Shown in pieces: positions 1-64,000 of a DNA stretch of 64,000 nt; the stretch's first letter is position 1; each line of letters begins with the position of its first letter. The stretch lies in contig CBDCVR010000015.1 of NCBI GenBank assembly GCA_965223155.1, forward strand, positions 608,001-672,000, read 5' to 3'. This DNA comes from Candidatus Multivoradales bacterium (lineage in GTDB: Bacteria; Acidobacteriota; Thermoanaerobaculia; Multivoradales; JAHEKO01). The notes below the pieces were generated by a model that was not told where the DNA came from, made no database searches, and was given only the letters and a program-made list of their open reading frames with translations. Position numbers and translations under genes: made by a program.

Positions 1-12595: not shown

Positions 12596-13332
12596 GCCGC
12601 CGTCCCTCCGTGGCGCAGTGGGCGCCGGGCCACGACCGCCTCGAGCAGGCCCGTAAAGAGCGCCAGCCCGTCGGTGTTGCCCAGAACCTCCTCGGCGCAA
12701 CGCTCCGGATGCGGCATCATCCCGCACACGGTGCCGGCTTCGTTGACGACGCCGGCGATGGCGTTGGCGCTGCCGTTGACGTTCCACGCGTCGTCCTCCG
12801 AGCCGTCAGGAGCGACGTAGCGAAACACGACCTGCCTGGACCGCTCGATCTCGTCGAGCGCCTGCGGCCGGTCCTCGAAATTGCCCTCGGAGTGGGCGAT
12901 CGGTAACCGGATGACGTCCCCCTTGCGATAGCCGGCCGTGAACGCCACGTCGTCGCGCTCGACTCGCAAGTAGACGTCCCGGCACTCGAAGCGGAGGGTC
13001 CGGTTCTTGCGCAGGGCGCCCGGCAGAAGCCCGCACTCCTGGAGGATCTGAAACCCGTTGCAGATGCCCAGGACCAGCCCGCCGGAGGCTGCGAACTGGC
13101 GCACCGAGCCCAAAATCGGCGAGCGCGCCGCCAGGGCTCCGGCGCGCAGGTAGTCTCCATAAGAGAAGCCGCCCGGGACGACGACCAGCTCGACGTCTTC
13201 GAGCCGCGTGTCCTCGTGCCACAAGAACCGCGTCTCGCAGCCGAGGACGTGCTTCAAGACATGGTAGGCGTCGTGATCGCAGTTGCTGCCAGGGAAGATG
13301 ACCACCCCGGCCCGGACCGAAGCCGCCATCAC
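12592..13332 (-). CDS. purQ: FGAM synthase glutaminase subunit PurQ
   Basis: [25 protein letters not shown] and MMPHPER motifs. Confidence 0.97.
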
Positions 13333-13580
13333 GAAGCCCCTCCGGCCAGCTCGATCTCGTAGTCCTCGACGATCGGGTTCGCGAGAAGCTTCGCGCTCAT
13401 CTCGGCCAGCGCCGCCCGCGCTTCCTCGGCCGACGCGGCCGCCAGCTCGAGCTCGAAGCTCCGGCCCGCGCGCACCTCCTCGACCGCTTCGAAACCCAGC
13501 CGGTGGAGGGCGTTGCGAATGGCCTTGCCCTGCGGGTCCAGGATCTCCTTACGCGGATACACCGTGACTCTAGCTCGCAT
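13329..13580 (-). CDS. purS: FGAM synthase subunit PurS
   Basis: ILDPQG and LLANPIVEDY motifs; lies directly upstream of purQ. Confidence 0.96.
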   Translation of the reverse strand: MRARVTVYPRKEILDPQGKAIRNALHRLGFEAVEEVRAGRSFELELAAASAEEARAALAEMSAKLLANPIVEDYEIELAGGAS

Positions 13581-13622
13581 CTTCGATCTCCTGCCCGCTC
13601 CAAGCCCCGTTGCGCATCCGGC

Positions 13623-14438
13623 TCAGGCGGCGGTTTGCGAACCCACGGGAAACCACGCGGTGGGCTCGTGCTGGCGGCTGACGCGGATCTCGGCGGCGAG
13701 CCCGGCGCGGGCGACCACCTGGGCGATCGATTCCTCGGCCAGCATGGGTAGGTTGTTCGTGGTCGACAAGTGATAGAGCACCACCCAGCGCAGCCGATCG
13801 CTCAGGATCTGCTGGAGGGCTTGGGCGGCATCCTGGTTCGAAAGGTGCCCCCGCGCGCCGGCGATTCGCTTCTTGAGATGCCAGGGATAGGGGCCGCTCC
13901 GGAGCATCTCGAGATCGTGATTGGTCTCCAAGACCAGGGCGTCGAGATCCCGCAAGCGACGCCAGTCGCGCGTGCGCTCGCCCAGGTCGCCCACGATCCC
14001 GAGCCGTTGCCCGCGGAACTCCACCACCATGCCGATGGGCTCGCGGGCATCGTGCGGGATGGCGAAGGGCTCGAGCCGGAGACCCTTCAGCTCGACGTGT
14101 CGGCCGGCTTCCAGAACAAACGGCCTCGGTGCCGGCTCCTGAAGCCGCACCTTGGAAAGGGTCCCCCGGGTCGCATAGATCGGCACCGAGTGCCGCTTCG
14201 AGAATCGGGCCGCGCCACGGACGTGGTCGCCGTGCTCGTGGGTCAAGACCACGGCGTCGAAAGCGCGGTCCTCGATGCCCACCGCGTCCAAGCGCTTCTC
14301 GATCTCGCGGCATGAGAATCCGGCGTCCACCAGAATCCGGCCGTCGCCGGTATCCACCACGACGCAGTTGCCCGAGCTACCCGATCCCAGCACGCAAAAG
14401 CGCAGCTCGGAGTCATCGAAGGGCAGGCGTAGCTGCAT
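13623..14438 (-). CDS. MBL-fold metallohydrolase (YycJ/WalJ-like)
   Basis: LGSGSSGN, THEHGDH, PHDA, ETNHD, GHLSN and HLS motifs. Confidence 0.9.
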   Translation of the reverse strand: MQLRLPFDDSELRFCVLGSGSSGNCVVVDTGDGRILVDAGFSCREIEKRLDAVGIEDRAFDAVVLTHEHGDHVRGAARFSKRHSVPIYATRGTLSKVRLQEPAPRPFVLEAGRHVELKGLRLEPFAIPHDAREPIGMVVEFRGQRLGIVGDLGERTRDWRRLRDLDALVLETNHDLEMLRSGPYPWHLKKRIAGARGHLSNQDAAQALQQILSDRLRWVVLYHLSTTNNLPMLAEESIAQVVARAGLAAEIRVSRQHEPTAWFPVGSQTAA

Positions 14439-14457
14439 TCCCCGGGGTGCTCGCGTC

Positions 14458-15219
14458 CTAGAAGTCGTACGCCCGGCCCTGCTCCAAGAACGCCACCCGG
14501 GGATGGCCTAGGGCCTTGACCTCGCGGACGATGTTCTCGATACAGGGCGGCTTCAAGTGGTGGAGCAAGACTGGCACGTCGCGCTCCAGCTTGGCGACTT
14601 CGGCCTCCATCGTTTGCGGCGTCAGGTGGAGCGAGAGATCGGCGATGCGCTGCATCGAGTTCTCGAAGCTGGTGTCCAGAAACACCGCCTCGAGTCCCGG
14701 GGCGGCGTTGGCGATCTCCCACAGACGCACCGTGGGACCGGTGTCGCTCGACCACACCACCGAGGTGCCTTCGTGCTCGATGAGGTAGCCGAAGGTCGGC
14801 ACCAGATGGTCTACCGAAAAGGGGGTGAAGCGCACGCCCTTCAAGGTGAACGGCACCTCTTCCTCGATCTCGCGGAACCGGATCGAGGGCAGGAGGTTGT
14901 TGGGCAGCCGGGTGAAATCGGGCCAGGAGGCATTGTTGAAGAGATGCTTGCGGATCGAATAGGTCGTCGTGGCCGAGGCGTAGACGTCGATCGAAGTGCG
15001 CTCGCCGCCGTAGACGTTCTCGACGAAGAACGGCAGGGAGCTGGTGTGGTCCATGTGGGAATGGGTCAGGACCACCGATTCCACCTTGCGCTGCCGCTCG
15101 ATCGGCAAGGTCTGCGCCAGGGAACCGGCATCGAGCGCGATCGTCTCGTTGATCAGAAGACAGGTCAGTCGGCAGTGTACGCTTTCGCCGCCGTAGCTGC
15201 CGAGCACCTCGATGCGCAT
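14458..15219 (-). CDS. MBL-fold 3',5'-cyclic nucleotide phosphodiesterase (class II-like)
   Basis: LGSYGG, DAG, THSHMDH, FNNASWPDF, SDTGPT, HLTP and HLKP motifs. Start re-assigned to ATG 15219. Confidence 0.85.
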   Translation of the reverse strand: MRIEVLGSYGGESVHCRLTCLLINETIALDAGSLAQTLPIERQRKVESVVLTHSHMDHTSSLPFFVENVYGGERTSIDVYASATTTYSIRKHLFNNASWPDFTRLPNNLLPSIRFREIEEEVPFTLKGVRFTPFSVDHLVPTFGYLIEHEGTSVVWSSDTGPTVRLWEIANAAPGLEAVFLDTSFENSMQRIADLSLHLTPQTMEAEVAKLERDVPVLLHHLKPPCIENIVREVKALGHPRVAFLEQGRAYDF

Positions 15220-15374
15220 GGGCGCCGCCAGTCTACCCGGCCCGCACCTTGCCCACAACAAGAAACCTCAGCACAACCGAACGGAGAACTCGGATCGGGT
15301 TCCGATCCGGCTCGACCTGACCAAGCACGGCAACGACGGCCCCAACAGTCCCGCCCGAAAGGCGGCGACTCCCG

Positions 15375-18293
15375 CTAGAAGCGGCGCCCGACCCAGATCG
15401 AGGACTCGAAACCGTCGTCCGAGTCCTTGAAGTCCCAGCGCTTGGCGAAGTCCACGTTGACGTCGACCCCGAGGAAGCGCACCGTGAAACCGTAGCCGTA
15501 GCTCGACACCGCGTCCACCAGTCGATCCTCGTCGTCGGCAAACCGAAACGTCTGGAACTCGTCGAACCAGGCGCCGCCGATATCAAGGAACAGGATCGCC
15601 CGCACGCCGCCAAAGCGCACGATCGGCGTCGAGAGCTGGTCGAAGAACGGGAAGCGCAGCTCGAGGTTGGTGTAGAAGCCGTGGGTGCCCACGATCGAAC
15701 GGAAGTCGAACCCGCGCACCGTGTCCAGGCCGCCGAAATAGACCGGGCTGGGCGTGTTGCCATCGGTGGCAATGCCCACCGCCCGAAAGGCCAGATTCGA
15801 GCGCTTGGTCAGGGGCAGGTACTGGCGGAAGTCGAGGGAGGCCCGCTCCACCAGCGTGCCGCTGTCGTCCAGATCCGGCGCCCACAGGTAGCCGAGGTTC
15901 CAGCGCCGGCCCCCGACCGTGCCCCAGGGGCTCAGGACCGAGGTGTCACCGACCACCGAGGTCGAGATCAACGGAAAATCGTCGTCCACGGTGTCGATCG
16001 TGAGGAACCGATTGCCCTCTTCATCGACCCGCAGCACTTGCGCCAGGAACTCACGCATGACGTAGCCAGCGCCGATCTGGAAGCGGTGGGACACGTTCCA
16101 CGGGTAGACCACCGAGCCGATGACCCCGGTCTGGCTGAAAGCGGTGCGCCCACGCCGAAACAGACCCGAGCTCTCATCGACCGCGATGAAGAAGTCCCGA
16201 TCGTCGAAGAGGTGAACCTGCCACTGCCAGCGGTTGGAAAGATTCGAATAGATGACGTCGAAGTTCTGGAAGCTCTCGACCGACTGGAAGACTCCCAGGA
16301 TGCGGCGGTCGCCCATGAAGTCGGACATCTGGATGTAGGTCGTGCCCACGAAGGTCTGGTCGTCCGAGACTCCGACCGTGCCGCCCACGTCCTCGACGAA
16401 GAACCTGCGGCCGCCGAACTTGTCCTTGTTGCGCTCGTCGATCGCCACCTCGATGGCCGGCTCGAAGGACTCGAAGTTGGCGACGTCGACCGGCCCGGCC
16501 TCGAGGTCCTGGGTCGCCACTACCGGCAGCGGATCGGTCACCGGATCCTCCGGATCCAGAAGGTAGAGGTCGTGCCGGCCGCGCCAGAAGGCGGCAAAGA
16601 CCAGGCGCTCCTTGCCGTCTTCACCGGCCAGCACGGTGGGCTGGTAGCAGCCGGTCACGGCGTTGGTGTGCTGGCGCAGCTCCCCGGTGGCGAGCTCCAG
16701 GCTATAGATGTTGTTGACGCCGCCGCGATCCGAGGTGAAGTAGATGCGCTCGCCGCTGGGCGAATAGGTGGCGTCGGTCTCATTCGACTCGCCGTCGGTC
16801 AGGGGATAGCGAACGCCCGGGTTGTCGAGCTGGATCCGGAAGAGCTTGGCGTGGTCGCCCAGGACCGAGGTCACGACGATCGACTTGCCGTCGGGGGCAT
16901 AGGCAGGAGCCGCGTCGAAGATCTCGTCGTCCGTGATCTTGGCGACCGCCCCGCTCTCGACGTCGACTTGCCAGATGTCGAACTGGCCGTTGCGGTGCCC
17001 GCCGAAGGCGACGTGGCGGCCGTCCGGGCTCCAGGCCGGGGCGATCTGCTGATCGACCTCCATGGGAAGGACCTTGTCGATCTTGCCGCGCAGAACGTCC
17101 AGAAGCACCAGACTCCGGCCCTTCTGGCGGCGGGCGAAAAAGGCGACCCGGTCGCCCGAGGGTGAGAAGGCCAGATCCCGGCCCATCTTGCGCCCCATGG
17201 TCAGCTCCTGGGCGATGAAGTACTGGAACTCGGCGTCGTCGAAGCCCTTGGTCAGGTTGCGGATGACCTCGCGCTGGCGGGTGTCGTAGAGGACGATGTC
17301 CACCTGAGCCGAATTGGGACTGGAGAAGGCCGAGCCGTCGGTCGAGAACGCCACCAGAAGATCGCCCGAGGGCGACGCCACCGGCGAGGTCTGAACGCTC
17401 CGGGGGCCGGTTCCCTGGCGGAAGCGGCGGCCGAAGTCCCCCGGCTCGCCGGTCGAGATGAGCTCCGGCAGGTACTTCTTTCGCAGCCAGCGCCGGAAGT
17501 CGCCGTCGAAGTCCTCGGCGTCGATCGCGAAGGTGCGCTCGATCGCGCGCCCGACCCGGCCGCCCAGGGTGTTGCGGGTCTCGATGATGAAGTCACGCAC
17601 CCCTTCCTTGCCCCAGCGCTCTTCGATGAACTGGAAGACCGCCGAGCCGAACCGGTAGGCGAAAAAGCCGCCGAAGTCCGAAGTGACCGGGGGAATGTTG
17701 TCGTTGACCACGGCGTCGCGCAGATACATCTGCTCGCGCGCGCCCTCGTCGTGGGCCATGTAGCTGGCCAGTCCTTCCATGAACCAGGTCGGCGGCGACG
17801 AGGTCACTCCCTTGCTCAGGTTGGCCCCGAAGATCATGTGGTACTCGAAGATGTGGGTGAGCTCGTGCAGCAAGAGCTCGTAGAGCTCGGGACCCGGCAA
17901 GTCGATGGGTAGCACCATCCGGTTCCGAACCGGGCTGGCGAAGGCGCCGATCCCCTCGGGGATGAAGTTCAGGATGATGTTGGTCTGCTCGAAATCGGCG
18001 TGGGTCTCGTAGATGATGAGCGGCGTCGGCTCTTCGATCCTGTAGTTGAAGGCCTGCGAAAGCTCGTCGTAGGCGCTCTCGGCGTAGGAAACGATCTTGC
18101 CGAGCAGGTGCTCCTCGGAATCGTAGTAGTACACGTCGAAATGGGGGGCGTGGTAGATCTTCCAGTCGAAGTCCTCGTACCGGATCTTGTTCTTCCCGAA
18201 CTGGGCGCTCGCCGAGCCGGCCACGAGTACCGCCAGAACGACGGCGAGTCCGCGGGCGACAAGAGTCCTAGGGGCTTGCTGAAAAGCTCTCAT
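15375..18293 (-). CDS. Omp85/BamA-family barrel protein with N-terminal HExxH peptidase-like domain and TolB/PD40 beta-propeller
   Basis: Signal peptide (ASA|QFGKNK), HELTH...WFMEGLA, repeated P.WSPDG/YSPSG, VRGF barrel motif and terminal Phe. Confidence 0.88.
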   Translation of the reverse strand: MRAFQQAPRTLVARGLAVVLAVLVAGSASAQFGKNKIRYEDFDWKIYHAPHFDVYYYDSEEHLLGKIVSYAESAYDELSQAFNYRIEEPTPLIIYETHADFEQTNIILNFIPEGIGAFASPVRNRMVLPIDLPGPELYELLLHELTHIFEYHMIFGANLSKGVTSSPPTWFMEGLASYMAHDEGAREQMYLRDAVVNDNIPPVTSDFGGFFAYRFGSAVFQFIEERWGKEGVRDFIIETRNTLGGRVGRAIERTFAIDAEDFDGDFRRWLRKKYLPELISTGEPGDFGRRFRQGTGPRSVQTSPVASPSGDLLVAFSTDGSAFSSPNSAQVDIVLYDTRQREVIRNLTKGFDDAEFQYFIAQELTMGRKMGRDLAFSPSGDRVAFFARRQKGRSLVLLDVLRGKIDKVLPMEVDQQIAPAWSPDGRHVAFGGHRNGQFDIWQVDVESGAVAKITDDEIFDAAPAYAPDGKSIVVTSVLGDHAKLFRIQLDNPGVRYPLTDGESNETDATYSPSGERIYFTSDRGGVNNIYSLELATGELRQHTNAVTGCYQPTVLAGEDGKERLVFAAFWRGRHDLYLLDPEDPVTDPLPVVATQDLEAGPVDVANFESFEPAIEVAIDERNKDKFGGRRFFVEDVGGTVGVSDDQTFVGTTYIQMSDFMGDRRILGVFQSVESFQNFDVIYSNLSNRWQWQVHLFDDRDFFIAVDESSGLFRRGRTAFSQTGVIGSVVYPWNVSHRFQIGAGYVMREFLAQVLRVDEEGNRFLTIDTVDDDFPLISTSVVGDTSVLSPWGTVGGRRWNLGYLWAPDLDDSGTLVERASLDFRQYLPLTKRSNLAFRAVGIATDGNTPSPVYFGGLDTVRGFDFRSIVGTHGFYTNLELRFPFFDQLSTPIVRFGGVRAILFLDIGGAWFDEFQTFRFADDEDRLVDAVSSYGYGFTVRFLGVDVNVDFAKRWDFKDSDDGFESSIWVGRRF

Positions 18294-18576
18294 GGGTTGC
18301 GTTGCAAGCGCCGTGGCTGTCGCGGGCAGGCGGCGCGACGCAGGCCATGCTGTAGCTTCGTTGAGAAGCGCCAATGCCCCTGCGGCGGCCACGCCGCCGC
18401 AACCCGAAGGGCGGCAAGGGGTTGCGGCGCATCTTCGGCGTTGCTCGTCGTCAACGATGACACCGCATCGATTCCTTCTCGCGTCTGGAAGCTGCACCGT
18501 AAACCCTTGCCGCGCAACCTATGAAAGTTTTTCAGCAAGCCCCTAGACAAACAACGCGACACGCGGCACCCCATTT

Positions 18577-19323
18577 CTAGTTGGTGAACAGAAGGCGCGA
18601 GGTTTCGACGCGCTTCTGACTGAACACGCCGGCGATGCGGTCTTCCAACGCGAACAGGTTTTCGAACATGCCGGTCAGCGGATCCACGCTCTCGCCGGCA
18701 AACTGCTTGAAGTCCTTGAAGTTGTCGGAGTAGAGACGCTCGCCACTGCGGCCGTCGAAGACTTCCATGACGATGTCGTACTCGAACCCGGTCTGCTCGA
18801 CCAGGACCTGCCGGTAGTAGGTGCGGCCGTCGTAGGGCGAGGTATAGGGCTCGGTCTTGTAGCCGCTCCGGTCCTGGACGTCGAAATCAAGGCTGCCCGA
18901 GAGGACGAGGTCGGCGCCGCTACGCTCGCCCACCACTCGCCAGAAGTCCCGGTTCCCGGACAGATCGGCGAAGTCGTAGGTCGGATAGTCGACCGGTCCC
19001 GAATCCACGAACTTGAGCCTGGTCCGCCGCTTGATCAAGCGCTTCAAGTAGCCCTCGAACTCTTCCTGCACGTTGACCCCGCGGCGCTGGATCGGCAGCT
19101 CGCCCTCCTGGGTCACGACCAGAAACGGAGCCAGCGTCACGCTCTCCTTGTCGGTCATGTCGATGCGCGAGCGCACCGGCACCTGAAACCGCACCTCGAC
19201 CGTGCCGGCGACCGCAATCGTGGACATCTCCGGTCCCCCGGCGAGGACGAGCCAGGCGACGGCGGGCGTCAGAACCGACCTAAGCGTCCCTCGAAGTCTC
19301 CCCGGTGTCGTCGCCATCGCCAT
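18577..19323 (-). CDS. Exported hypothetical protein (CsgG/TolB_N-like alpha/beta domain?)
   Basis: ORF with GAGGAG SD, hydrophobic N-region and an ADLVLSGSL..D motif. The start is uncertain (19317-19353). Confidence 0.7.
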   Translation of the reverse strand: MAMATTPGRLRGTLRSVLTPAVAWLVLAGGPEMSTIAVAGTVEVRFQVPVRSRIDMTDKESVTLAPFLVVTQEGELPIQRRGVNVQEEFEGYLKRLIKRRTRLKFVDSGPVDYPTYDFADLSGNRDFWRVVGERSGADLVLSGSLDFDVQDRSGYKTEPYTSPYDGRTYYRQVLVEQTGFEYDIVMEVFDGRSGERLYSDNFKDFKQFAGESVDPLTGMFENLFALEDRIAGVFSQKRVETSRLLFTN

Positions 19324-19375
19324 CATCTCCTCGTACCTATCCAGCTCCTGCAAGCAAACCCGAGACCGGCGCCGG

Positions 19376-19822
19376 CTAACCGTCGTCGGCGCCGGCCGGT
19401 TCGGAGGCCGCGACCTCAGCCGCAGCGTCCTCGCCGTCCTCAGCGGCTTCGGTGGGCTTCAGGGATTCGTAGAACTCCACGAACTGCGCGTAGTTCTTGC
19501 GCAGCTCGCGGTTGCCTTGGTCGGCCTTGAGCGCCTTGCGGTAGTACTCCAGCGCCTTGTCGAACTTGCCGATGGCTTCATAGGCCACCGCCATGTTGTT
19601 GAGCAGCCGGGCGTCTCCAGGACGTTCTTCCAGAACTCGGTTGAACCGGAACAGGGCTTCGTTCCAGAGGCCCCGCTTGGCCATCTGCACCCCGAATTCG
19701 AGCTGCGATCCGGTCCGATCTCGAGCCGCCTCGGCCGGAGCCGCCGCGAGCGCGCCCGCCAGCACGAGCGCAACGCCGGCCCCCCAAACGACTCCGCCAA
19801 CTGTTCGAACCTCGCGCTCCAT
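19376..19822 (-). CDS. Exported tetratricopeptide-repeat protein
   Basis: Signal peptide followed by TPR pattern (G...A..G.W.EA...F; NNMAVAYE..G.FDKA...Y.KAL). ATG at 19822. Confidence 0.88.
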   Translation of the reverse strand: MEREVRTVGGVVWGAGVALVLAGALAAAPAEAARDRTGSQLEFGVQMAKRGLWNEALFRFNRVLEERPGDARLLNNMAVAYEAIGKFDKALEYYRKALKADQGNRELRKNYAQFVEFYESLKPTEAAEDGEDAAAEVAASEPAGADDG

Positions 19823-19994
19823 TCTGGGCAATCGACACGACTCCTTGGGCTGAAAGCGATCGAAACCGTTCCCGATCCGATCGTCTAGCAAGAGACTCTC
19901 CAGCAGTATATACGAGCCCAATCCGGCACAGATTTGTCGAATTTCCGACCCGTATGAACACCAGATTGGCGGCCGGCGTCGCGTCTCCCGAGGC

Positions 19995-21437
19995 ATGGAG
20001 TCCGTGAGCGCCGATCCTGGTGCCACCGCCAAGCCCAAGGCCGAAGTTGGTACCCAAGCCAATGCCGAAGCCGATGCTGAAGCCGGCGCCCGCGCCAGCT
20101 CCGAGGCCAATCCGGACGGTGGTGCCCACCGAGAACCCAGCGGCAAAGCCGGCACCGCGCTCCCCGCCCCGGAGCCAGACCCCCAGGCGGGCGTTCTGCG
20201 GGACCCCATGCCCGAGCAGGTCAAGGCCGATCTCGCCATCGCCCTGAACGCCGCCGGCTGGGCCTCGCAGGAGCCCGTGTGCCGGCTGGCCTTGCGGCCC
20301 GAGCTCTGGTTCGCGACCGCCGGGCCGTCGCGCTGCACTCACCGCGCGCGCCGGCATGCCGCCCGAGCGTGCGGGGTCTCCGCCAAGCGCCTCAACAGGG
20401 CCCTGACCGTGGCGCGGAGCTACCATCGCCGCGCTCGGGCCGAGAGACGCCGGGCCCGTGATCTCGAAGTCGAAATCGTCACCTTCTGGGACGAGGGCTA
20501 CCCGGAGAGTCTGCGGGGTCTCGAGCTGCCGCCACCGGTGCTCTACGTCCGCGGCTCGATCGAGGCCGCCTCCCGTCTCTCGGTCTCGATCGTGGGCTCG
20601 CGGCGCGCCGACGCCTACGGCCTGGACGTGGCCGAGCGCTTCGCGGCCGAGCTCGCCGCCGTCGGACTCAACGTTGTCTCCGGGCTGGCCCTGGGGATCG
20701 ACTCGGCGGCCCACCGCGGTGCTCTCGCCCGCCGAACCTCCTTCGAAGACTCGGACGACCCCCTCCCGGCCGGTGCCGCCGGCCGGGATCGCTCCGGCAC
20801 CACAGTGGCGGTCTTGGGCTGCGGCATCGACGTCGACTACCCCAAGAGCAACCGGGCTCTCGCCCGCCGCATCGCCGAGCACGGCACCCTGATCTCGGAG
20901 TTCGCTCCCGGCACCCCGCCCCTGGCTCGAAACTTTCCGGTGCGCAATCGTCTGATCGCCGCTTTGGGACTGGGCACGCTGGTGGTCCGGGCAACGGCGC
21001 GCTCGGGTTCGCTCATCACCGCCGGCCTGGCGCTGGGGCTGGGGCGCCTGGTCTGGGCGGTCCCGGGCAACGTCTTCGACCCGCGCTCGGCCGGGCCCAA
21101 CACCCTGATTCGAGACGGCGCCCATCCGATCCAGTCGCCGAGCGACCTCGTCGAGACCCTGCCGGTCGCCGTACGGGAGGCGCTCGAGCTCGACCGGCCC
21201 CGCCGCGCCCAGCCCGAGCGCGAGGACCTGCGCCGGCTGGCGGGAATGTTTGAACCCGGCCGGACGTTGACCCAGCACGACCTCGTCCGCGCCAGCGGCC
21301 TGCCCATCGACCGGCTGCTGGGGCTTCTGACCGAGCTCGAGCTGGGCGGGTGGATCCGGCGCTTCGCGGGTCCGAGCTGGGCCCAAGCACCGGTCCTCCC
21401 CGGCGGCACCGGGGAGACGGAATCCACCGAGCGATGA
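19995..21437 (+). CDS. dprA: DNA-processing protein DprA (Smf)
   Basis: PP.LYVRG, IVGSR, SGLALGID, FPVRNRLIA and SGSLITA motifs plus a C-terminal winged helix. True start may be ATG 20208. Confidence 0.93.
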   Translation: MESVSADPGATAKPKAEVGTQANAEADAEAGARASSEANPDGGAHREPSGKAGTALPAPEPDPQAGVLRDPMPEQVKADLAIALNAAGWASQEPVCRLALRPELWFATAGPSRCTHRARRHAARACGVSAKRLNRALTVARSYHRRARAERRRARDLEVEIVTFWDEGYPESLRGLELPPPVLYVRGSIEAASRLSVSIVGSRRADAYGLDVAERFAAELAAVGLNVVSGLALGIDSAAHRGALARRTSFEDSDDPLPAGAAGRDRSGTTVAVLGCGIDVDYPKSNRALARRIAEHGTLISEFAPGTPPLARNFPVRNRLIAALGLGTLVVRATARSGSLITAGLALGLGRLVWAVPGNVFDPRSAGPNTLIRDGAHPIQSPSDLVETLPVAVREALELDRPRRAQPEREDLRRLAGMFEPGRTLTQHDLVRASGLPIDRLLGLLTELELGGWIRRFAGPSWAQAPVLPGGTGETESTER

Positions 21438-21544
21438 CTCGGGACGGTTCGGGGGTGCCGCGCGGGATTCGGCCCATGGCGTGGTTGCGGGCGTTTCGGG
21501 CGCGGTGGTAACGTCCGCCACCGCCCGGCGGCTGGTTTTCAAGA

Positions 21545-23821
21545 ATGGCCAAGAACCTCATCATCGTCGAGAGTCCGACCAAGACCCGGACGCTCAAGAA
21601 GTTCCTGGGAAAGGACTACGCGGTCGAGGCTTCGGTCGGCCACATCCGGGACCTGGAGAAGAAGAATCTCGGGATCGGCGAGAACTTCGAGCCCAACTAC
21701 CGGGTGCTGGACGCCAAGAAGGACGTCGTCAAGAAACTCAAGGCGGCGGCCAAGAAAGCCGATCTGATCTACCTCGCCCCCGATCCCGACCGCGAGGGCG
21801 AGGCCATCGCCTGGCACATCGCCGAGATCCTGGGACGCGAGACCGAGGCCATCCGCCGGGTCACCTTCAACGAGATCACCAAGCAGGCGGTGACCCGCGC
21901 GCTCGAGAGCCCGGGCGAGATCGACTACCGCAAGGTCGAGGCCCAGCAGGCACGCCGCATTCTGGACCGCCTGATGGGCTTCAAGCTCTCGCCTCTGCTC
22001 TGGGACAAGGTCAAGCGCGGCCTCTCGGCCGGGCGGGTGCAGTCGGTGGCGCTCAAGATGGTGTGCGAGCGGCAAGCCGAGATCGACGCCTTCCAGCCGG
22101 TCGAGTACTGGATCCTGACGGCCGAGCTCGAAGGCTCGGAGCCGCCCGCCTTCAGCGCCCGCCTGGCCAAGATCGACGGCAAGAAGGCCGAGGTCGGCGA
22201 CGGCGCCACCGCGACCGCGATCGTCGAAGCGCTCCAGGCCGGCGACTTCCGGATCCAGGAGGTCGTCCGCCGCGAGTCCAAACAGCGTCCGACGCCGCCC
22301 TTCATCACCAGCCGCCTCCAGCAGGAGGCCTCCCGCCGTTTCGGGTTCTCGGCCAAGCGCACCATGGGCGTCGCCCAGGGCCTGTACGAGGGCAAGGAGA
22401 TCGGGAGTCGCGGCGCCGTCGGCCTGATCACCTACATGCGCACCGACTCGACTCGGGTGGCGGGCGAGGCCCTGGCTGCGGTGCGAGACGTCATCGCCAC
22501 CACCTACGGCACCGACAAGCTGCCCGATAAGCCCAACACCTACCGTTCCAAGAAGGGCGCCCAAGACGCTCACGAAGCGATCCGGCCGACCACCTTCGAC
22601 TTGCCTCCGGCGGCCGTGGCCGGCTACTTGAAGCCCGAGGAGTTGAAGCTCTACGAGCTCATCTGGAACCGTTTCGTGGCCTCGCAGATGAAGCCGGCGG
22701 TCTTCGACGTCACGCGCGTCGACATCGCCAACGGGCCGTACCTTCTGCGCGCCAACGGCAAGGTCTTGAAGGATCCGGGATTCCTGAGCGTCTACCAGGA
22801 GGCCCGCGGCGAGACCGCCGAGAACCCGGAGGCCGAAGACGGCTTGCTGCCGAAGCTCACCGAGGGCGAGGCCCTGACTCTCAAGAAGCTCGATCCGGAA
22901 CAGAAGTTCACCAAGCCGCCGGCCCGCTACAGCGAAGCGACGCTCATCAAAGCGCTCGAGGAAAACGGCATCGGCCGGCCCTCGACCTACGCCTCGATCC
23001 TGGCGACGCTGGCCAACCGCGAGTACGTGGACCGCGTCGAGCGCCGCTTCCGGCCCACCGCCCTGGGCAAGGTAGTCAATCAGCTGCTTCAGGCCGGCTT
23101 CGCCGACATCATCAACGAGGGATATACCGCCCAGCTCGAACAGCAGCTCGACCGCATCGAAGACGGCAAGCTGGACTGGCGCGCGGCGCTCTCCGAGTTC
23201 GACGGCAAGTTCTCGAAGGATCTCGAAACGGCCGACAGCCAGATGCCCAACATCAAGAAGGAAGGCCTGCCAACGGACGAGACCTGCCCGGAGTGCAGCT
23301 CGCCACTGGTCATGCGATTCGGCCGCTACGGCGGCTTCCTGGGCTGCACCGGCTACCCCGATTGCAGCTACACCCGCGACCTCGAGACCCCCGAGGGCGA
23401 GGCTTCGGGCGAGAGCGAATCCGGCGAGACCGAGATCGAACCCTGCGAGAAGTGCGGCAAGCCGATGGCGCTCAAGCGCAGCCGTTACGGCACCTTCTAC
23501 GGCTGTACCGGCTACCCTGACTGCAAGAACATCCGCAAGACCGGTCCGGCCGCGGAACCGCCCAAGGGCACCGGCGTCGCCTGTCCCAAGTGCAGCGAAG
23601 GCGAGATCCAGGAGAAGCGCTCGCGGCGGGGCAAGATTTTCTACTCCTGCGGCCGCTATCCCAAGTGCGACTACGCTCTCTGGAAGAAGCCCGTGGCCAA
23701 GCCCTGCCCGGATTGCTCAGCTCCGCTGGTGGTCGAGAAGATCACCAAGCGCAAAGGCACCGAGCACGTGTGCGCCGACAAGGAGTGTGGCTGGTCCGAG
23801 GTGATCGAGCCGCCGGCCTGA
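21545..23821 (+). CDS. topA: DNA topoisomerase I
   Basis: IVESPTK, DPDREGE, SAGRVQS and ITYMRTDS (catalytic Tyr) motifs; C-terminal zinc ribbons. Confidence 0.98.
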   Translation: MAKNLIIVESPTKTRTLKKFLGKDYAVEASVGHIRDLEKKNLGIGENFEPNYRVLDAKKDVVKKLKAAAKKADLIYLAPDPDREGEAIAWHIAEILGRETEAIRRVTFNEITKQAVTRALESPGEIDYRKVEAQQARRILDRLMGFKLSPLLWDKVKRGLSAGRVQSVALKMVCERQAEIDAFQPVEYWILTAELEGSEPPAFSARLAKIDGKKAEVGDGATATAIVEALQAGDFRIQEVVRRESKQRPTPPFITSRLQQEASRRFGFSAKRTMGVAQGLYEGKEIGSRGAVGLITYMRTDSTRVAGEALAAVRDVIATTYGTDKLPDKPNTYRSKKGAQDAHEAIRPTTFDLPPAAVAGYLKPEELKLYELIWNRFVASQMKPAVFDVTRVDIANGPYLLRANGKVLKDPGFLSVYQEARGETAENPEAEDGLLPKLTEGEALTLKKLDPEQKFTKPPARYSEATLIKALEENGIGRPSTYASILATLANREYVDRVERRFRPTALGKVVNQLLQAGFADIINEGYTAQLEQQLDRIEDGKLDWRAALSEFDGKFSKDLETADSQMPNIKKEGLPTDETCPECSSPLVMRFGRYGGFLGCTGYPDCSYTRDLETPEGEASGESESGETEIEPCEKCGKPMALKRSRYGTFYGCTGYPDCKNIRKTGPAAEPPKGTGVACPKCSEGEIQEKRSRRGKIFYSCGRYPKCDYALWKKPVAKPCPDCSAPLVVEKITKRKGTEHVCADKECGWSEVIEPPA

Positions 23822-23962
23822 GCGGATCTCGCGAGTCCCATCCGGAGTCCGCGGTACCAAGCCGCACCGGCGCCGACGGCTCGCGGGCCGCTCCTTGTCT
23901 CTCCTGGTGCGGCCGCCGGTCTTGGCCCCGGCTGCGGTTTCTTCCCTTCCTATAATGACCGC

Positions 23963-25393
23963 ATGACGCCGAAGGCTCTGGATCCGGTCACTGTCGTGGG
24001 CGGCGGGCTCGCGGGCTCCGAGTGCGCCTTCCAGCTCGCCGAGCGGGGCCTGCCGGTGCGGCTCGTCGAGATGCGGCCGGAGCGCTCGACGCCGGCTCAT
24101 AAGACCGGCGATCTGGCGGAGCTCGTATGCAGCAACTCCCTGCGCAGCGACGACCCGCACCATGCCGCCGGGCTCTTGAAGCGGGAGATGGAAGGCCTGG
24201 GCTCGCTCATCGTCGCCGCCGCCCGCGAAGCGGCGGTACCGGCCGGTGCGGCGCTCGCCGTGGACCGCGTGCGCTTCGCCCAAACCGTGACCGCGCGGCT
24301 CCGGGACCACCCCCGCATCGAGATTGTCACTGGGGAGGTCGAGGCGATTCCGGCCGGCGACGCCGTTCTCGCCACCGGCCCGCTGACCTCGCCAACCCTG
24401 TCCGAGGCCCTGGCGGCGCTTCTAGGCGGAGACCACCTCTACTTCTACGATTCGATCGCACCCATCGTCGAGGCCGACAGTCTCGACTCCTCCAAGCTCT
24501 TTGCCGGCTCCCGTTGGGGCAAGGGCGATGGCGCCGATTATCTCAACGCGCCGATGAGCCGGGACGAGTACCGGACCTTCCATCGGGCGGTGCTCGACGC
24601 CGAAGTCGTACCCCTCCACGACTTCGAAAGCGAGCTCTTCTTCGAAGGCTGCCTGCCGATCGAGGAGCTGGCCCGCCGCGGCGTCGATACCCTGCGCTTC
24701 GGCCCGATGAAGCCGGTCGGGCTGACCGCGCCCGACGGCTCGCGGCCCTACGCCGTGGTCCAGCTCCGTCAGGAGGATCTGGCGCGATCCCAGTACAACC
24801 TGGTGGGATTCCAGTCGCGCATGACCTGGGGCGAGCAAAAGCGCGTGTTGCGCACCATTCCGGGCCTCGCCAGCGCCCGCTTCACCCGCTTGGGGCAGGT
24901 GCACCGAAATACCTTCGTCAACGCACCGCTGCATTTGAACCGCTTCTACCGGCTTCGGGGCCGGCCACGCGTGCGCCTTGCCGGCCAGATTACCGGCGTC
25001 GAGGGGTACCTCGAGTCGGCTGCGTCCGGACTCATGGTGGCCGTCTACCTGGCGCTCGAGCGTTCCGGGACCGGACCGGCGCCGGTACCGGCGACCACCG
25101 CTCTCGGCGCCCTGGCCCGCCACCTGATCGAGTCCCGTCCGGAGCGATTTCAGCCGGCCAACATCAACTTTGGCCTCTTTCCAGAGCTCGCCGAGACCAC
25201 CGGCAAGGTCAAGCGCCAGGAGCGCCGGCGGCTTCTCGCCGAGCGTGCCCGGCGTGATCTCGAAGCCTGGGCGGAGGCTCACGGCGTGCCCTGCGCCTGG
25301 CCGGCGGCCACCATACGCTCGCCGACTCCCGCCCGGGCCGAGTCCGCGGCGGCAAACGCTCCAACCCCGGCCGCGACCCCAGCTCGTGCGTAA
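23963..25393 (+). CDS. trmFO: Folate/FAD-dependent tRNA m5U54 methyltransferase
   Basis: GGGLAGSE, ELVCSNS, FEGCLPIE, HRNTF and GQITGVEGY motifs. Confidence 0.96.
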   Translation: MTPKALDPVTVVGGGLAGSECAFQLAERGLPVRLVEMRPERSTPAHKTGDLAELVCSNSLRSDDPHHAAGLLKREMEGLGSLIVAAAREAAVPAGAALAVDRVRFAQTVTARLRDHPRIEIVTGEVEAIPAGDAVLATGPLTSPTLSEALAALLGGDHLYFYDSIAPIVEADSLDSSKLFAGSRWGKGDGADYLNAPMSRDEYRTFHRAVLDAEVVPLHDFESELFFEGCLPIEELARRGVDTLRFGPMKPVGLTAPDGSRPYAVVQLRQEDLARSQYNLVGFQSRMTWGEQKRVLRTIPGLASARFTRLGQVHRNTFVNAPLHLNRFYRLRGRPRVRLAGQITGVEGYLESAASGLMVAVYLALERSGTGPAPVPATTALGALARHLIESRPERFQPANINFGLFPELAETTGKVKRQERRRLLAERARRDLEAWAEAHGVPCAWPAATIRSPTPARAESAAANAPTPAATPARA

Positions 25394-26372
25394 GCTGATC
25401 GAGCGCTACCTCGAGCACCTGGGCGCGGAGCGCAATCTCTCGCCGCATACGCTTCGTGCCTATCGGAGCGATCTCGAAGGCTTTCTGGACTTCCTGTCCG
25501 GAGACTTCCTCGCCAAGAAGGCCGAGACGGTGCGGCCGCGCGAGGTCGACCCGCTCGCCGTTCGCTCGTTTCTGGCGTCGCTCGCCAGCCGGGGCACGAG
25601 CCGCCAGAGCCAGGCGCGGGCGCTCGCCGCGGTGCGCGGCGCCTTCCGCTTCGCCTGTCGCGAAGGGGCTCTCGAAAGCAATCCGGCGGCTTCGGTGCGC
25701 ACTCCCAAGCAGCCCAAGAAGTTGCCCCGTCATCTACGCCCCGGGGAGATCGAAACGCTCCTCGAAGCGGTCGACGGCACCAAGCCCCTGGACCTGCGCG
25801 ACCGCGCCATCCTGGAGCTGCTCTACGCCTCGGGCCTGCGCGTTGGCGAGCTGGTGTCCCTCGACTGGGACAACCTGGACCTCGGCGGGCGGGTGCTGAG
25901 GGTCCTCGGCAAGGGCGGCAAGGAACGCATGGTCCCGTTCGGCAAAGAGGCGGCATCGGCGCTCGCGAGCTGGCGTACGGCCGCGCCCGAGCTCGGCGGC
26001 GGCGAGGCGGCGTCCGGAAACGAGGCGGAAAGCGGCGACCCGGTGTTTCTCAACTACCGCGGCGGGCGGCTCTCAGCCCGCTCGGTGCGGCGCATTCTGG
26101 ACCGGCGGGTGACCGAAGCCGCCCTCGCCGCCGGCGTGCATCCTCATACCCTGCGCCACACCTTCGCCACCCATCTCCTGGAAGGCGGCGCCGATCTGCG
26201 CTCGATCCAGGAGCTTCTGGGCCACAGCTCGCTGTCCACGACCCAGCGCTATACCCATCTCGAGCTCGAGCGCCTGCTCGAGGTCCATCGCGCGAGCCAT
26301 CCGCGCGCGCGCCGAGGGCGGTCCGACGGCGCCGAACCGGCCGCGGCGGGCGACGGAGACTCGGGCCGGTGA
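25386..26372 (+). CDS. xerC: Tyrosine recombinase XerC
   Basis: Catalytic R (LRVGE), K (GKGGKER), HTLRH, LGH and Y (TQRYT); position between trmFO and hslV. GTG start at 25386. Confidence 0.92.
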   Translation: MRKLIERYLEHLGAERNLSPHTLRAYRSDLEGFLDFLSGDFLAKKAETVRPREVDPLAVRSFLASLASRGTSRQSQARALAAVRGAFRFACREGALESNPAASVRTPKQPKKLPRHLRPGEIETLLEAVDGTKPLDLRDRAILELLYASGLRVGELVSLDWDNLDLGGRVLRVLGKGGKERMVPFGKEAASALASWRTAAPELGGGEAASGNEAESGDPVFLNYRGGRLSARSVRRILDRRVTEAALAAGVHPHTLRHTFATHLLEGGADLRSIQELLGHSSLSTTQRYTHLELERLLEVHRASHPRARRGRSDGAEPAAAGDGDSGR

Positions 26373-26923
26373 GCCCTGACGGCGGCCAGGCGGCCCGGAT
26401 CTTCACCTGCGCCGCCACCGGCACGGTGGCCGCCGGCCGGCGCCGGCTGGGCACGCTCTTCGGCGGCCTGATCGGCGCTCTCCTGATAGCAGCGATCTTT
26501 GCCCTCGGAACCCGCCAGCCCCTGGCCGGCGGCCTGGCCTTCGTTCTGGCCTTCGGCGTCTTCATCGTCTTCGGCATGAGCCGCGAGTTGAACGTTACCG
26601 AGATCCGCCTGGAGCCGGGCCGGCTGTCGGTCCTCATGCGCCGCGCGATCCGCCGGCTCGCCCTCGACAACACGAGGGCGCGCCGGCTCAACGAGGACGA
26701 GATCGAGCATCTCGAGAGCTTGACCGCACTCGGCAGCTTCGTCGCCGGCTCGGGCGGTTTCGACTCCCACCGGCTCGGTGAGTTCGACCTCTACGCGACC
26801 CGTTTCGACCATGCGGTCCTCGTCGAGAGCGACGATGGCCGGCTCATCGTGACCCCGGACGAGCCCGACCGGTTCGTGGCCGCGATTCACGAGGCGGCGA
26901 ATAGTACAATCCCCCCCTCGTGA
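26369..26923 (+). CDS. Membrane protein with bacterial PH domain
   Basis: Two TM helices followed by GGF.S..LG.F.LYAT....V.V......IVTPD.P..FV; overlaps the xerC stop and hslV start. Confidence 0.75.
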   Translation: MSPDGGQAARIFTCAATGTVAAGRRRLGTLFGGLIGALLIAAIFALGTRQPLAGGLAFVLAFGVFIVFGMSRELNVTEIRLEPGRLSVLMRRAIRRLALDNTRARRLNEDEIEHLESLTALGSFVAGSGGFDSHRLGEFDLYATRFDHAVLVESDDGRLIVTPDEPDRFVAAIHEAANSTIPPS

Positions 26924-27453
26924 GCGACCTCGCGGCTACGACCGTCCTGCTCGTCCGGCGCGACGGCGACGTCTGTCTCGTATCGGATGGTCAGGTGACC
27001 CTCCAGAACACCGTGCTCAAGGCCACGGCCAGCAAGGTCAAGCGGGCGGGCAAGGGCAAGGTGCTGGTGGGCTTCGCCGGTGGCGCCGCCGACGGGCTGG
27101 CGCTGTTTACCCGTTTCGAGGGCAAGCTGGACGAGTTCCAGGGCAACCTGGAGCGGGCGGTGGTCGAGCTGGCCAAGGATTGGAGAACCGATCGGGCCCT
27201 GCGCCAGCTCCAGGCACAGATGATCGTCGCCGGCAAGGAGGTCAGCTTCCTGGTGTCGGGCAACGGCGACCTCATGCAGCCGGACGAGGGGCTTCTGGCG
27301 ATCGGCTCCGGCGCCAATTTCGCCCTGGCGGCGGCGCGGGCGCTTCTCAAGCACACCGATCTACCCGCCCGGAGCGTCGCCGAAGAGGCGATGACGGTGG
27401 CCGCCGACATCTGCATCTACACCAACCACAACCTGACGATCGAGGAGCTCTAG
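26920..27453 (+). CDS. hslV: ATP-dependent protease subunit HslV
   Basis: TT nucleophile, DGQVT, GFAG..AD, AIGSG and DICIYTN motifs. Confidence 0.97.
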   Translation: MSDLAATTVLLVRRDGDVCLVSDGQVTLQNTVLKATASKVKRAGKGKVLVGFAGGAADGLALFTRFEGKLDEFQGNLERAVVELAKDWRTDRALRQLQAQMIVAGKEVSFLVSGNGDLMQPDEGLLAIGSGANFALAAARALLKHTDLPARSVAEEAMTVAADICIYTNHNLTIEEL

Positions 27454-27456
27454 GCG

Positions 27457-28845
27457 GTGACGCCTGAACCTTCCGAGCGCGCCGAAGAGGCGGCGCCCGA
27501 AGAAGAAGCCGGCCGGCTGGAAGACTCGCCGCCGCGCGAGATCGTGGCGCAACTCGACAAGTTCGTGGTCGGGCAGCACGCGGCCAAGCGGTCGGTGGCG
27601 ATCGCGCTGCGCAATCGCTGGCGCCGCCAGCAGCTCCCGGACGAGGTGGCCGAAGAGATTCTGCCCAAGAACATCCTGATGATCGGCCCCACGGGCGTGG
27701 GCAAGACCGAGATCGCCCGCCGTCTCGCGCGGCTCGCGAACGCGCCGTTTCTCAAGATCGAAGCGAGCAAGTTCACCGAGGTGGGCTACGTCGGCCGGGA
27801 CGTCGAGTCCATGATCCGGGACCTGGCCGAGGTGGCGGTGGCCATGGTGCGCGAGGAGCGGCGCGAGTCAGTGCGCGAAAGCGCCCGCAAGCGCGCCGAG
27901 GATCGCTTGCTGGAGCTCTTGATCCCGGCACGCGCGCCTTCGCCGGAGGCCGAGCCGGTGACCGATTTCTCCTCCACGGTCGAGAAATTCCGCAACAAGC
28001 TCCGAGCCGGATCGCTCGACGAGCGCACCGTCGAGGTGGATGTCGAAGACAGCTCGTTTCCTAGCTTCGAGATGTTCACGCCGCAGGGCGTCGAGGAAGT
28101 CGGCATCAACTTGAAGGAGATGATGCCGGGCTTTTTCGGCAAGCGCCGCAAGCAGCGCATGAGCGTTCGCGAGGCGCGCGAGATCCTGGAAGTCCAGGAG
28201 GCCGAGAAGCTCATCGACAAACAGCAGGTCAGCCGCGAGGCCCGGCGCCGGGTCGAACAGGGCGGCATCCTGTTCCTGGACGAGATCGACAAGATCGCCG
28301 GCGGTGAGTCCAAGCAAGGCCCGGACGTATCGCGTGAAGGCGTCCAGCGCGATCTCTTGCCGGTGGTGGAGGGCTCGACCGTCGCCACCAAGTACGGTCC
28401 GGTCAAGACCGACCACATCCTGTTCATCGCCGCCGGCGCCTTCCACGTCGCCAAGCCCTCGGATCTGATTCCCGAGCTCCAAGGCCGATTTCCCATTCGG
28501 GTGGAGCTCGAGGCCCTCACCGAGGACGACTTCGTGCGCATTCTGACCGAGCCCGAGAACGCGCTGACCAAGCAGTACCAGGCGCTGCTCTCGACCGAAT
28601 CGGTGACCCTCGACTTCCGGGACGACGCCGTGCGCGAGCTGGCGCGCCTTGCCGTCGAGGTCAACGACTCCACCGAGAACATCGGCGCCCGCCGTCTGGC
28701 AACCCTGCTCGAGCGCCTGCTCGACGAAGTCTCCTTCGAAGCTCCCGACATGGGGGGCGTCACCGTAACCATCGACGAGGGCTACGTGCGCCGCGCGCTC
28801 GCCGGCCTCGTCGAGGACCAGGACCTGAGCCGTTATGTTCTCTGA
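27457..28845 (+). CDS. hslU: ATP-dependent protease ATPase subunit HslU
   Basis: [24 protein letters not shown] and DLSRYVL C-terminus. Confidence 0.98.
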
Positions 28846-30196
28846 CCGTACCCGCGTCGCCCTTTCGATCCTCGCCCTGGCCCTGCCGGCCTCAGGCTGT
28901 GGCCACAAGGCTCCACCGGTGCCGCCGCCGCTCAAGAATCCGGCGAACACCACTGATTTGACGGTGCTCCAGCGCGGGGAAACCGCGGCTCTCGCGTTTA
29001 CCTATCCCCAGACCACGGTTAGCGGCCTACCGATGGCCGAGCTCGAAAAGGTCGAGATCTGGAAGCTGCGTAAGCCGGCGCCGCCGCCTCTCGCCTCGGC
29101 GCTGGACGAAGGGGAACCGGAAGACGGCGCACCAGAGACCGAGGCCACGACGGGCTCGGCCGCCGCCGAAGACGCCGGGGCCGACTCCGAAACCGCCGCC
29201 ACCGCGGACGAGCCGGATGAATCCGAGGCCGACTCATCGGCGGCCGGAGACGAGACCGATGCGAGGGCTTCCCGCACTTCCGCCAGGGACGCGGACGATG
29301 AGGATGAGGACAAGGACGACGCGCCACCGCAGCGGACCCTGGAGCAGGTGGCGGCCGTAGACGCCCTCGAGTTTTCCTCCACGGCGGCCCTGGTCGAGAC
29401 CCTGGACGGCGAGGAGCTCGACAACGCGATCCAGGGCTCAAAGCTCTACTTCCTGGTCGAGCTCGAAGAACCCAGCCACGAGAAGTGGGCGTACACCTTT
29501 GCGGTCAAGACCTTCGGCCCTGGCGGCATCGCCTCGCGCTTCTCCAACCTGGTGACTCTGGTACAGCGCCGGCCGCCGCCGGCGCCCGAGGATTTCGCGG
29601 TCGAGGCCGAGGCCGGCGGGATCCGCATCTCCTGGCGCGCGCCGGAGGCCCCGGACACGGTTGAGGAAGACGCGGAAGACGAGGAGGACGACGACAAGCC
29701 CTCCGATCGTGGGTTCCGCGTCTACCGCCGCTCCGCCGCCAGCCGGAGCTACGCCGAGCCGTTGGCGCGGCTGACCGAGGACGCCGAAGAGCACTTCGAT
29801 CGCTCGGCGGTCTTTGGCGAGCGCTACGTCTACGCGGTCACCGCCGTGGCCCAGAAGAACCCTACGGTCGAAAGCTTCTTTGCCGGCGAGCGCGAGGTCG
29901 AATACTCGGACCGCTTCGCGCCCGCGACCCCCAAGAACCTCATCGCGCTGGCCCAGGAGGGGCGGGTGCGGCTGCTCTGGGACGCGGGGCCCGAGCGCGA
30001 TCTGGCTGGTTACGTGATCTTCCGCCGCCAGGGCGATGCCGAATTCTTGCGCCTCAACGAGCAGCCCGTGCTGGCTTCGGAGTACAACGACCGAACGGTC
30101 GCCGCGAGCACGACCTTCGAGTACCGGGTCGCTGCCGTGGACGAGGTCGGCAACATGAGCGAGCCGTCGGCTCCAGTCGTCGCCCGCGTGCCGTAG
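28835..30196 (+). CDS. Lipoprotein with fibronectin type III domains and LptM-like N-terminus
   Basis: Lipobox ASG|[11 protein letters not shown], acidic linker and FN3 patterns (W..P, GF.VYR, Y.Y.V.AV). Confidence 0.85.
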
Positions 30197-30203
30197 TCGT
30201 GCC

Positions 30204-31070
30204 GTGACCCGCTTCTTCAAGGTCTCGGGTGGTGGCAACGACTTCCTCGCCCTGATCGAGCCCGAGGCCGACCTTTCGCCCGAGAGCATCCGGGCGCTGT
30301 GCACACGCGGCCTCTCGGTGGGCGCGGACGGGGTCTTCTCGATCGCCCGGGAGGGTGACGCGGTGCGCATGCGCTACGCCAACGCCGACGGCAGGCCCGC
30401 CGACCTTTGCCTCAACGGCGCCCGCTGCGCGGCCCAGCTTGCCTTCCACCTCGGCTGGGCCGAGGATCGCCTGCGGCTCGAGACCGGCGCCGGCCCGATC
30501 GAAGCTTCCCGCCACGGCGAAAGCGCCACTCGCCTGAGCTTCGCGCACACCTCGGGGCCACCCAAGGAGTTGTCCCTGGAGGCGGGCGGGCGCGCCGTCT
30601 CGGGACACCACGTCACGGTCGGGGTGCCCCACTTGGTAACCGAGCACACGGGGCCGATCGGAGACGCTCCGGTGGCTGTCCTGGGGCCGATCCTGCGCGC
30701 GCACGCGGCCCTGGCTCCGGCCGGCGCCAACGTCAACTTCGTCGTGTTCCGCGATCGGCGGAGCTTCCAGATCCGAACCTTCGAGCGCGGCGTCGAAGCC
30801 GAGACTCTGGCCTGCGGCACCGGGGTCCTGGCCGCGACCGCGGCCGGCCTGGCGCTCGACAGGATCGATCTTCCGGTCCGTGCCGAGACCCTGGGCGGTT
30901 TTGCCTTCGAGGTGGACTTCCGGGACGAGCCCGGTTCCGACATGGGCGCGGACAGAGCCGCTGGCACCTGGGTTCTGACCGGTGACGCGCGCTTGGTGGC
31001 GAGCGGCTCTCTCGAGCCGGGCGCGCTCGAGCTGCCGGAGCCTTCCGGCTGGCTCGCCGGCACCGGCTAG
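30204..31070 (+). CDS. dapF: Diaminopimelate epimerase
   Basis: G.GNDF, GADG, NADG, C.NGARC, GVPH and ERGVE.ETLACGTG motifs. Confidence 0.93.
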   Translation: MTRFFKVSGGGNDFLALIEPEADLSPESIRALCTRGLSVGADGVFSIAREGDAVRMRYANADGRPADLCLNGARCAAQLAFHLGWAEDRLRLETGAGPIEASRHGESATRLSFAHTSGPPKELSLEAGGRAVSGHHVTVGVPHLVTEHTGPIGDAPVAVLGPILRAHAALAPAGANVNFVVFRDRRSFQIRTFERGVEAETLACGTGVLAATAAGLALDRIDLPVRAETLGGFAFEVDFRDEPGSDMGADRAAGTWVLTGDARLVASGSLEPGALELPEPSGWLAGTG

Positions 31071-31156
31071 GGCCGTACCGGCGGCCAGCGCAGGCGCGGA
31101 CAGGGCCGCAAGCGTCCCCGATCGGCCACGGGGGCACATGCTAAGCTCCGCGCCCG

Positions 31157-32377
31157 ATGGGCAAGGCTTTTCTCCCGGTCGCCGAGCAACTGGCGCTCCT
31201 CCGGCGCGGCTCCGTCGACCTGGTGGACGAAGAGCAGCTCACCCACAAGCTGGAGCGCTCGGCCGCAAGCGGCGAGCCGCTGACCGTCAAGGTCGGCTTC
31301 GACCCCTCGGCGCCCGATCTCCACCTGGGTCATTCGGTCCTGCTGCGCAAGATGAAGCACTTCCAGGACCTGGGGCACCGCGTAGTCTTTGTAATCGGCG
31401 ACTTCACCGCCCTCATCGGCGACCCCACCGGCAAGAAGACCACCCGGCCCCAGCTCTCGGCCGAGGAGATCGCCGCCAATCAGAAGACCTACGAAGAGCA
31501 GGTCTTCAAGATCCTGGACCGCGACAAGATCGTCGTCGACCACAACAGTCGCTGGCTCCTCGAGCTGGGTTCGGTGGGCATGGTCCGGCTGGCCGGCCGC
31601 TACACCTTGGCGCGCATGATGGAGCGCGACGACTTCCGCACGCGCTTTCGCGACGGCCAACCGATCTCGATTCACGAGCTGCTCTACCCGCTGGCCCAGG
31701 GCTACGACTCGGTCGCCCTGAAAGCCGACGTCGAGCTGGGAGGCACCGATCAACTCTTCAACCTCCTGGTGGGCCGTGACCTGATGCGCGAGGAAGGGCT
31801 GGAGCCCCAGGTGGTGCTGACCACACCGCTTCTGGTCGGCCTCGACGGCGTCGACAAGATGTCGAAAAGCCTCGGCAACGCCATCGGCCTGGCCGAGAGC
31901 GCGGCCGAGATTTTTGGCAAGACCATGTCGATTCCGGACGACCTGATGTGGGACTGGTGGCTGCTCCTGACCGACGAGGCCGAAGAGGCGATCGCCGATC
32001 GGCGGCGCCGGGTCGAGGACGGAGCGCTTCATCCCAAAGCCGTCAAACAGGAGCTCGCCCACCGGCTGACCGCGCGCTACGCGAGCCCCGCCGAGGCCGA
32101 CGCCGCCCAAGCCGAGTTCGAGACTGTCTTCGCCCAGGGCGGCCTGCCGGACGAGGTGCCCGAGCGAACGCTGCCCGGACCCGCGCCACTGGCCAAGGCA
32201 TTGGCGGCCCTCGACCTCGCGGCCAGCAACAAGGAAGCGGTCCGGCTGGTGCGCCAGGGCGCGGTAACCGTGGACGGCGCACGCGTCGACGACCCGTTTG
32301 CCGAGCTCGCGGCGCGGCCCGAAGGCTACCTGCTCAAGGTCGGAAAGCGCCGGTTCGTAAAGCTGACGCTCGAGTGA
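31157..32377 (+). CDS. tyrS: Tyrosine--tRNA ligase
   Basis: GFDPS..DLHLGH, YPLAQGYD, GGTDQ, KMSKS and a C-terminal S4 domain. Confidence 0.98.
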   Translation: MGKAFLPVAEQLALLRRGSVDLVDEEQLTHKLERSAASGEPLTVKVGFDPSAPDLHLGHSVLLRKMKHFQDLGHRVVFVIGDFTALIGDPTGKKTTRPQLSAEEIAANQKTYEEQVFKILDRDKIVVDHNSRWLLELGSVGMVRLAGRYTLARMMERDDFRTRFRDGQPISIHELLYPLAQGYDSVALKADVELGGTDQLFNLLVGRDLMREEGLEPQVVLTTPLLVGLDGVDKMSKSLGNAIGLAESAAEIFGKTMSIPDDLMWDWWLLLTDEAEEAIADRRRRVEDGALHPKAVKQELAHRLTARYASPAEADAAQAEFETVFAQGGLPDEVPERTLPGPAPLAKALAALDLAASNKEAVRLVRQGAVTVDGARVDDPFAELAARPEGYLLKVGKRRFVKLTLE

Positions 32378-32507
32378 CCCGAGGCAGCAGAGGCGGCGGA
32401 GGCGGCGGAGCCGGGCGAGGCACCAGAGCCGTCAGACCGGGCGACCCAGACGGCGCCGGCTCGTGGCCAGATCGGCCAGATCGGGGACTTCGGGGAGATC
32501 GGAGCCA

Positions 32508-33485
32508 GTGATCCAGGCGCGCGCCCGCTACTTCGGCAAGGCCCCGGCGGCCTACGCCGAGCTCAATCGGCAAGGTATCGGAGACACCGGTGCGGCCCCG
32601 GCCGAGCCCGCTCCGGGCTCCGCCCAAGCGTTCGTCCGGGCGGCCACGGTTGGCGATCTCGCCTCGACCGTCCGAGTCGTGAGATTGCCGGGTCCGGCCC
32701 GGGACGAGCTGCGCTCGAAGAGCCCGGCCGCCCTCGCCGAGCTCGCAGAGCTGCGCGCGGCCGGGTACCTCGCTGCCCTGCGCGGCGGCCGCGAGACGGA
32801 TCTGGCGCGGCCGCTGGCGGCGGCGGCGCGCGGGTTCGCCCACGAGCGCTGCCCGAACCTCCGCGGTCTGGTGGAAGCGGTCGAGTCGGTCCTGGCCGGA
32901 GGGCCGCTCTTTGTTCGGACGCTCAAGCTGGACCGCGCCCGGGCTTCGAGCACCGACCCCAGCGCCGAGCTCGCCCGGACCAACCTCCACTTCGATGCCG
33001 GCAAGAGCTGCCTTGCCGAGTACCGCGAGCCGATCTTTCAGTTCTATCTCAACGCCGGCCTCGAGCCGCGGCAGTTCCGGATCCTGCCGGTTCCCCGCCC
33101 GGAGCTCCTGGCCAGGGTCGCGGAGGCAACCGGCCGGGCGATCCCGGACCTCGACCACGATCCTCTGGACCGGGTCCTGGCCGAGTACCTTCAACGGGTT
33201 GATCCGGTTGAACAGGTCGAGCACGCGGAGGCCTCAGACAACGGCGAGCACTCGAAGCCGGAGGCTCGGCTCGAGTGGATCCCGGTGCCCTCCGGCTATC
33301 TCGCGGTCTTCGACGGGCGCACCTTCGCTCACGATGCCGGCAAGGGGGCCTTGCTGGGCGGCCGCTTCGAGCCCAGTCAGGAGCCCGACTTCGTCCTCGC
33401 CCTCGATACCGTCACCACCGGCTACCACGCCGGCCACTACCGGCCCGAGCTGCCGTTCTTCGAGGACACCGGCTTTTCCGCCTAG
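32508..33485 (+). CDS. Putative Fe(II)/2-oxoglutarate oxygenase, Kdo-hydroxylase (KdoO)-like
   Basis: LHFD...FQFYLN...PR and distal G...FD....AH suggest a His-x-Asp...His triad. GTG start at 32508 (alternative 32463). Confidence 0.6.
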   Translation: MIQARARYFGKAPAAYAELNRQGIGDTGAAPAEPAPGSAQAFVRAATVGDLASTVRVVRLPGPARDELRSKSPAALAELAELRAAGYLAALRGGRETDLARPLAAAARGFAHERCPNLRGLVEAVESVLAGGPLFVRTLKLDRARASSTDPSAELARTNLHFDAGKSCLAEYREPIFQFYLNAGLEPRQFRILPVPRPELLARVAEATGRAIPDLDHDPLDRVLAEYLQRVDPVEQVEHAEASDNGEHSKPEARLEWIPVPSGYLAVFDGRTFAHDAGKGALLGGRFEPSQEPDFVLALDTVTTGYHAGHYRPELPFFEDTGFSA

Positions 33486-33596
33486 GGGCCCCCGCCTCGA
33501 CACTGAAGCTCACCGACCCTGTCTGCGATACCCAGCCCGACCTGCTCTCGGTCCCGTATCCGAAGCTCCCGCCCGCTTCGGCGGCTCGAACCCGGA

Positions 33597-33974
33597 TCAG
33601 GGTCGAGCGACGATCGACTTGCGAATCCAAGCTTCGAGAACGGTGACGTCGCACGTGCCCTCTTCGAGGTGACCGATCAGGAACGAGGGAGCTGACTCGG
33701 CCTCGACCTCGAACTTCCAGCCATTGCGTCGGAGAAACACGTCGGTCGCAAGAAACGCTACCCGCTTGTTGGCATCCACGAACGGATGGCTCTTCAGCAG
33801 TGACTCGAACAGAGCCGCTGCCATCTGCGGCAGGTCGTCGTAGTACCCGGTTTGTGGTCGAAACAGAGCGCTCTCGAGAGCTCCCGGATCACGAAGCCCG
33901 CTGGAGCCGCCGAAGGCTTCCGTCAGCCGATCGCGAATCGCAATCGCCTCATCGACCGACAGAAACTCCGTCAT
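33597..33974 (-). CDS. doc: Fic/Doc family toxin (death-on-curing)
   Basis: GG..GLRD.G.LESAL.RP and HPFVDANKR motifs; overlaps the antitoxin stop. Confidence 0.92.
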   Translation of the reverse strand: MTEFLSVDEAIAIRDRLTEAFGGSSGLRDPGALESALFRPQTGYYDDLPQMAAALFESLLKSHPFVDANKRVAFLATDVFLRRNGWKFEVEAESAPSFLIGHLEEGTCDVTVLEAWIRKSIVARP

Positions 33975-34183
33975 TCGGCTGGTCGCCGGCCAAGCTCACG
34001 GTTCTCGGCGATCGAGTCCTCCAGGTGCTGCTGCACGACAGGCCGCACCCTTCTGCGACGCACGTAGTCCCGAATTGCCTCCGTCAGGAGACCCGAGATG
34101 CTCTGGTGCGACTCGTCGGCTAGCGCCTTGAGCTCCTCCCAGGCTGCCTTGTCTACCTTGGAACTGACCTTGATGGCTGCCAT
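33971..34183 (-). CDS. Ribbon-helix-helix antitoxin
   Basis: 70 aa, KVSSKVD..helix..SISGLLTEAIRDY; directly upstream of the toxin. Confidence 0.85.
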   Translation of the reverse strand: MAAIKVSSKVDKAAWEELKALADESHQSISGLLTEAIRDYVRRRRVRPVVQQHLEDSIAENRELGRRPAE

Positions 34184-34195
34184 GCCCGGAGTGTG

Positions 34196-34209
34196 CTTGA
34201 CTTGTCAAG
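34196..34209. promoter_or_regulatory. Palindromic TA operator candidate
   Basis: CTTGAC-TT-GTCAAG inverted repeat 13 bp upstream of the antitoxin ATG. Confidence 0.6.
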
Positions 34210-34229
34210 ACATGGACGTTTGGCGTCCA

Positions 34230-34595
34230 CTAGGGAGTCCGGAGGATCTTCTCCATCTTGCGTCCTCTCGCCAGCTCGTCTATCAACTTGTCCAGGTACC
34301 TGGCCTGCCGGGTCAACGGCGTTTCGATGTCTTCGATTCGATAGCCACAAATCGAGCCGGTGATCAAGCTCGCATTCGGGTTGAGGGTGGCCTCGGCAAA
34401 GAACTGTTCGAACGTAGCGCCGCTCTCGATCAGACGGTCTAGATCGTTCGCCTCGAAACCGGTCAGCCACGAAATGACCTGGTGCAGCTCCTCGACGGTT
34501 CGCCCCTTCTTCTCGACCTTCGCCACGTAGTGCGGGTAGACAGAACCGAACTTCAGGTTCGCGACGCGCTCATCGTGAGCTTTGGTGGTCGTCAT
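34230..34595 (-). CDS. DUF2200 family protein
   Basis: F.SVYPHY.AK.EKKGRT..E...VI.WLTG, ITG.ICGYR and YLDKLIDELA.G motifs. Confidence 0.92.
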   Translation of the reverse strand: MTTTKAHDERVANLKFGSVYPHYVAKVEKKGRTVEELHQVISWLTGFEANDLDRLIESGATFEQFFAEATLNPNASLITGSICGYRIEDIETPLTRQARYLDKLIDELARGRKMEKILRTP

Positions 34596-34650
34596 AGCGG
34601 CGTGTTGATCTTACACCTGCCGAAGAAGCGCTCGTCGTCGTATCCGCCCG

Positions 34651-35442
34651 TGCCCCTTGGTCGGGGCATCTGACCTGAAACTAGGCGCCGCAGGTTGCGG
34701 CAGATGCCAGGCGCGGCGCCCGAGGACGGCAAAGGCGTGGTCCGCTACGCCAAGGGCGGCCGAGGGCCGCGCAAGACACCCTCTGCTCGGAGCATCTGAC
34801 CTGGAACCAGGCGCCGCAGGTTGCGGCAGATGCCAGGCGCGGCGCCCGAGGACGCCGGAGGCGTGGTCCGCTACGCCGACGCCGGCCGAGGGCCGCGCAA
34901 GACACCCTCTGCTCGGAGCATCTGACTTGGAACTAGGCGCCGCAGGTTGCGGCAGATGCCAGGCGCGGCGCCCGAGGACGCCGGAGGCGTAGTCCGCTAC
35001 GTCCCAGAGGACGGCCGAGGGCCGCCGCAAGACACCCCTTTGGCCGGGGCTTCTGACCTGGAACCAGGCGCCGCAGGTTGCGGCAGGTGCCAGGCGCGGC
35101 GCCCGAGGACGCCAAAGGCGTAGTCCGCTACGCCAAGGGCGGCCGAGGGCCGCGCAAGACACCCTCTGCTCGGAGCATCTGACCTGGAACCAGGCGCCGC
35201 AGGTTGCGGCAGATGCCAGGCGCGGCGCCCGAGGACGCCGGAGGCGTAGTCCGCTACGCCGAGGGAGCCCGAGGGCCGTCGCAAGATGCCCTTTGGCCGG
35301 GGCTTCTGACCTGGAACTAGGCGCCGCAGGTTGCGGCAGATGCCAGGCGCGGCGTCCGAGGACGCCGGAGGCGTAGTCCGCTACGTCGAGGACGGCCGAG
35401 GGCCGCCGCAACGCCGCAGATGCCGTGACCTGCGGCGCCTAG
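34651..35442. repeat. Tandem array of six ~126-bp palindromic units; the last is a complete CTAG-bounded TIR element
   Basis: Units start at 34681, 34807, 34933, 35064, 35190 and 35317 (periods 126,126,131,126,127). Unit 35317-35442 has a 15-bp perfect TIR, CTAGGCGCCGCAGGT. Confidence 0.95.
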
Positions 35443-36433
35443 TCCCAGGTGAGGGAGCCGCCGGTCTGATACTCAGTGACTCTGGTCTCGAAGAAGTTCT
35501 TCTCCTTCGAAAGATCCGTCGCCTGGGACATCCAGGGAAAGGGATTTTCCCGTCCGTAGCGCTTGGCGAGCTCCAGCCGCTCGAGGCGCCGGTCGGCGAT
35601 GTATTCGACGTACTGGCAGAACTTCTCGGGATTGATCCCCAGGAGACCTTCGGGGCAGGCGTCGAAGGCGTAGCGCTTCTCATACTCGACGGACTCCTCG
35701 ACCAGGGACACGACCTCGTCCTTGAAGCTCGACGTCCAGACCTCCGGATTCTCTTTCTTGATCGTGTTGATGAGGTCGCAGCCGAAGGCCAGATGCAGGC
35801 TCTCGTCACGCATGATGTATTCGAACTGCTCGCCAATTCCGACCATCTTGTTCTGACGCTTCAGAGCCAGCATCATGGCGAAGCCGGCGTAGAAGAAGAT
35901 GCCTTCCATCAGGACGTAGAAGCCGACCAGGTCCCGCAGGAAAAGCTGGATATTCTCGGTGCCGTCGGTGACGAAGGTCGGGTCGAACACGGTCTTCGTC
36001 AGATCGACGACGAAGTTGTCTTTCTCCTCGATCGAGGGAATCGTCTTGTACATGTTGAAGACGTCGTCCGGATCGAGGCCCAGGGTGTCGCAGCAGTAGA
36101 TGAAGGTGTCGGTGTGAATGGCCTCTTCGAAGGCCTGGCGCAGGAGGTACTGGCGCGATTCGGGGTTGGTGATGTGGTTGTAGACCGCGAGCACGATGTT
36201 GTTGGCGGTCAGCGATTCGGCGGTCGAGAAGAACCCCAGGTTCCAGAGGATCATGCGCCGCTCGGTCTCGGACAGGACGTCTTTCGACTTCCACTGCTCG
36301 ACGTCCTTCTGCATCGAGACCTCTTCCGGGGTCCAGTTGTTGGCGACCCCGGACTTGTAGTACTCGCGCGCCCAGGGATAGGTGATGGGCAGGATCTTGT
36401 TGGGATCCGTCTTCGAGGAGTTGATGATTCCCA

Positions 36434-36434
<1 letters not shown>
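35439..36434 (-). CDS. nrdB: Ribonucleotide reductase beta subunit, class Ic (R2c)-type
   Basis: FFSTAES, EEAIHTDTF, EGIFFY, RDESLH and NFFETRVTEYQ motifs. ATG overlaps the nrdA TAA (TAATG). Confidence 0.95.
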
Positions 36435-39235
<2,801 letters not shown>

Positions 39236-39431
39236 TGAGATTCTCCACTCGCTCCGCTAGGAATCGAAACGATCAAGGCGCCCACCGGCGCCGGGTTTCC
39301 GCTCGTTTTCAACCAAGGACCCGCCGTCTCACCCAGCCCCCCATTCCTTGAACCCTGAGCTACGTTCCTGGAAGGGCACCCCACCTCCTCGTCGTTTCGA
39401 GTCCCTCCCCGCCTTGTCTGAGGCGGGCGCG

Positions 39432-39481
39432 AAAGTACAAGATGTAGTCCCCTCTGTCAAGGCGACCACAATATCCTGTGG
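39432..39481 (-). promoter_or_regulatory. nrdA sigma70 promoter with tandem NrdR boxes
   Basis: TTGACA (39460-55), 17 nt, TACTTT (39437-32). Boxes gtaCAAGATGTAGtcc (39435-50) and ccaCAATATCCTGtgg (39466-81) are 31 bp apart and match acaCwAtATaTwGtgt. Confidence 0.85.
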
Positions 39482-39643
39482 TCTTGCTTGCACAGGACCC
39501 TGTGCAAACCGGGACCGGCGGAAATTTTTCTGTGTTGATCGCTACTTACCGAGACCCTTCGGAACCGGACGAAAGGCGCAAGGCGAGCGTAAAGTTCGGC
39601 CCAGACCGGGCCGTCTTGCCCTCAAAGTAAGGCTTTCTGTAAT

Positions 39644-40750
39644 CTATGGATTCAGGGCTTGTTGCGGGCCGGCAAAGACATGGTACGCGCGCTCGCGCAG
39701 CTCGAGTCGAACCGGACTTCCGACCGGCAGCGTCGCCGACGACAGCGAGCGGACTTCGACGCGCTCGCCGTTGGCCAGTTCCACCAGATCCAGCACGTCG
39801 TGGCCGAAGAATCGGCGATCCACCACGGTTCCGGCGATCCCGCCGCCCTGGGACCAGCGATGGACGATGAAGTCCTCGGGCCGCACGAAGACCACTCCAT
39901 CGCCGTCCGGCGCCTCGCAGGTGGCCTCCCCGAAAACCGACCGGAAGCGGCCCGAGACCACCTCGCATTCGAGCAGGCTGCCCTCGCCCAAGAAACCGGC
40001 GACTTCGGCCGAGACGGGATGGTGGTAGACGGCCTCGGGGGCGCCGGTCTGGACGATCCGGCCCGCCATCATGACCGCGACGACATCCGAGAAGCTCAGA
40101 GCCTCTTCCTGGTCGTGGGTAACCAGGATGGCGGAGAGCTCGGCCTTCTCGAGAATCGTTCGCACCTCATCGCGCACGCGCTCGCGAAGCGAAGCGTCGA
40201 GGCTCGCGAACGGCTCGTCCAGAAGCACCAGCTTGGGCCGCGGCGCCAGCGCCCGGGCCAGGGCCACTCGCTGCCGCTGGCCGCCCGAAAGCTGATCCGG
40301 GAAGCGATCGGCGTGGCCGTCTAGAGCGACCAAGGCCAGCACCTCGCGGATCCTTGCCTCCCGATCCGCTCGGCGGCGGATTCCATAGCCGACGTTGTCG
40401 AAGACGGTCAGGTGCGGGAAAAGCGCTCCCTCCTGAAAGACCATGCCGATGTTGCGCCGCTCCGGCGGAATCCAGGCTTCGAGCCGGTAAGCGCGGGCCG
40501 AGCCGTTGCCGGCCCCAGCATCCCTTCCAGCCGCCTCGACGACGACAGCGCCGGCAAACTCCACGCGCCCCGCATCCGGCTTCTCGAAGCCGGCGATGGT
40601 GCGAAGCAAAGTCGTCTTGCCGCAGCCGCTGGGTCCCACCAGGCCCACGATCTGGCGCTCGCCAACCGCAAGCGTCGCGCGCCGCACCGCCTCGACTCCG
40701 GGATAGGAGACGCAGACGCCGTCGACTCGAAGAAGATCGGTCGCGGCCAT
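39644..40750 (-). CDS. Fe3+ ABC transporter ATP-binding protein
   Basis: GPSGCGKT, LSGGQ, LLDEPF and a TOBE domain. ATG at 40750. Confidence 0.92.
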   Translation of the reverse strand: MAATDLLRVDGVCVSYPGVEAVRRATLAVGERQIVGLVGPSGCGKTTLLRTIAGFEKPDAGRVEFAGAVVVEAAGRDAGAGNGSARAYRLEAWIPPERRNIGMVFQEGALFPHLTVFDNVGYGIRRRADREARIREVLALVALDGHADRFPDQLSGGQRQRVALARALAPRPKLVLLDEPFASLDASLRERVRDEVRTILEKAELSAILVTHDQEEALSFSDVVAVMMAGRIVQTGAPEAVYHHPVSAEVAGFLGEGSLLECEVVSGRFRSVFGEATCEAPDGDGVVFVRPEDFIVHRWSQGGGIAGTVVDRRFFGHDVLDLVELANGERVEVRSLSSATLPVGSPVRLELRERAYHVFAGPQQALNP

Positions 40751-42438
40751 CAGGCGGCGACCTCCCCGGCGGCCGGCCGAGCCTCGCGGGCGGCCGGGCG
40801 CGAGCTTGCCGGACCGCCGTCTCGAAGGACCGGCCTCAGAATCAGCGCGTAGACCGGCAACGCCGAGACTCCAACCAGAATCAAGGCCGGCAACGCAGCC
40901 TGGGAAAAGATGTTCTCTGACGCCGCCGTCCACACACGGGTGGCAAGGGTATCGAACCCGGTGGGCCGGAGGATCAGAGTCGCCGGCAGCTCCTTCATGG
41001 TGGTCAGAAACACCAGACCGGCGCCCGCGGCCAGACCCGGCCGGATGAGGGGCAGGGTCACGCGGCGCAGGACTCCGGCCGGTGAATCCCCCAGACTTCG
41101 TGCGGCTTCCTCGTACCGGCGATCCAGAGACAAGAGCGACGACCGAGTCGCCGCCAGGGCCTCGGGAAGAAAGCGAACCAAGTAGGCAAAGATGAGGACC
41201 GCCAAGCTTTGGTAGAGCGGCCGCGCCAGCCGGGTGGTCAGAAACACCAGAGACAGGGCCACCACGATGCCGGGCAAGGCATAGCCCGAGTAGGAGAGCC
41301 CGAGGACGGCCTGGGAGGCCTTGCCGCCGCGCGCGCTCCCGGGGCGCGTCCCGGGCCGGGTCGACCAGAGCGCGGCAGGCAGGGACAAGGCCACCGCCAC
41401 CAGAGCGGCCAGGGCGGCAACCCCGAGGGAGTTCACCGCGGCCTCACCCGCGATCTCGAGTGGATTGCCGACCCGTAGGGCGCGGACCGCCCAGTGCACG
41501 ATGACCGCGAGCGGTGCGACGAGATTGAGCAGCGCGATGGTGCCGACGCAGAGCAAGGCGGGAGCGCGCCAGCGTCCCAGCCGTACCGGCCGCGTCCTGC
41601 CGGCCGGCCTGGCGCCGCTCGTTCGCACGCGGCGGGCCAACCGGTTCTCGACCGCGATGACGACGAGCGTGGCCGCCACCAGCAAGCTCGCCAGAGCGGC
41701 CGCCACGGATCGATCGAAGAGCCCCTGATAGGCGTTATAGATCGACAGCGTAAAGGTATTGAAGCGAACGATCGACACCGCTCCAAAGTCGGACAGCGTA
41801 TAGAGCGCCACCAAGAGGCCGCCGCCGTAGAGGGCCGGGCGAAGCTGAGGCAAGGTCGCGGTCAGAAAGACGCCAAGCCGCCCGCGGCCCAAACTCCGGG
41901 CCGCTTCTTCGGTCGCCGGATCCACGGTCTTGAGCGCCCCGACGGTGAGCAAGAACACATAGGGGTAGGTAAAGAGCGCCAGCACCAGCCAGGCGCCGAC
42001 GAAGCCGTAGGCGAAACCGGGCAGGGTCTCCACTCCGGCAAAGGCCAGGGCTTTTTGCAGCCAACCGCGCGGCCCCCAGACCGCCACCCAAGAAAAGGCA
42101 GCGACATACGAAGGAAAGACCAGAGGCAGAGCCGCCGCCATCGCCCACAGCCGACGGGTGGGAAGATCGGTTCGGGTCACCAGCCAGGCGAGCAGGACCG
42201 CGAGCGGCACAGCCGTCGCCACCACCGCGCCCACCAAGAGGGCGGTCCGGCCGAAGAGCCGGACAGTCTGCTCGGCCAAGACGATCTCGGCGTAGCGCCG
42301 CCAGCCGATGCCGCCGACGCGCACCAGCAGGTAGAGAATCGGGACGTTGACCGCCGCCGCCGTCATGACCGCCAGCATCGCCGTCCACCCGAACCGGCGC
42401 CCGGTGCGCGGGCCGGCTGGGACGGACACGTCGGACAC
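40750..42438 (-). CDS. Fe3+ ABC transporter permease (FbpB/SfuB-like)
   Basis: Two EAA loops (EEAARSLG) plus YPYVF, SDFG and KELPAT motifs. Confidence 0.92.
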   Translation of the reverse strand: MSDVSVPAGPRTGRRFGWTAMLAVMTAAAVNVPILYLLVRVGGIGWRRYAEIVLAEQTVRLFGRTALLVGAVVATAVPLAVLLAWLVTRTDLPTRRLWAMAAALPLVFPSYVAAFSWVAVWGPRGWLQKALAFAGVETLPGFAYGFVGAWLVLALFTYPYVFLLTVGALKTVDPATEEAARSLGRGRLGVFLTATLPQLRPALYGGGLLVALYTLSDFGAVSIVRFNTFTLSIYNAYQGLFDRSVAAALASLLVAATLVVIAVENRLARRVRTSGARPAGRTRPVRLGRWRAPALLCVGTIALLNLVAPLAVIVHWAVRALRVGNPLEIAGEAAVNSLGVAALAALVAVALSLPAALWSTRPGTRPGSARGGKASQAVLGLSYSGYALPGIVVALSLVFLTTRLARPLYQSLAVLIFAYLVRFLPEALAATRSSLLSLDRRYEEAARSLGDSPAGVLRRVTLPLIRPGLAAGAGLVFLTTMKELPATLILRPTGFDTLATRVWTAASENIFSQAALPALILVGVSALPVYALILRPVLRDGGPASSRPAAREARPAAGEVAA

Positions 42439-42460
42439 CTCGGAAAACCGACGGATCGAG

Positions 42461-43507
42461 CTAGCGAATCAGACCGCTGGCATCGATGGCCTGGAGGGTC
42501 TCGGCGAGCGCGCTCGAGACCGCGCCGAAATCCACCTCGGGGGTCCGAATCGCGGCCAGCTCGGGCAGACCCTCCGGCGCTTCGACGCCGGCAACCAGCG
42601 GATACTCGAAGGTCTCGACGGCGAAGTACCGCTGGGCCTCGTCTCCCAACAGAAACTCCACCAGCTGGCGCCCGGCCTCGGAGTCCCGGAGGAGCCCGAC
42701 TCCGGCGACGTTCACGAAACTGGAGGCCACGCCCTCGGGCATGAAAAAGTTCCGGGCAGTGACCTCCGGATTCTCGCTCTTGGCCCGCCACAGGTAGTAG
42801 TGGTTGACCAGGCCGAAGTCGATCTCCCCGGCGATGACGGCTTCGACGATCGCGCCGTTCTTGGGATAGGCCTGCGGCCGGCTGGAAGCGATCGCCGCGA
42901 GCACGGCGTCGGCGGCCGCGGCTCCCTCCGCCGCCCGCACCACCGCCATGTGTGCTTGGAACGATCCGTTGGTCGGGGCCACGCCGAAGCGACCCTGGTA
43001 CCGCGGCTCGCCCAGGGCTGCCAGCGTCGTCGGCAGCTCCTCGGGGACGATGCGAGACGGCTCGAAAACCACGCTCCGGGCCCGCCCCGAGACCCCCACC
43101 CAATCACCGCCGGGAGAGCGGTAGACGGCCGGCACTCGGTCGAGCAGCTCGCCGGCAAGTCGGCTCAAGCGGCCCGCCCCGGACAGCGCGCCCAGAGCCG
43201 CGGCGTCCTGGGACAGAAACGCATGGGCGGGGGAATGCTCGCCCTCTTCCAGAATCGTTGCCGCCAGCTCGGAAGTGCCGCCGTAGCGAACCTCGATCTC
43301 GACGCCCGTGGCCTCGCTGAACGAAGCCAGAAGCGGCGCCACCAGCGACTCGCTCCGGCCCGAATAGAGCACCAGGGGCTCGGCCGTCGCGGACTCCGGC
43401 GCTTCGTTCCGGCCGGCATCCGGCCCACAGGCGCCAAAAGCGACGAGCAGGGCCGGTACGGCGAGCAAGGCGTTCGACACGATCGGGACACGGCGAGGGC
43501 AGTTCAT
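42461..43507 (-). CDS. Fe3+ ABC transporter substrate-binding lipoprotein (FbpA/FutA-like)
   Basis: Lipobox FGA|C, YSGR, NHYY iron-binding Tyr pair and EYP. The start may lie slightly downstream. Confidence 0.9.
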   Translation of the reverse strand: MNCPRRVPIVSNALLAVPALLVAFGACGPDAGRNEAPESATAEPLVLYSGRSESLVAPLLASFSEATGVEIEVRYGGTSELAATILEEGEHSPAHAFLSQDAAALGALSGAGRLSRLAGELLDRVPAVYRSPGGDWVGVSGRARSVVFEPSRIVPEELPTTLAALGEPRYQGRFGVAPTNGSFQAHMAVVRAAEGAAAADAVLAAIASSRPQAYPKNGAIVEAVIAGEIDFGLVNHYYLWRAKSENPEVTARNFFMPEGVASSFVNVAGVGLLRDSEAGRQLVEFLLGDEAQRYFAVETFEYPLVAGVEAPEGLPELAAIRTPEVDFGAVSSALAETLQAIDASGLIR

Positions 43508-43577
43508 CGGAAGTTGAGACCTTTCGGGAGTTGGGACGTTCCGCCGCTTCCCAAGGGGGTGCCACGGGCGGGCGGAG

Positions 43578-43607
43578 ATTCTGGACAGGATCAGTCCTAT
43601 TTGTCAA
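43578..43607 (-). promoter_or_regulatory. Promoter candidate for the iron ABC operon, with an internal inverted repeat
   Basis: TTGACA, 18 nt, CAGAAT. The spacer contains the dyad AGGA-CTGA-TCCT. Confidence 0.55.
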
Positions 43608-43692
43608 CGACGGCCGGCAACCGCACCACCGTCCAGGCTGCCTCCTGGGCCATCGCGCGGCGGTCGGATCCGCCCAGGCGTCAACCGGGTGC

Positions 43693-44084
43693 TCAGTCCG
43701 AGGACTCGTCCGATGACGAAGGATGCAGCCAGCGGTGAACCCGCAGCCGGAAGCGTTCCAGCATGTCCATGCCCTTCGGCCAGCGCACGAACACTCGCCG
43801 CAGCAGCCGGTAGACGGTCTCGCTGGCGACCGACAGCACCGCCGCGCCGGCCAGAATCGTCAGCACGCCCTGGATGCCGGGCAGGGCCAAGCCGGCGACG
43901 CCGACCAAGAGCAGGCTCCAGCCCACTACGAACGTCAAGATTCGAGTGCCTAGCGACAGACGCGGCAGCGCCGGCGTGGCGGACTCACGGTCGCCGGCTT
44001 CCGGCGGTTCACCGGCGTCGGCGTTGCCCGGGGCCGGTCGGGCGCCTTGACGCCCCTCATCTTCGCCGCCCTCGCGGCCGGCGG

Positions 44085-44088
<4 letters not shown>
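43693..44088 (-). CDS. Small membrane protein (PGPGW-like)
   Basis: Two TM segments around GLALPGIQG; GTG overlaps the gltA stop. Confidence 0.75.
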
Positions 44089-45356
<1,268 letters not shown>

Positions 45357-45443
45357 GCAACATTTCCTTCTGAGGGACGCTGTCCTTCCGGCCGCGCGCG
45401 GGCGCCACCGACAAGACGGAAACCACGCGAACCGGGGCCGGAA

Positions 45444-45472
45444 ATCTTACCGCCCGGCCGGCCCAGCGGCAA
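45444..45472 (-). promoter_or_regulatory. gltA sigma70 promoter candidate
   Basis: TTGCCG, 17 nt, TAAGAT. Confidence 0.6.
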
Positions 45473-45638
45473 CCGCGACCCGGGACCTCGGCGTGACGAT
45501 TCGGTGCCGGTTCGAGTCCATCGCCGGCCGCTGGCCCGCGCCACGTCCCAGGGCTTCGAGTGCCGAGGTCGCGGCCCGCGGCCCCCTGGGTCGAACGATG
45601 CCGACTGCCGGTACGAATCGTTTGGCTGGCAGCCCGTG

Positions 45639-46613
45639 CTAGACACGGCACAGGTAGTCGACCGTGGGCGGCAGCCCCCGATCCAACCCGCGCGGCGACC
45701 AATCGAGCTCGGATCGCGCCTTGGCGTCATCGAAGTTCCAGTGCCGGCGCAGACTCTCGAGCTGTTCGAGATCGAGCGGCGAGCGAAAGCCGCGCCACCG
45801 GTAGTACGGCCTCATCACCCGGACGAGCCAGCGCCCGGCGCCGGGCGACAGACGCCAGCGGGGCGACCGGACTCCGGCCAGGCGGGCCGCCTCGAGGACG
45901 ACCGCTCCGATCGAGCGCGCCTCTCCGGTCATCAGGAAGTGCTGACCCGGCCCGGCCCGCTTTACCGTCCGCATCAGCCCCTCGACCAGGTCGTCCAGGT
46001 GAAGCCATCGTCCGACGCGGTCGCCCCCGACGAGCGCCGGCAGGCGCTCCTTGATGACCTGCCGCAGCATGGCGTTGAGCCCGCCCTTGCGGCCGGGCGG
46101 CCCGTAGATGAAGCCCGGATAGACCAGGTTGACCTTGAGACCGTTCTCGGCCCAACGCAGGAAGGCTTCCGAGCCGGCGTGCTTGGTGGCGCTGTAGGCG
46201 CTCGGAAAGGGCAGGTAGAGCGGCGCGCTTTCGTCAACGGCCGAGCCGGCGTCCGGACTCCCGCCGAAGGCGGCGATCGACGACAGCGCCAGCACCCGTC
46301 CGACGCCCAGCTTGTAGGCCAGCGAAGCCACGTTCTCGCTGCCCTGGACGTTGGCTCCCTGGATTCGATCCCGCCCGGCGGCGAAATCCAGCTCGGCAGC
46401 GGCGTGAATCACCCAATCCGCTCCCGACATCGCGGCCCGCATCGAGTACCGATCGGTGACGTCTCCGACGAGACAAGTTACCCCCAGCGCTTCGAGCTCG
46501 GCCGTCCGGCTGGTGGGCCGCACCAGCACCCGCACCTCGTGACCATCCCCGGCCAGCCGGGTGCACAGACGCGACCCGATATAGCCCGTTCCGCCAGTAA
46601 CAAAGACGCGCAT
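45639..46613 (-). CDS. NAD-dependent epimerase/dehydratase (extended SDR)
   Basis: TGGTGYIG, HAAA and YSATK motifs. ATG at 46613. Confidence 0.92.
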   Translation of the reverse strand: MRVFVTGGTGYIGSRLCTRLAGDGHEVRVLVRPTSRTAELEALGVTCLVGDVTDRYSMRAAMSGADWVIHAAAELDFAAGRDRIQGANVQGSENVASLAYKLGVGRVLALSSIAAFGGSPDAGSAVDESAPLYLPFPSAYSATKHAGSEAFLRWAENGLKVNLVYPGFIYGPPGRKGGLNAMLRQVIKERLPALVGGDRVGRWLHLDDLVEGLMRTVKRAGPGQHFLMTGEARSIGAVVLEAARLAGVRSPRWRLSPGAGRWLVRVMRPYYRWRGFRSPLDLEQLESLRRHWNFDDAKARSELDWSPRGLDRGLPPTVDYLCRV

Positions 46614-46783
46614 GGACGAGGAGCGAGCATACCGCTCCTCGTCCATACCGAGTCCATGCCGGCCGCGCCCAGGCCGGCCCGTTCTCGCACCGAGACACGC
46701 GAGGCGTCCGTCGATCCTCGAGGATTCCAGCGCAGCCTTGAAGTGATTCGACAAAACCATCGGGCGCTTCTTTTCGTTAGTAC

Positions 46784-46908
46784 AGGAGGAGAGAGCCTCG
46801 GGAGTGGACTCTTTTCTCGGCCCCGGCTCTCCATGAGCCGGAACCGGAACCTAGGCCGCTCCTCCTCCTCCGACCCGCGCCGACTCCCTCCTCGGCGCGG
46901 GTTTTTTT
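46784..46908 (+). ncRNA. Candidate small regulatory RNA with CU-rich (anti-SD-like) motifs
   Basis: A plus-strand intrinsic terminator with no plus-strand gene upstream, an ECF-like promoter at 46753-46778, internal hairpins and a CTCCTCCTCCTCC tract. Boundaries are approximate. Confidence 0.45.
46873..46908 (+). terminator. Rho-independent terminator
   Basis: Stem CCCGCGCCGA / TCGGCGCGGG, loop CTCCCTCC, then T7. Confidence 0.85.
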
Positions 46909-46932
46909 CTTGAGACCTGGGCGGACCTCGAT

Positions 46933-48228
46933 CTAGGATCCTGCCCCGGAATCGTCGGCGCGCCGCAGCCGGTAGAGCACCAGGCCGGTGGCGAGCGCTA
47001 CCGCCGCCGCCACCAGATGCTTGCGTTCGGCACTCGCGGCCAGCCCCACCGTCAGCGCCGTCGCCGCCAGCGGAATCAAGGGTCCGGCCGGGAGCCGAAA
47101 CCTCGACACGCCGGCGAGTCGCCGGCGCAGGACCGGCACGGACAGGGCCGTGCCCGCATAGGACACCAGCCGGGTCACCACTGAAACCGCGGCCAGCCCT
47201 TCGAAGCTCCCTGCTACCGCCAGGGGAAGAGCCAGGGCGGTCTGGACCAGGATCGCCGCCGCCGGCGTCCGGTACCGGGGGTGGACCCGCGCCAGAAACC
47301 GCGGACCGTAGCCGTCGCGAGCCAGAGCGTAGAGGTAGCGCGGGCCGGCCAGAACCGTATTGCCGTTGGTGCCCAGAATCGAGACCACAGCCCCCACGGT
47401 CAACATCGTCGCCCCCCATCCTCCGAGAACGCGCTCCGCCGACTCGGCCAGGGGCGCCTCGGTGGCGCCCAGCCCAGGCACGGTGGCCAGCGCCACCCAC
47501 TGCACCGCCGCATAGAGCGCGGTCACGATTGCGATCTGGGCGACGAGGGCGAAGGGGACGTCCCGTCTCGGGCTCTTGAACTCACCGGCCGCCGCCGCCG
47601 TGTTCTCGAAGCCGGCGTAGGCGAAGAGCAGGAGCAGAGCCGCCTCACCCAGCCCCCCTGGCTTGGTGATCTCCTGAGCGAAGGCCATCTCCGAGCTCCC
47701 GGCCAGGAACCCGGCCGCGAGCAGCACCACGAGCGGCGCAATCTTGGCTACGACCAACACGGTGGCCGCGCGCGCCCCGCTCTTGACCCCGACGACGTTG
47801 ATCCACGTCAGAACCAGAACCGGAACGACGATCGCCGCCACCCGCCCCCAGCCGGATGCCGCCGCCGGCCAGAGATAGGACAGCGCCAAGGCGAAGCCGC
47901 CCGCCAGAGACGCCAAGGACGCCACCCGGGCAAGCCATGTCATCCAGCCGACGGCAAAGCCGGGGAGCTCCCCGAAGGCCGTGCGCGTGTAGAGATAGGC
48001 GCTCCCCGGCTCCTCGAAGTAACTCGACGCCTCGGCGAAACACAGCACCACGAGGCACACCGCCGCGCCCGCCAGCGCCACCGCCCAGAGGCTGGCAAAA
48101 CCCAGGAGCGCCGCCGCGACGGCCGGCAGCAGGTAGACGCCGCTGCCAACGACGTCGTTGAGCGACAAGGCGAGAACCTCCCAGCGGGACACCGCCCGCC
48201 GCAGCCGTCGCTTTCCCGTGTCGATCAT
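46933..48228 (-). CDS. APC family amino acid permease
   Basis: VGSGVY, FAE.SS, FAYAGFE, E.K.P.R.VP and RY.TP motifs; ~12 TM helices. Confidence 0.93.
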   Translation of the reverse strand: MIDTGKRRLRRAVSRWEVLALSLNDVVGSGVYLLPAVAAALLGFASLWAVALAGAAVCLVVLCFAEASSYFEEPGSAYLYTRTAFGELPGFAVGWMTWLARVASLASLAGGFALALSYLWPAAASGWGRVAAIVVPVLVLTWINVVGVKSGARAATVLVVAKIAPLVVLLAAGFLAGSSEMAFAQEITKPGGLGEAALLLLFAYAGFENTAAAAGEFKSPRRDVPFALVAQIAIVTALYAAVQWVALATVPGLGATEAPLAESAERVLGGWGATMLTVGAVVSILGTNGNTVLAGPRYLYALARDGYGPRFLARVHPRYRTPAAAILVQTALALPLAVAGSFEGLAAVSVVTRLVSYAGTALSVPVLRRRLAGVSRFRLPAGPLIPLAATALTVGLAASAERKHLVAAAVALATGLVLYRLRRADDSGAGS

Positions 48229-48262
48229 GTCCCCGCCAAGCTACAGTGTCGCGTTCCCGGGT

Positions 48263-49060
48263 TCAATCACCGTCGGCTGCCGTTGGCGCCGGCCTACGCG
48301 CCTCCCGGTCGGCAAGTGCGACAAATTCCTCCGGCCGCGAAAAGTCGGCCACAACCGCCGCGCCCCGGCGGAGCAATTTCTCACGGCGCTTCCCCGAGCC
48401 CACGCCCACAAAGCCGATCCCTAGCCGCCGGGCAGTCTCGAGGTCCCAGAGGCCGTCACCGACCGCCACCACCGCCTCGAAGGCCGGCAACGAAACGGCG
48501 CCGGAATCTGGCCCCGAGGCCTTGCGCCACGCCCGTTCCATCGCGGTCCGGACAATGCCGGTCCGGCAGGGATCGTCGCTCGCCGTCGCCACGGCCACCC
48601 CGGCCGGCAGCCTCAAGGCGGCCAGCTTGAGCTCGGCCAGCGACCGCCAGGCACCGGTCGCGATCGCCACGACCCAGGACTGGCTTCCGATCAGGCGCTC
48701 GAGCAGCGCCTCGGCACCGGCGATGGGCGCAAGGTCCTCCGGCCGCTCGGCAACGACTCGGCGCATCAGGAGGTGGAAGCGCCGCTCCAGCCGCTCGAGC
48801 TCGCCGGTCGTCACCTCGCGGCCCAGCGCCTCTCGCACGATCGTCCGAGCCAATCCCGGGTCGGTCACCTCGTCGAAGACCGACCAGTCGAACGAGGGTC
48901 CGGTCCCGTCCTGCGTCGATTCCTGCTCCGAACTCGCGGCCGGGATCCGGATCCCGAACTCGTCCCGGAACGCCTGGACGAAGCAGGCATCGTCGGCACC
49001 GGTCGAGTCCAGAAGCGTGCCATCGACGTCGAAGACGGCAAGCTTCACGGCAGGCGTCAT
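48263..49060 (-). CDS. HAD family hydrolase
   Basis: FDVDGTL, ATG and VGDGLWD motifs. Confidence 0.9.
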   Translation of the reverse strand: MTPAVKLAVFDVDGTLLDSTGADDACFVQAFRDEFGIRIPAASSEQESTQDGTGPSFDWSVFDEVTDPGLARTIVREALGREVTTGELERLERRFHLLMRRVVAERPEDLAPIAGAEALLERLIGSQSWVVAIATGAWRSLAELKLAALRLPAGVAVATASDDPCRTGIVRTAMERAWRKASGPDSGAVSLPAFEAVVAVGDGLWDLETARRLGIGFVGVGSGKRREKLLRRGAAVVADFSRPEEFVALADREARRPAPTAADGD

Positions 49061-49076
49061 CCGGCCCGGCTAGCGG

Positions 49077-51878
<2,802 letters not shown>

Positions 51879-51977
51879 CGCGTCGTTCTCCGTGCCTTGG
51901 GGCGCTCGGTTCCGGGTCGATGAAGATACCAGACGCACGGACGCACCAAGGCCGGCGCAGGCCGCCGATGGGCCCCA

Positions 51978-52087
51978 ACCGGATCAAGCCCGGATCAAGT
52001 CCGGATCGAGTCCGGATCAGGTCCCGACCGAGTCCGGACCGGGTCCGGATCGCGTCAGGATCGGGTCAGGAGCCGATCCGGCCTGGG
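51978..52087. repeat. Ten degenerate 11-bp tandem repeats (consensus ~TCCGGATCGRG)
   Basis: accggatcaag cccggatcaag tccggatcgag tccggatcagg tcccgaccgag tccggaccggg tccggatcgcg tcaggatcggg tcaggagccga tccggcctggg. Confidence 0.8.
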
Positions 52088-53017
52088 TTAGAGCTCGCGG
52101 ACGGCGACTCCGCCACCGCTGGTGTGGAGACGCAGCAGGGGCCCGCCGCCGTTGACAGTGCCCCGGATCGAATGCCTCGAGATCTTTCCCTGGACGGTGA
52201 TCGGCAGGTCCACGGTGACGCCGCCGCCGGACGACGAGGCCTCGATGTCGAGCGCCGCGGTGGGATCGACGTACGCGGTCACCCGGCCGCCCGAAGACGA
52301 CAGGGAGCCGCCGGCGCCGTTGCCGGCGTCGAAATAGGCCGTCACCGAACCGCCCGAGGTCCGGGCGTCGATCCGGCCGCCGGCCCCACGAATCTCGATC
52401 GAGCCGCCCGATGTCTCGGCCCGGACGTCGCCGGCGACCCGTTCCACGCTGATCCGGCCGCCCGACGTGTCGAGACGGGCGTCGGCGCCCAGGTCCCGGA
52501 CCGAGATCGAGCCGCCGCTGGTGGTTGCCAGGACGCCACCGGTCACAGAGCGGAGCTCGATGCGGCCACCCGAGGTGTCGACCTTGGCAATGCCATCCAC
52601 GTCGCGCGCTTCGATCCGGCCGCCGGACGAATGGAGATCCACGTCGGTCCGGCGCGGAATCTCGACGTCGAAGTGCAGGTCGCCAAGCGAGCGCCCAAAC
52701 CACGAGGCTTTGCGCCGCTTGATCCGGACCTCGACCCGGTCCTCGAGCTCCTCGAACCTGAAGTCGAACCAACGCTCGATGTCGTCGCGCTCGGAGGTCA
52801 CGACGATCCGCACGTCCGGGCGGTCGACGCCGCGCACGGTGATGCGGCCGGCATCCACATTGAGCTGGAACTCGCCTCCGGGGGCGAGCGCCAGGGTCTT
52901 CTCCAGGCGAAAGTCGGCTTGCGCCGGAAGCACGGTGGCCGCGATGACGACGGCGGCCAGGAACGCGGTCAACAGGGTACGCCGGCGGTGGAAACTGCGA
53001 ACACGATCTCTGGTCAT
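52088..53017 (-). CDS. DUF4097 family beta-strand repeat exported protein
   Basis: SD AAGGAG, signal peptide (AQA|D) and repeated TSGG.I motifs. Confidence 0.9.
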   Translation of the reverse strand: MTRDRVRSFHRRRTLLTAFLAAVVIAATVLPAQADFRLEKTLALAPGGEFQLNVDAGRITVRGVDRPDVRIVVTSERDDIERWFDFRFEELEDRVEVRIKRRKASWFGRSLGDLHFDVEIPRRTDVDLHSSGGRIEARDVDGIAKVDTSGGRIELRSVTGGVLATTSGGSISVRDLGADARLDTSGGRISVERVAGDVRAETSGGSIEIRGAGGRIDARTSGGSVTAYFDAGNGAGGSLSSSGGRVTAYVDPTAALDIEASSSGGGVTVDLPITVQGKISRHSIRGTVNGGGPLLRLHTSGGGVAVREL

Positions 53018-53092
53018 ACTGAACTCCTTCTCTCTCGGCGGCCCGGCTGCGAGTGCCGTCCGCCGCGGACGCCGTATCTCTCTATTGGGTAG

Positions 53093-53118
53093 TACGCGCT
53101 TCACCCGCGTTGGTTCCA
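53093..53118 (-). promoter_or_regulatory. ECF sigma-type promoter candidate
   Basis: TGGAAC-N16-CGTA upstream of the DUF4097 gene. Confidence 0.6.
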
Positions 53119-53147
53119 CTCCCGTCGCAATCGATCTTCACTCGAGA

Positions 53148-55931
53148 TCAGTCCATCTCAGTGGGCTCAGCGGGGTCAGCGGGGTCAGCGGGGCCAGTGA
53201 TCCCATTGGCCCCATCGATCCCATTCGGCCCATCGGGCACCGAGGGCTCGAAGCGAAACCACACGACCGCGCGCGCGGTGCGCCCCGAAGACTCCTCGTG
53301 GTCCGGCCGCTCCAGGTCGCGCGCCGGATGGAACTTGGAGCCCATTCCCGGCAACCTGGCCGCCAGCGTCAGCTGATCCGGGGGCGGCACCTCGGCGCGA
53401 GCGCTGCGCGCGTCGTCCGGAAAGCCGGGCGACGACACCCCGACCGCCAAGCCGCCGGACTCGGAAAGGACGGTGAGAACACCGCCTGCCAACTCGAGGC
53501 GGAGCCAGGAGACGTCGTCGTAGAAACCCGCCGCTGCCGGCAGGGCCCTGCGCCACACGCCGACCCAGCCGCCTTCGCGCCGGTTCCGCCACACCGGCCA
53601 CGGCCCGCGCCCCAGCCATTCGACGGCCACCGGCTCGCCGGCAGCGAGCTCTGGCAGGGACAGTCCGGCCGCGGCGAAATCAGCAACCCCGGGTCCGACG
53701 GCGTAGGCGAGCTCCAACTCGAGTCGGTGCCAGCCTGCCGCTCGCGGCCGCCAGCGAGCCTCGGCCGCGGTGGCCGAGCCCAGAGCTTCGACCGGACCCG
53801 AGAATGGCAACTCGGCCGGGACGGCGCCGGTTACCACGTTCGCGGTCGAAGGCGCCGCGTCCCCGCTTCTCGCCGAACCGAGCCAGCGCGCCGCCAGCTC
53901 GCTCGGCGACCGGAGCGAGAAGACCCAGGTCTCGATCTCGCGCCCGCCGGGGGCGATCGCCGTAACACCAAGGGCATCGGCCCCGGGAATCTCCGTCACC
54001 GCCGGCGGTGGCCGGACCTCGACGGTCGCGCCCGGCGCAGTCGGGGGACCCGGCACCGTGGCGACGGCTAGAGGCTCCTTGGGTGGCTGCCCGGGACCGG
54101 GGAGCGCCAGGGCCTGCCAGCGGAACGCGACCCGATCCAGATCGGTGGTGTCGAAACGGTTCTCGACCCGGTAGCCACCGGCGCCGGACGGACGGATCTC
54201 GACCGGCGACCAGACCCGGCGCACGGTAGCGTAACTGGCCTCGGGCTTGCGGTAGGGATCGAGGATGCCGTCGGGAGCGTAGTTGCCGAAGGTATCGACC
54301 GCGCCCTCCCGGTCGGTCCGCTCGACGCCCTCGTCCAGAAACGCCCACAGAAACGCGCCCACCCCTCGCGCCGAGCCGGCGATGGCTTGCCAGAAGTCCC
54401 GCAAGCCCGCACCCAACCCACCGTCGTAGAGCCCGTGCAGCATCTCGGTCGGCAGCACCAGGGGTCGCGAGCGAGCAGGACCGAACCGAGCCCGACCGAG
54501 GAAACGACCTAGCCCGGCGCCGGGAGCGTCATCGAGCCAGGCCACCAGCTCCCGGTAGCTCGGATAGTGGGGCGCGGCGATGCCCGAGAAGGTCGCGTCC
54601 GGATGCAGGACTGGCCGCCCCTGGGGATCGTGCCGCGCGAACTCCCGGTCCAGCAAGCTGTTCCAGCCGCCCTCGTTGCCGTTTGCCCACAGGATCACCG
54701 AGGGATGGTTGACGTCGCGCCGCACCATCTCGGCGATCAGGCCGGCGCCTCGCGCCGGCCGGTAGGCGTCATGCCAACCCGGCAGCTCATCGATCACATA
54801 GAGGCCCGCCCGGTCACAAGCCTCGAGAAAGGACGTGTCCGGCGGATAGTGGGACGTGCGCACGGCGTTCGCGTTCATGCCGCGAATCGCCGCGACGTCG
54901 GCCCGATCGATCCGGGGACTCAGGGCCCGGCCCGAGGCCGGATGGAAGGCGTGCCGGTTGACGCCCTTGAGGAGAACCCTGCGGCCGTTGACATAGAGCC
55001 CCGGCCGGTCGGACTCGAGCCGTACCTCGACCGTGCGAAAGCCGAAGCGCTCGGCGACCCGATGGACAGGCTGACCGTCACAGAAGAGACGAAGCGCAAG
55101 CGTATAGAGCACCGGATCCTCGGCGCTCCACGGTCGGATCCCGGCCACCACTCCCGAAAGCTCGCCGGCCCGTCGCCCGCCGGGGCCCGGGCCCAGGCTC
55201 TGAAGCCCGTTCCCTTCCGAGCCGGCGGCGTCTTCCAAGACCTCAGCCTCCACCCGGCACCCGGCCCTCTCGCCACCCAGCTCGCCACCCAGCTCGTAGG
55301 CCACCCGGATTTGGCCGTCATGACGCGCATCGATCGCCACGTGCTCGATCGCCCGTGCCGGCCGGGCCTCCAGGTACACCGGCCGGTAGATGCCGCCGAA
55401 GACCCAGTAGTCCGCCTGGCGCTCGGCGCGTTCGACCGAACCGTCCGCCGAGGCCTCCGACACCTCGACCCGCAACCGATTCGAGCCGCCGTAGACCAGG
55501 TGATCGGCCACCGGATAGGAAAACCGGGTGAAGCCCCCGCGATGCACCGGGTCGAGCTCGACATCGTTCAGGGCCGCCCGGGTATCGGTCATCACCCCTT
55601 CGAACACCAACCGGATCCGTCGTTCCCGCCAGGAAGCCGGAACCTCGAACTCCACCTCGTAGCGCCCGATCTCGGCCCGCACCGCGTCGTCCTGGCCGTA
55701 CGCGTACTCACCGAAGCCGGCAAGCTCCCATTGCGACGGCACCGGAATGGTGGTGCGCTCTCCGGCCCGCCGGCCACGATCGATCCAGAACTTCCAAGGT
55801 ACGGGTTTGTCGCTGTTCGCGCCTGAAAGGAAGAGTCGTTCGGTGTCGATCGGTGCCTCGGCCGCCTCCGCCGCCGTCGAGACGAGGCATAATAGTAACC
55901 AAATGATTACCCAAATGCCCTTCATCCTCAC
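53148..55931 (-). CDS. Exported glycoside hydrolase family 2 (beta-galactosidase-like)
   Basis: Signal peptide, FEGV, DYW.FGGIYR, KGVNRH, NAVRTSHYP, NHPS..W..GNE (acid/base) and TEM.H (nucleophile). Start is 55931 GTG or 55925 ATG. Confidence 0.92.
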   Translation of the reverse strand: MRMKGIWVIIWLLLCLVSTAAEAAEAPIDTERLFLSGANSDKPVPWKFWIDRGRRAGERTTIPVPSQWELAGFGEYAYGQDDAVRAEIGRYEVEFEVPASWRERRIRLVFEGVMTDTRAALNDVELDPVHRGGFTRFSYPVADHLVYGGSNRLRVEVSEASADGSVERAERQADYWVFGGIYRPVYLEARPARAIEHVAIDARHDGQIRVAYELGGELGGERAGCRVEAEVLEDAAGSEGNGLQSLGPGPGGRRAGELSGVVAGIRPWSAEDPVLYTLALRLFCDGQPVHRVAERFGFRTVEVRLESDRPGLYVNGRRVLLKGVNRHAFHPASGRALSPRIDRADVAAIRGMNANAVRTSHYPPDTSFLEACDRAGLYVIDELPGWHDAYRPARGAGLIAEMVRRDVNHPSVILWANGNEGGWNSLLDREFARHDPQGRPVLHPDATFSGIAAPHYPSYRELVAWLDDAPGAGLGRFLGRARFGPARSRPLVLPTEMLHGLYDGGLGAGLRDFWQAIAGSARGVGAFLWAFLDEGVERTDREGAVDTFGNYAPDGILDPYRKPEASYATVRRVWSPVEIRPSGAGGYRVENRFDTTDLDRVAFRWQALALPGPGQPPKEPLAVATVPGPPTAPGATVEVRPPPAVTEIPGADALGVTAIAPGGREIETWVFSLRSPSELAARWLGSARSGDAAPSTANVVTGAVPAELPFSGPVEALGSATAAEARWRPRAAGWHRLELELAYAVGPGVADFAAAGLSLPELAAGEPVAVEWLGRGPWPVWRNRREGGWVGVWRRALPAAAGFYDDVSWLRLELAGGVLTVLSESGGLAVGVSSPGFPDDARSARAEVPPPDQLTLAARLPGMGSKFHPARDLERPDHEESSGRTARAVVWFRFEPSVPDGPNGIDGANGITGPADPADPAEPTEMD

Positions 55932-57019
55932 TCTCGACCCCCTCCGGAGTCAAAGAGCGGTAGCTGGTCACCCACCGGCCGGCGAAAGCTGGCGGCAGAC
56001 AGCTCGGGTCGTTCCTCCGGGAAGCCCGCCCGTCGGGCCGCGGTCCGAAAGAGCTGGCGCAGCTGCTCCGCCACCGGTCCCTGGCCGCGCCCCCGCCGCC
56101 CGAAGCGGCTCTCGTTGAGAGCACCCCCGCGCACATCCCGAATGCGAGAGAGAACGTGTTCCCGGCGCTCAGGAGCATGCTCCTCGAGCCACTCCGGAAA
56201 GAGCCGTGCGATCACCCCCGGCATGCGCAGCAGAATCCAGGAGGCGTGGCTTGCTCCGGAGTCGCGGGCCGCCTCTAGGATCGAAGGAATCTCGTGGTCC
56301 GTGAGAGCCGGAATCACGGGCGCAATGAGCACCCCCGCCGGAATCCCGGCTTGGGCCAGTTGCGAGATCGCCTTCAGGCGCTTGGCCGGGGCGCTTGCCC
56401 GCGGTTCGAGCCGGCGGGCGAGCTCGGAGTCCAGAGTCGGAATCGAAACCAGGACGGCGGCGGCCCGGTGCCGGGCAAGCTCCGCTAACGGCTCGACGTC
56501 CCGGGTCACGAGAAAGTTCTTGGTGACCACCGCGACCGGATTCCGGAAGCCCGCCAGAACCTCGAGGCAACCGCGGGTCAACTCGAGCTTCCGCTCGATC
56601 GGCTGGTACGGGTCGGTAACGCCCGAAAGACCCAGCGGCTGCGGCTTCCAAACGGGACGCGCCAGCTCCTCGGCCAGGAGCTCGGGAGCTCGATGCTTGA
56701 CCAGAATCCGGGTCTCGAAATCGAGGCCCGCCGACATCCCCAGATACTCGTGAGTCGGCCGCGCGTAGCAGTACGCACAGCCGTGCTCGCAGCCGCGATA
56801 GGGATTGACCGAAGCGTTGAATCCGACGTCGGGACTCTGGTTGCGGGCGATGACGCCTCTTGCGTCGTCGCGGAAGAAGCGCGTCGGGACGGTTGACGGC
56901 TGCCGCGCCTCGGACTCGGATTCATATTCGACGTCAAGACGCTCGAAGCGCGGCTTGGGGTTGCCGAGGCCCCCCCGACCTCGCACCTCGCTGCGTACCC
57001 GCCGTGGCCGGAATGCCAT
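55928..57019 (-). CDS. Radical SAM protein, PA0069/SplB-like family
   Basis: NPYRGCEHGCAYCYAR, TDPYQP.E, TK and LEP motifs. Confidence 0.92.
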   Translation of the reverse strand: MAFRPRRVRSEVRGRGGLGNPKPRFERLDVEYESESEARQPSTVPTRFFRDDARGVIARNQSPDVGFNASVNPYRGCEHGCAYCYARPTHEYLGMSAGLDFETRILVKHRAPELLAEELARPVWKPQPLGLSGVTDPYQPIERKLELTRGCLEVLAGFRNPVAVVTKNFLVTRDVEPLAELARHRAAAVLVSIPTLDSELARRLEPRASAPAKRLKAISQLAQAGIPAGVLIAPVIPALTDHEIPSILEAARDSGASHASWILLRMPGVIARLFPEWLEEHAPERREHVLSRIRDVRGGALNESRFGRRGRGQGPVAEQLRQLFRTAARRAGFPEERPELSAASFRRPVGDQLPLFDSGGGRE

Positions 57020-57170
57020 CGGCCAACTCTACTCGACCGCCCCAACCACGGCGCCCATCCGAAGGGAGCCAACTGAAGCCAACTGAGGCCAAATATGGCC
57101 CAATGAGGCCGCATCGGGGAAGGCCGGAGCAAACTGGGACTCCCACGAGATGCGAAGCCGCCTGGCAGAA

Positions 57171-57196
57171 TGCAACGGACCGGACTAATCTCCGTA
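57171..57196 (+). promoter_or_regulatory. ECF sigma-type promoter candidate
   Basis: TGCAAC-N16-CGTA upstream of the methyltransferase. Confidence 0.6.
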
Positions 57197-57289
57197 TCTA
57201 TGGACAACGAGGTACCGCTTGCTTCCGCCGGTCCGCGGTGCCCGACCCGACGCTTCGACATCAACCAATCCACCTCCGAGGCGGCCGCC

Positions 57290-58003
57290 ATGAACTCCAT
57301 CCGACCCCGTTCCGTTGACTCGCCCCGGCCCGCCCTTCCGGTCCCATCTGAGACGGCCGTTCGGCCGGCCCGCTCGGAGCGGCTCCGCGCCGGCATTGCC
57401 GGCGCCGCCTTTCTCATCCTGTCCGGAGCCTGCCAGCTCCTGGGCGCCGATCCCGCCGAGGTGGAGCGCATCGAGGCGCTTCTACAACTCGAGGAGGGCT
57501 CGCTCGTCGCCGATGTCGGCGCCGGCGACGGGGACTGGGCCGTGGCACTGGCCGAAGGCGTCGGGACCTCGGGCAGGGTCTGGGCCACCGAGGTCAAGGA
57601 AGACCTGGTCGAAGACATCGAGCGCCTCGCCGAGTCCCGCGGCCTCGACAACCTGACCGCGGTCCTGGGCGACCAAGAGACGATCGGCCTGCCGGAGGCC
57701 TGCTGCGAAGCCATCTTGATCCGCATGGTCTACCACCACTTCCAAGAACCCGACCTGATGCGCCGCGAGCTGTGGCGGGCGCTCAAGCCCGGGGGCCTGG
57801 TGGCGGTCCTCGACATCGTGCCGCAGACCCACTGGCGTCAGTTGCCCGACGTTCCCGACCGCGGCGGTCACGGCATTCCGACCGAGGCCCTGGAGCGGGA
57901 GATGGTGGCCTCGGGCTTCGAGGTCGTCAGCCGCCACCCGCGCTGGAACGACGACGAGGAACGCTTCGCAGTGCTCTTCCGGCGCCCACCTTCCGGGCCT
58001 TGA
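57290..58003 (+). CDS. Class I SAM-dependent methyltransferase, probably exported/lipoprotein
   Basis: ADVGAGDG motif I, YHH and ALKPGG; hydrophobic stretch ending LSGAC. Start uncertain (57200/57290). Confidence 0.85.
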   Translation: MNSIRPRSVDSPRPALPVPSETAVRPARSERLRAGIAGAAFLILSGACQLLGADPAEVERIEALLQLEEGSLVADVGAGDGDWAVALAEGVGTSGRVWATEVKEDLVEDIERLAESRGLDNLTAVLGDQETIGLPEACCEAILIRMVYHHFQEPDLMRRELWRALKPGGLVAVLDIVPQTHWRQLPDVPDRGGHGIPTEALEREMVASGFEVVSRHPRWNDDEERFAVLFRRPPSGP

Positions 58004-58072
58004 GCCAGCAGAGCCGGGTGGTCGTCAGCGTTGTACCCACGTTTCTCGGCGAGCGGGGCGGGCACGTTCCGG

Positions 58073-60040
58073 CTAGTACCAAGTAACCCGGCGTACCGGC
58101 TGGAAGAGCCCGGTCGCCCGGGCGCATTCCGGTTCTACGGGACAAAGGTCGCACTCGGGCTCGGACATCTCCGGACATCGAGAGCGGTTTTGAAACAGGA
58201 AGAAATCGACGGCGCCCATCGAAAGGCCGGACGCCGAAGCTAGCTCGGCCACGGCCAGATAGGAGGCTTCCCGGACGGCGTCGTGCTCGGCAGCCGTCAG
58301 GAGCCGGCGCGCTTCGAGCCGGCCGCGGAGCTGGGGATCTTCGATCCGCACCAGACCCATGCGCAGGCAGCTTCGCTGGACGTGGTAATCGACGATCGGC
58401 GCCAGCTCGTCGGGCCGCTCGCCAGAGGGTCCCGCGGACGAGTCGAGCCAGCGCTCGGGCCGTTGCCGCAGAATTGCCGCCAGCAGCATCGCCTTCTTGC
58501 GAAGAGGATCCTCACGCAGGCCGGGGAGGTGGTCGAGCTGGACGAGCAACGTCCCAAGCGGCTCCGACGCCTCGTTGGCTCGGGTCACGATGGCCGCCGG
58601 CGAACGCCGCCACTCCTTCAGCACCTCCCCATACGAGCTCAGAAGCCGCCAGCGCTCAGCCATCTGCGGGAACGGGCAGACGCCATCGTCCGCCGCCAGG
58701 CGGCGCTCGAGCTCTTCCGGCCGGAGAGCGGCCAGCCGCTCGGGGGTAAACGCCGACCGGTCCTGCCGGAGCCAGCGAAGAAAGGCGGCAAAGAGCGCGT
58801 CCGAGCCTTTGAGACGATCACCGCCGATCCGGGTCCACATCGGCCCAGCGTAAGCCCGCCCATCGTCGTGCCAGAATCCGAACTGAAGCACCGTCACGGC
58901 AAAGAAGAGCTCCAGAGCGCCCTCTTCCTCAGGATCCGGAAACCACGGGCCCACGAACCCAAATACAGTAACTTCATGGTTACCAGACAAGAGCCTGCCG
59001 ATCTGTTGGACTCGGGCCTGATCGACCCGGGCCGCCTTGGTCTCTCGAACGGCCCCGGAGCCTCCCAACCGCCCGCTCCAAACGCCCTCAGAAGCCCCGC
59101 CCGCGCCGGCCTCATCCGCCAGGCTCAAGAGACGCGCGCGCCCTCCGGCCCCAAGCACCCTTGAGGCCAGGGAGACGCCTCGGCGGGCGACGAGCACTGG
59201 ATGCTCGCGGCGGGCCAGGCCCGCCAGGGCGGCACCGCAGAACATGTCGCCGCCACCGGTCGGGTCCGTGACGGGCGCGAGGGCATCGATCCGAGAGGAC
59301 AGAACCGGCCCGGCGGCCTTGGCCGGGGCCGCCTCCCGGACCGGCTCCGACACCACCCGGGTCGAAAACGACCCTTGCACCACCAAAGCGCCACGGGCAC
59401 CGAGGGTCACCAGGCGCAGCCGGCCCGGAGGCGTCGCCAGCGCTTCAGGCATCACCGAGTCATCCTCGGTCACGAGCCAGCCGAAAAGCGAGCGATGCTC
59501 TTCCTCGTTGCAGAAGAAGACGTCGGCCAGCGCGATCGCGGCCAGGAGCTCGGGACGGGCCGCCGCGGCCGCGGCCGGATAAGTCCCCGTCGCCACCAAG
59601 CCGCTCAGGGACCTGAGCTCGCGAACCATCGCCAGTTGGCGCTCGGTCTCGGCGAACGGAATCGAGAAGGCAGCCGCCCACGGGCCGGCGGCGGATCCCA
59701 GCATCGAGATCTCGAGGTCGCTCTCAGCGCCGGGATCGGCGTCCACATAGCGGGCCCGGCCCGCGCCGTCGATCTCGATCTCGAAGCGCGGCAGATCCTC
59801 GACGGCAACCTTGGGACCGAGCCATTCGAGACGGCCGTTCGCCCCGGCCAGCTCGGGCGGCATCGGATCCGGGCGCGGCGCGAGCATGGTCACCTGGGCC
59901 CCGGCGGCCTCCGCCGCCAGAGCGGTAAAGAGCCCGGCGCCGCCGAACATTCGCCGCTCCTCCACACCGGTCCGGACCCGATCCCGGGAGGCTCCCCCGA
60001 CGATCAGGATGCGAGGCCTAGAACCGCTGACGCCGGTCAG
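58073..60040 (-). CDS. Fusion: PfkB-family kinase + queuosine-salvage (Qng1/DUF2419)-like N-glycosylase + C-terminal 4-Cys cluster motif
   Basis: PfkB motifs ILIVG..S.D, GGAG, NEEE and DPTGGGD. Qng1-like motifs QFGFW, RKKAML, VDYHV...LRMG, E..VR and VDFFLF. Tail C-x7-C-x2-C-x5-C. Start extended to CTG 60040 (ORF track gives GTG 59965). Confidence 0.8.
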   Translation of the reverse strand: MTGVSGSRPRILIVGGASRDRVRTGVEERRMFGGAGLFTALAAEAAGAQVTMLAPRPDPMPPELAGANGRLEWLGPKVAVEDLPRFEIEIDGAGRARYVDADPGAESDLEISMLGSAAGPWAAAFSIPFAETERQLAMVRELRSLSGLVATGTYPAAAAAARPELLAAIALADVFFCNEEEHRSLFGWLVTEDDSVMPEALATPPGRLRLVTLGARGALVVQGSFSTRVVSEPVREAAPAKAAGPVLSSRIDALAPVTDPTGGGDMFCGAALAGLARREHPVLVARRGVSLASRVLGAGGRARLLSLADEAGAGGASEGVWSGRLGGSGAVRETKAARVDQARVQQIGRLLSGNHEVTVFGFVGPWFPDPEEEGALELFFAVTVLQFGFWHDDGRAYAGPMWTRIGGDRLKGSDALFAAFLRWLRQDRSAFTPERLAALRPEELERRLAADDGVCPFPQMAERWRLLSSYGEVLKEWRRSPAAIVTRANEASEPLGTLLVQLDHLPGLREDPLRKKAMLLAAILRQRPERWLDSSAGPSGERPDELAPIVDYHVQRSCLRMGLVRIEDPQLRGRLEARRLLTAAEHDAVREASYLAVAELASASGLSMGAVDFFLFQNRSRCPEMSEPECDLCPVEPECARATGLFQPVRRVTWY

Positions 60041-60076
60041 GATCGATCCCCTTCGCGGCCGCGGTCCCAGAAGCCG

Positions 60077-61321
60077 CTAGGCCGACTCGACCGGCAGAAC
60101 ACCGTCCAGAACCTCGCTCGAGCTCTCCTCGTCGCGCCCAATCCCGGCCGCCAGCAGACGCGCGCCGACCATCAAGATCGCGGCCAGCCAGAACGGCCAC
60201 CGAATGCCGACGTGCTGAAAGACCGCACCCGCCCAGATCGGGCCGACCATGCGAGCCACGCCGCCGAAGGCCTGCTGAACGCCCAGGATCAAGCCGGTCT
60301 GGCCTTCGGGCGCGCGGTGCGAGACCAGCGAGGTCGTGGTGGGGAACAAGAGGGCCGTCCCGACCGGAATCAGCAATACGCCGGCGCACAGCGTCCAGAT
60401 CGATCCGGCAAAGGGCGCCGCCGCCATGCCCACCGCTACCGCCAGCGCGCCCAGCCGCATCGCTCCGCGCTCGCCGAACCTTGCCACCGCCGGGCCCAGA
60501 AGAAGCGATCGCATCACCAGCGACACGCCGCCGATGTACATGAAGAACCAGCCGATGGTCTTCTCATTGATACCAAAGACGCGCTCGAGGTAAAGCGCGA
60601 AGATCCCGTTCATGGCCATGAACGCCATCATGCCCAGGGTGTAAACCCAGACCAGCCGGGCCAGAGGATGGGCGGGATGCCGCAGGAAGGCTCCAATGGC
60701 CTTGCGCACGCTGCCTCGACGTCGCTTCGTCGCCCCGTCGGCCGCCCGACCGGATCCACTTGCCGAGCTCGACTCGGGCAGCCAGCGCAAGCCAAAGGCG
60801 AAATTAAGGACGCACAGGATCGCCGCCAGGTAGCCGGGGCCGATCCAGCCCAGCGCGGCCGCCAACGATCCCAGCGCCGGACCCATCATGACGCCGGCGC
60901 TGGTGGCCGCCGTCAGCCAGCCCAGAGCCTTGGCGCGATCCTGCCGCGGCACCGAGTCACTGACGTAGGCCTGAACGACGCCGGTCGTGCCGCTGCCGGC
61001 CCCCTGGACGAAGCGAGACAGGAAGAGCAGCCAGACGGCATCCGCCACTTCGAAGATGGTGTAGGCACCGGCCGAGACCAGAAGACCCAGCAGAATCATC
61101 GGGCGGCGCCCATAGTGGTCCGAGAGCCGGCCCCAGAGCGGCGCCGTGATGAGCTGGGCAAGCGCGAACATCGAAACCAGGGCTCCGACTCGGATCGGAT
61201 CGGCTCCCAGCTTTTCGGCGTAGAAAGGCAGAAGCGGCAGGACGATGAAGAACCCCAGCATGTCGACGAAGACCGTCGCCATCAGCACCCAGATCCTGCG
61301 CAGCGGATGGCCGTCGCTCAT
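60077..61321 (-). CDS. MFS transporter (DHA1/TetA-like)
   Basis: D.LG...V.P.LP, GRLSDHYGRRP motif A and G...GP.LG motif C. ATG 61321 overlaps the upstream TGA. Confidence 0.93.
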   Translation of the reverse strand: MSDGHPLRRIWVLMATVFVDMLGFFIVLPLLPFYAEKLGADPIRVGALVSMFALAQLITAPLWGRLSDHYGRRPMILLGLLVSAGAYTIFEVADAVWLLFLSRFVQGAGSGTTGVVQAYVSDSVPRQDRAKALGWLTAATSAGVMMGPALGSLAAALGWIGPGYLAAILCVLNFAFGLRWLPESSSASGSGRAADGATKRRRGSVRKAIGAFLRHPAHPLARLVWVYTLGMMAFMAMNGIFALYLERVFGINEKTIGWFFMYIGGVSLVMRSLLLGPAVARFGERGAMRLGALAVAVGMAAAPFAGSIWTLCAGVLLIPVGTALLFPTTTSLVSHRAPEGQTGLILGVQQAFGGVARMVGPIWAGAVFQHVGIRWPFWLAAILMVGARLLAAGIGRDEESSSEVLDGVLPVESA

Positions 61322-63012
61322 GCCGTCGCCTCCCGGCGGCTCCAGGCCACGAATGCGAATGCGCTTGCCACCATGAGCAGGACGCCGTAGGCGGCGGCGA
61401 CTCCAGTTTCTTGCAGACGCAGGTTCGACAGAATCTCGATCGAGATCGGCCGGGTTTCGAAGGTGTAGAGGACGATCGAGGTGACGAAGTCCCCAAGCGC
61501 GGTGATGAACGCCAGCCCGGCGCCGGCGGCCAGCGCCGGACGCACCATCGGTAACACCACCCGGCGCAGCCGCAGCCAGCGGCCCGCGCCCAGTCCGGCC
61601 GCGGCCTCCTCCAGCGTTCGATCGAATTGCCGTAAGCCGGCAAAAGCGCTCCTGCCGGTGACCGGAAGGCTGCGCACCAGGTACGCCAGGGGCAGGATCA
61701 CCGGCGTGCCGATCAGAACGAACCGGCCGGCCCATGGGGCCGAAACCGCGAACGCGGTTGCCAGAGCGATGGCGAAGACGGTGCCGGGAATCGCCCAGGG
61801 CAGGGCGACCAGGGTCTCCAAAAGCGAGCCCAGCCGGCCGCCCCGGGCCAGCGCCGTGCGCGCCGTAGCCAGGCCTAGAGCCAGCGCTCCGGCGGTCGAG
61901 GCCGCCGCCATCCACAGAGAATTCCCGACCGGCCGCAGCCGCTCAGGCGCCGAGATCAGCGACCGGTAGTTGGACAGGTCCAGGACTGGCGGCAGCGCTT
62001 CGACCGTCCACGTCCCGGAAGGCACGAACGACACCACCAGCAGCGTCAAGTGCGGCAGAAGAAGAAAGAGCGCGAGCGACCATCCGGCGGCGGTCGCCAG
62101 AGCTCGCGCGGCCGGGCTCTCGAGCGACCGCCGCCGCGGGGCCAGTCCGCGCACGCCGCCGATGACCGCCGAGCGGCGCCGATCGAAGGCGATCAAGGCC
62201 CCGAGACCGGCCACCGCCACCAGCGCCAGGACTACGGTCTCGACCTGGGCCATCGTGGTCTCGCCGTTGAGCTTCGAGGCGACGATCTGGGTGGTCATCA
62301 CCCGGAAGCCGCCGCCAAAGATGTACGGCGCCGAAAACGACGACAGCGAGGTCATGAAGGTCAGAAGCGCGGCGCCCGCCAGCGCCGGCTTGAGAAGCGG
62401 CAGAACCACCCGCCGGAGCCGCGCCCAGCGACCCGCCCCGAGCGCCGCCGCCGCTTCTTCCATCGATGGGTCGAGCCGGCTCAGCGCGGCCCGCGCGAAG
62501 AGGTAGAAATAGACGTACATCGAATAGGCGTGCACCAAGAGAATGGCACCGGCGCCGCGCAGCCGCCACGGCGGCCGCTCCAGCCCCAGGACAAAGCCGG
62601 CCGCCCGCGTCAGAAAGCCGCTCTCGCCGTACAGGAAGAGAAAGGCCAGAACGCCGACCAGCGGTGGCAGCGCCACCGGCAGGGCGATCAATCCGCCCAG
62701 AACGGCCCTGCCGGGAAACTCGAAACGCTCGAAGACGAACGCCAGGGGCACGCCGACTGCCGCCGCCAGCGCCACCGAGGCGAGCGAGATCCAGACGCTG
62801 CGCCAGAGCGCCAACCACTCGTCCGGCCGGCGGCCAAACTCGGCAAAACCAGCGAACGACGGTTGCGTCGGAATCCCGAGCGCTTCGAGTACCGTCAGCG
62901 CCAGCGGATAGCCCACCAGCCAGGCGAGAACGAGAGCCAGAGCCGGCCCCCAGAGCCGATTTCGGAGCCGGGACCGAATCGGCCCGGGCGCCCGCCGCGG
63001 CTCGGCGCTCAA
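61318..63012 (-). CDS. ABC transporter permease (Fe3+/thiamine/polyamine-type, two EAA loops)
   Basis: EEAAAALGA and EEAAAGLGA loops, LPPLVG and IPGTV; TTG start overlaps the ATPase stop. Confidence 0.9.
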   Translation of the reverse strand: MSAEPRRAPGPIRSRLRNRLWGPALALVLAWLVGYPLALTVLEALGIPTQPSFAGFAEFGRRPDEWLALWRSVWISLASVALAAAVGVPLAFVFERFEFPGRAVLGGLIALPVALPPLVGVLAFLFLYGESGFLTRAAGFVLGLERPPWRLRGAGAILLVHAYSMYVYFYLFARAALSRLDPSMEEAAAALGAGRWARLRRVVLPLLKPALAGAALLTFMTSLSSFSAPYIFGGGFRVMTTQIVASKLNGETTMAQVETVVLALVAVAGLGALIAFDRRRSAVIGGVRGLAPRRRSLESPAARALATAAGWSLALFLLLPHLTLLVVSFVPSGTWTVEALPPVLDLSNYRSLISAPERLRPVGNSLWMAAASTAGALALGLATARTALARGGRLGSLLETLVALPWAIPGTVFAIALATAFAVSAPWAGRFVLIGTPVILPLAYLVRSLPVTGRSAFAGLRQFDRTLEEAAAGLGAGRWLRLRRVVLPMVRPALAAGAGLAFITALGDFVTSIVLYTFETRPISIEILSNLRLQETGVAAAYGVLLMVASAFAFVAWSRREATA

Positions 63013-64000
63013 GAGCGCACCCGCTCGGCAGCGGCGAAGGCAACCGGTGGATGAGCGTCCGGACGCGGCTCGAGAGTGACCTCGGCGCCCGGCGTCCGGT
63101 CGGACTCATCCAGCCACTCGACCGTACCGCCAGACGCCAACCGGCCGGTCACGAGGCTGTCCCGGCCCACGAACCGGCGCTCCTCGACCTGCGCAGCGAG
63201 GGTCGAGCCCGCCCGGGTCGGGCCAACCGGACCCGGGCCCGAAGTTGCTCTCCAGAACTCGGGCCGCACATAGAGCTCGACGCGCTCGCCGGCACTCAGT
63301 CGCCCCGTCCCGACCTCGGCCGGAAGGCTCGATCCGTTCTCGAGCTCGACCGTGCCGTCCTCTCGCCAGCGCCCGGCGAGCACCGACGACCTGCCCACGA
63401 AACCGGCCACGAACGGGGTCTCGGGCCGGCGGTAGATGGCCTCGGGCGTGCCCACCTGATGCAACCGCCCTTCTTCGAGTACTGCCACCAAGGTACCTAC
63501 GTCGAACGCCTCGTCTTGTTCGTGCGTCACCCAGACCGCGGTGATCCCGATCCGGTCGAGGGTGGCCGCCAGCTCGCGCCGCGTTCGCTCGCGCAGATCC
63601 GGGTCCAGGTTCGAGAGCGGCTCGTCCAGGAGCAGCACGTCCGGCTCCGGTGCCAGCGCCCGTGCCAGCGCGACCCGTTGCTGCTGACCGCCGGAGATCG
63701 CGTCCACCCGCCGGTCGGCGAAGTCCTCGAGATCGACCGCCGCCAACGCCTTGTCGATCCGGCCGGCCGGGTCGAGGCCACGGGCCTCAAGACCGAACGC
63801 CACGTTCTCGCCCACCGACAGGTGTGGGAAAAGCGCGTAGTGCTGGAACACCATGCCGAAGTTGCGCCGCTCAGGAGGAAGCTCGCCCAGCGAGCCGCCG
63901 GCCAGGCGTACGTCACCGGTGTCCGCCCGCTCGAAGCCGGCAACGAGACGCAGCAGCGTCGTCTTACCGCTGCCGCTCCGGCCCAGGAGGACCAAAGTGT
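63009..64000 (-). CDS. ABC transporter ATP-binding protein (5'-truncated by the window edge)
   Basis: GRSGSGKT, ISGGQQQR, LLDEP and a TOBE domain. Confidence 0.92.
   Translation of the reverse strand, partial: TLVLLGRSGSGKTTLLRLVAGFERADTGDVRLAGGSLGELPPERRNFGMVFQHYALFPHLSVGENVAFGLEARGLDPAGRIDKALAAVDLEDFADRRVDAISGGQQQRVALARALAPEPDVLLLDEPLSNLDPDLRERTRRELAATLDRIGITAVWVTHEQDEAFDVGTLVAVLEEGRLHQVGTPEAIYRRPETPFVAGFVGRSSVLAGRWREDGTVELENGSSLPAEVGTGRLSAGERVELYVRPEFWRATSGPGPVGPTRAGSTLAAQVEERRFVGRDSLVTGRLASGGTVEWLDESDRTPGAEVTLEPRPDAHPPVAFAAAERVRS

What the first reader, a model, noticed from the sequence alone, without database searches (positions are those of the whole stretch)
58073..64000. ABC-MFS-[kinase + Qng1-like glycosylase + Fe-S] operon: candidate one-polypeptide salvage system for queuosine or another modified nucleoside
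Seen: four tightly spaced, co-oriented genes end in a ~655-aa fusion. Its N-half has ribokinase/PfkB motifs (GG substrate switch, NxxE, DPTGGGD). Its C-half follows the motif order of the queuosine salvage family by eye: QFGFW~NFCFW, RKKAML~YKRAQI, IVDYHVQR.CLRMG~FADYRVPQ.L..LG, EHDAVR~EVEIR and VDFFLF~IDWWLW. Known: Qng1 releases queuine preferentially from queuosine-5'-monophosphate. Inference: the fused kinase could phosphorylate imported nucleoside to make the 5'-NMP substrate, or recycle the ribose, with the ABC/MFS transporters moving substrate or base. I do not know of a characterised fusion of this kind.
Basis: partly seen in the sequence, partly recalled or inferred. Interest (0 to 1): 0.85.

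Follow-up and report, generated by a model that had tools for sequence, protein, structure and literature searches.

The report
Kinase fused to Qng1-like nucleotide glycosylase
This gene encodes a conserved but unstudied enzyme that joins a sugar/nucleoside kinase to an iron-sulfur relative of the queuosine-salvage glycosylase Qng1, probably to split an imported nucleoside into base plus ribose-5-phosphate, although queuosine itself is not shown to be the substrate.

Summary
On the minus strand, 58073-60040 encodes a 655-aa protein. Its N-half is a PfkB kinase (Pfam 44.2 bits). Its C-half is a Qng1/Q_salvage homologue (39.2 bits; family profile vs StQng1 E 3.4e-14; Foldseek TM 0.77-0.79). It has an invariant C-x7-C-x2-C-x5-C motif and an invariant C-terminal Tyr.

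The fusion is a real, widespread, uncharacterised family: 243 or more full-length homologues, plus stand-alone ~320-aa forms. The Qng1 catalytic Asp-Tyr, the HhH Lys, the guanine-edge Asp and a basic phosphate pocket are kept. The queuine side-chain pocket and proton relay are replaced (D69T, N72Q, Y93S, W94D, D207I).

The ABC/MFS linkage is peculiar to this genome. The commonest neighbour elsewhere is a CNT nucleoside transporter (8 of 92 loci).

This genome has TGT, QueA and QueG but no QueC or QueF, and so does nearly its whole order. In a Gemmatimonadota lineage, 28 of 31 carriers have QueC.

Best reading: a nucleoside kinase coupled to a nucleoside-5'-monophosphate N-glycosylase acting on a guanine-like nucleoside. 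Queuosine is a candidate, not a conclusion.

The parts
58073..60040 (-). Fusion gene, 655 aa plus stop: PfkB-type kinase, linker, Qng1-like glycosylase with a 4-Cys motif. The public gene call (625 aa, P0001) starts about 30 residues too late.
60038..60054 (-). Probable ribosome-binding site GAAGGGGA (60054-60047) and non-canonical CTG start (60040-60038). ATC at 60043 is an alternative start.
   Evidence: the conserved N-terminal strand lies upstream of the first GTG; the sequence is identical in four run assemblies. The start codon is inferred, not shown.
59141..60040 (-). PfkB kinase domain (residues 1 to about 300). GG at 59939-59944, NxxE at 59498-59509, DPTGGGD at 59246-59266. A window-specific low-confidence insert spans residues 241-257.
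59036..59140 (-). Inter-domain linker (residues about 301-335). It is partly low-confidence and longer here than in homologues.
58076..59035 (-). Qng1-like (Q_salvage, HhH fold) N-glycosylase domain, residues about 336-655. Catalytic Asp551-Tyr552 at 58385-58390. C-terminal Tyr655 at 58076-58078.
58124..58177 (-). C-x7-C-x2-C-x5-C motif (Cys622, 630, 633, 639), a probable [4Fe-4S] cluster loop. The segment is acidic.
   Evidence: weak matches to the EndoIII Fe-S region
60077..61321 (-). MFS transporter (MFS_1, 208.7 bits). It resembles Tet(A)-type DHA1 exporters but scores far below their cut-offs. Its ATG overlaps the permease stop. Its linkage to the fusion gene is specific to this genome.
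61318..63012 (-). ABC permease with two fused BPD_transp_1 halves (PhnU2/ThiP-like, below the equivalog cut-offs).
63009..64000 (-). ABC ATPase with a TOBE_2 domain. It runs off the window end. The solute-binding protein gene follows at G000:C15:672093-673196.

Best explanation
The gene encodes a bifunctional enzyme of an uncharacterised but widespread family. The proposed steps are as follows.
1. The N-terminal PfkB-type kinase phosphorylates the 5'-OH of an imported ribonucleoside, using ATP.
2. The C-terminal Qng1-like HhH-fold N-glycosylase hydrolyses the resulting nucleoside-5'-monophosphate to free base plus ribose-5-phosphate. It uses Asp551, Lys515/516 and the C-terminal Tyr655 carboxylate, and is stabilised by a [4Fe-4S] cluster on four invariant cysteines.
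3. The base is probably guanine-like, either a purine or a 7-deazapurine, because the Asp that reads the guanine edge in Qng1 is kept.
4. The pocket around position 7 is rebuilt, so the substrate is probably not bound the way Qng1 binds queuosine. It may be a different modified guanosine.

What is shown: the domain identities, the fold, the residue conservation, the family's distribution and its neighbours. What is inferred: the two activities, their order, the cluster and the substrate class.

In this genome the gene sits at the end of an SBP-ATPase-permease-MFS transporter operon. In other genomes it most often sits beside a CNT nucleoside transporter.
For: Domains and fold:
- Pfam PfkB 44.2 bits and Q_salvage 39.2 bits, both above their cut-offs.
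- The AF2 model has pLDDT 88.1 and pTM 0.90.
- Foldseek matches the N-half to ribokinases and nucleoside kinases (TM 0.61-0.72). It matches the C-half to StQng1 7u07/7u5a/7ulc/7u91 (TM 0.77-0.79) and to human QNG1 7ugk (TM 0.75).
- The family profile matches StQng1 at E 3.4e-14 over profile positions 3-292 of 319.

Conserved residues:
- Kinase motifs are invariant or nearly so in 44 fused members.
- Equivalents of Qng1 D231-Y232, K199, D298 and C-terminal Y323 are kept in 44 of 44 fused members. In 51 mostly stand-alone members they are kept in 46 to 49. Their roles come from sections 21, 22 and 27 of PMC9881137.
- At the phosphate site (R80, K233, Q306 in StQng1; section 23) the family has invariant K411, H553, R556 and R619.

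Precedent from Qng1: it prefers the 5'-monophosphate, and the kinase upstream of it is unidentified.

Genomic context:
- A CNT nucleoside transporter is the most widely shared neighbour, in 8 of 92 loci and in three different arrangements. In three genomes of one genus it lies 5-17 nt upstream.
- One member has a GTP cyclohydrolase II domain in place of the kinase (P0215). That partner also binds guanine nucleotides.
- Among the 61 genomes searched (G000 plus 60 relatives), 6 of 8 carriers have IU-type nucleoside hydrolases, against 14 of 53 non-carriers. Kin are not independent.
Against: - No activity has been measured for any member.
- The kinase substrate cannot be read from sequence. The ribokinase equivalog scores 23.4 bits against a cut-off of 299.65, and no nucleoside-kinase model matched.
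- CNT adjacency covers only 8 of 92 loci. Many loci are short, and several of the 8 come from related organisms.
- The phosphate-pocket mapping rests on a sequence alignment that has a 6-residue gap next to R80. No coordinates were available for checking it.
- The Fe-S cluster is inferred from the Cys spacing only.
- Stand-alone members have no kinase gene within 1.5 kb in 21 loci, so coupling to a kinase is not universal in the family.
Confidence: 0.55

Rival explanations
1. The enzyme is a one-polypeptide queuosine (or other 7-deazaguanosine) salvage system. The kinase makes Q-5'-MP, the glycosylase releases queuine or a preQ-type base, and that base feeds TGT.
For: - Qng1 is the only characterised relative. 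It prefers Q-5'MP, and its kinase is unknown.
- The guanine-edge Asp and the C-terminal Tyr are kept.
- This genome (98.66% complete) has TGT, QueA and QueG but no QueC, no QueF and no convincing QPTR.
- In a Verrucomicrobial lineage the stand-alone form is found in 31 of 49 genomes without QueC, against 1 of 12 with QueC.
- The new Ser-Asp pair in the position-7 pocket could suit a cationic aminomethyl group. This is inference.
Against: - The residues that bind the queuine side chain and relay the proton are replaced: D69 to T (43 of 44), N72 to Q (44 of 44), Y93 to S, W94 to D, D207 to I/V.
- Lack of QueC is a trait of the whole order: only 2 of 61 genomes have a real QueC, while 8 of 61 carry the fusion.
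- In a Gemmatimonadota lineage 28 of 31 carriers have QueC, against 6 of 50 non-carriers.
- QueC is also present in carriers G306 and G108.
- No TGT or QueA lies in the 92 loci, 896 kb.
- No riboswitch was found.
- This genome's TGT has the Cys and Val of preQ1-type enzymes (the residue rule is recalled, not taken from a call). Queuine would then need a queuine lyase, for which I had no model to search with.
Confidence: 0.25
2. The order is reversed. The glycosylase cleaves a nucleoside to base plus ribose, and the PfkB half is a ribokinase that recycles the free ribose.
For: The top Foldseek hits of the N-half are ribokinases. StQng1 also cleaves the free nucleoside Q, only 1.7-fold more slowly than Q-5'MP.
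Against: - The ribokinase equivalog TIGR02152 scores 23.4 bits against a cut-off of 299.65.
- The GG motif reads GGAGLYTA, not the GGKGANQA of ribokinase (the ribokinase motif is recalled).
- The glycosylase keeps and strengthens a basic phosphate pocket.
Confidence: 0.08
3. The C-half is a DNA or RNA base-excision glycosylase of the HhH/Fe-S type, and the kinase half has an unrelated or regulatory role.
For: It has an HhH fold. Its 4-Cys spacing is close to the EndoIII cluster loop. There are weak hits to ROS1 (E 0.033) and EndoIII (E 0.3). AGOG matches 2 of 51 members. Some Atlas clusters carry automatic names such as 'AP lyase family'.
Against: - Pfam HhH-GPD scores 14 bits, below its cut-off of 26.2.
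- The best fold and profile matches are Qng1, not DNA glycosylases.
- The Qng1-type beta-hairpin after FGFW and the C-terminal tail ending in Tyr are present. In Qng1 these fill the DNA cleft.
- The Cys loop is acidic, with a mean net charge of -3.1 in 44 fused members.
- The domain is fused to a small-molecule kinase and sits beside nucleoside transporters.
Confidence: 0.03

Closest known systems
Qng1 / QNG1 (DUF2419, Pfam Q_salvage PF10343), the queuosine-5'-monophosphate N-glycosylase; structures 7u07, 7u91, 7ugk
   Same: It shares the HhH two-lobe fold (TM 0.75-0.79). It keeps the catalytic Asp-Tyr, the HhH Lys, the Asp that reads the guanine edge, an aromatic lid residue, and a C-terminal tail ending in Tyr. 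It has a basic pocket where the 5'-phosphate sits.
   Different: A 4-Cys (probable [4Fe-4S]) insert precedes the C-terminal tail. The proton relay D69/N72/D207 and the cyclopentenediol pocket Y93/W94 are replaced by T/Q/I and S/D. K233 becomes His. The beta4-beta5 hairpin is reduced to a loop. Most close members are fused to a kinase. There is no consistent co-distribution with loss of de novo Q synthesis.
PfkB family kinases (ribokinase; adenosine and nucleoside kinases); closest solved sequence 3kd6, 'Carbohydrate kinase, PfkB family'
   Same: It has the fold, the GG switch, the NxxE motif and the DPTGxGD anion hole with catalytic Asp.
   Different: It does not reach any equivalog cut-off. 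The residues after GG differ from ribokinase. It is covalently joined to a glycosylase.
Pseudouridine kinase YeiC plus pseudouridine-5'-phosphate glycosidase YeiN, and the archaeal nucleoside kinase / NMP phosphorylase route (recalled knowledge, not from a call)
   Same: The logic is the same: a PfkB kinase first makes the 5'-monophosphate, then the glycosidic bond is cleaved to give a base and a phosphorylated ribose.
   Different: The cleaving enzymes belong to unrelated folds. No sequence relation was tested here.
Endonuclease III / MutY type HhH-GPD DNA glycosylases with an iron-sulfur cluster loop
   Same: It shares the HhH fold and four Cys near the C-terminus, with spacing x7-x2-x5. EndoIII has x6-x2-x5 (recalled).
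   Different: It scores below the Pfam HhH-GPD cut-off. Its loop is acidic. The cleft is filled by Qng1-type inserts. Its context is small-molecule metabolism.

Membership tests
Qng1 / Q_salvage (PF10343) | Pfam model above the gathering score | tested here: met
   39.2 bits (whole protein) and 41.7 bits (C-half) against a cut-off of 25, covering only model positions 5-134 of 285. 40 of 51 family members match.
Qng1 / Q_salvage (PF10343) | Homology and fold over the whole domain to solved Qng1 | tested here: met
   Family profile vs 7uk3/7u07: E 3.4e-14, profile positions 3-292 of 319. Foldseek TM 0.77-0.79, rmsd 3.4-4.0.
Qng1 / Q_salvage (PF10343) | Catalytic HhH Asp (D231) followed by Tyr232, and the HhH Lys (K199) | tested here: met
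   D551, Y552, K515 and K516 are present in 44 of 44 fused members. Among 51 mostly stand-alone members: D 49, Y 46, K 48.
Qng1 / Q_salvage (PF10343) | C-terminal Tyr whose carboxylate completes the active site (Y323) | tested here: met
   The last residue is Tyr in 44 of 44 and in 47 of 51. Role taken.
Qng1 / Q_salvage (PF10343) | Asp that reads the 7-deazaguanine edge (D298), and the aromatic W302 | tested here: met
   D612 in 44 of 44 and 46 of 51. Position 616 is F in 44 of 44, and W or F in 47 of 51.
Qng1 / Q_salvage (PF10343) | Proton relay D69-N72-D207 to the queuine secondary amine | tested here: not met
   T383 in 43 of 44, Q386 in 44 of 44, I/V523 in 44 of 44.
Qng1 / Q_salvage (PF10343) | Aromatic cyclopentenediol pocket (W48, Y93, W94, W299) | tested here: not met
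   Y93 becomes S (43 of 44) and W94 becomes D (43 of 44). W48 becomes F, so an aromatic is kept there. Position 613 is W in 33 of 44.
Qng1 / Q_salvage (PF10343) | 5'-phosphate pocket (R80, K233, Q306) | tested here: inconclusive
   K233 becomes the invariant H553. Invariant K411, R556 and R619 lie at or next to the aligned positions. The alignment is gapped near R80 and no coordinates were available.
Qng1 / Q_salvage (PF10343) | Co-distribution with TGT in genomes that lack de novo Q synthesis | tested here: inconclusive
   Fits this genome and the Verrucomicrobial stand-alone forms: 31 of 49 QueC-negative against 1 of 12 QueC-positive genomes. Contradicted in Gemmatimonadota, where 28 of 31 carriers have QueC. 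Both patterns are confounded by kinship.
Qng1 / Q_salvage (PF10343) | Releases queuine from Q-5'MP | not testable with these tools
   Needs an enzyme assay.
PfkB carbohydrate/nucleoside kinases (PF00294) | Pfam model above the gathering score, plus the GG, NxxE and DxxGxGD motifs and the fold | tested here: met
   44.2 bits against 25.8. Motifs in 43-44 of 44. Profile vs 3kd6: E 3.1e-19. TM 0.61-0.72 to ribokinases and nucleoside kinases.
Ribokinase RbsK (TIGR02152 equivalog) | Equivalog model above its cut-off | tested here: not met
   23.4 bits against 299.65.
HhH-GPD DNA glycosylases (PF00730) with an Fe-S cluster loop | Pfam model above the gathering score, and a basic cluster loop for DNA contact | tested here: not met
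   14 bits against 26.2. EndIII_4Fe-2S matches 1 of 51 members at E 0.0062. Mean loop net charge is -3.1.

The most novel reading that the evidence does not exclude
The family is the missing nucleoside kinase of 7-deazaguanine salvage, caught in fusion with its partner. The PfkB half would be a queuosine (or preQ-type ribonucleoside) 5'-kinase. The Fe-S Qng1 paralogue would release a base that bacterial TGT can use. Together they would form a one-polypeptide, channelled salvage route. That would also point to PfkB-type kinases as candidates for the unidentified eukaryotic queuosine kinase.
Probability: 0.25. Interest if true: 0.85.

Novelty: new variant of a known kind. Interest (0 to 1): 0.6.

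Why it matters
Hung et al. 2023 (PMC9881137) showed that Qng1 works on queuosine-5'-monophosphate and stated that the kinase making it is unidentified. A conserved natural fusion of a kinase to a Qng1 homologue is the kind of gene-fusion clue that can name such a missing partner, if the substrate proves to be queuosine.

It would matter even if the substrate is another nucleoside. The family would then define a new bacterial route from nucleoside to base plus ribose-5-phosphate. It would also be, as far as I know (recalled, not searched), the first HhH-fold glycosylase with an Fe-S cluster that acts on a mononucleotide. It is present in hundreds of sequence clusters across Acidobacteriota-like, Gemmatimonadota, Actinomycetota, Chloroflexota, Verrucomicrobiota and Bacteroidota genomes, and in archaea. 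There it is now annotated only as 'carbohydrate kinase' or 'hypothetical protein'.

Tried and rejected
- Conserved transporter linkage. tblastn with this operon's SBP, permease, ATPase and MFS found nothing in 9 distant loci except one generic ATPase hit. It found nothing in 6 relatives' loci. In 92 loci it found only weak, distant hits in L130 and L140.
- Q genes nearby. There is no TGT or QueA in the 92 loci; one weak QueG-like ferredoxin hit lies about 5 kb away in L119.
- Riboswitches. The only hit is a sub-threshold psbNH match inside the coding region. Nothing but two tRNAs turned up in 10 loci.
- The neighbouring radical SAM gene (55928-57019) as a queuine lyase. It belongs to the PA0069 family (453.6 bits) and recurs only in the same-genus relative. 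I had no model or sequence for QueL, so this stays open.
- Displacement of nucleoside phosphorylase or hydrolase. PNP_UDP_1 is in 61 of 61 genomes, and IU hydrolases are commoner in carriers, not rarer. Rejected.
- Phylum-wide co-occurrence. Only 3 of 251 genomes carry the family, too few to test.
- Context of the stand-alone forms. In Verrucomicrobia they follow nadD-like and rsfS genes, which is uninformative.
- Promoter and terminator scan. No promoter-like site; the four terminator-like sites are no more than the shuffles gave (mean 2.5).
- RNA evidence. No RNA holder is listed.
- Earlier findings of this scan. Nothing to show.
- Zallot et al. 2014 is not held, and supplements are closed. 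A mention of a kinase fusion or neighbour could therefore be hidden there, in Supplementary Figures S2/S7 of PMC9881137, or in Tables S2/S3 of PMC11130926.
- A metagenome scan with alignment A2 failed because no stretch was conserved enough. It was rerun with the closer alignment A3.


Full report
**What is there.** The last 6 kb of the window carry co-oriented minus-strand genes:
- an ABC ATPase, from 63009 past the window end at 64000;
- a permease with two fused halves, 61318-63012, overlapping the ATPase by 4 nt;
- an MFS transporter, 60077-61321, whose ATG overlaps the permease TGA as ATGA;
- the fusion gene.

The solute-binding protein of the ABC system lies just past the window end, at G000:C15:672093-673196. 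Downstream, a SAM methyltransferase gene (57170-58003, plus strand) converges on the fusion gene, so the fusion gene is the last of its unit.

**The start codon.** The first ATG/GTG/TTG in the fusion frame is GTG at 59965. The frame is open for 37 more codons. These encode 'RILIVGGASRD', the first beta-strand and ribose-binding Asp region that all 43 aligned homologues have. The AF2 model gives this strand high confidence. A Shine-Dalgarno-like GAAGGGGA lies 6 nt before CTG at 60040. The start itself is inferred. Contigs of four public runs (two samples, one study, possibly the source) are identical over 59700-60300, so this assembly shows no local error there. The public gene call of 625 aa (P0001) is probably too short at its N-terminus.

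**Domain identities.**
- Pfam gives PfkB 44.2 bits (cut-off 25.8) and Q_salvage 39.2 bits (cut-off 25). HhH-GPD stays below its cut-off at 14 bits against 26.2.
- NCBIfam gives only a far sub-threshold ribokinase hit, 23.4 bits against 299.65.
- An AF2 model built on 44 sequences has pLDDT 88.1 and pTM 0.90. Its low-confidence regions are the N-terminal five residues, a window-specific insert (241-257) and the linker (315-331).
- Foldseek against the PDB matches the N-half to ribokinases and nucleoside kinases (TM on target 0.61-0.72).
- It matches the C-half to Sphaerobacter Qng1 (7u07, 7u5a, 7ulc, 7u1o, 7u91; TM 0.77-0.79, rmsd 3.4-4.0) and to human QNG1 (7ugk; TM 0.75).
- A profile of 51 family members matches StQng1 at E 3.4e-14 over nearly the whole domain.
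- A profile of the N-half matches the PfkB kinase 3kd6 at E 3.1e-19.

**A family, not an accident.**
- The word-indexed search found 243 proteins at E <= 1e-3 among the 8000 candidates scored.
- The best 120 are 569-644 aa, cover 95-100% of the query and are 40-48% identical, leaving aside the window's own protein (100%).
- Those that are named come from Actinomycetota, Gemmatimonadota, Chloroflexota and Acidobacteriota MAGs. They carry only 'carbohydrate kinase', 'ribokinase' or 'hypothetical protein' as names.
- All 120 have a precomputed PF00294 hit, and 14 of 120 also have PF10343.
- An exhaustive phmmer search with the C-half against 1.84 billion representatives gave 334 hits at E <= 1e-3, 152 at <= 1e-10 and 78 at <= 1e-30. 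These include both fused forms of about 600 aa and stand-alone forms of 310-340 aa.
- The stand-alone forms keep the same motifs. Forty of the 51 aligned members match Q_salvage.
- One member (P0215) has a GTP cyclohydrolase II domain in place of the kinase.
- The Atlas lists related clusters in Verrucomicrobiota, Bacteroidota and Thermoproteota. Their automatic names include 'iron-sulfur cluster loop family protein'.

**Kinase residues.** Among 44 fused members the kinase motifs are kept: GG in 44, N of NxxE in 43, E in 44, and the two Asp of DPTGxGD in 44 each.

**Glycosylase residues kept.** The HMMER alignment to chain 7u07_A can be read in StQng1 numbering, because D69, N72, F75, W76, G92, Y93 and W94 fall on those chain indices. 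The roles below come from sections 21, 22, 23 and 27 of PMC9881137.

| StQng1 residue | This protein | 44 fused members | 51 mostly stand-alone members |
|---|---|---|---|
| D231-Y232 | D551-Y552 | 44 | 49 and 46 |
| K199 | K515/K516 | 44 | 48 |
| I203 | L519/L520 | – | – |
| D298 | D612 | 44 | 46 |
| W302 | F616 | – | F or W in 47 |
| C-terminal Y323 | Y655 | 44 | 47 |

**Glycosylase residues replaced.** Counts are among the 44 fused members.

| StQng1 residue | Role | This family |
|---|---|---|
| D69 | proton relay | T (43 of 44) |
| N72 | proton relay | Q (44 of 44) |
| D207 | proton relay | I or V (44 of 44) |
| Y93 | queuine side-chain pocket | S (43 of 44) |
| W94 | queuine side-chain pocket | D (43 of 44) |

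**The phosphate site.** K233 becomes the invariant H553. Invariant K411, R556 and R619 lie at or beside the positions aligned to R80/G92, K233 and Q306.

Taken together, the catalytic machinery, the recognition of the guanine edge, the ribose/C-terminal carboxylate device and a basic phosphate pocket are all conserved. The part of the pocket that recognises the queuine 7-substituent is rebuilt.

**The four cysteines.** C622, C630, C633 and C639 are invariant in the 44 fused members. A C-x(6-8)-C-x2-C-x(4-6)-C motif is found in 45 of 51 other members. The spacing is x7-x2-x5 in 86 of the 89 cases where the motif is found. From memory, the EndoIII cluster loop is x6-x2-x5. The profile touches the EndoIII Fe-S region only weakly (E 0.3), and PF10576 matches 1 of 51 members. 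The loop is acidic, with a mean net charge of -3.1 in the fused members (window sequence). That argues against a DNA-contact role. A structural [4Fe-4S] cluster that positions the C-terminal tail is my inference.

**Neighbourhoods.**
- The transporter operon of this window does not travel with the gene. No MFS, permease or SBP hit was found in 9 distant loci or in 6 loci from relatives. That includes the same-genus genome G001, where only the downstream radical SAM and methyltransferase genes are syntenic.
- In 92 loci (896 kb) there are only weak, distant hits, in L130 and L140.
- An unbiased clustering of flanking ORFs put a CNT-family nucleoside transporter first (Nucleos_tra2_N/Gate/Nucleos_tra2_C). 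It is present in 8 of the 92 loci.
- Its position varies: 5-17 nt upstream in three genomes of one genus (L059, L061, L063), upstream in L079, directly downstream in L062 and L093, and divergent in L082 and L097.
- The other top clusters are lineage-specific synteny blocks.
- Every locus with enough upstream sequence carries the kinase half, except the Verrucomicrobial L012.
- No TGT or QueA is present in these loci, and no Rfam family reaches threshold apart from two tRNAs.

**The queuosine question, across genomes.**
- This genome (98.66% complete) has TGT (467.6 bits), QueA (401.1 bits) and QueG (309.4 bits). It has no QueC, no QueF, and only a sub-threshold QPTR hit.
- Its TGT is closest to Zymomonas TGT and keeps 'DECpp' and 'GGVSVGE'. 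By the residue rule I recall (Cys158/Val233 for preQ1, Val/Gly for queuine) it is preQ1-type.
- So the cell needs preQ1, and queuine would help only with a queuine lyase. I had no model with which to search for one.
- This profile is not specific to carriers. Among the 61 genomes searched (G000 plus 60 relatives), TGT is in 59 and a full-length QueC in only 2 (G002, G054). The other listed QueC matches are partial hits of 31 bits or less. The fusion is in 8. In G029 it is in three pieces.
- In a phylum-wide sample the family is in 3 of 251 genomes.
- Elsewhere the picture splits. In the relatives of a Verrucomicrobial genome the stand-alone form is in 32 of 61 genomes. That is 31 of the 49 without QueC and 1 of the 12 with QueC. 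TGT is in 56 of 61.
- In the relatives of a Gemmatimonadota carrier the fused form is in 31 of 81 genomes. Of those 31, 28 have QueC, against 6 of 50 non-carriers.
- Carriers G306 and G108 also have QueC. It was not found in G307, G369 and G370, whose completeness is unknown.
- Both lineage patterns are confounded by kinship. Together they show that the fused enzyme is not confined to organisms that must salvage Q precursors.

**Mechanism.** The best-supported reading is a two-step, possibly channelled reaction: nucleoside plus ATP gives the nucleoside-5'-monophosphate, which is then hydrolysed to base plus ribose-5-phosphate. The grounds are:
- the intact kinase motifs;
- the Qng1 precedent of preference for the 5'-monophosphate, with an unidentified kinase upstream;
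- the conserved basic phosphate pocket;
- the confident fixed packing of the two domains (pTM 0.90);
- the recurrent nucleoside transporter neighbour.

The same logic is known, from memory, for pseudouridine (YeiC/YeiN) and for the archaeal nucleoside kinase / NMP phosphorylase route. The conserved D612 suggests a guanine-like base. The new S413/D414/Q386/T383 surface suggests a substituent or charge different from that of queuine. Candidates are a preQ-type aminomethyl group, N7-methylguanine, or another modified guanine. None of these is tested.

In this genome the MFS is closest to Tet(A)-type exporters, but at 164 bits against a cut-off of 475. The ABC importer could move the substrate or the products, but because the linkage is unique to this genome it carries little weight.

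**Literature.**
- In the searched library no paper holds 'queuosine kinase', or Qng1 together with ribokinase.
- PF10343, IPR019438 or Q_salvage appear in two papers, neither about a fusion.
- In PMC11130926, which surveyed Qng1 neighbourhoods and fusions, 'kinase' occurs 0 times in the main text.
- For PMC9881137 I read the abstract, the 'find' passages and sections 21, 22, 23 and 27. It calls the kinase unidentified.
An earlier mention there cannot be excluded.

**Verdict.** This is a new, conserved variant of a known kind: a Qng1-like nucleotide glycosylase that carries an Fe-S motif and is fused to its probable kinase. The substrate is unresolved. Interest is 0.6. It would be about 0.85 if the substrate proves to be queuosine or another 7-deazaguanosine, which I put at about 0.25.

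Noticed in passing
window 59963-60040: The fusion gene has no ATG/GTG/TTG upstream of its conserved first strand. A CTG (60040) or ATC (60043) start after GAAGGGGA is likely. The public gene call (P0001, 625 aa) is probably about 30 residues short at its N-terminus.
   Followed up: partly
whole genomes G000-G060: Almost the whole order lacks QueC (a real match in 2 of 61 genomes) but keeps TGT (59 of 61). G000 also has QueA and QueG. The lineage seems to depend on imported preQ1-type precursors. G000 has no QPTR above the cut-off (23.5 bits), so the importer is unknown.
   Followed up: partly
P0215: A 554-aa protein joins a GTP cyclohydrolase II domain (130.9 bits) to the Fe-S Qng1-like domain (residues 248-548). 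This is a second fusion partner that handles guanine nucleotides.
   Followed up: no
G029:C51:22549-24293 (L055-L057, L063): The orthologue in relative G029 matches in three separate pieces (query residues 7-238, 258-391 and 417-655). It is probably frameshifted or decaying.
   Followed up: no
window 55928-57019 (-) and 57170-58003 (+): A PA0069-family radical SAM protein (453.6 bits) and a class I SAM methyltransferase lie just downstream of the fusion gene. The same pair lies near the orthologue in the same-genus genome G001 (L058) but not elsewhere.
   Followed up: partly
window 53148-55931 (-): A 927-aa glycoside hydrolase family 2 protein with a hydrophobic N-terminus that may be a signal peptide. 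Its start overlaps the stop of the radical SAM gene.
   Followed up: no
window residues 241-257 and about 305-331 of the fusion protein (59270-59320 and 59048-59128): Two Ala/Gly-rich insertions are absent from all 43 aligned homologues and are modelled with pLDDT below 50.
   Followed up: no
L009:8527-9996, L007:8115-9479 and five further loci: A protein of about 450-490 aa with no Pfam match lies directly upstream of the fusion gene in 7 loci, the three named ones being Gemmatimonadota, next to a multicopper oxidase. This may be lineage synteny or a functional partner.
   Followed up: no
L144-L163, L012: In Verrucomicrobia the stand-alone Fe-S Qng1-like gene lies downstream of a nadD-like cytidylyltransferase gene and an rsfS gene.
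   Followed up: partly
L002:9378-9448 (-) and 9796-9885 (+), that is G000:C15:681378-681885: Two divergent tRNA genes lie about 17 kb beyond the window end.
   Followed up: no
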